In this document: positions 1 to 32,000 of the stretch, one piece after another
Position numbering within the stretch: position 1 is the first letter of the stretch
How the letters are laid out: each line of letters starts with the position of its first letter
Origin: Candidatus Lokiarchaeum ossiferum
GTDB lineage: Archaea; Asgardarchaeota; Lokiarchaeia; Sigyniarchaeales; Promethearchaeaceae
NCBI GenBank assembly: GCA_025839675.1
Contig: CP104013.1
Coordinates: 960,001 to 992,000 of the forward strand
Length of the DNA stretch: 32,000 nt
Direction of reading: 5' to 3'
Made by a program: the position numbers and the translations under genes
Notes under the pieces: model-generated
The model's database searches: none
Seen by the model: only the letters and a program-made list of their open reading frames with translations
Told to the model about the DNA's origin: nothing

Positions 1-2
1 AA

Positions 3-2234
3 AAAAACTTAAGTTATTCCATAGATTTTGGAGGAAATCGGAAATTTACCAATGGAACAGTCCAAATATTTTATAAATCAAAATTATATTCATCCTATTC
101 TTCTCAATTGGAGACTCAATTGACTTTTCGAGGGGAAAAACACCAAGAAGGCACGAATGATCTAGGCATTTTTCATAAAACCATTTGGACATGGCAAATC
201 CCTCAAACTGAACTAACATTTCAAACACAGTTTTTAGAATTTCCAGAAAAAGATTACATTATATTCCAATTTCATGTTGAAGACTCTATTTCCAATATCA
301 ATATCAAGCAAATGAAGCAACCCAACGTAAAATTTCCGTGTTTTAATAATGAAAGTTATAATCAACGAATATTGACATATCGAGATGCTCAATTTCATCC
401 CGCTCAACGTGATTTTGATTTTGTTACAGCTCCAGTTATGCTTTTTGATGATGCTAAAAATGTCGTCATAATTTCGGCATTGGATCATTTCATTACTAAT
501 GGAGTTGGAAAAAAACTCAATAACAAAAATGGAATGCAAATACAATGTGGAACCAATGGTCATGTTGCAATTATCCCTCAAAATCACACCCACCGCTACA
601 TTGTCGTTTTTCATCAAGGAATAAACGAGAGTATGCGTTATTGGGGATCCTTATTGAGAAAATTTCATCACGCACCAAAAAAAGAGCGGTATTCTGACGT
701 CGTGTGCAATTCATTAGGGTATTTCACCGATAATGGAGCCTATTACTATTACAATCCTATCAAAGGTAAAAAATTTGATCAAACACTTATAGAAGTCAAA
801 AAGCATGCAGATCAAATGAAAATTCCCTATCAATATTACCAATTGGATAGCTGGTGGTATATTAAATCCCTTAAGAAATGGAAACGTGATATTCAAGGAT
901 ATTTTGGAAAAATTTTAGGAGGGGGGTTATTTGGAGGTACAAAGGATTGGAGCCCAGATCCTTATGCATTTGATATGAGCCTTGAAGATTTGTATCAAAA
1001 ATTAGGACAAAAACCCTTTATAGCTCATAACCGATGGTTTTCGGATGATACAATATATGCTGACAAATTCAAATTTGATATCATCGAGAATCGCGCTCTT
1101 TCAATTGATCCGGACTTTTGGGACTATTTAATGGCTTATTGCAAAAAAAATCATATCGCTGTTTATGAACAAGACTGGCTTTCAACCCACATGGAAAAGA
1201 TGCCACGCCTTCATTCAGAAATTGGGTATGCAGAAAAGTGGTTGGAAAATATGGCTATGGCAGCCGAAAAGCATGGAATCGCTATCCAATATTGTATGGC
1301 CACCCCTGCAATAATCATGCAATCAATTCACAATAAAGCCATTACAAATTCCCGATCCGCTGAAGATTACAATCCTCGTTGGCCTCATAGATATGATGTT
1401 CCGCCGTTCTTTCAATCCTCAATGTTTTCTTCAGCTTTAGGTTTAAATGTCATTAAAGATACCTTCCAAACTACGAGAATATCAAAGATGGCAGGAGAAA
1501 AATACCCAGAACTGATGGTTCTCACGGGAGCTCTTGGAGGAGGACCCATCAGTCCGGGTGACGCAATCGGACATATGAATGCAGAATTAATAAATGCAAC
1601 TTGCCGTAAGGATGGATGGCTATATAAACCATCCCATCCTATGATTCCAGCAGATATCACATTTATCAAGAATTCAACTTACTTTATAGGCCATACATTC
1701 TCACAAATTGCGAATTATAAATGGATTTATAGTCTTACTGCGAATTTTTGGCCGAAACGAGTGAAAAATCCTGATTATTCATTAAAAGAGATCGGAATAG
1801 ATGGAAGATACATTGAGTATGATTGGTTTTCTAAAAAAACACGCCTAGTTGATACAACGAGCAAGTTTGAGGACAAGTTAGAAGAAGAGCAATATATATT
1901 TTCTATATATTCCCCCTTAATTAATAAATCCTTTGCGCTACTTGGAGATGTAAACAAAATCATCATGATGAATGATTGTGAGTTTCTCTCTTTTAATGCT
2001 GGAGATAAGATATATTCCTTCATAATCTCTAATATTGAACAAGAAAGTATGGTAATCTTATTTTATGCCATCCATAAACCATCGGAGCTGCTAATTGATG
2101 AGAAACTCATTGAGGAAAGTGAAAAGAAGACAAATATATCATGGCAATATTCCAGTGAGAATAAATTAGGCAAAATTATGCTTTATTTTGCAAAAACTCG
2201 AGAAATAAATATCCAAGTCAAAATGGAAGATTGA
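3..2234 (+). CDS. Large soluble protein whose 5' end is probably outside the window; possibly a glycoside-hydrolase-like enzyme (family not assignable)
   Basis: The frame of the listed 108..2234 ORF stays open back to nt 3 with no stop and no in-frame ATG. The TTG at 108 is therefore probably internal and the gene begins upstream of the window. It is a long uninterrupted ORF with ordinary amino-acid composition. The YYQLDSWWY strand-like motif resembles the DDGW-type strand of TIM-barrel glycosidases, but this is only a resemblance. Confidence 0.75.
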   Translation, partial: KNLSYSIDFGGNRKFTNGTVQIFYKSKLYSSYSSQLETQLTFRGEKHQEGTNDLGIFHKTIWTWQIPQTELTFQTQFLEFPEKDYIIFQFHVEDSISNINIKQMKQPNVKFPCFNNESYNQRILTYRDAQFHPAQRDFDFVTAPVMLFDDAKNVVIISALDHFITNGVGKKLNNKNGMQIQCGTNGHVAIIPQNHTHRYIVVFHQGINESMRYWGSLLRKFHHAPKKERYSDVVCNSLGYFTDNGAYYYYNPIKGKKFDQTLIEVKKHADQMKIPYQYYQLDSWWYIKSLKKWKRDIQGYFGKILGGGLFGGTKDWSPDPYAFDMSLEDLYQKLGQKPFIAHNRWFSDDTIYADKFKFDIIENRALSIDPDFWDYLMAYCKKNHIAVYEQDWLSTHMEKMPRLHSEIGYAEKWLENMAMAAEKHGIAIQYCMATPAIIMQSIHNKAITNSRSAEDYNPRWPHRYDVPPFFQSSMFSSALGLNVIKDTFQTTRISKMAGEKYPELMVLTGALGGGPISPGDAIGHMNAELINATCRKDGWLYKPSHPMIPADITFIKNSTYFIGHTFSQIANYKWIYSLTANFWPKRVKNPDYSLKEIGIDGRYIEYDWFSKKTRLVDTTSKFEDKLEEEQYIFSIYSPLINKSFALLGDVNKIIMMNDCEFLSFNAGDKIYSFIISNIEQESMVILFYAIHKPSELLIDEKLIEESEKKTNISWQYSSENKLGKIMLYFAKTREINIQVKMED

Positions 2235-2405
2235 GAAAAAGACCAAATCCACTTCAATATCTGATTATATTCTAAGAATAACTATGATGGGGATTATAGA
2301 ACTATATTTTATGAATAACAGAATTTTTTTATTTTTCTCTACATTTTTTTTTAAACATTAATGATCATAAGATATAATTAAATTTGCATTTCTGCAAGTA
2401 TTTGG

Positions 2406-4961
2406 TTGATCTACATGACATTTTCATCCCTCGTTCTATCATTAAAACAAAAATATTACTTACCCGTTTCCATTGGGATAATATTATCAATTAGTTTAAG
2501 TTCTGGTCTTTTCTATTTTTATGAAAGTTATCAAAACTATAGTTTTAGTTATACTTTTGAGGATTTTTCGGACATTGAATTAAAGCATGCACACATTATA
2601 TGGCATGATACAGATGGAATTCGATATTGTAGCCCCAATGTGAATTTTCCCACCCTTTTTGCTGAAACGGATGAAATTGTCAATGAATCACTTCAAAATT
2701 CTGGTTTACGATATCAAAACTATATAAAATATGGATTGCTAGCCTTTGACATTGGGTTTGTTTCGACTGAAAATTATTCTCAAATTAAAGAGGTCTATGC
2801 TGCATCTACAGAGTTAATTTATAAAAAGGAATGCGTTTCCACAGAATTAATTTTTAATTTTTTTCAGGAGGATTATTACCTTTCGGAGCGATTTACAAAT
2901 TATTTTACTATTATTGAAGGGAAAGCACCCTCAAGTCCAGATGAAATTTTAATTGACTATGGCATGGCTTCGAAATATGGATTTGGAATTAATTCTCCAG
3001 TAAATATTACAACGCGAATTGGATCAATACTAAAGAACCCTATTAGGAACTATCCTGTATTAACGAATTTAATGGATTTTCGCTTAACAAATATTAATGT
3101 TTCTGGTATATATGTACCCAGATATTATACTTTCACTTTAGATCAAGAGGATTATCGATACTCTTATAATTACCAAGATTTTCAACAAAATCGCCTTTAT
3201 TCTGAAAATAATTGGGTAGATAAACCTGCAATCTTTACATACTCAAACTTTACAGAACCTAATTATAGAAATGTTGCTCAAGAACTTTTTTCGACAATAC
3301 AAAACAGTTCTTTTGCTGGATTTCTGCAAAGAACGATAACTAAATCAGGATATTCTGTATTTTATTCAAGAAATGCAATAAATTATAAAAATATTCATCT
3401 TGAGACGAAGCAAATTGATAATCAGATATCTAATTTAATGCAATCTCTCCCAGTGAACATAGGAATCTCCAATATTATTTCACCTATTTTACTTGAGTTT
3501 ATGCAAGAGAGCACTTCCTCGAATTTCATTCTTCAGCTACTTAACATCCCGATTATTATGTTTTCCTTATATTTTGGGTTGACCTCTCAGAAATCCATTG
3601 AAGAGAGGCGAAATAATGAACTATTTCATCTTAAAGTTAAGGGCTTTCCTTCAAAAGCCATTTCTTCCCAAATTCTCAAAGAAAGTGTAATTTTTGGAAT
3701 TATCGATGGAATTTTGGGAATGATTTTAGGATTGATCATTTTCTTTGGTTATTTTGTGTTCCTTGGACCAATATTCCTTGACACCTTTCCAGTTTTTCTT
3801 TTACCCTTCATATCTTTCACTTCAATTATAATTTCACTCGTTTTAGGAATTATTTCACATCTTCTCATCAATATACCCATAATTAGAAAAGTGAAGAAAA
3901 CGCATTTTGATGAGTTGTACAAAAAATTCAATAAAGATCCAAATATCATCCAAACCAATAACTTGGTTAATATAACAGAAGATGAAAACAAATCTGGAGA
4001 ATATTTTGAAAAGAAATGGAAAAATGGTTCAAATTCGTTTGCCAAATTTTTGATTGTATTGGGATTATTACCATTTTTCCTACTTTTTCTTCCTCTTGTA
4101 GCAATAAAGATTCCGTTACCCGATTTTCTAATCGATATCGTAGAAATATTATCCGAATTGGGTATTTTATTTGATTTATTAGTCATCATATCCATGATTA
4201 GTTTTATCACGGGTATTATAACAATACTTTATCAAAAACCACCAAAAATAATCAAAATATGTTTGAATTCTACATCAAAATGGATATTCCAAGGCTACGA
4301 ACCGTTGATTTATTCAGATATTTTTGGAAATAGAAAAAGAATGCATATTGGCAATAAATTGACCCAAATTTTGGCGATTAATATTTTTATTAATTTTCTA
4401 TTTTACTCTACCTCTGCATTGAAACTACTTCCGATAGAACTTAATAGTTCCATTCAAGATGGCGTTTTTGACTCAATGATCTCCACAGAATTTTATCATA
4501 TCATTTTAAATTTTATAGCATTTGCAAGTCTTATATTGGCGATCATTGTAGGTATCTCAGAATCTTTAGTAATGAATGAGAATTTTGAAATTAATAAAAT
4601 GCTCTATAATCGGGGATTAAAGTCGAAGATCATTCAATCCATTTTCATCTACGAAATTTTGTTCATTTTCATTTTAGGAATGATTTTAGGTACTATTATC
4701 GGTTTTATCTACGCATTATTAGTTATAGGATTCAAATATGTAATAATTCAATTACAATTTTCAATTTCATCATATTTGAAATTTAGTGATGTTTTTACCT
4801 TCAATTTTCTATCATATTTAATAATTTTAGTCGCAATCTTGCTAATATCCTCATCCATTTCGTTCTTCTTAATTAAACGGCAGAAATTTCGTAATTCAAC
4901 AAAGGCATTAGAAAGTAAAAAAGATCCCAAAATTGTAAAAGCTTTTCAATTTGATATATAG
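2406..4961 (+). CDS. Double FtsX/MacB-type ABC-transporter permease with a large extracytoplasmic domain
   Basis: 851-aa ORF starting at TTG 2406 or ATG 2415. It has an N-terminal TM helix, a roughly 340-aa non-membrane domain, then TM clusters. There are two FtsX-like signatures: ERRNNELFHLKVKGFPSKAISSQILKESVIFGIIDGILGMILGLI and MLYNRGLKSKIIQSIFIYEILFIFILGMILGTIIG. Identical DNA (GGAATGATTTTAGG) at 3717-3730 and 4677-4690 marks the internal duplication. Confidence 0.85.
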   Translation: MIYMTFSSLVLSLKQKYYLPVSIGIILSISLSSGLFYFYESYQNYSFSYTFEDFSDIELKHAHIIWHDTDGIRYCSPNVNFPTLFAETDEIVNESLQNSGLRYQNYIKYGLLAFDIGFVSTENYSQIKEVYAASTELIYKKECVSTELIFNFFQEDYYLSERFTNYFTIIEGKAPSSPDEILIDYGMASKYGFGINSPVNITTRIGSILKNPIRNYPVLTNLMDFRLTNINVSGIYVPRYYTFTLDQEDYRYSYNYQDFQQNRLYSENNWVDKPAIFTYSNFTEPNYRNVAQELFSTIQNSSFAGFLQRTITKSGYSVFYSRNAINYKNIHLETKQIDNQISNLMQSLPVNIGISNIISPILLEFMQESTSSNFILQLLNIPIIMFSLYFGLTSQKSIEERRNNELFHLKVKGFPSKAISSQILKESVIFGIIDGILGMILGLIIFFGYFVFLGPIFLDTFPVFLLPFISFTSIIISLVLGIISHLLINIPIIRKVKKTHFDELYKKFNKDPNIIQTNNLVNITEDENKSGEYFEKKWKNGSNSFAKFLIVLGLLPFFLLFLPLVAIKIPLPDFLIDIVEILSELGILFDLLVIISMISFITGIITILYQKPPKIIKICLNSTSKWIFQGYEPLIYSDIFGNRKRMHIGNKLTQILAINIFINFLFYSTSALKLLPIELNSSIQDGVFDSMISTEFYHIILNFIAFASLILAIIVGISESLVMNENFEINKMLYNRGLKSKIIQSIFIYEILFIFILGMILGTIIGFIYALLVIGFKYVIIQLQFSISSYLKFSDVFTFNFLSYLIILVAILLISSSISFFLIKRQKFRNSTKALESKKDPKIVKAFQFDI

Positions 4962-5030
4962 GATCAAAAAAATCCTTCTGGATTTAAGGTCCCTCCGCAT
5001 TTTTTTAAGTATAAATGACTATATACCATT

Positions 5031-5840
5031 ATGTTTGTAATCATCCCTGAATTAAAAAATACCTTCATTGGATTAATTTATGAAACGTTTATTATCCTTT
5101 TATTCGGTATACTCCTTATATTAATCGGTCGGCGGTTTAAACGGAGAAAAACTGAATACACTCGCAATATGTTCATCATTTTCTTGAGCTTCACAGTTGC
5201 AATCATTTTCTCTTGGCTTTCAAAACTGATTCTCTTAATTATGGAAGTTCCGAGTTTTGATTTTGTTGATCCAACCACGTCAGGATTCTTTATAATAGCC
5301 CGAATACTTCAATTTCGGGTCAGCTTCATACTAATGGTGGTGGGAGCATACTTTATCTATATTATGAAAGTGAAGATTTTCGAAGAAAAAGCGAACCCAA
5401 TGGAAAAGTGGATCGTTCGCATCCTATCTTTAATCACATTTGCCTATTCAATGGTTTTTGTTGAACAATCCAATGTGCTACTGGATGTAATTGCATTCTT
5501 GTTTGCATTTTTAACCTTGATGGTTGTGTTTATTCCTTTTACAATTGCATCATTCAAAATGAGAAAAAGTATCAAGGGAAAAGTCTATAAAAATGCCGCT
5601 TTTTCTCTTGGCATTATGGGAATATGTTTTATTCTTATTTTATTTAATTTTCTCTTGGATCGATTATGGATGATGATTTTTAATGATGATGGATACACCT
5701 TTTTCTATTTTACTGCTTGGGCAATGGGGATTTTAGGAGCCATCACGGCATATATTGGTTATATTCGTCCTGAGCAACAACAAAAACTGATTCAAACCAT
5801 GTCTCAAAATCGAGATGATAAAATTATTGAGGATGAATAG
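5031..5840 (+). CDS. Seven-TM integral membrane protein, function unknown
   Basis: 269-aa ORF with an ATG start. By hydrophobicity I count seven helices. Basic clusters (RRFKRRK, KVKIFEEK, KMRKSIKGK) fall on alternate loops, implying an N-out/C-in topology. The C-terminal tail is polar. Confidence 0.8.
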   Translation: MFVIIPELKNTFIGLIYETFIILLFGILLILIGRRFKRRKTEYTRNMFIIFLSFTVAIIFSWLSKLILLIMEVPSFDFVDPTTSGFFIIARILQFRVSFILMVVGAYFIYIMKVKIFEEKANPMEKWIVRILSLITFAYSMVFVEQSNVLLDVIAFLFAFLTLMVVFIPFTIASFKMRKSIKGKVYKNAAFSLGIMGICFILILFNFLLDRLWMMIFNDDGYTFFYFTAWAMGILGAITAYIGYIRPEQQQKLIQTMSQNRDDKIIEDE

Positions 5841-5858
5841 AACTCTCCTACTCTCTTC

Positions 5859-5865
5859 TTTTTTT
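5859..5865 (+). terminator. Oligo-T tract downstream of the 5031..5840 gene
   Basis: Seven consecutive T about 20 nt after the TAG stop. Archaeal RNA polymerase terminates at oligo-T. Such runs are common in DNA this AT-rich, so this is a weak call. Confidence 0.3.
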
Positions 5866-6124
5866 AAATTACCTTATTCTTAGTTATTTCAAGATACAAA
5901 TTTTGAAGTTTTCGTATAATAATTAATATTAAATGACCCTAAATGAGGAAATATTAAAAAATTGTTGAATAAGAAGAGAAAAAAAAGATTCAAAATTAGA
6001 GTTTCTTCATTTCATCATATATTTTTCGGTGGCACTATTTATTTCTTCAGTTCCCGCGGTCATTTCTTCCAAAGATAACTTTTGAAGATCATGAAAAAAA
6101 TGGGTTTGTTTCGATCTACCCTTT

Positions 6125-7102
6125 TTACTTTCGTACAACTGTAGGCGGAATGGGTCGACGAATTGTTGAAGGTTCAATCCCAGCTCGCATTGCCATGATA
6201 AGACCTGCCGCTTCCAAATAATTTTCAACATAAATAAATTTATCATGCTCAGGAATATTAAGGACACTTCGATTTTCTTTAACTACAATAATAGGGATAC
6301 CCGCTTTTAAGCAAGCTTCGTGAGGAGGGCCGAAACAACCATATGGAGAAACCATACAATCTATATCATCAATACTGAGACCTTTTTTAGCATTTAAACG
6401 CGGTGCTTTGTGAAGTCCCTTCAATATACAATGAATAAAATTTTCAGTTATAGTTTCTACTGCAATCCGCGGGTCCACAATTTCTTTTAATTCATTCAAG
6501 GCATAATCAACAGGTCCATGGGCAACAGGTTTTCCGATTTTCCGAGCAATTAATTTGGAGGCTTTGGCTTCCACACCTCCAACAGGATTAACTCCACCTG
6601 TTTCAAAATATTTTGTCATTGTATCCTTGTCCACAGTTATAGGGGTGGCAATTGCAAGAGCATCAAACTCCAAAGGTAGCACTTGCTCTACTAGCTCTTC
6701 CCACCCTTCAACATCTCCAGTGGCAATTTGATTCTCAAATTTCGCAAACATTTTCAAAGGAGTTTTTAATTCTAAGATTTCAGCATTTATTCCCAAGGAA
6801 ATACGTGCGGCTGAAACAGCATTGATGGATTGATAATCGGCTTTATTTACAACTACCAGAATTTTATTAGAGTGCACTTTTTGCAAATAGGTTTTTCCTT
6901 GAAGGAACATATCTAGTTGACTGCCCTCCACATACAAGCTGTTGTGTGGCATTTCATTCAAATCAGAGGCGTTAACCACATTAGGGTGAAGCACTAATGT
7001 ATCACAACATTGACCGAGAAGACGGGCGGCAACTTGTCCATCCCCACAATGCCCCCCAATTTCACATCCAATTCCAGTTGGGATTATCATAACAATATTC
7101 AT
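6125..7102 (-). CDS. Conserved uncharacterised protein, DUF3326-like (assigned from memory of the family motif)
   Basis: 325-aa ORF with an ATG start. The N-terminal motif IPTGIGCEIGGHCGDG matches my recollection of the PTGIGA-IGG-AGDA signature of DUF3326. The composition is globular. Confidence 0.85.
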   Translation of the reverse strand: MNIVMIIPTGIGCEIGGHCGDGQVAARLLGQCCDTLVLHPNVVNASDLNEMPHNSLYVEGSQLDMFLQGKTYLQKVHSNKILVVVNKADYQSINAVSAARISLGINAEILELKTPLKMFAKFENQIATGDVEGWEELVEQVLPLEFDALAIATPITVDKDTMTKYFETGGVNPVGGVEAKASKLIARKIGKPVAHGPVDYALNELKEIVDPRIAVETITENFIHCILKGLHKAPRLNAKKGLSIDDIDCMVSPYGCFGPPHEACLKAGIPIIVVKENRSVLNIPEHDKFIYVENYLEAAGLIMAMRAGIEPSTIRRPIPPTVVRK

Positions 7103-7180
7103 GTTGATAATACTATGAGTTATATACTTTTAACATTTTATAATTCGAAATTAAGAATCAAGTCGATTCACTTAACACAA

Positions 7181-7460
7181 GGACCAGATTTTCGCACTCT
7201 CAGTAGTCAAAAGATGGGGTAATGTATGCGAAGCAGACATTATGGAAGTTCATTCATGGTTTCGTGCAATTCGGAGTGAATTGCGGATTTCAAACCATAG
7301 AGACACATTGACATACTAAAAGTACAGTGAAAATGAATGTTAGGTGTTAAATAGAGTCTAACATGGAGATAGGATTACCAATTATTTTGGAGTCAACTCA
7401 GTGAGACAAGATTGTACAGTGGTCATGTCATGTTTCACAGTGAGACTCTCTGGTTGGTCC
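7181..7460. ncRNA. Candidate structured non-coding RNA or leader within a 508-nt gene-free gap (class unknown)
   Basis: No ORF of 60 aa or more explains 7103..7610. G+C is about 40% by hand count over 7201-7320 and 7381-7460, versus roughly 25-30% in other spacers here. A two-tier hairpin spans 7256-7298: outer stem ATGGTTT/AAACCAT and inner stem GCAATTC-GGAGT-GAATTGC. A second hairpin is ATGTTAG (7337-7343) with CTAACAT (7358-7364). GGACCA (7181-7186) can pair with TGGTCC (7455-7460) as a closing helix. Direct repeats are CAGTGAGAC (7399-7407, 7438-7446) and GTACAGTG (7322-7329, 7414-7421). Strand and ends are unknown. Confidence 0.3.
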
Positions 7461-7610
7461 AGAATTAAAAGTCTTTTATGATGGGGAAATGAAATTGATA
7501 AATTATTGTATTATACAAGAATCCAAAATTGTTCGGATATGGTTCAAATCATGTTTTTATTCAATAACTGGATAAAAAGCTTAATTTGTTCTAGGGGAAG
7601 TAAAAAAAAA

Positions 7611-8414
7611 ATGAAAAAAATTCTTATCTTATATGGGAGTCCAAAGGGAAAAGGAAATACTTCAAAGATAGCTCAACTGTTTATGCATGCTTTAGATATT
7701 CACAGAGAAAATGAATATGTAGAATTTTATTTGAAGGATATGAATATTGGATTATGCAAAGGTTGTATGGCATGTGTTACCAAAGGAATAGAAAAATGTC
7801 CATTAAATGATGATGTATCTATGATAATTACGGAAATCTTAAATTCTGATGGTGTCATACTTGCATCCCCGAATTTTACTGGAAATGTTCCATGGTTGGT
7901 AAAGAATTTCTTTGATCGGATGTGTTCCTTTGCCCATCGACCAATTTTCTTCAATCAACCACTTGCTATAGTTACAACTTGTGCTGGTATTGGATTGGCA
8001 GATTCCTTGAAAAATCATTCTGAACTACCTAAATATATTGGATTTCATCCTATTACTAAACTAGGTGTTAAAACCCCTCCTCATTTCTCATTTAAGAAAA
8101 TCAATCAAGCCATTCAAAAAAAAATTGAAAAATCAGCAAAATCTTTCCACCAATCTCTAATCTCAAAACAACCAAAATTCAATCTGGATTCTCTGATTTT
8201 TTATCAAATTTTTAAGAATATTATTCCTCTCCTTAGAAATTACTTCTCCAAAGATTTTAGCTACTGGAATGAACAAGGCTGGTTTTCCAAAGACAAAACG
8301 TTTTTTGTTTCATTCAAAGGAAAGAAATTACAAAAAATCCTCTCTCAATTTATTGGAAAAATGGCAGCAAGAAGTGTGGAAAAAGAACTGGTTCAAATAA
8401 AATCCAGTTCTTAG
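7611..8414 (+). CDS. Iron-sulfur flavoprotein (Isf)-like, NADPH-dependent FMN reductase / flavodoxin-fold protein
   Basis: The ORF is open from 7506, but the ATG at 7611 gives the canonical N-terminus MKKILILYGSPKGKGNTSKIA and is preceded by AGGGGAAG. The compact cysteine motif CKGCMACVTKGIEKC (C-x2-C-x2-C-x7-C) resembles the 4Fe-4S site of Methanosarcina Isf. The motif LASPNFTGNVP is typical of the fold. Confidence 0.85.
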   Translation: MKKILILYGSPKGKGNTSKIAQLFMHALDIHRENEYVEFYLKDMNIGLCKGCMACVTKGIEKCPLNDDVSMIITEILNSDGVILASPNFTGNVPWLVKNFFDRMCSFAHRPIFFNQPLAIVTTCAGIGLADSLKNHSELPKYIGFHPITKLGVKTPPHFSFKKINQAIQKKIEKSAKSFHQSLISKQPKFNLDSLIFYQIFKNIIPLLRNYFSKDFSYWNEQGWFSKDKTFFVSFKGKKLQKILSQFIGKMAARSVEKELVQIKSSS

Positions 8415-9199
8415 GTGGAAGGAATAAATGCATTTTTCCAAAAATAATTCCAAATTTTTTTAAGATAATCTATCCCAGATTTATCGGTCACATAGAAAGT
8501 CGTACCAAAGTCCGGTTTTTGATCAGAAATGGATGGAAACGACAGAAATCCTTCTCCTAAATCAGAAAATGCTACCGATATGGGGATTTTTTCCATAAAT
8601 TTCACGCATAAGAGTGGTGGTTGAGGGAGTATTTTGGAATATTTCTCCTTTTCAGGTTGCAAATTCTGGGGTATTATTAGATCCACTTTTTTTTTTGATA
8701 TATCTCCAGGAAATGGACTATCTGACATTATTGAGAATTTTTTTCCATTAATTAGGAAATCTGTCATTTTATGCACAAAATAACCCGTTCCATCAATAAT
8801 TTCCGCGTTTTTTAATTGAAAAATGTCTCGCGTTAAATTAAATGGTAAATCAGAGATTCTATGGGATGTGAAATAATTTGAATTTACAAAGAGAAAATTC
8901 ATTGGAGCAAAATTTTGAAGAATCAACATTCCATAATGTGCTAAATTATACTTGCGGGAGATAGGATCTCTCTCAACCAATTCCACATCAACCAAACGTT
9001 TTAAATGTCTTGATATCTCCGAATTTGAAATATTTCCTAGTTTAGCTGTTATTTCGGAGGATGAATATTCACAATCCTCAAGTAATAATAGAATTTGAAC
9101 ACGAATTGGATTCGCGAACACATTAAGTAAATCTTTGTATCCCATATAGTAATAACGTATTTTTGGCAGTTTAATTAATTTACACATATGTGAATACAT
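8411..9199 (-). CDS. ArsR-type winged-helix transcription regulator with a DUF1724-like C-terminal domain
   Basis: The HTH segment is LLNVFANPIRVQILLLLEDCEYSSSEITAKLGNISNSEISRHLKRLVDVELVERD, followed by a roughly 170-aa C-terminal domain, the architecture common in archaeal DUF1724 regulators. The ATG at 9197-9199 directly abuts the TAA (9200-9202) of the upstream gene. Alternative starts are at 9187 and 9145. The stop overlaps the convergent flavoprotein stop by 4 nt. Confidence 0.85.
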   Translation of the reverse strand: MYSHMCKLIKLPKIRYYYMGYKDLLNVFANPIRVQILLLLEDCEYSSSEITAKLGNISNSEISRHLKRLVDVELVERDPISRKYNLAHYGMLILQNFAPMNFLFVNSNYFTSHRISDLPFNLTRDIFQLKNAEIIDGTGYFVHKMTDFLINGKKFSIMSDSPFPGDISKKKVDLIIPQNLQPEKEKYSKILPQPPLLCVKFMEKIPISVAFSDLGEGFLSFPSISDQKPDFGTTFYVTDKSGIDYLKKIWNYFWKNAFIPST

Positions 9200-9991
9200 T
9201 TAATTCCGTGTAAAATTCCACTGATTTAGCTGCTGTTTCAATTCTAACATTTTATCCTTTCCTTCTTGGAGCTGGCTTTTGAGAGTTTCTAATCGAATTT
9301 TTTCATTATTTATCATACTCTTTGTAGCTTTTTCGAGGAAAGAGGGATCCATCATTTTTTCAAGATGAAGTATTTTTTGCATCAATTTTTCATCCTTTGC
9401 CTTCAATATTCCTAGTTGACGCTCTAAATCAACAATTTCAGGATCTAAATAATCCCAGTTATTATCTCTTTGTTCCATTAGTGATTCCAATTGAGAGAAA
9501 GAAATCATTTGGAAGTGATTAGCATCCACTGACACATTGAATCGCTTTCCCTTGATTTCAGTATTTGTGTTGGAATGATGATGTCCATAAAGTTGCCAAG
9601 AGTTATGATGAGAATGAATAAATGAATGCATCGGATAATGACATAAAGTAATAGTTTTATCTAAAATTCGAATTTCTTTCAGAATTGAGACACTTGTGCA
9701 ATATTTTTTATAATAGGATACCATGTGCTTATCATGGTTTCCTATAATGAAATGAAAATCTACAAGTTCGGTGAGTTGTTTTAGGATGGCAAGAATCTCC
9801 ACGTGTTTTGATTTAGAAGCAAAACTAAAATCTCCGAGGAAATATACAACGTCTCCTTTGTTCACTGTAGAAAAAAACATTTTCAAAATGGAATTATTCA
9901 TATCTTGAACATTACTGAAGGGACGTTCGGAATATTTGATAATATTTGAATGAAATAAGTACCAATCTGATGTGAAATATATATTTTGCAA
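9200..9991 (-). CDS. Calcineurin-like metallophosphoesterase (COG4186-like) with a C-terminal coiled-coil extension
   Basis: Metallophosphoesterase motifs occur in order: FTSDWYLFH (motif I, atypical), YFLGDF (GD), IIGNHDKH (GNHD), CHYPMH, YGHHH (GHxH). The last roughly 90 aa are heptad-like and K/E/L/Q-rich (LERQLGILKAKDEKLMQKILHLEKMM ... LKSQLQEGKDKMLELKQQL). Confidence 0.85.
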   Translation of the reverse strand: MQNIYFTSDWYLFHSNIIKYSERPFSNVQDMNNSILKMFFSTVNKGDVVYFLGDFSFASKSKHVEILAILKQLTELVDFHFIIGNHDKHMVSYYKKYCTSVSILKEIRILDKTITLCHYPMHSFIHSHHNSWQLYGHHHSNTNTEIKGKRFNVSVDANHFQMISFSQLESLMEQRDNNWDYLDPEIVDLERQLGILKAKDEKLMQKILHLEKMMDPSFLEKATKSMINNEKIRLETLKSQLQEGKDKMLELKQQLNQWNFTRN

Positions 9992-10141
9992 GTTTAGTTC
10001 ATTCCTTTTTCTTAAATATGAAATATCTCTTGAATCTTATTAATTTCTCCATTTATTGGAAAACCGGTCATAAATAAGTAGATGATGAGGCTGAATTAAT
10101 TCTGTTATGCAGGAGCTCTAATGAAAAGGTGAGAAAAAAAA

Positions 10142-10984
10142 TTAATAGTCTTTGCTATTTATGGATTTACTATGCTTCCTATTTAGTAACCAAATTATTC
10201 CTATTGTAAGCAAGAAATTCGCACCAATCCCAACTCCAGAATACCCCGGAATATTATTCTCATTTGTTGAAAATCCAATTGTTGGATCATGTAGTAAAGT
10301 GCCATTGAAATGTGAGAAAGAAATATAAGCCATTGGTTGCCCATTTTCTTCACCATCCTTCATTCTAGCTTTAATTGTCTTATTTCCTGCATGAGCGGTA
10401 GTTTCACTCTCTAAATATCCATTATCACCAAATTCGATTTTATTTCCATTACGAGATGCACGATTTTTGTTTCCTTGCAAATGAAATCCAAGAACCAACA
10501 TTGCATTTTCATCCTTACTTATAAACTCATAATTTTCAATAAAAATATCAAATTTCAAACTAGAACCATTTACATTCAGGTGATTTCGAAATTGTAATGT
10601 GAAATTCTCTCCTTGACTTGTTAGATTAAAATGATAACCCGCCCCATCCGTTGTTATAGCACTAAAATTCCACGAAAGGGAAGCTAGAGCATCATTAGAA
10701 GACGGTACGATTGTTTCATTCCCTTTATCATATTCCCCATTTTGATTCTCATCGACTACTTCAAATATTCTGTTAAATTTTACCTGATATTTGGAATTAT
10801 TTTGATTGAGTTGCCAAAGTGAATAAGCAGGAGTGTTGGCACCACCTGTGATACTGATGGAAATTTGATCATTTTGAATATAGAAATCATCATTCTTCCC
10901 AGCACTAGATCTATTACAAAGGGGCATAATGAAAAGGCATGCTATTATCAGAACTGTGAATCTTGTGAAAGATGTATTTTTCAT
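10142..10984 (-). CDS. Secreted or surface protein with a signal peptide and a C-terminal TM anchor
   Basis: The N-terminus MKNTSFTRFTVLIIACLFIMPLC looks like a signal peptide. There are several N-x-S/T sequons. The C-terminus is IPGYSGVGIGANFLLTIGIIWLLNRKHSK, which reads as motif, TM helix, then basic tail. Confidence 0.8.
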   Translation of the reverse strand: MKNTSFTRFTVLIIACLFIMPLCNRSSAGKNDDFYIQNDQISISITGGANTPAYSLWQLNQNNSKYQVKFNRIFEVVDENQNGEYDKGNETIVPSSNDALASLSWNFSAITTDGAGYHFNLTSQGENFTLQFRNHLNVNGSSLKFDIFIENYEFISKDENAMLVLGFHLQGNKNRASRNGNKIEFGDNGYLESETTAHAGNKTIKARMKDGEENGQPMAYISFSHFNGTLLHDPTIGFSTNENNIPGYSGVGIGANFLLTIGIIWLLNRKHSKSINSKDY

Positions 10985-11664
10985 ATTTCCTCACTATTTA
11001 AATTAATTTCAACTATAAAAATAATCGGATAAATAACAAATGCAAAAATCATGAGATAAGAAAAAAAAACACAGGCACTGCAAGATAGCAGAAAGATTCC
11101 ATTTAAGGATGACAAATAAAAACGTTGTATGATCAAAGATACAGACTTGGTACATCTAATGGAAAGCCTTCTTGTGATCTAGTGGGCAATCTATCTACAA
11201 TGCAAGCAAATCACTATTTTCAGGCCTTTTATGATCCAGATTTGATAAATTATGGAAAGCTAAATTTCCTTTTTTATTCAAAAATCCTTAGGGCTTCTCA
11301 AACCCAACCTTCTCATACTACTAGGATCGATGTTCCACCCTTGTTTTTACAAATGGCAAAAAAAATCGGAAATAAAACAATTCAAAGTAATAGCTGTAAG
11401 TCCAATCAGTTTCAATCTGAACATGCGGATTTTGTATATGAGCAAAGTAATGATTTACTCACAATAATCCCTCAAATCACAAAAATTCCTTAAACTTGAT
11501 AAAAGAATATAATCATCTTTAAAACCTTTCAAACGTGTAATAAACTCCAAATCTTGAAAGGCGGTCGTTTTGTAAATAAATGTATAGCTAAAAATCATAA
11601 AACTTTTAATATTTGATGAATTGAAATACTTAGACGAATTTAATTGTCTAACTCTTTCTTCATC

Positions 11665-11739
11665 GGGCCCATGGATTAGCGGTATATCGCTTGCTTGGCA
11701 TGCAAGAGGTCGGGGGTTCAATTCCCCCTGGGTCCACCA
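11665..11739 (+). tRNA. tRNA-Ala (anticodon GGC) with genomically encoded CCA
   Basis: I folded the cloverleaf by hand. The acceptor stem is GGGCCCA/TGGGTCC and includes the G3:U70 wobble, the alanine identity element. The anticodon stem is CTTGC/GCAAG with loop TTGGCAT (GGC at 11697-11699). The variable loop is AGGTC. The T arm is GGGGG-TTCAATT-CCCCC. The discriminator is A at 11736, followed by CCA at 11737-11739. There is no intron. Confidence 0.93.
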
Positions 11740-11742
11740 TTA

Positions 11743-11757
11743 TTTTTCTTATTTTTT
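11743..11757 (+). terminator. Oligo-T tracts immediately 3' of the tRNA
   Basis: TTTTT (11743-11747) and TTTTTT (11752-11757) lie directly after the tRNA 3' end, which is a typical archaeal termination signal. Confidence 0.4.
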
Positions 11758-12097
11758 AAAAATGATTTTGGCTTTGAATTAATATCTTGATGCGTAAACG
11801 AACTTATTTTGATAATTACTTGTAAAAAAAAATCAAATCAACCATCCAGGTAATTTTTCGGTATAGCCTTTGATCGATGGGTACAAGGATATTTTTTATT
11901 GCACAATAATTATATCTTTAATTTGAGGAAAAATTATCTTCGTCTAGCAAAACTGATTGGAGGCAGAGGATTATTACATTCGAGTATAATGCCACTTGTT
12001 TCTGTAAAGAAAAGAAGTATTTATTCTCAACAGAATCAATCTTTGAAATCTGAAGAATGGAAGGAGAAAAAAACCTAATAAATAAAGGGACCTATTT

Positions 12098-12589
12098 TTA
12101 ATCCTTCCAATAATAGTAAGCAGGGAAATTTGTGTTAGGTGCTTTTTCATTCGATAACAATTTAATTAGGTAAGCAAGTTGTCCTCTATGATAGGTAGCA
12201 TGATCACAATACATCTGGATGTAAAGATCGCGATCATATAACTTATGTTCTTCATTTTTATTGGTAAATTCTTGATCCTTCAGGTTTTGGAAATACTCTT
12301 CTAAATTATTTAATTGCGTTCTCCAAAAAGTCAGAATCTCAGATTTGGACATTTTTGCAACAATATCATATTGTTCCCCAAATTCTTTCATTGTTTTAGT
12401 AGAAAGCATAAACCAACACATGGGAATGTGCATAGCGAGATGGCGTATAGAACTATCAATTTTCTTATTTTGCATTGAAAAGGTATCATCAGGGATTTTC
12501 TCAATTACACTGATAAATTTCTCTTCGGCCCACCTATAATAATCAATCAGATCACTTCGTGTATATTCAATCTTTTCCATAGTAATCAC
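12098..12589 (-). CDS. DinB-superfamily (DinB_2-like) four-helix-bundle metalloprotein
   Basis: 163-aa ORF. It has the conserved His positions (HLAMH ... DHATYHRGQLAYLIKLL) with the HxxYHRGQ signature of DinB-like proteins. Confidence 0.85.
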   Translation of the reverse strand: MITMEKIEYTRSDLIDYYRWAEEKFISVIEKIPDDTFSMQNKKIDSSIRHLAMHIPMCWFMLSTKTMKEFGEQYDIVAKMSKSEILTFWRTQLNNLEEYFQNLKDQEFTNKNEEHKLYDRDLYIQMYCDHATYHRGQLAYLIKLLSNEKAPNTNFPAYYYWKD

Positions 12590-12914
12590 AATTTTTTTTT
12601 GTTTGTTTCTAATGATTCTGTTTTCATTCTCATTAGAACTTATCTCATATCTAGACCTTGTGCATATTTAATATTATTTGGTTATTAATTTAGTAGAATT
12701 TTCATTAAAGCAATGGCAATAGCACTCCGCTAAATTATAAGTAGGGAATGGCTGAAAATTCATTTTAAATCTCGACTATAAAGATTAAGGAAATTTTTTC
12801 GCTGGAACATCAAAAAAAACCATATTTCCATAGTTTCAATAAGCCAAAAATTTGAAAAGAAAGACACTATTATAGGACTTATCTTCACGATACTTCATTA
12901 GAAGAGGGAAAAAA

Positions 12915-13697
12915 ATGCCAATAATAGGTTTAAATCACAATTTATGCACAAGGTGCCTACAATGTGTCAAAGAATGCCCCGCATTCTGTTTTCGTCATAA
13001 TGAAAAATTAAAAATTATCCAATTTGAAAATAGTAATAATAGCTGTATCCTTTGTGGACACTGCATTGCTTGTTGTCCTGTCGAGGTCATCAACTATGCT
13101 GGAATGGGGGAACCAACCAAATTAACTAACTCATCAGAAATGCCGACCTATGATCAGTTACACAGCATGTTTCGTCAAAAACGATCAATACGCCATTATA
13201 AACCAGAAGCATTGTCGCCAGAAGATCTGAAAAAAGTCACGGAAGCCATGAAATATGGTCCAACAGGGTCTAATATTCGAGATATGAAGGTGACTATTAT
13301 CAGTGATTCGGTTAAAATTCGAGAATTATCAAAGGGAGTGGTTGAAACGTTACTAAAAAGTCCTGACACCAGTGACAATTATCGCCAATTACTCAAATAC
13401 AAGCAATCAATTGGATTGGATCCAATTTTCTTTAAAGCTCCACATGTGGTTATCATTTCAAGTAAAGAGAATTATGATATTGTGAATGCAACGATTGCCA
13501 CCACCTATGGAATGTTGGCCGCCCACAGTTTACAGTTGGGAACATGTTGGATCGGTTTAGCCTATATGGCATTTCTCGCAAATCAAGAACTGGGAGAAAA
13601 AACAGCGCAAATAGAAGGCAAAATATGGAACGTGTTTACTTTGGGCCTCCCCAATATCAAATTTTATCGAAGTCCACCACGCCCACCTATGTTGTGA
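12915..13697 (+). CDS. 2x[4Fe-4S] ferredoxin domain fused to a nitroreductase-family flavoenzyme
   Basis: There are two CxxCxxCxxxCP motifs (CTRCLQCVKECP, CILCGHCIACCP). A nitroreductase signature follows: KRSIRHYKPE ... GPTGSNIRDMKVTIISD ... GTCWIG. The start is ATG, preceded by GAAGAGGG. Confidence 0.9.
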   Translation: MPIIGLNHNLCTRCLQCVKECPAFCFRHNEKLKIIQFENSNNSCILCGHCIACCPVEVINYAGMGEPTKLTNSSEMPTYDQLHSMFRQKRSIRHYKPEALSPEDLKKVTEAMKYGPTGSNIRDMKVTIISDSVKIRELSKGVVETLLKSPDTSDNYRQLLKYKQSIGLDPIFFKAPHVVIISSKENYDIVNATIATTYGMLAAHSLQLGTCWIGLAYMAFLANQELGEKTAQIEGKIWNVFTLGLPNIKFYRSPPRPPML

Positions 13698-13699
13698 TG

Positions 13700-13708
13700 T
13701 TTTTTTTT
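13700..13708 (+). terminator. Oligo-T tract right after the nitroreductase stop codon
   Basis: Nine consecutive T begin 3 nt after the TGA at 13695-13697, followed by a further TTTTT. Confidence 0.4.
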
Positions 13709-14116
13709 AATTTTTATGAACAAGAATAAATTCCTGCAAATCCAGTTTGAATCGCAAAATTCTAGATATACTTCGGAATCATAGGTATGGTCATGGTGTT
13801 TTTTAGCTTTTCTTATTTCATAACCCAATATCTTAAATTAACAAAATATAGGGCGGTTCTTCTAATTTAAGAAAGAAATTATCATGATTCAAGTGACAAT
13901 AATTATACCAATATTATTTTTAACATAATAAATTGTACTCAAACCATATTCATAATCAGAGATTCGATCAAAGGAAGTATTTCGCTGACAAAAATTTACA
14001 GATCTTTTAAATTTTGATTAAAAGTTGATATCAATAGCGACAGACCAGCAAGTATAGGATAACATGCAAATACTTGCAAAGTTCCTCTTCCTTTAAAACG
14101 AGATTGAGGAAAAAAA

Positions 14117-17100
14117 ATGAGATTCGAGAAATTTAATCGATTAAATAACCGTATGTTCTTTATCATCCTGCTATCGTTGGTGATATTTGGATTAAGTTCA
14201 TCATTAACTAGCAATAATAAAGACATGTTTCAGAATGATTTCAAAAACACATCTATACAAGCCGCTCATAATAGAATCCCTCAAGTACCAATCACCATCT
14301 CAGGGGATAGTGCTATGGACAGTTATTTCACTGCAGAACCTTCAGATGGCCTATCATGGGAATCTGCACATAAAATGACGAATTTGTCAATAATTGGGAC
14401 AGGTTCTGGAATCGGAATTGAAATTCTATATACTACAAGATTTCTCATTATTTCAGATTGCTTGATACAAAATTTCAGCTCAGGCATATACTTACGTTCC
14501 GTAGCAAACATTAGAATTGAAAAATCGGAGTTAATTAGCAATGATTATGCGGTTTACTTAAAAGAGTCATTGAATTGTTCAATAACCGAGAATGACAACA
14601 TTTCTGAAGGTACAGATTTAATTCGCGTCGATGAATGCAGGAATATATCAATTAGCAACAATATTTTTACGGAATCAATTCAAGCATCAGTTTATATCAA
14701 TCAGTCCAATGAAACTCACATCATAGATAACAAAATGAGTAACTTTTCGCGGGGAGTTAGCTTATATTTTAGTGACAGAAATGAAATCATGAACAATTCC
14801 TTTCATCGTGGATATCAAGGAATATCTTGTACGGAGGGACACGATAATATTTTGATTGGAAATCATATATCGTTTAATGATCACAATGGTATTTGGTTAT
14901 CTGGAATGAGAAATTTGATAAAAGATAATATCATGGAATATTCATACTTTGGAATGTATATCGCTTATGACTATAACCAAGTAATCAACAATACAGCGAA
15001 TCATAACATAAATGATGGGATTTTTGCAACAAATGCTCATTCAAACTTATTTGTTAATAATACAGCATATAATAACACTCATAATGGTATTTATATAACA
15101 GGAAACAACATGAATGTTTCAAATAATGTAGCTTTTAAAAATGGACAAAGTGGAATGATGATTCAAGGATCATATGGAATAGTATCAAATAACTCTGCAT
15201 TCAATAATACTGAAAATGGGTTCTATCTACTGGGAAGCTATAATAATTATACAACCAATATCGCCAACAGCAACACTGAATATGGAATTTCGCATTCAGG
15301 ATCTATGAACAATTTTACTTTTAGCAAATTAAGTGAAAATGAAGATGGTTTTGAATTGAAAGATGGGAGCAATAACAACAACTTCTCAGAAAACATCATA
15401 TGGAATAACACAAATCGTGCTTTTTCTGTATATAGAGCACCATATAATATGATTTCTCGAAATGAAATATACAATAATACAATAGGAATAGAAATTAAGG
15501 AATCTCCACACACAATTACCAACGATAATCTTATTGTCAATAATTCGGCGTATGGAATTTATTTGTATAAAGGTGAAGCGGAACAAATATCAAGAAATAC
15601 ATTCCTCTCAAATTCTTATGGAATATATGTAACTTTGGCAAATGAAAAAAATATATCTGACAATAAATTTATCTCAAATACGTATGGAATTTATCTCTGG
15701 TATGGAGAAAATAATAGTATATCAAATAATGACTTTACTAAATCAAAATCATACGGAATTTATATTTACTATGGAACTTTGCATAATATAATCAAGGGAA
15801 ATATGTTTTCAAACAATTTAAACCATGGATTAGGGTTAATTCAATCGAACCACAACTTAGTTATAAATAATACTTTTAGTAATAATCTCGCGAGTGGAAT
15901 ATATGCATATTTAACAGAATTTAATATAGTCACTCAAAATCTATTTGAAGGAAATGAACAACATGGTGCTTACTTTCGGGGTGATAAAAATACCACCATT
16001 TCATTCAATATTTTTAGATTCAATATCCAGAATGGAATTTTTGCGCAAAGCTCCGAAAACAGCCAAATAATTAATAATTTTGCCCATATGAACAATGTAA
16101 GTGGAATTTCAATCAGAACTGGAATAAATTATGAAGTCAAGGATAACATCGTGAATAATAATAATAAATCTGGTATTTCGCTATGTTTTTTCCATATAGC
16201 TTCATTTTCCAATAATTCTTTGACAGGAAATTCCTACTACTTAGAAGGACAAAGTATTCAACTTGAAACTCTTTCTTTTCTTAGTCCAAGCTATGTCAAT
16301 AATAAGCCAGTGTATTTTTATAATAATGAAATACAACTATCGCCATCCAATTTTGAAAACGCAGGTCAAATTATTCTATACAATTGTTCGGGAGTAGAAA
16401 TTTCGAATTTAAATTTAATATCGGGAACGGTGGGTATTGGATTGTACTTTTGTGAAAATATCTTAGTGACAAATAATTCCATTTCATCACAAACTTATGC
16501 AGGAATAATGCTCTATTTTTCAAGCAACATTATTATTACCAGGAATATAATGAGAAATAATTTAGGATATGGCCTTTTTCTGAAATCCTCCAATGATAAT
16601 ACAATCTTTTTTAATTCGATATATGCGAATTCATTATATAATGCCTACTCAGATTCAAGCACAAATAGCTGGGATAATGGAACAATAGGGAATTACTGGG
16701 GAGATTTTTTAATTCAAAATCCAAGTGCCCAAGAATTTTTTATAATCTGGAATGAAAAATATTTCATCGCAAATACTGATATTCAATTTGACAACTATCC
16801 GCTAAATAAACCATTTTCATCAATCTCCTTGGAAGAATTGAAACTTTATTATTTAGAAACACATTTCCTCGATGAAAATTCTACAACAACAACCACAACA
16901 ACAACAACCACAACAACATCCACAACAACAACCACAACACCATCTACAACAGCAACATCGACTAGTACAAGTACAACAACTGCTTCAACTGAAAGTGAAA
17001 CGAGTAGTAATCCTTTTGTAGATACTGAATCAATAAAAGGTTACAATTTTGGAATTATAGTTTTATCATTGATTTGTTTCGTTTTTTATATTAAAATGCG

Positions 17101-17119
17101 TTTTAGGCGATCTATTTAA
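14117..17119 (+). CDS. Giant surface protein built of right-handed parallel beta-helix (PbH1/NosD-like) repeats, with a Thr-rich stalk and a C-terminal TM anchor
   Basis: 1000-aa ORF with an ATG preceded by GAGGA. The N-terminal signal/TM is FFIILLSLVIFGLSSS. Dozens of roughly 22-23-aa repeats follow the N-x-I-x-x-N pattern with recurring YGIYL/YGIYV/NGIF cores. There are very many N-x-S/T sequons. The poly-Thr/Ser linker is TTTTTTTTTTSTTTTTTPSTTATSTSTSTTTAST. The C-terminus is KGYNFGIIVLSLICFVFYIKMRFRRSI. Confidence 0.9.
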   Translation: MRFEKFNRLNNRMFFIILLSLVIFGLSSSLTSNNKDMFQNDFKNTSIQAAHNRIPQVPITISGDSAMDSYFTAEPSDGLSWESAHKMTNLSIIGTGSGIGIEILYTTRFLIISDCLIQNFSSGIYLRSVANIRIEKSELISNDYAVYLKESLNCSITENDNISEGTDLIRVDECRNISISNNIFTESIQASVYINQSNETHIIDNKMSNFSRGVSLYFSDRNEIMNNSFHRGYQGISCTEGHDNILIGNHISFNDHNGIWLSGMRNLIKDNIMEYSYFGMYIAYDYNQVINNTANHNINDGIFATNAHSNLFVNNTAYNNTHNGIYITGNNMNVSNNVAFKNGQSGMMIQGSYGIVSNNSAFNNTENGFYLLGSYNNYTTNIANSNTEYGISHSGSMNNFTFSKLSENEDGFELKDGSNNNNFSENIIWNNTNRAFSVYRAPYNMISRNEIYNNTIGIEIKESPHTITNDNLIVNNSAYGIYLYKGEAEQISRNTFLSNSYGIYVTLANEKNISDNKFISNTYGIYLWYGENNSISNNDFTKSKSYGIYIYYGTLHNIIKGNMFSNNLNHGLGLIQSNHNLVINNTFSNNLASGIYAYLTEFNIVTQNLFEGNEQHGAYFRGDKNTTISFNIFRFNIQNGIFAQSSENSQIINNFAHMNNVSGISIRTGINYEVKDNIVNNNNKSGISLCFFHIASFSNNSLTGNSYYLEGQSIQLETLSFLSPSYVNNKPVYFYNNEIQLSPSNFENAGQIILYNCSGVEISNLNLISGTVGIGLYFCENILVTNNSISSQTYAGIMLYFSSNIIITRNIMRNNLGYGLFLKSSNDNTIFFNSIYANSLYNAYSDSSTNSWDNGTIGNYWGDFLIQNPSAQEFFIIWNEKYFIANTDIQFDNYPLNKPFSSISLEELKLYYLETHFLDENSTTTTTTTTTTTTSTTTTTTPSTTATSTSTSTTTASTESETSSNPFVDTESIKGYNFGIIVLSLICFVFYIKMRFRRSI
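16883..16982 (+). repeat. Imperfect ACA/ACC trinucleotide tract (coding microsatellite) encoding the Thr-rich stalk
   Basis: The run acaacaacaaccacaacaacaacaaccacaacaacatccacaacaacaaccacaaca then degrades into aca/tcg/agt codons. It lies in frame inside the beta-helix gene. Confidence 0.7.
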
Positions 17120-17205
17120 TTAATTCTTTTTTATTTTCAAGTTCAAAATTTATCGGAGTCCCCCACGTCCATCTATGTTTAAGCATTTATGAAGCAAAAA
17201 AAAAT

Positions 17206-17466
17206 TTATATCTCTCCAAAATCGGTGTGGGTTTCGATATTCTTGAAGTGTTGCTTGAATCCGATTTTACTTTTTGGAATTTGTTCATTTTCCTTTTGTC
17301 TATCAGTCCAATATTTTATAAAGCCATAATTTGCAAGAAGGATGAAAAATTCTGACAGCAAAGCAACATAAGTCTTCGTTTTTATCACATAAATAACTGG
17401 GGATATAGTTATTATTACGAAGAAAAATATCCATAAGATCAAGTACGGATGGATTTTATGCCCCAT
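17206..17466 (-). CDS. Small two-TM membrane protein, hypothetical
   Basis: 86-aa ORF with an ATG start in its own intergenic slot, convergent with the beta-helix gene. It has two clear hydrophobic helices (YLILWIFFFVIITISPVIYVI, YVALLSEFFILLANYGFIKYW) and a polar tail. No family was recognised. Confidence 0.5.
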   Translation of the reverse strand: MGHKIHPYLILWIFFFVIITISPVIYVIKTKTYVALLSEFFILLANYGFIKYWTDRQKENEQIPKSKIGFKQHFKNIETHTDFGEI

Positions 17467-17532
17467 AGGTCAATGGTTGTGATTTTCCTTTATAAATCTT
17501 AGGATAAACAGTTACATTAGAGTTCATTCAAA

Positions 17533-24529: not shown

Positions 24530-26746
24530 TCAATTGGAAGTTTGAAAACTTACTTGTTGACACATTAGGCTTATCTTCTCAGTATATTTGGCAAATTCTT
24601 CTCTTCCATATTCAGAGATGTCAACAAATTGGAGAAATCGATCTTGATATTCTTCATCTTTAATAATCCACCCCTTTTTCTGTAGCACTGAAAGATGATA
24701 GTCTAAATTTCCTGATGTTAACTGCACTTTATTTTTCAAATCGGTCCAATTCATCCGTCCATAATCATACAAACAATAAAGAATATTGAAACGGTGTGGA
24801 GCAGTAATTAAATCATTTTTCTCTAAAATTTCTTGACTAAATTCTTTTTGTTTAATCAAGTTATCAGAATCCTTCACAATTTCGATTACTTTTTTAATAC
24901 TAAAGGGTAAACCTTTCGATTTTAACAGTTCTTGTAAAAGGACAATATCTTGCGAAAATCTCTGTAAATTTTGCTGCGCTTCATACGTATTTCCTTCCAA
25001 AACATAATAAATCGTCTCAGTACCTAGCCGGTTCATAATTACAGTATTGTTGTCAAATTTTATTCGGTCTACAGAGTTGGACTCGAATTTTTCCCGAATT
25101 GAATGAATATCTAAATTAATTTCCTTCGCATCATCAATAGTCGAATAGAATTTTAGATTTGAATCGTCATTATCTGACACAATTTCTAACAATTTTGAAG
25201 TTTCAATCGAGTTTTCAAAAGAATCAATTTCTTTGGTCTTCAAGGTTAATTGTAAAATATCATCAATTGATGCAAATTTAAGACGATCGGAGATCTCAGA
25301 TTGATGATTTTGAAAATCGGTCCATTTATCATAGTATTGTAAAAATTTATCATATTCATGGGATATTTTACGTTCTAATCGGACTAAATCATATTTACGT
25401 GCAATTCGCTGACCCATTATAAAGTTTTTTTGCGCTCGGTCAAAATTAAATGTAATTAAGTCAAATTTAGCTTGCAATAATTTAATTTCAGCTTTCAATT
25501 CTTGCGAATTACATGAATTGGCGATGCTTTCTAATTTTTCGAGCAATATTTTGATCTCATCTAAAATATATTCTTCGTTTGATTTAGCCAATTCTTCAAA
25601 TAATAACTCACAATATTTTAGATGAAGAGGAGGATCATTTTGAAGGTCTTCGATCTTCATTAGATTGCGGAGAATATCGCCAGCTCTCACGATATTCCGT
25701 GAACCGCCTTTACTTTTTAAAAATAAAGCATGGGCAAAATCATATATTAGTTTAACTCGGCGATTATCATCCGTTTTTGCAATCTGTTCTAGCTCTTTAA
25801 AATACATTTCTGCTGCTTCGTAATCTTTTTGGAGAGTAAAATTTTCGACAATCTTGAAATAAGCACCTGCAATATTGAGATTATTCCCCAATTTTTTGAC
25901 AAGCTTATAACCATGTTGAAAATAATCCATGGATTTCGGAAGATTCCCTTTTTGCATATAAATCTCCCCAATCGCATTAGAGAAGGCTCCCAATAAATAT
26001 TCATTCTTGATTTCTTTAAGGATATCAAGACTTTGCTGGTAGTAATCTAAAGCAATATCTAATTCACCTAGGGTAGAATAAATTTTGCCTGTATTTCCCA
26101 AACAATAGGCTAACTGGTTAAAATTTTTTGTTAATTTTGAATGTTCGATCGATTTTTTGTAGTATCGAATTGATTTCAGTAATTCTCCTTTCAAATAATA
26201 AGCAACACCCAAATTATGATAAACTTCTCCCAATTCATATTTCAAGCCATACTTTTCACAAATTTCCAACCGCTTTTGATTACTCTCTAAGAGTTTATCT
26301 TTATGTAAGTGTTGATAATGATATAAGGATGACAAATAGTAGAAGTGATTATATAATAAGTCTCTCTCTTGCTGTGTACTTTCTATATCGCTCAAAATAA
26401 CTTTCTTAATTTGTTGAATAGATTCAAAACATTCATCATTTTTCCCAAGACGAAATTCTGCAGTTCCTTTTGCTGTGAGTGATTCAACAAGCATTAATGT
26501 ACTGTTTCCCTTTATAGCTAAGGTAAGAGCTTTTTCCGCTAAATCTAAGGCTTCAAGGTATTGATTCAACTTGTTAAGGGCCTTACTTTTTAAAATAAAA
26601 AACTCACATTGATCAACTGGGGATAATTGATCGAGTTCTTGAATTTTTTCAAGTTTAGTCAAAACAGCTTCATGTCGCTGTTCCATGGAACATTGCCGGG
26701 CTGCTTTAAGAAGCTGATTTTCGTTGTTTTTTTCGCCAAAATTCAT
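24530..26746 (-). CDS. Large TPR-repeat protein with a C-terminal winged-helix DNA-binding domain
   Basis: 738 aa. The N-terminal roughly 330 aa carry TPR_12-like repeats (YHNLGVAYYLKGELLKSIRYYKKSIE, LGNTGKIYSTLGELDIALDYYQQSLDI, IGEIYMQKGNLPKSMDYFQHGYKL). The C-terminus is PHRFNILYCLYDYGRMNWTDLKNKVQLTSGNLDYHLSVLQKKGWIIKDEE, a wHTH of the MarR/PadR-like type. Confidence 0.9.
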   Translation of the reverse strand: MNFGEKNNENQLLKAARQCSMEQRHEAVLTKLEKIQELDQLSPVDQCEFFILKSKALNKLNQYLEALDLAEKALTLAIKGNSTLMLVESLTAKGTAEFRLGKNDECFESIQQIKKVILSDIESTQQERDLLYNHFYYLSSLYHYQHLHKDKLLESNQKRLEICEKYGLKYELGEVYHNLGVAYYLKGELLKSIRYYKKSIEHSKLTKNFNQLAYCLGNTGKIYSTLGELDIALDYYQQSLDILKEIKNEYLLGAFSNAIGEIYMQKGNLPKSMDYFQHGYKLVKKLGNNLNIAGAYFKIVENFTLQKDYEAAEMYFKELEQIAKTDDNRRVKLIYDFAHALFLKSKGGSRNIVRAGDILRNLMKIEDLQNDPPLHLKYCELLFEELAKSNEEYILDEIKILLEKLESIANSCNSQELKAEIKLLQAKFDLITFNFDRAQKNFIMGQRIARKYDLVRLERKISHEYDKFLQYYDKWTDFQNHQSEISDRLKFASIDDILQLTLKTKEIDSFENSIETSKLLEIVSDNDDSNLKFYSTIDDAKEINLDIHSIREKFESNSVDRIKFDNNTVIMNRLGTETIYYVLEGNTYEAQQNLQRFSQDIVLLQELLKSKGLPFSIKKVIEIVKDSDNLIKQKEFSQEILEKNDLITAPHRFNILYCLYDYGRMNWTDLKNKVQLTSGNLDYHLSVLQKKGWIIKDEEYQDRFLQFVDISEYGREEFAKYTEKISLMCQQVSFQTSN

Positions 26747-26931
26747 TATATCATTATTACTTCGTGATTGAAATATTTCAATATTTGGGAACTAATATGG
26801 CTCTTTCTCCAAAATTCTCATAAATGAATTATAATTCGAGTAAATTCTGAATAATTATTGAAAAATTGGAAAAATTGGAAAATAACTGTTCGGACAATAA
26901 ATGAAAAAAATGTTTAATTTAATAAAAAAAT

Positions 26932-28644
26932 TTAACTTTCTATTTCCTCTATAGGAATTTTTCTTGTTTTATCCATTACTTTTTTCAATTTATCGCCTAA
27001 TTTTTGATAAACTGAGTATCCATAAAGAATTGTAACTAAAAAAAAGAGAGTTCCTTGAATAATATGAATCCGGCAAAAATTTATTAATGCAGTGTTCGGA
27101 AAGCTAGGTTTTATACCATAAATTGCGATTCCTTCAAAGATTTTTGTTCTATTTCCTTCATTAAGAAATCTTTGATAATAAGGAACAACAATATGATCAT
27201 TAAAGATGAATTGGCCCATAATATCTTTTTCAAAACTTGTTATATTGCAATAAAAGATTGAATTCCAACAAAATCTATGTTGAATTGATTTACTTATTTT
27301 TCCGAGATTCCCATTATCAATCATATAACCGTAGAAGGATGAAGTAACAGGTTGATGTTTTGAACTATAGCGATGAGCTTCGCCTCCAATAGGGTCAAAT
27401 GATGTTATTGCCCATAATGTATTGTGGTTATCGAGATGAAAACTACTAGCATTTATTATTTTTTTTGAGGAGATAAAAGAGAAATCGTTTATATTATAAC
27501 GAACATAAAACGTTGCTTTAGTTTTTTCATAAGAATTTATTCTCATAATCATATTGTAGCTATCATTTCGGATATCCAAATATTGAAATTGAATCAAATT
27601 TGCATCCAAAAATGGCATATCGCTTTCGTCAATTAGATTTTCAATCTCTTTGGGAATTGAAATGGATTGATTAAATTTTATTCCTAAAGAATTAATTGCT
27701 AGTAAATGAGGGATTCCATCATAGAAATTTATAAAATAATAACTATCGTTAGAATATTCAATTATTGTAGGTGTTGAATAAAAAATCCTTCTAAAGTCTA
27801 TAGTTAAAACATTCGTATATTCAAGTTGGGTAAGATCTTCATTCAGTTGAAAGTGGTAAATAGATGTTTGATTAGTTTCACGATTGGACACAGTTCCAAT
27901 TAAGGTTTGATTCTTCAAAATACATTCCCTATCATAGAAATCATCGGAAATATTTTGTCCTATCAATGAGAATTCACTAGAATCCTTATCGGTTTCAAAT
28001 AAAGCCCCATAATGTGTTTGTTCAAATTCATTCTTTTTGGTAGCAGTATTGAGTGTTAATCCCCCAATCAAAATGAAGGAACCACTAATAACTAGATAAG
28101 CTAAAATTATTCCTTTTGCTTCATTTTTTTCAATATTTTTGTTAGATTTCAAAGAATTTTGAGTGTCCTTAATTGTATTCTTAAATAGTGATTTAACACG
28201 TCTCGAAAATAGGAAAAATAGAAGCACAAAACAGTTTAAAATAAAATATATTATGTTTAGAATGAAACTCACCGTGGTATTGTTGGAAATACTACTAAAA
28301 TTTGTGATAATATCGATCATTTGGTTTAAATCATATGAAATGAATAAACCAACCCAAATAAAATTCTGAAAGATTAAAATGAATCGGCCTATCATATTTT
28401 TGTTTGAAATAGAAATTCCAAGAATAATGAAGAAAATAAATATCACAGGTAGCATAAAATTGATTTCTAAATAAAGAAAATAATAAAAAAGCTGTTGTTG
28501 CGAATATTCTTCAGTTGGTTGCAAAATAGCAAAGAGTAAATTTCCTTGAAAAAGTATAAAACAGAAGATTAATCCAAGAATTCCAATGATTATATAAAAT
28601 CTGGCAACGATCTTTACGATCATTTCTGTCTCTTTTTTTGACAT
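26932..28644 (-). CDS. Polytopic membrane protein with a large extracytoplasmic domain, function unknown
   Basis: 570 aa. The first 200 aa contain 4-5 TM helices. A roughly 330-aa Asn/Ser/Tyr-rich soluble domain with sequons follows, then a final TM helix (GTLFFLVTILYGYSVY) and a basic tail. Confidence 0.8.
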   Translation of the reverse strand: MSKKETEMIVKIVARFYIIIGILGLIFCFILFQGNLLFAILQPTEEYSQQQLFYYFLYLEINFMLPVIFIFFIILGISISNKNMIGRFILIFQNFIWVGLFISYDLNQMIDIITNFSSISNNTTVSFILNIIYFILNCFVLLFFLFSRRVKSLFKNTIKDTQNSLKSNKNIEKNEAKGIILAYLVISGSFILIGGLTLNTATKKNEFEQTHYGALFETDKDSSEFSLIGQNISDDFYDRECILKNQTLIGTVSNRETNQTSIYHFQLNEDLTQLEYTNVLTIDFRRIFYSTPTIIEYSNDSYYFINFYDGIPHLLAINSLGIKFNQSISIPKEIENLIDESDMPFLDANLIQFQYLDIRNDSYNMIMRINSYEKTKATFYVRYNINDFSFISSKKIINASSFHLDNHNTLWAITSFDPIGGEAHRYSSKHQPVTSSFYGYMIDNGNLGKISKSIQHRFCWNSIFYCNITSFEKDIMGQFIFNDHIVVPYYQRFLNEGNRTKIFEGIAIYGIKPSFPNTALINFCRIHIIQGTLFFLVTILYGYSVYQKLGDKLKKVMDKTRKIPIEEIES

Positions 28645-29075
28645 ATAACTTAAACGTAGTATAAACTAAATTTAAATTTTTTTCAATGGCTAACTTATTT
28701 TTATAGTTTTTAGAGAAAACTAAACAGAATCAGATAATGAAATTATTAATAAAAAAACAGAAATTATGGAGTTTAATTAATTAGTTTTTGGCGACTCTCG
28801 AGGGGAATCTTTCTCTAAGTCTGGCATTGTCAGATAGCCATTCTATATAGATTTTTAATATACTGTCAGCATGGGATTATATTGATATTAAAATTCCTAA
28901 ATTTAATGTTTTGAAACAATTGAATTACTTTTCAGCTTCAATCAAATCCATGATCACTTGTTATTTGCTACTAAATCACAGATATCAGCTGATTATTTTA
29001 GGAAACTTACCGGTACCAATTTCTCAAGGCTTGGAAAAAAAATGATTAAGGTGGATAAAAAATCATGAACAATGA

Positions 29076-29372
29076 ATTGGGTATCTCAATCTTCCATTAC
29101 ATACAATTCCAACTTCATTTACTCCTTCAATATTTGAACGCTGGTTATCTTCACTAGAATTGCTTGCAAGATATTTTCCATCATTTCCAGAAATGTATCA
29201 TGAATCAATAAAGTGGTTGTGGAATCAGCAAATTAGTCCTGGTTTATGGGATTTTGGGAGAAGATATGTAGGATCTACATCATTTCCTTTATCGACAGAT
29301 TGGAGAACAAAAAATAGAAAATTTCATGACTGGAGCGCACGAATGCTCTTTCTTTTTGTTTCAATAGCCTAA
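29076..29372 (+). pseudogene. Probable remnant (C-terminal fragment) of an alpha/alpha-toroid (prenyltransferase / terpene-cyclase-like) gene
   Basis: This frame is open for 99 codons from 29076 but has no ATG; the track starts it at TTG 29160. It contains WLWNQQISPGLW, which fits the QW-repeat pattern [FYW][LIV]xxxQxxxGxW. Upstream (28.8-29.07 kb) are shorter stop-free stretches in other + frames, interrupted around an A8 run at 29034-29041. A hairpin AGCTAA/TTAGCT plus a T9 run follows at about 29483-29515. Confidence 0.3.
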
Positions 29373-29618
29373 TTAAAGCATAGTTAACGCGAAAATAGCT
29401 GTTTTCAAAGTAAATCGATCCTAATTCGAGTAAGGAATAAACGGATTGGGAGACTCATATCCAAGACCCATCTCCTTGGCAATAGCTAAAAGATTTCTTA
29501 GCTTCTTTTTTTTTATATATTAGAATATTTTACCTTATTAGCTATATAAATCAGTTTAAATATTTCATCTTGATTCATATGTAATAATTTTTAAAATCAA
29601 TTCTATTATTATTAAATT

Positions 29619-30407
29619 ATGCAAATGGGATCCGTACCTTTTTCCATCATAATTGCAAAATTTGATGATATCAAAGGTCCAATTTGCCTATTTGCACAAA
29701 AAAAAAATTTCTGTAATTTCCTTGGTAAACCATGCGATGAGATAACTAATAATTGGATTATGGATTCGTTTCAAATAAAAAAAGATATCTTCATTTTCGA
29801 TGATACAGAATATTTTATCCAAGGAATTTCAATACATTCGGAAAATAAAGAAGTTAGAGGATTTAAAGATAGATACGCTATTCTAATTCGATCTGAAAAA
29901 AAATTGGGAATTTTAAAAAAAAAAATTATTAACTTAATAAAAAATGACTTTTTGAAGCTAATAGATACAAAAAAAATTGACAAGTTAAATTTATTTGTTG
30001 GTTTTGCAAATAAATGGACAGAAAAATTACAAAATATGGGAAGTATTACAGATATATTAGAAAAAGATGAAGAATTAAGAAAAGCTAAACATGAATTGAA
30101 AGAAACGAAGCAAATTTTTAAGCAAGCAAGTGAAAAATTTATTATCCAATACTTCGGAGGTCTCTTATCGAAAATGTTAGATAAAGAGGTAAAATCATCC
30201 CAAGGATTAATATATTTATGCCTTAAAGAAGCATTTAACAACAATAACAAGATAAAATTAGATTTCGCAAGCCTTAAGGAGATCTTTTTTAATAATTTGG
30301 ATGAAAAATTAATTTCATTAAATTTCACTAACCATGATTTAATTATTAATTCGCTTATTGATGAATTAAGACAACATCAATCATTATTGATGATGATGAA
30401 CATATAG
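29619..30407 (+). CDS. Hypothetical protein: N-terminal longin/roadblock-like alpha-beta domain plus a K/E-rich coiled coil
   Basis: 262-aa ORF with an ATG start. Predicted by eye, the first roughly 115 aa give strand FSIIIAKF, strand PICLFA, helix EITNNWIMDSF, strands DIFIFDDTEYFIQGISI and RYAILIRSE, then helix LGILKKKIINLIKNDFLKLI. A coiled-coil-like segment follows (DILEKDEELRKAKHELKETKQIFKQASEKF). The antisense ORF 29771..30328 is F/S/L-rich, which is an artefact of A-rich codons. Confidence 0.8.
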   Translation: MQMGSVPFSIIIAKFDDIKGPICLFAQKKNFCNFLGKPCDEITNNWIMDSFQIKKDIFIFDDTEYFIQGISIHSENKEVRGFKDRYAILIRSEKKLGILKKKIINLIKNDFLKLIDTKKIDKLNLFVGFANKWTEKLQNMGSITDILEKDEELRKAKHELKETKQIFKQASEKFIIQYFGGLLSKMLDKEVKSSQGLIYLCLKEAFNNNNKIKLDFASLKEIFFNNLDEKLISLNFTNHDLIINSLIDELRQHQSLLMMMNI

Positions 30408-30421
30408 AGTGTGAGAAACTA

Positions 30422-31171
30422 TTGACAGATATATTAACTATAGTAGTAATGGGGGCAATTTTCTTAGCAATATTAAGTGCTTTCAGTTTAGGACTTTTTA
30501 TGACAATAAAAGCACTTCAAACTGAATACTATGATATAATTTATTATGGAATTGGTATTTTCTGTATGGGTTTACTCTATATATTTGAATTAAGTGGTTT
30601 GAGATTTTTTCAAGAAACTGTAAAAGTCATTGGATTGTTCTTCTTCTTAATATTTTGCAAGAAAAGCTTTTATAATGAAAAATCACCAACTGTTTTCACT
30701 CTCCTATATATATATCATTTCATCCTTCTTTTTATTAATCCAATTTTGAGTTTAAACTATGATAGATTTGCCATTATAATTAATCTCTTTTTTGGTTCCA
30801 GTTTAATGTTTATTTTTTTATTAATCTCTATTGGAGCATGGGTCGACTATAAGAAAATAAAAGTACTAAATGTTGAACCTTTTCTTAAGATAAGATATTT
30901 ATTAGTCAGTATGGCGAGTTTTCTATTTATAATAACTGGTAGTTCAATTATAATTGGGCACATTTTCCGTAAATATGGTAGTGATAACATTTATAATGTG
31001 ACAGAATTGATAACTATTTTTTCAGCACTTTTGGCTTCTATAGTTTTTTATTTAGCATTTGTAGGACCGAAGAAATTTAGAAAAATCTTTAATCGAACAT
31101 ATAAATCAATAGATATAGATTACAATGGCTTTATCGAGCAGGAAATAATAGGAGATTTATTAGATAAATAG
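30422..31171 (+). CDS. Six- to seven-TM integral membrane protein, function unknown
   Basis: 249-aa ORF starting at TTG 30422, 14 nt after the preceding stop; ATG 30449 is an alternative. Hydrophobic helices run throughout, with basic loops (DYKKIKV, PKKFRKIF). The architecture and C-terminal motif resemble the 5031..5840 protein. Confidence 0.75.
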   Translation: MTDILTIVVMGAIFLAILSAFSLGLFMTIKALQTEYYDIIYYGIGIFCMGLLYIFELSGLRFFQETVKVIGLFFFLIFCKKSFYNEKSPTVFTLLYIYHFILLFINPILSLNYDRFAIIINLFFGSSLMFIFLLISIGAWVDYKKIKVLNVEPFLKIRYLLVSMASFLFIITGSSIIIGHIFRKYGSDNIYNVTELITIFSALLASIVFYLAFVGPKKFRKIFNRTYKSIDIDYNGFIEQEIIGDLLDK

Positions 31172-31185
31172 AAAAATCAATTCCA

Positions 31186-32000
31186 TTAATATAATGGAGG
31201 GTTTTTTTGCAGTATTAGATTTTTTTGAAAAATGGTGAAAATGCTTGTTTTAAAAATTGAAATGCCTTGGTCAATTGGGACTAAATCCAATACTTTATTT
31301 AATATTTGTTGATTTAAAAAGTCGTTTGAGTATTTCTCTTTATCCAACCCAGGATCATATTTATGCAAGAACAAATTCAATTCAATTTTTAATTTATCTA
31401 CGTGAATATTTTTTAATATAATTTCAAAATAAGATAGAGATTCTTCATAGCGATCAGTATCTTGAATATCTAATACATAGATTATTTTGTCTATGTTTTC
31501 TAGGACTTCATCAGGTTTATTTGTGAATAAATCGCGATAAACAACTTGTCCTCCAAATTCATGGTATATTACCTCAGGTCTATATTTGAATTCCATATTA
31601 AGATCATAAAGGATAGAAGACATATGCTGTTTTCCTTCAGTGGGTTTTAAATTCTGATTAATAAATGCAAGTAGATTTTTTTTACCTAAAAAAGAAAGCA
31701 AAATTGAAGTTTTCCCACTTTTATCTAATCCCATTAGAAGAATGTTTTCTTGGTTTTTAGTTTTTTTTGAAAAAAGAGACTCTTGAGTGGAAATAAACGA
31801 TTCTAAATTTTCAAAAAGGGAATAAATTTGTTTATTCCTTACCATTATATATTTCCGCGTTCCAGATTTTTTAGAACTAATAATTCCTGCATTTTTTAGG
31901 ATTTTTATTTGTTTAAAGGTAGTAGATCGACTACGCCCTATTTTTTGCTCAAGTTCTCCAATAGTTAGTGTACCCTTCTGAAGAACCGATAAAATTTCGA
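31186..32000 (-). CDS. Winged-helix domain fused to a Rag/Gtr-like (Arf-clan) small GTPase; the N-terminus lies beyond the window
   Basis: G1 is ILLMGLDKSGKTSI, G3 is EFGGQ, G4 is LFLHKYD (HKxD as in RagA HKMD), and the G5-like motif is FKTSIF (compare RagA FRTSIWDE). IIYVLDIQDTDRYEESLSYFE parallels RagA [20 protein letters not shown]. My hand translation of the minus strand over 31846-32000 found no stop and gave EILSVLQKGTLTIGELEQKIGRSRSTTFKQIKILKNAGIISSKKSGTRKYI, directly in frame with MVRNK. That segment is an ArsR/MarR-like wHTH. Confidence 0.85.
   Translation of the reverse strand, partial: EILSVLQKGTLTIGELEQKIGRSRSTTFKQIKILKNAGIISSKKSGTRKYIMVRNKQIYSLFENLESFISTQESLFSKKTKNQENILLMGLDKSGKTSILLSFLGKKNLLAFINQNLKPTEGKQHMSSILYDLNMEFKYRPEVIYHEFGGQVVYRDLFTNKPDEVLENIDKIIYVLDIQDTDRYEESLSYFEIILKNIHVDKLKIELNLFLHKYDPGLDKEKYSNDFLNQQILNKVLDLVPIDQGISIFKTSIFTIFQKNLILQKNPPLY

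Follow-up and report, generated by a model that had tools for sequence, protein, structure and literature searches.

A conserved Lokiarchaeum gene triad encoding a GP-motif longin, a seven-helix membrane protein and a winged-helix Rag-like GTPase: a candidate membrane-to-DNA signalling module

Three adjacent genes at the end of a 32,000-nt stretch of Candidatus Lokiarchaeum ossiferum DNA (the window) encode a GP-motif longin (gene 1), a membrane protein with seven helices (7TM; gene 2) and a Rag/Gtr-like GTPase fused to an ArsR-type winged helix-turn-helix (wHTH; gene 3). Because members of these families are found together in several gene orders and in fusions, comparative sequence evidence indicates that the three genes very probably form one signalling pathway leading from the membrane to gene expression. 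Our preferred reading, to which we give a probability of roughly 0.55, is that of a single membrane-to-DNA module in which the 7TM protein provides the input, the longin acts most likely as a GAP and the wHTH-GTPase acts on DNA.

The three genes and their products

Gene 1 (NEF87_000794; 29619-30407, plus strand, 262 aa) starts with ATG and gene 2 (30422-31171, plus strand, 249 aa) with TTG. Gene 3 is on the minus strand, convergent with gene 2, and extends from 31186 past the window end. A sequence-only reading of this DNA had described three genes separated by 14-nt spacers, and this layout was correct: all open reading frames are present and both spacers (30408-30421, plus strand, between genes 1 and 2; 31172-31185 between genes 2 and 3) are exactly 14 nt. 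The gene 1/gene 2 spacer is also 14 nt in the orthologues of loci L002 and L003, where it contains GAGG. The listed open reading frame of gene 3 begins at an internal ATG (219 aa) and the frame stays open up to the window end. The complete protein has 290 aa (P0002, NEF87_000796), so the first 20 codons lie beyond base 32000; the gene 3 promoter is likewise beyond the window end. An Rfam scan of 28000-32000 detected no RNA family, and the result of a bacterial promoter/terminator scan was no better than that of shuffles.

To characterise gene 1, its AF2 model (pLDDT 93.4) was compared with the PDB using Foldseek. The model has the fold order b-b-a-b-b-b-a-a (E8-16, E20-23, H45-50, E57-61, E65-75, E83-93, H101-115, H122-139) followed by a 43-residue helix, and together with Foldseek and conservation it defines aa 1-140 (29619..30038, plus strand) as a GP-motif longin domain. 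The best PDB matches, at a marginal E-value of 1e-3, were NPRL2 in GATOR1, an Asgard longin, Npr2/SEA, FLCN, FNIP2, DENND10 and BLOC-3; the matches include the longin 8yqg_B. The 262-aa protein had been proposed to be longin-like from its sequence, and the model bears this out, its fold being that of a longin and not an unrelated one, with NPRL2 and FLCN among the PDB matches. G20-P21, located at the start of strand 2, was invariant across 11 family members. This GP motif was defined in a recent survey as specific to GAP-type longins (FLCN/NPRL2/SMCR8) and absent from the GEF type (PMC12290439). R80-G81 was nearly invariant in the same 11 proteins and lies in the model in the loop that connects strands 4 and 5, with R80 a candidate arginine finger. 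An insert in the domain holds three invariant cysteines, C23, C32 and C39. Gene 1 is a longin of the class by which eukaryotes turn Rag GTPases off, and its presumed activity is that of a GAP.

Sequence searches with gene 1 returned little. A Pfam search gave no match, with no longin model at threshold; two gene 1 homologues scored only 14-15 bits with the Folliculin model (E=0.025 and 0.037), short of its cut-off of 23.3. A PDB sequence search with the longin profile found zero longins. A word-indexed homologue search recovered gene 1 alone and a 36-sequence profile recovered three proteins; an exhaustive phmmer search was needed to go further. Locus scans with the longin alignment found nothing in genome and metagenome collections, both of which lack the L. 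ossiferum genome.

The longin domain is followed by a single long helix, aa 145-187 (30051..30179, plus strand; DSSP of the AF2 model), which forms a coiled-coil-like linker. The sequence-only reading had an alpha-beta domain followed by a coiled coil; the long helix stood, but the remainder proved to be a separate conserved helical domain at about aa 175-262 (30141..30407, plus strand), which ends in HQSLLMMMNI and belongs to no database family. In other genomes this "adaptor" domain is either a stand-alone protein of ~89 aa or the C-terminal end of 7TM homologues of gene 2. Correspondingly, gene 2 homologues carry the adaptor domain as a C-terminal fusion or are directly followed by a gene that encodes it, and the stand-alone adaptor genes lie directly 3' of genes ending in a WxMPxxFK signature. 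The transmembrane part of the 7TM-adaptor fusions is homologous to gene 2 (hhalign 99.5%, E=4.8e-23). The 7TM proteins and the adaptor domain each define a protein family without annotation.

Gene 2 had been predicted to encode a protein with 6-7 transmembrane segments, and its AF2 model (pLDDT 85.9, pTM 0.83) has seven long helices (3-34, 38-58, 61-84, 89-110, 113-147, 153-185 and 188-213) plus a short helix at 217-224. Alignments revealed conserved motifs at F78 (FxKxxFYK), R158 (KRY) and W213/P216 (WxMPxxFK), all on the predicted cytoplasmic face. The top 50 Foldseek matches in the PDB were GPCRs and rhodopsins, with TMq of 0.27-0.60 (most at least 0.41) and E-values of 7e-3 to 0.34, the best of which is marginal. 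The sequence has no DRY, NPxxY or TM7 retinal lysine, and a Pfam search gave no match. Gene 2 is outside both the GPCR and the microbial rhodopsin families.

Gene 3 was found to be a Rag/Gtr-like GTPase with a winged helix, in agreement with the sequence-only reading. Pfam, PDB and alignment evidence places the G domain at about aa 100-290 of NEF87_000796 (31189..31761, minus strand): the Gtr1_RagA model of Pfam scored 60.8 bits (cut-off 22) against 40.9 bits for Arf, and the best eukaryotic PDB chains were RagA and Gtr1. The domain has a GLDKSGKTS P-loop, a switch-I Thr, an ExGGQ motif that retains its own catalytic Gln, HKYD as G4 and KTSIF as G5, and H232-K233-x-D235 and K-T-S-I were kept in 12/12 aligned proteins. 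Rag-type GTPases have HKxD as G4 and TSI as G5, and eukaryotic Rags are organised through a roadblock domain, which mediates dimerisation. Gene 3 has no C-terminal roadblock domain; the protein ends ~15 residues past G5, and is therefore termed Rag-like and not a canonical Rag.

The N-terminus of gene 3 (31789..32000, minus strand; the window holds aa 21-90) is an ArsR-type wHTH. PF01022 and PF12840 were recorded on the full-length protein, and the domain matched SmtB in the PDB (E=1.1e-9), with the ArsR/SmtB recognition-helix pattern kept. An NCBIfam ArsR match was also obtained, below its cut-off, with the incomplete window copy as query. No metal- or metalloid-binding Cys was conserved in the wHTH part of the alignment.

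Conservation of the neighbourhood and unfused relatives

The gene 1, 2 and 3 families adjoin in eight loci with three gene orders at 27-45% identity. In L002 the three genes recur, again with the 14-nt spacer, at 39, 27 and 43% identity to window genes 1, 2 and 3, respectively. The order in L001, L004, L005 and L008 is wHTH-GTPase, polytopic membrane protein, longin-PAS-PAS, and L175 and L095 have a third order. L. ossiferum itself has a paralogous triad, in the locus around NEF87_002160, as do five other contigs, and these triads show two additional gene orders. The sequence-only reading asked whether orthologues of the three genes remain neighbours, and the L002 triad, the paralogous triads and the domain fusions establish that they do. 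For each of the six fused wHTH-GTPases in the main tally, both partners are encoded no more than two genes away, and the G domains of the six make up an exclusive clade. Overall, a membrane sensor, a roadblock/longin-superfamily protein and a small GTPase were found together in the window, L002, L001, L004, L005, L008 and L175.

Two candidate assignments in these loci were rejected. The polytopic (type-B) membrane protein of the second gene order has no detectable homology to gene 2: BLAST and hhalign (0.8%) ruled this out for the 281-aa protein of the paralogue, which did not match MASE3 either (11%). An "HK" tag on the fused loci was an artefact of single-linkage clustering via PAS and longin domains, there being no kinase in them; the window locus has no histidine kinase.

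Relatives of gene 1 were associated with a small GTPase, either fused or within two genes, in 5/5 examined contexts. P0086 is a longin-Arf fusion and P0080 has a GTPase ~700 bp away. The P0089 gene runs into the start of the gene for a 488-aa Gtr1_RagA GTPase, and a receiver and a histidine kinase belong to the same operon.

About 100 Asgard contigs contain an unfused version consisting of an ArsR gene, a GTPase gene, a MASE3 histidine kinase (MASE3-PAS-HisKA-HATPase) and a receiver with a GP-motif domain. The ArsR gene adjoins the GTPase gene in 55/80 genome loci and 59/80 metagenome loci, and the kinase and receiver-GP protein lie beside this pair in 41 of the 55 genome loci. These contigs point to an operon, widespread in Asgard archaea, in which a two-component system is combined with a small GTPase and a transcription factor. 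The C-terminal GP-motif domain of the receiver proteins was considered as a member of the gene 1 longin family, but this had no statistical support (hhalign 2.9%); searches of this domain against Pfam and PDB profiles found nothing, and it is a lead only.

From the membrane to DNA: proposed mechanism and alternatives

Building on these folds, domain identities and homologies, and on the linkage that the families have kept, we propose that the gene 2 7TM protein would be the membrane-embedded input that senses a signal. It would hold the gene 1 protein via the C-terminal helical domain of the latter, since elsewhere the adaptor domain is part of the 7TM polypeptide or is encoded by the next gene. 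This contact would put the GP-motif longin domain at the membrane, and the longin would act on the gene 3 G domain, most likely as a GAP like NPRL2 or FLCN rather than as a GEF or an anchor, R80 being the candidate arginine finger. Whether the fused ArsR-type wHTH, presumably as a dimer, occupies a palindromic operator would depend on the nucleotide state of the G domain. Such operators would be located at the promoters of the module itself and at efflux or detoxification genes nearby.

The strongest alternative, which we consider rather unlikely but still a serious contender, is that the longin is not a GAP. It would instead serve as a nucleotide-state-specific docking platform or as an exchange factor, keeping the wHTH-GTPase sequestered at the 7TM protein, and the signal would free the regulator to DNA, as with anti-sigma or membrane-tethered regulators. 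The adaptor domain and the long helix would suit such tethering of the longin to the membrane, the G domain of gene 3 has a catalytic Gln of its own, and longin and roadblock platforms are mostly GEFs or scaffolds (PMC10933270). However, the GP motif that is reported to be specific to GAP-type longins (PMC12290439) is invariant here and is accompanied by the nearly invariant Arg, which argues for the GAP reading.

In L002, a perfect 20-bp palindrome of the ATATTAGAAT-ATTCTAATAT-like type occurs three times against 0.01 expected. The sites are in the promoter regions of an ABC-2 transporter/longin gene, the wHTH-GTPase gene and a glyoxalase-family gene, and this candidate operator overlaps TATA-like sequences. 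The full palindrome is absent from the 32-kb window, which does not include the GTPase promoter. A candidate half-operator, ATATTAGAATATT, identical to the first 13 bases of the L002 palindrome, has its sole match in the window at 29517..29529 (no strand assigned), about 90 nt upstream of gene 1; a single match of this type anywhere is expected by chance (49/100 shuffles) and therefore only its position is suggestive. Nucleotide-dependent control of transcription by gene 3, which we infer, gains support because the unfused pair of ArsR and GTPase is widespread and the palindrome is present in three L002 promoter regions.

The same data bear on whether the output is transcription at all. The wHTH could be a dimerisation or protein-binding substitute for the Rag roadblock, with the GTPase regulating the membrane protein or a transporter directly, and this would account for a G domain without a roadblock dimerisation domain and for the ABC-2 transporter genes that adjoin the module in L001, L002 and L005 and lie four genes off in L004. 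We regard this as quite improbable, given that the wHTH keeps the ArsR/SmtB recognition-helix pattern (SmtB, E=1e-9), that the ArsR of most relatives is a free-standing 111-aa protein and that the L002 palindrome is found thrice at promoters. Chance adjacency, or a common chromosomal neighbourhood without joint action, is hardly credible: Asgard genomes have many GTPase and longin paralogues and surveys place these genes generally outside operons (PMC10933270), but the eight loci in three orders at 27-45% identity, the fusions in both directions and the GTPase in all five gene 1-relative contexts contradict it.

Relation to known systems

Like GATOR1 (NPRL2-NPRL3-DEPDC5) and FLCN-FNIP, the locus pairs a GP-motif longin with a Rag/Gtr-type G domain (HKxD G4, TSI G5); gene 1 is structurally most similar to NPRL2 and FLCN, and the setting is membrane-associated, with a polytopic membrane protein adjacent. 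In contrast to these systems, the locus has no DENN or NPRL2 C-terminal domain, no GTPase roadblock domain, no Ragulator and no TOR, and a second longin subunit was not seen. Its genes are clustered, its output is a fused DNA-binding domain, and its longin has the Cys3 insert and a new C-terminal domain. It is possible, though doubtful, that the locus is a surviving archaeal version of the Rag-GATOR1/FLCN switch, in which a 7TM receptor acts through a catalytic GP-longin GAP on a Rag-like G protein that has DNA in place of TOR as its effector. If so, the longin-GAP/Rag partnership would be older than eukaryotes and would have begun as a membrane-to-transcription pathway, and the locus would provide a prokaryotic case of 7TM-to-G-protein coupling.

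The seven-helix bundle of gene 2 (predicted N-out, C-in, then a short helix) beside a G protein gene recalls GPCR/heterotrimeric G protein signalling, and GPCRs are its top fold matches (TMq 0.45-0.60), a resemblance that is generic to 7TM bundles and no evidence of homology. Unlike GPCR signalling, the locus has a 7TM protein without sequence similarity, DRY or NPxxY, a small Rag-like GTPase, and coupling that would run via the longin. Gene 3 shares with the ArsR/SmtB metalloregulators the wHTH type and efflux/detoxification neighbours, with the L002 palindrome as a candidate operator, but lacks their metal-binding cysteines. As in the GTP-sensing winged-helix repressor CodY, a guanine nucleotide would control DNA binding; the nucleotide sensor here, unlike in either system, is an entire G domain of the Ras superfamily, either fused to the wHTH or supplied by the neighbouring gene.

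Small GTPase/roadblock/wHTH modules have been described in prokaryotes (PMC4316618). The Streptomyces conservon CvnA-D and the MglA group 3 loci are likewise clusters in which a membrane sensor is encoded with a protein of the roadblock superfamily and a small Ras-like GTPase, and the receiver-wHTH protein of MglA group 3 is predicted to give a winged-helix transcription output (PMC4316618). These systems are bacterial and use MglA-type GTPases and MglB roadblock proteins, whereas here a Rag-like GTPase is joined to the wHTH, a GAP-type longin serves as regulator and the 7TM sensor has no kinase. The locus belongs to the prokaryotic small-GTPase signalling modules, of the conservon-like kind, as a variant.

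NPRL2-like longins fused to two-component domains have already been described in Asgard archaea (Liu et al., 10.1101/2020.10.19.343400), and the Asgard NPRL2-like/GP-motif longins (10.1101/2020.10.19.343400; PMC12290439) are of the same class as gene 1. As in those proteins, gene 1 relatives have PAS-PAS and H-box-like helices fused to them, with histidine kinases and receivers as neighbours. Neither paper reports the partner GTPase, the link to ArsR, the 7TM family or the adaptor domain, and nothing on them was found in the literature searched; no paper was found on Asgard, GTPase and ArsR together, and an Arf-family preprint has no mention of HTH or operons. The novelty suggested from sequence is thus more limited than proposed, the two-component longins of Asgard archaea and the prokaryotic GTPase/roadblock/wHTH modules being known. 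A 2025 survey left the GTPase partners of Asgard GP-motif longins as an open question (PMC12290439), and a 2024 structural survey found Asgard GTPases rarely paired with regulators by genome layout (PMC10933270). By gene order or fusion, the locus and its relatives pair the GP-longin with a Rag-like GTPase, the 7TM protein with the adaptor domain and the GTPase with an ArsR wHTH.

The host, Ca. L. ossiferum, is an Asgard archaeon in culture, so that the origin of Rag GAP signalling can be tested directly, for which a small set of purified proteins and a single DNA probe would suffice.

Gene layout and protein architecture

The sequence-only reading had placed three open reading frames separated by two 14-nt spacers at the end of the window, and its positions match exactly. 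Gene 1 (NEF87_000794; 29619-30407, +; 262 aa) and gene 2 (30422-31171, +; 249 aa) are followed by the convergent gene 3 (NEF87_000796; stop end at 31186, -), whose reading frame is open through the final base of the window. The complete gene 3 protein has 290 aa, which puts 20 of its codons, and the promoter, outside the window. The stretch 26932-29618 holds the gene of a 570-aa protein that has hydrophobic segments at its N- and C-terminus and no family match. The ~970 nt between this gene and gene 1 are AT-rich, match no Rfam family and contain no convincing ORF. Further away, a 314-aa leucine-rich-repeat protein adjoins a 738-aa protein that combines TPR repeats with a MarR/HTH_34 winged helix at its C-terminus (23385-26746, -), and an EutA-like protein (Pfam E=1e-124; 19857-21950, +) has an additional ~200 residues at its N-terminus.

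Word-based searches with gene 1 returned no relatives; an exhaustive phmmer search returned 37 and revealed two independent modules. The N-terminal module (residues 1-157) recurs apart from the C-terminal one, either flanked by TM helices or fused to PAS-PAS, to an H-box-like helix or, in the relative P0086, to an Arf-type GTPase. The C-terminal module, or adaptor domain (~residues 175-262, ending HQSLLMMMNI), matches stand-alone proteins of ~89 aa and the C-termini of 310-380-aa multi-TM proteins. The AlphaFold model of gene 1 (pLDDT 93.4, with a 36-sequence alignment as input) has the element order b-b-a-b-b-b-a-a, after which come one helix of 43 residues and four short ones. Using Foldseek against the PDB, the top matches were NPRL2 in GATOR1, Npr2 in the SEA complex, FLCN and FNIP2, together with a Lokiarchaeota roadblock-longin protein, matched through its longin domain (TMt 0.54); DENND10 and BLOC-3 were lower in the list. 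Longin-domain complexes thus occupy almost the entire top of the list, at probabilities of ~1.0 and marginal E-values (~1e-3), which upholds the proposal that the first gene product is longin-like. Within the family, an invariant F15-D16...G20-P21 stands at the start of strand 2, and G20-P21 is the 'GP motif', a feature that has been reported to distinguish GAP-type longins and that some Asgard longins also have (PMC12290439). The loop joining strands 4 and 5 holds the nearly invariant R80-G81, a candidate arginine finger. Three invariant cysteines, C23, C32 and C39, lie in an insert adjoining the GP motif, between strand 2 and helix 1 (window 29685-29735), and could form a metal or redox site. 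In one relative, P0087, this insert is missing.

Gene 2 has no Pfam family. Over its whole length it is homologous to the TM part of the adaptor-tailed multi-TM proteins (hhalign 99.5%, E=4.8e-23; hmmsearch E=1.8e-15), and thus the terminal domain of gene 1 is, elsewhere, the cytoplasmic tail of gene 2 homologues. Two stand-alone adaptor modules are encoded directly after genes with the terminal WxMPxxFK signature of the gene 2 family. The AlphaFold model has seven long helices and one short helix (pLDDT 85.9, pTM 0.83). In the PDB it most resembles class A GPCRs and microbial rhodopsins (TMq 0.45-0.60 for the leading matches, E >= 7e-3); DRY, NPxxY and the retinal lysine are all absent from gene 2, and we read the likeness of the model as that of a generic 7TM bundle rather than homology. 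The conserved motifs F78, R158 and W213/P216 are all placed on the cytoplasmic face by the positive-inside rule, which fits a docking surface.

The gene 3 protein begins with an ArsR-type winged helix (SmtB match at E=1e-9), and its G domain scores higher against Gtr1_RagA (60.8 bits) than against Arf (40.9 bits) in Pfam. Motifs were surveyed in an alignment of 12 full-length relatives, in which the winged helix has no conserved cysteines. The P-loop is normal, the switch-I Thr is present and ExGGQ stands where DxxGQ is expected. The HKxD (G4) and TSI (G5) motifs are of Rag type, and we take them to be Rag-specific. Unlike true Rags, which carry a roadblock domain, the protein stops just past G5 and is therefore without one.

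Conservation and proposed function of the trio

The three genes had been linked from adjacency, and the neighbourhood of their families proved to be conserved in three arrangements. In type A, represented by contig L002 of a MAG labelled Hodarchaeota, the three genes have the same order and 14-nt spacer as in the window, with identities of 39%, 27% (E=2e-19) and 43%. Type B is a paralogous trio found in the organism of the window, Candidatus Lokiarchaeum ossiferum (L001, around NEF87_002160), as well as on contigs L004, L005 and L008, in the order wHTH-GTPase, ~280-aa polytopic protein and 424-aa protein. In the 424-aa protein, PAS-PAS comes after an N-terminal copy of the gene 1 longin domain (E=6e-23 to 9e-20); the type-B membrane protein has no detectable relationship to gene 2. 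In the third order (L175 and L095), the GTPase is convergent with a longin-PAS gene, beyond which L175 has a membrane gene. In the main tally, both partners were at most two genes away for all six fused GTPases (6/6), and a neighbour-joining tree groups the G domains of these six in a clade of their own. Among other gene 1 relatives, the GTPase-fused P0086 is convergent with a second GTPase, P0089 runs into the start of the gene for a Gtr1_RagA GTPase of 488 aa, with a receiver and a histidine kinase coming next, and P0080 has a GTPase fragment ~700 bp distant. The Gtr1_RagA-type GTPase of 488 aa at L092:5538-7004, which overlaps a gene 1 relative at the end of the latter, has a middle region (KKGFLQIDKEKNYIQLSPKGF) that is winged-helix-like by eye and was not recognised by Pfam.

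The best-supported reading is a four-step pathway from membrane to DNA. The 7TM protein would act as the sensor and would tether the longin protein via the adaptor domain. The longin domain, probably acting as a GAP, would regulate the Rag-like G domain, whose nucleotide state would in turn control the binding of the winged helix to operators. The main rival leaves these parts unchanged and makes the longin an anchor or an exchange factor. Under the four-step pathway, kinase-containing operons would follow identical logic, phosphorylation serving as their input. The partner GTPases of GP-motif longins were posed as a question when the motif was described (PMC12290439), and GTPases rarely share operons with their regulators (PMC10933270). 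Related prokaryotic systems already described are the conservon and the group 3 MglA systems, the latter having a predicted wHTH output (PMC4316618). We found no literature linking Asgard GTPases to ArsR domains.

Candidate operators

The 12 kb of L002 contain three copies of a perfect 20-bp palindrome, ATATTAGAATATTCTAATAT, compared to 0.01 expected. The copies (L002:5393-5412, 8107-8126 and 8382-8401) are in promoter regions: one precedes an ABC-2 transporter operon, divergent from the longin gene, by 60-80 nt, one the wHTH-GTPase gene by 41-60 nt and one a glyoxalase-family gene by 47-66 nt. In front of the wHTH-GTPase and glyoxalase-family genes, the palindrome borders or overlaps a TATA-like sequence. 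The palindrome is a candidate operator, and its sites outline a candidate regulon. In the window the complete palindrome is absent. Its first 13 bases are matched there once, 90 nt upstream of gene 1, and this match alone is not significant. Type-B wHTH-GTPase genes share an invariant upstream block of ~30 nt, CATAyATTTAAATGTTTsGATATwTkGACATT, in 4/4 loci (L001:5875-5915 and the upstream regions in L005, L004 and L008; alignment A8). A repeat of TTTAAATGTTTG follows ~100 nt downstream.

Split ArsR-GTPase operons

A scan of one genome per species using the wHTH-GTPase alignment found 80 loci in Lokiarchaeia, Helarchaeota, Thorarchaeota and Hermodarchaeota MAGs. In 55 of these, two adjacent genes encode the ArsR domain (111 aa) and the GTPase (~183 aa) separately, and 41 of the 55 split loci have three more genes: a MASE3-PAS-HisKA-HATPase histidine kinase downstream of the pair, a ~300-aa protein with a receiver domain and a C-terminal domain with WDDxxGP, and a divergent Lrp/AsnC regulator. 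The pattern is repeated on metagenome contigs. The split operon is widespread (L009-L087 and L097-L174, e.g. L015:5293-10101). The C-terminal domain of the receiver proteins is colinear with the gene 1 longin motifs; since the similarity is not significant and Pfam and PDB profiles gave no match, its identity as a longin is only a lead. This lead is consistent with the Asgard NPRL2-like longins fused to two-component domains described by Liu et al. (10.1101/2020.10.19.343400). Paired repeats containing ATTAAT, such as ATATTAATAAGGAATTATTAATAT, were seen in the 220 nt upstream of the ArsR gene in 18/55 split loci (e.g. L084, L038 and L053), compared to at most 9 in shuffles, a statistic that ignores the kinship of the loci.

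GTPases without an ArsR neighbour are mostly beside small proteins that look roadblock-like by eye. In L025, L027, L028, L042, L055, L061 and L068, such a Rag-like GTPase is followed by a ~140-aa protein, roadblock/longin-like by eye; these small proteins have no Pfam family. A ~780-aa membrane-anchored protein, with a C-terminus of similar look, often precedes these GTPases. Asgard-type GTPase genes were also seen on contigs labelled as bacterial MAGs (Nanopelagicaceae, Deferrimicrobium; L010, L021, L028, L035 and L069), which are probably mis-binned Asgard contigs; L010 has the whole operon and L035 the ArsR-GTPase pair.

Follow-up and report, generated by a model that had tools for sequence, protein, structure and literature searches.

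An ArsR-type winged-helix domain joined to a predicted Rag-like small GTPase in a single protein of Candidatus Lokiarchaeum ossiferum

At the end of the 32,000-nucleotide stretch of DNA from Candidatus Lokiarchaeum ossiferum that we analysed (the window) lies a gene, NEF87_000796, whose product almost certainly combines an ArsR domain and a small GTPase in one polypeptide of 290 residues. Judging from its sequence, the GTPase is probably a member of the Asgard RagGtr group, an assignment that is supported by several kinds of comparison and that gives it a stronger affinity to Rag than to Arf proteins. We lean towards the view that the whole protein may be a transcription factor that is switched by GTP and GDP. 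The earlier note on this DNA had called a small GTPase fused to a DNA-binding domain an unusual architecture; unusual it is, but not unique, as it belongs to a family whose usual form is two adjacent genes. This arrangement as separate genes is the common one in Lokiarchaeia and related Asgard lineages.

NEF87_000796 is encoded on the minus strand, and the window holds the 3′ 93% of the gene (31186..32000), i.e., codons 21 to 290 and the stop codon at 31188-31186, while the first 20 codons (residues 1-20, MNNNQQLLELIKIIGDETRF) lie past the window end. Translation of 31186-31998 on this strand yields 270 sense codons followed by the stop, and the resulting 270-residue fragment is 100% identical to the deposited 290-residue protein (P0001), which is encoded on a contig of 6.03 Mb. 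The earlier note had claimed that the open reading frame listed for this region was truncated and that the frame runs on upstream and off the window, and this proved correct: no stop interrupts the 51 codons at 31846-31998 (31999-32000 being a partial codon), and these codons are part of the deposited protein. It had also held that such a stretch would hardly be open by accident. With the local composition (stop frequency 0.083 per codon), a run of 51 open codons is expected by chance with p ~0.012, the other two minus-strand frames have 4 and 5 stops over the same interval, and full-length homologues carry both domains. The ATG at 31843..31845, the apparent start of the open reading frame, is merely the first start codon within the window. 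Because homology to the deposited protein settles the reading, it is an internal codon, that of Met72, which the alignment places in the second strand of the wing; the position is taken by Q, K, S or N in 15 full-length homologues and hence is not conserved. Likewise, the gene is one and not two, since all 16 distinct full-length homologues have both domains in a single open reading frame.

The N-terminal segment, in which a winged helix-turn-helix with recognition helix and wing had been suspected, is indeed a complete domain of the ArsR/SmtB type. The part of it that falls in the window (residues 21-96; 31771..31998, minus strand) comprises the end of α1, α2, α3, the recognition helix, the two-strand wing and α5. 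The HTH_5 profile matches NEF87_000796 with 34.8 bits (cut-off 22), SmtB (1r22) was matched in the PDB at E 1e-9 over residues 5-86, and the AF2 model shows helices at residues 3-14, 17-26, 33-40 and 44-56, strands at 60-65 and 68-73 and a further helix at 77-96, which is the ArsR order α1-α2-α3-αR-β-β-α5. The NCBIfam ArsR/SmtB model (HTH_metalloreg) gave 35.7 bits against a cut-off of 55 on the 270-residue fragment that lacks the first 20 residues, and the PADLOC defence-system models returned only a generic winged-helix match on P0001. The order from α1 to α5 is shared with the repressors SmtB, CzrA, HlyU and BigR, from which NEF87_000796 differs in two respects: it carries a GTPase after α5, where ordinary members end, and it has no metal ligands in α3N and α5. 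Residues 1-96, as read from the sequence, contain neither Cys nor His, and this ArsR fold therefore has no metal site; the elements of the ArsR/SmtB inducer site (CxC in α3N, Asp/His/Glu in α5, a reactive Cys) are absent from it. The AF2 model places a short, flexible interdomain linker of about 10 residues at approximately residues 97-103 (31750..31770, minus strand). Residues 85-101 have a pLDDT below 50 and the pTM of the whole-protein model is 0.61, such that the model gives no confident answer on how the ArsR and G domains are placed relative to each other.

The remainder of the protein (residues 104-290; 31189..31749, minus strand) is a small GTPase domain with a complete set of G motifs, all encoded on the minus strand. 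G1, the P-loop GLDKSGKTS (residues 110-118; 31705..31731), is invariant in the alignment of fused homologues, and the switch I threonine of G2, T140 (31639..31641), is invariant in 68 sequences, as are H, K and D of G4, HKYD (residues 232-235; 31354..31365). G5, KTSIF (residues 270-274; 31237..31251), has conserved T271 and I273 and lies within the match to the Gtr1_RagA profile, which ends at residue 274. Both G4 and G5 are thus present as the earlier note had quoted them, and two further traits that it had pointed out, an ExxGQ sequence at G3 and the lack of a roadblock domain, were likewise seen. G3 reads EFGGQ (residues 167-171; 31546..31560), with Glu in place of the usual Asp and with the catalytic Gln retained; none of the 16 fused homologues deviates at E167 or Q171. 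Among the unfused relatives that are paired with an arsR gene, G3 is DxxGQ in 52 of 55, and ExxGQ occurs in some unfused relatives too. The protein ends 16 residues past G5, and the match to the 232-position Gtr1_RagA profile goes no further than position 161, leaving no C-terminal roadblock domain.

With respect to its family, the G domain matches Gtr1_RagA with 61.7 bits over residues 106-274 (cut-off 22), the top score among the small-GTPase profiles. Among PDB entries, the Lokiarchaeota RagA-like GTPases 8yl2 and 8zla match best, in sequence as well as in fold, and 8yl2 is the nearest solved structure (E 6e-16 by sequence, 1e-10 by fold). HKYD aligns with HKMD of Gtr1 (4arz) and RagA (6ces) and with HKFD/HKID of LokiRagO/LokiRagM. 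In a phmmer comparison with the labelled sequences in the part of Table S3 of the Vargova et al. preprint that was available to us, five sequences assigned to RagGtr in the authors' trees were matched (121.7, 88.9, 65.8, 46.9 and 34.8 bits), with NVM28500.1 as the top labelled relative at 121.7 bits. The protein would thus share its G-domain family with the Asgard RagGtr proteins (LokiRagO, 8yl2; LokiRagM, 8zla/9m28) and with RagA-D/Gtr1-Gtr2. Common to all are an HKxD G4, a TSI-type G5 and the sequences GGQxxYR and VIDxQD, whereas NEF87_000796 stands apart by its missing roadblock domain, the N-terminal ArsR domain that it has instead, its ExxGQ at G3 and a longer stretch between switch I and G3.

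The 16 distinct full-length fused homologues come from independent assemblies (NCBI, ENA, JGI, Logan), are 283-309 residues long and share 35-45% identity; HTH_5 and Gtr1_RagA are both matched in every one of them. Full-length tblastn matches at 41 loci had been candidates for additional fusions, but ORF analysis showed the two parts to be separate genes read in different frames, L001 being the one true fusion. In neighbor-joining trees, a single fused clade appeared in 23/100 replicates for the G half and in 42/100 for the ArsR half, which is weak support, and the finer branching of the G domain was left unresolved by the tree. The two halves point to the same two-gene locus, L023, which encodes the closest unfused relative of the ArsR half and, for the G half, the second-closest.

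Unfused pairs of this kind are widespread. At 55 of 80 species-level loci, an arsR gene for a protein of 111 residues lies about 30 bp (median ~31 bp) upstream of a GTPase gene for ~182 residues on the same strand, the spacing being 2-50 bp in most of the 55. The next gene in 39 of these 55 loci encodes a kinase of MASE3-PAS-HisKA-HATPase composition, followed in 37 by a REC protein, and a divergent Lrp/AsnC gene is found at 44. The unfused ArsR partners, too, are free of Cys in 53 of 55 cases. Most likely, an arsR gene became fused to the GTPase gene immediately downstream of it, giving rise to NEF87_000796. The fused genes, that of the window included, have other neighbours than the unfused ones: instead of the kinase and response regulator, they are linked to a multi-pass membrane protein and to a protein that is tentatively classed as longin-like. 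Both this linkage and the operon context of the unfused pairs are new here.

The first of these neighbours in the window is NEF87_000794 (29619..30407, plus strand; 262 aa), which has a helical C-terminal half and an N-domain that we tentatively regard as longin-like on the basis of AF2 modelling and Foldseek. The model (pLDDT 65) has the topology ββ-α-βββ-αα, and its best Foldseek matches are GATOR1, FLCN-FNIP and a Lokiarchaeota longin domain, with E-values of 2e-3 to 3e-2, all above 1e-3. This N-domain shares homology (E 4e-20) with that of a PAS protein whose gene is the second one after the fused gene in L001, and L081 has a PAS protein of 423 residues at the same position. NEF87_000794 is therefore genetically linked to the fused gene, and it may serve the G domain as a regulator, GAP or GEF, or as a partner. 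Between it and the fused gene lies NEF87_000795 (30422..31171, plus strand; 249 aa), for which a hydropathy scan predicts about 6-7 transmembrane helices. A membrane protein of like size and type follows the fused paralogues in the gene order of L001 and L081, such that two paralogous fused loci are both linked to a longin-like and a membrane protein; for the latter the link is weak, because no sequence similarity could be detected between NEF87_000795 and the membrane proteins beside the fused paralogues. A pairwise hint (E 0.04) at homology among the longin-like N-domain, the C-terminal domain of the response regulator and a ~140-residue neighbour of stand-alone GTPases was not confirmed by hmmsearch (E 9) or hhalign (probability ≤2%) and was discarded.

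In the relatives, conserved blocks adjoin TATA-like boxes upstream of the arsR and fused genes (the promoter of NEF87_000796 itself falls outside the window), as would be expected for autoregulated genes of the ArsR type. In L081 and L001, the TATA-adjacent block reads ATATATTTAAATGTTT[G/C]GATATTTGGACATTCAAA. A candidate operator motif, CGATATNNCGATAT, showed no enrichment in the window (7 matches, where 3.4 are expected), and at the operon loci it might just as well be that of the divergent Lrp/AsnC regulator.

If NEF87_000796 is a transcription factor of the kind that we favour, its ArsR domain would dimerise and bind an operator, and the nucleotide state of the G domain, GTP or GDP, would take the place of the metal or ligand to which ordinary ArsR proteins respond, and would alter DNA binding. 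This state would in turn be set by the linked partners, which may be the MASE3-PAS histidine kinase together with the response regulator and its uncharacterised output domain in the unfused form, and the longin-like protein (PAS-bearing in the paralogue next to NEF87_002160) together with the membrane protein in the fused form. A roadblock dimerisation domain would either have been lost by the G domain or never have been part of it. DNA binding, GTP binding and hydrolysis, the coupling between the domains and the roles of the neighbouring genes are all things that we infer for NEF87_000796.

One may also picture the G domain as a nucleotide sensor that reports the GTP/GDP level (energy or starvation) to the DNA-binding domain in the manner of CodY, without a GAP or GEF, though we consider this rather unlikely. 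The architecture resembles that of a one-component regulator, with sensor domain and HTH on a single chain, and the conserved arsR-GTPase operon includes no gene of the roadblock/MglB type. Furthermore, the catalytic Gln has disappeared from some distant fused clades (EAGGK, EAGGD, EGGGS), which would suit a sensor that only binds, and a true hydrolysing switch therefore is not universal in the family. CodY of the Firmicutes embodies the same concept of a guanine-nucleotide-responsive winged-helix protein, and the HTH similarity to it is weak (HTH_CodY 17.7 bits); it senses GTP by a GAF domain and not by a P-loop GTPase, and without hydrolysis. In the clade of the window protein, however, Gln171, Thr140 and all G motifs are invariant, and the consistent linkage to a kinase and response regulator, or to a longin-like PAS protein, suggests that the nucleotide state is controlled from outside the protein.

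Rag/Gtr GTPases act as dimers by way of their C-terminal roadblock domains, the eukaryotic ones obligately pairing two paralogues whose nucleotide states are opposite. As this domain is missing in NEF87_000796, and as α1 and α5, the dimerising helices of ArsR proteins, are both present, the winged helix might replace it as a mere dimerisation scaffold that does not bind DNA, in which case the protein would, like other small GTPases of Asgard archaea, take part in signalling at the membrane or the cytoskeleton. The membrane protein and the longin-like protein linked to the gene would fit such a role, as would the divergent recognition helix (residues 44-56, RSTTFKQIKILKN; 31891..31929, minus strand; delimited by the homologue alignment and the AF2 secondary structure), which differs at four positions from the family consensus KSHSTTSQQLK. 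Yet the positions of this helix belong to the most highly conserved ones of the family, S45 and K52 being invariant and K42, S43, T46, T47, S48, Q49 and L51 nearly so, and the unfused partners have the canonical ArsR helix SQSTISQHL and an HTH_5 score of 52.7 bits. Three variants (P0078, P0082 and P0086) combine two ArsR domains with one G domain; they therefore fit an ArsR pseudo-dimer that binds DNA, and they are hard to square with dimerisation for the sake of the G domain. Since the usual context, moreover, is a kinase/response-regulator operon with a divergent Lrp/AsnC gene and conserved promoter elements, we regard a purely structural role of the winged helix as improbable.

There is very little to be said for an Arf-type G domain, which would make the protein an Arf-like membrane switch with an odd N-terminus. 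Pfam Arf does pass its cut-off (39.9 bits), many of the fold matches are Arl1, Arl2 and Arf6, some unfused relatives have been named ‘ADP-ribosylation factor-like’ by NCBI, and the unfused relatives score equally on Pfam Gtr1_RagA and Arf. Also, pairwise scores to eukaryotic GTPases (Gtr1 25.9, RagA 25.5, Arf3 22.6 bits) reveal no more than a small preference for Rag. Against this, Gtr1_RagA outscores Arf in the fused family, the top sequence and fold matches are Lokiarchaeota Rag-like GTPases, with the ArfR structure 8oum ranking below 8yl2 in the fold search, G4 is HKxD and not NKxD, and the N-terminus is an ArsR domain rather than an amphipathic helix. Among the labelled references in the part of Table S3 mentioned above, a set without ArfR sequences, phmmer matched no ArfL or RasL reference, and in published trees RagGtr stands apart from ArfR and Arf (10.1101/2024.02.28.582541). 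The preference for Rag over Arf that had been read from the letters alone is thus upheld. Finally, an artefactual fusion, i.e., a frameshift or assembly error that joined separate arsR and GTPase genes, for which a single indel could suffice given their close spacing, is effectively refuted by the sixteen distinct fused sequences from independent sources, the two fused paralogues in the closed genome of the cultured L. ossiferum, a linker that is in frame and alike in length throughout, features that are the fused clade's own (ExxGQ together with a switch I-to-G3 segment that exceeds that of the unfused P0018 in length) and the existence of further fused families below 50% identity.

In the context of known systems, regulators of the Csa3/CasR type likewise combine a nucleotide-type sensor and a related winged helix in one chain, and the winged helix of P0001 matches the PADLOC Csa3 models at E 1.5e-10. 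In these, the sensor is an N-terminal CARF domain, so that the domain order is reversed; they have no GTPase, and NEF87_000796 has no CRISPR context. The Asgard operon can also be compared with the actinobacterial conservons or G-protein systems (CvnA-D, MfpB-E) and with the Group 3 MglA systems, where the gene of a small GTPase of the Ras superfamily accompanies that of a sensor histidine kinase (PMC4316618, PMC13343842). Prokaryotic small GTPases are thus wired to kinases and to a predicted winged-helix protein; a Group 3 MglA GTPase, for which control of transcription was proposed, adjoins a protein with a predicted REC-like domain and a winged helix (PMC4316618). However, the GTPase in those systems is of the MglA type and a roadblock/MglB GAP is at their core, whereas the Asgard operon has a RagGtr protein and no roadblock gene; their transcription factor is not of the ArsR type, and no GTPase-HTH fusion has been reported there (PMC4316618, PMC13343842). 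The operon of arsR, RagGtr, MASE3-PAS kinase and REC genes consequently does not contain the four core conservon genes (CvnA kinase, CvnB roadblock, CvnC and MglA-type GTPase). Our literature searches found no paper that describes an ArsR-Rag-like GTPase architecture or a GTP-switched regulator of this kind. Nothing relevant came from searches that linked ArsR or HTH proteins with small GTPases of Asgard archaea or of archaea in general, or from those for the names and PDB codes of LokiRagO and LokiRagM, and the part of the supplementary table of Vargova et al. that was available to us contains no fused sequence.

Small GTPases of Asgard archaea are mostly treated as precursors of the switches in eukaryotic membrane trafficking, and what they actually do is unknown (PMC10933270). 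Our findings tie a sizeable branch of Rag-like GTPases to a bacterial-style transcription factor: in Lokiarchaeum the two are fused, and in at least 55 further species-level genomes they are encoded side by side, mostly as part of a two-component signalling operon. Since NEF87_000796 is small, soluble and from a cultured organism, an effect of GTP and GDP on its DNA binding is a concrete hypothesis. If true, an Asgard Rag-like GTPase would for the first time have a function assigned to it, and there would be a case of a small GTPase that acts directly on transcription, which would bear on the origin of Rag signalling. A more far-reaching and rather speculative idea, to which we give some but not much credence, is that in this family a GTPase directly controls a DNA-binding domain, be it on the same chain or as an operon partner, under the regulation of a longin protein of the GATOR1/FLCN type and with input from membrane sensors, and that archaeal Rag-type GTPases began as switches from signal to transcription. 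In that case, the eukaryotic nutrient pathway of Rag, longin-GAP and transcription factor would have a forerunner of prokaryotic style.

The frame of the open reading frame listed at 31186-31845 on the minus strand runs on upstream of its ATG, as the earlier note had claimed, and its translation is free of stops up to 31998. The remaining two minus-strand frames hold four and five stops between 31846 and 32000, and the chance of 51 open codons at the local base composition is about 0.012. The window fragment of 270 residues is 100% identical to the deposited NEF87_000796 of Candidatus Lokiarchaeum ossiferum (290 residues, on a 6.03-Mb contig), the 20 residues outside the window being MNNNQQLLELIKIIGDETRF. 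The ATG at 31845 encodes Met72, which lies in the second wing strand and is replaced by Q, K, S or N in homologues. Since Met72 is internal and the full-length protein is deposited, the apparent truncation is an effect of the window edge. In its public entry the protein is called hypothetical, and UniRef gives it the automatic name 'HTH arsR-type domain-containing protein'.

The winged helix proposed for the N-terminus was recovered with the full protein in Pfam (HTH_5, 34.8 bits at residues 16-62, cut-off 22), and SmtB (E 1e-9) and other ArsR-family proteins among the PDB sequences match residues 5-86. An AlphaFold2 model with 68 sequences behind it (mean pLDDT 79) places helices at residues 3-14, 17-26, 33-40 and 44-56, a two-strand wing at 60-73 and a further helix at 77-96, such that the predicted order is the complete one of ArsR/SmtB proteins; a low-confidence stretch (85-101) leads into a Ras-like domain. 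In ArsR/SmtB proteins, a3N and a5 are known metal sites. Residues 1-96 of NEF87_000796 contain neither Cys nor His, so that the known metal or thiol sites are impossible in this protein.

Two other window loci also encode winged-helix proteins. At 8411-9199 and 9200-9991 (both minus strand) lie the gene of another ArsR-domain protein (262 aa; HTH_5 at residues 30-76, 38.5 bits), whose C-terminal 180 or so residues match no Pfam family, and, directly upstream, a calcineurin-like phosphoesterase gene. The minus-strand region 23385-26746 encodes a 738-aa protein that combines MalT-like TPR repeats with a winged helix (HTH_34/MarR) at its C-terminus, followed on the same strand by a 314-aa leucine-rich-repeat protein.

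The G domain of NEF87_000796 carries G1 (GLDKSGKTS), the switch I Thr140, G3 (EFGGQ), G4 (HKYD) and G5 (KTSIF). Both the ExxGQ form of G3 and the absence of a roadblock domain were noted correctly, the protein ending 16 residues past G5. The further claim, that the domain is of Rag rather than Arf type, is borne out as far as the Asgard RagGtr group is concerned, with a narrow margin over eukaryotic Arf. The full protein scores 61.7 bits with Gtr1_RagA (residues 106-274) versus 39.9 bits with Arf in Pfam, and the solved structures that come closest, in sequence as well as in fold, are 8yl2 (E 6e-16 and 1e-10, respectively) and 8zla, two Lokiarchaeota proteins whose PDB entries name them RagA-like or Rag-like small GTPases. 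When the G domain is searched by itself, Gtr1 (25.9 bits) and RagA (25.5) come next and then Arf3 (22.6), and HKYD aligns with HKMD of Gtr1 and RagA. Asgard small GTPases have been split by phylogeny into ArfL, RasL, RagGtr, MglA and ArfR (preprint 10.1101/2024.02.28.582541); among the labelled sequences from Table S3 of that study, the G domain matched all five RagGtr references (best score 121.7 bits, NVM28500.1), and no ArfL or RasL reference was hit. Unfused relatives tie in Pfam (Arf 74.5 vs Gtr1_RagA 74.2), and this GTPase class has been described by Tran et al. as Rag-like and structurally close to Arf (PMC10933270).

Sixteen distinct full-length homologues from NCBI, ENA, JGI and Logan assemblies, among them the L. 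ossiferum paralogue NEF87_002160, carry the ArsR and G domains in one protein (283-309 aa, 35-45% identical), with E167, Q171, T140, H145 and HKxD invariant. So many independent fused sequences rule out an assembly artefact as the source of the fusion. Bootstrap values for a single fused clade in two neighbour-joining trees (23 and 42 of 100) are too weak for fusion events to be counted. Two 'ArsR' proteins of 155-158 aa (P0017, P0038) are fused-type sequences ending just past the P-loop and probably stem from a frameshift or a truncated gene call.

More distant forms came from a search of 1.84 billion representative proteins. In P0078, P0082 and P0086 the G domain stands behind two tandem ArsR domains, and in P0154 (565 aa) a G domain of the same type is fused to a PAS domain and a histidine-kinase ATPase domain. 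The fused families P0079, P0081 and P0083 have another residue in place of the catalytic Gln of G3 (EAGGK, EAGGD and EGGGS), which suggests members unable to hydrolyse GTP.

Scanning one genome per species, we obtained 202 relatives and analysed the best 80 loci. About half of these seemed to match the whole protein; ORF analysis resolved them into adjacent genes in different frames, except for L001, a Promethearchaeum sp. locus with a fused gene. In 55 of the 80 loci, a GTPase gene of about 182 aa is preceded on its own strand by an arsR gene, the median gap being about 31 bp. The unfused arsR product (typically 111 aa, HTH_5 52.7 bits) has a canonical SQSTISQHL helix and is Cys-free in 53 of the 55 pairs, and the GTPase carries DxxGQ in 52 and HKxD in 53. 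Downstream, 39 pairs have a MASE3-PAS-HisKA-HATPase sensor kinase, followed in 37 by a receiver-domain protein whose uncharacterised C-terminal domain (about 170 aa) begins with a WDDKFGP-like motif; a divergent Lrp/AsnC-type gene lies upstream in 44, and all three neighbours occur in 35. The operon of L007 (7299-12113) exemplifies this order: divergent Lrp/AsnC, arsR, RagGtr GTPase, MASE3-PAS histidine kinase and REC protein. Loci are labelled Promethearchaeota, Helarchaeota, Hermodarchaeota and Thorarchaeota, and in one two-gene locus, L023, the arsR product is the closest unfused relative of the ArsR half, and the GTPase ranks second among those of the G half. Asgard-type loci in MAGs labelled bacterial (Nanopelagicaceae, Deferrimicrobium; L003, L014, L021, L028, L064) probably reflect mis-binning. 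Other GTPases of this group stand alone, with no arsR neighbour (L018, L020, L021, L050, L055, L062, L082 and others); 13 of 23 adjoin a protein of about 140 aa with no Pfam match, a membrane protein of about 770 aa often precedes them, and in L082 a weak Fuz_longin_1 protein adjoins.

Upstream of the unfused arsR, CGATAT-type hexamers occur in about 30-33 of 55 regions versus about 2 in control regions, counts that are non-independent because many loci are related. Usually two to four repeats spaced by 8 bp (NNCGATAT) stand directly beside a TATA-like box some 100-130 bp ahead of the ATG; L007 has such elements at about 7860-7890, and about 30 other loci have them in the corresponding region. 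The fused-gene promoters of L001 (560-600) and L081, the NEF87_002160 locus (7884-7925), share a block of about 40 bp near a TATA-like box with one G/C difference, ATATATTTAAATGTTT[G/C]GATATTTGGACATTCAAA. All of these elements are candidate operators, for which the ArsR or the divergent Lrp/AsnC protein would be equally eligible as binder; the window showed no enrichment of the operator-type pattern.

Downstream of the fused gene in L001 and L081 come first a multi-pass membrane protein of 281 aa and then a 423-424-aa protein that has two PAS domains in addition to an unnamed domain at its N-terminus. Two plus-strand genes of the window, NEF87_000794 (29619-30407, 262 aa) and NEF87_000795 (30422-31171, 6-7 predicted transmembrane helices), lie convergent to its fused gene. 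The N-terminal 170 or so residues of NEF87_000794 (a domain of about 130 residues) are homologous to the unnamed domain of the PAS proteins (E 4e-20). The linkage has thus outlived duplication and rearrangement. The NEF87_000794 family is very small, a search of 5.8 billion proteins having yielded only 4 members; its N-domain has a conserved FDDxxGPICL and three conserved Cys, and one member, P0226, has an N-terminal membrane anchor. The AlphaFold2 model of NEF87_000794, built on only four sequences (mean pLDDT 65), has the longin order bb-a-bbb-aa, and its best PDB fold matches are GATOR1-complex chains of about 362-370 residues, the Lokiarchaeota longin domain 8yqg, FLCN-FNIP and SEAC, all at E 2e-3 to 3e-2 and none at or below 1e-3. 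Tentatively, the domain may be longin-like. The GAPs of eukaryotic Rag GTPases are longin-domain proteins (PMC10933270), and for this reason NEF87_000794 is a candidate regulator of the G domain.

We infer, with slightly better than even confidence, that NEF87_000796 is a transcription factor taking its input from the GTP- or GDP-bound state of its Rag-like G domain. With a complete ArsR fold, a conserved recognition helix and no ligand site, the N-terminal half would be the DNA-binding half, and the G domain, with all catalytic motifs, would replace the missing input of ArsR. What argues for this is that the parts are fused or co-transcribed in many genomes, that tandem-ArsR variants exist and that sensor proteins are consistently linked. 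The two main rival readings are less likely. One is that the G domain is a passive sensor of the GTP level, which the members with a replaced catalytic Gln would suit; the other, slightly less likely again, is that the ArsR domain only dimerises the G domains, standing in for the absent roadblock domain.

The closest precedents in logic for such a transcription factor are the actinobacterial conservons (kinase, roadblock protein, CvnC and MglA-type GTPase) and the Group 3 MglA systems, where a neighbour has predicted receiver-like and wHTH regions and transcription control was suggested by the authors (PMC4316618; PMC13343842); the resemblance of CodY and Csa3 is purely conceptual. In the searchable literature we found no mention of an ArsR or HTH partner or fusion of Asgard small GTPases, and Tran et al. 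list Rag-like domain fusions only to longin and roadblock domains (PMC10933270). Observation and interpretation in the earlier note were both correct, and the finding is more general than first noted: Asgard archaea have a conserved module of arsR and a Rag-like GTPase gene, and the window carries a fused member of it.
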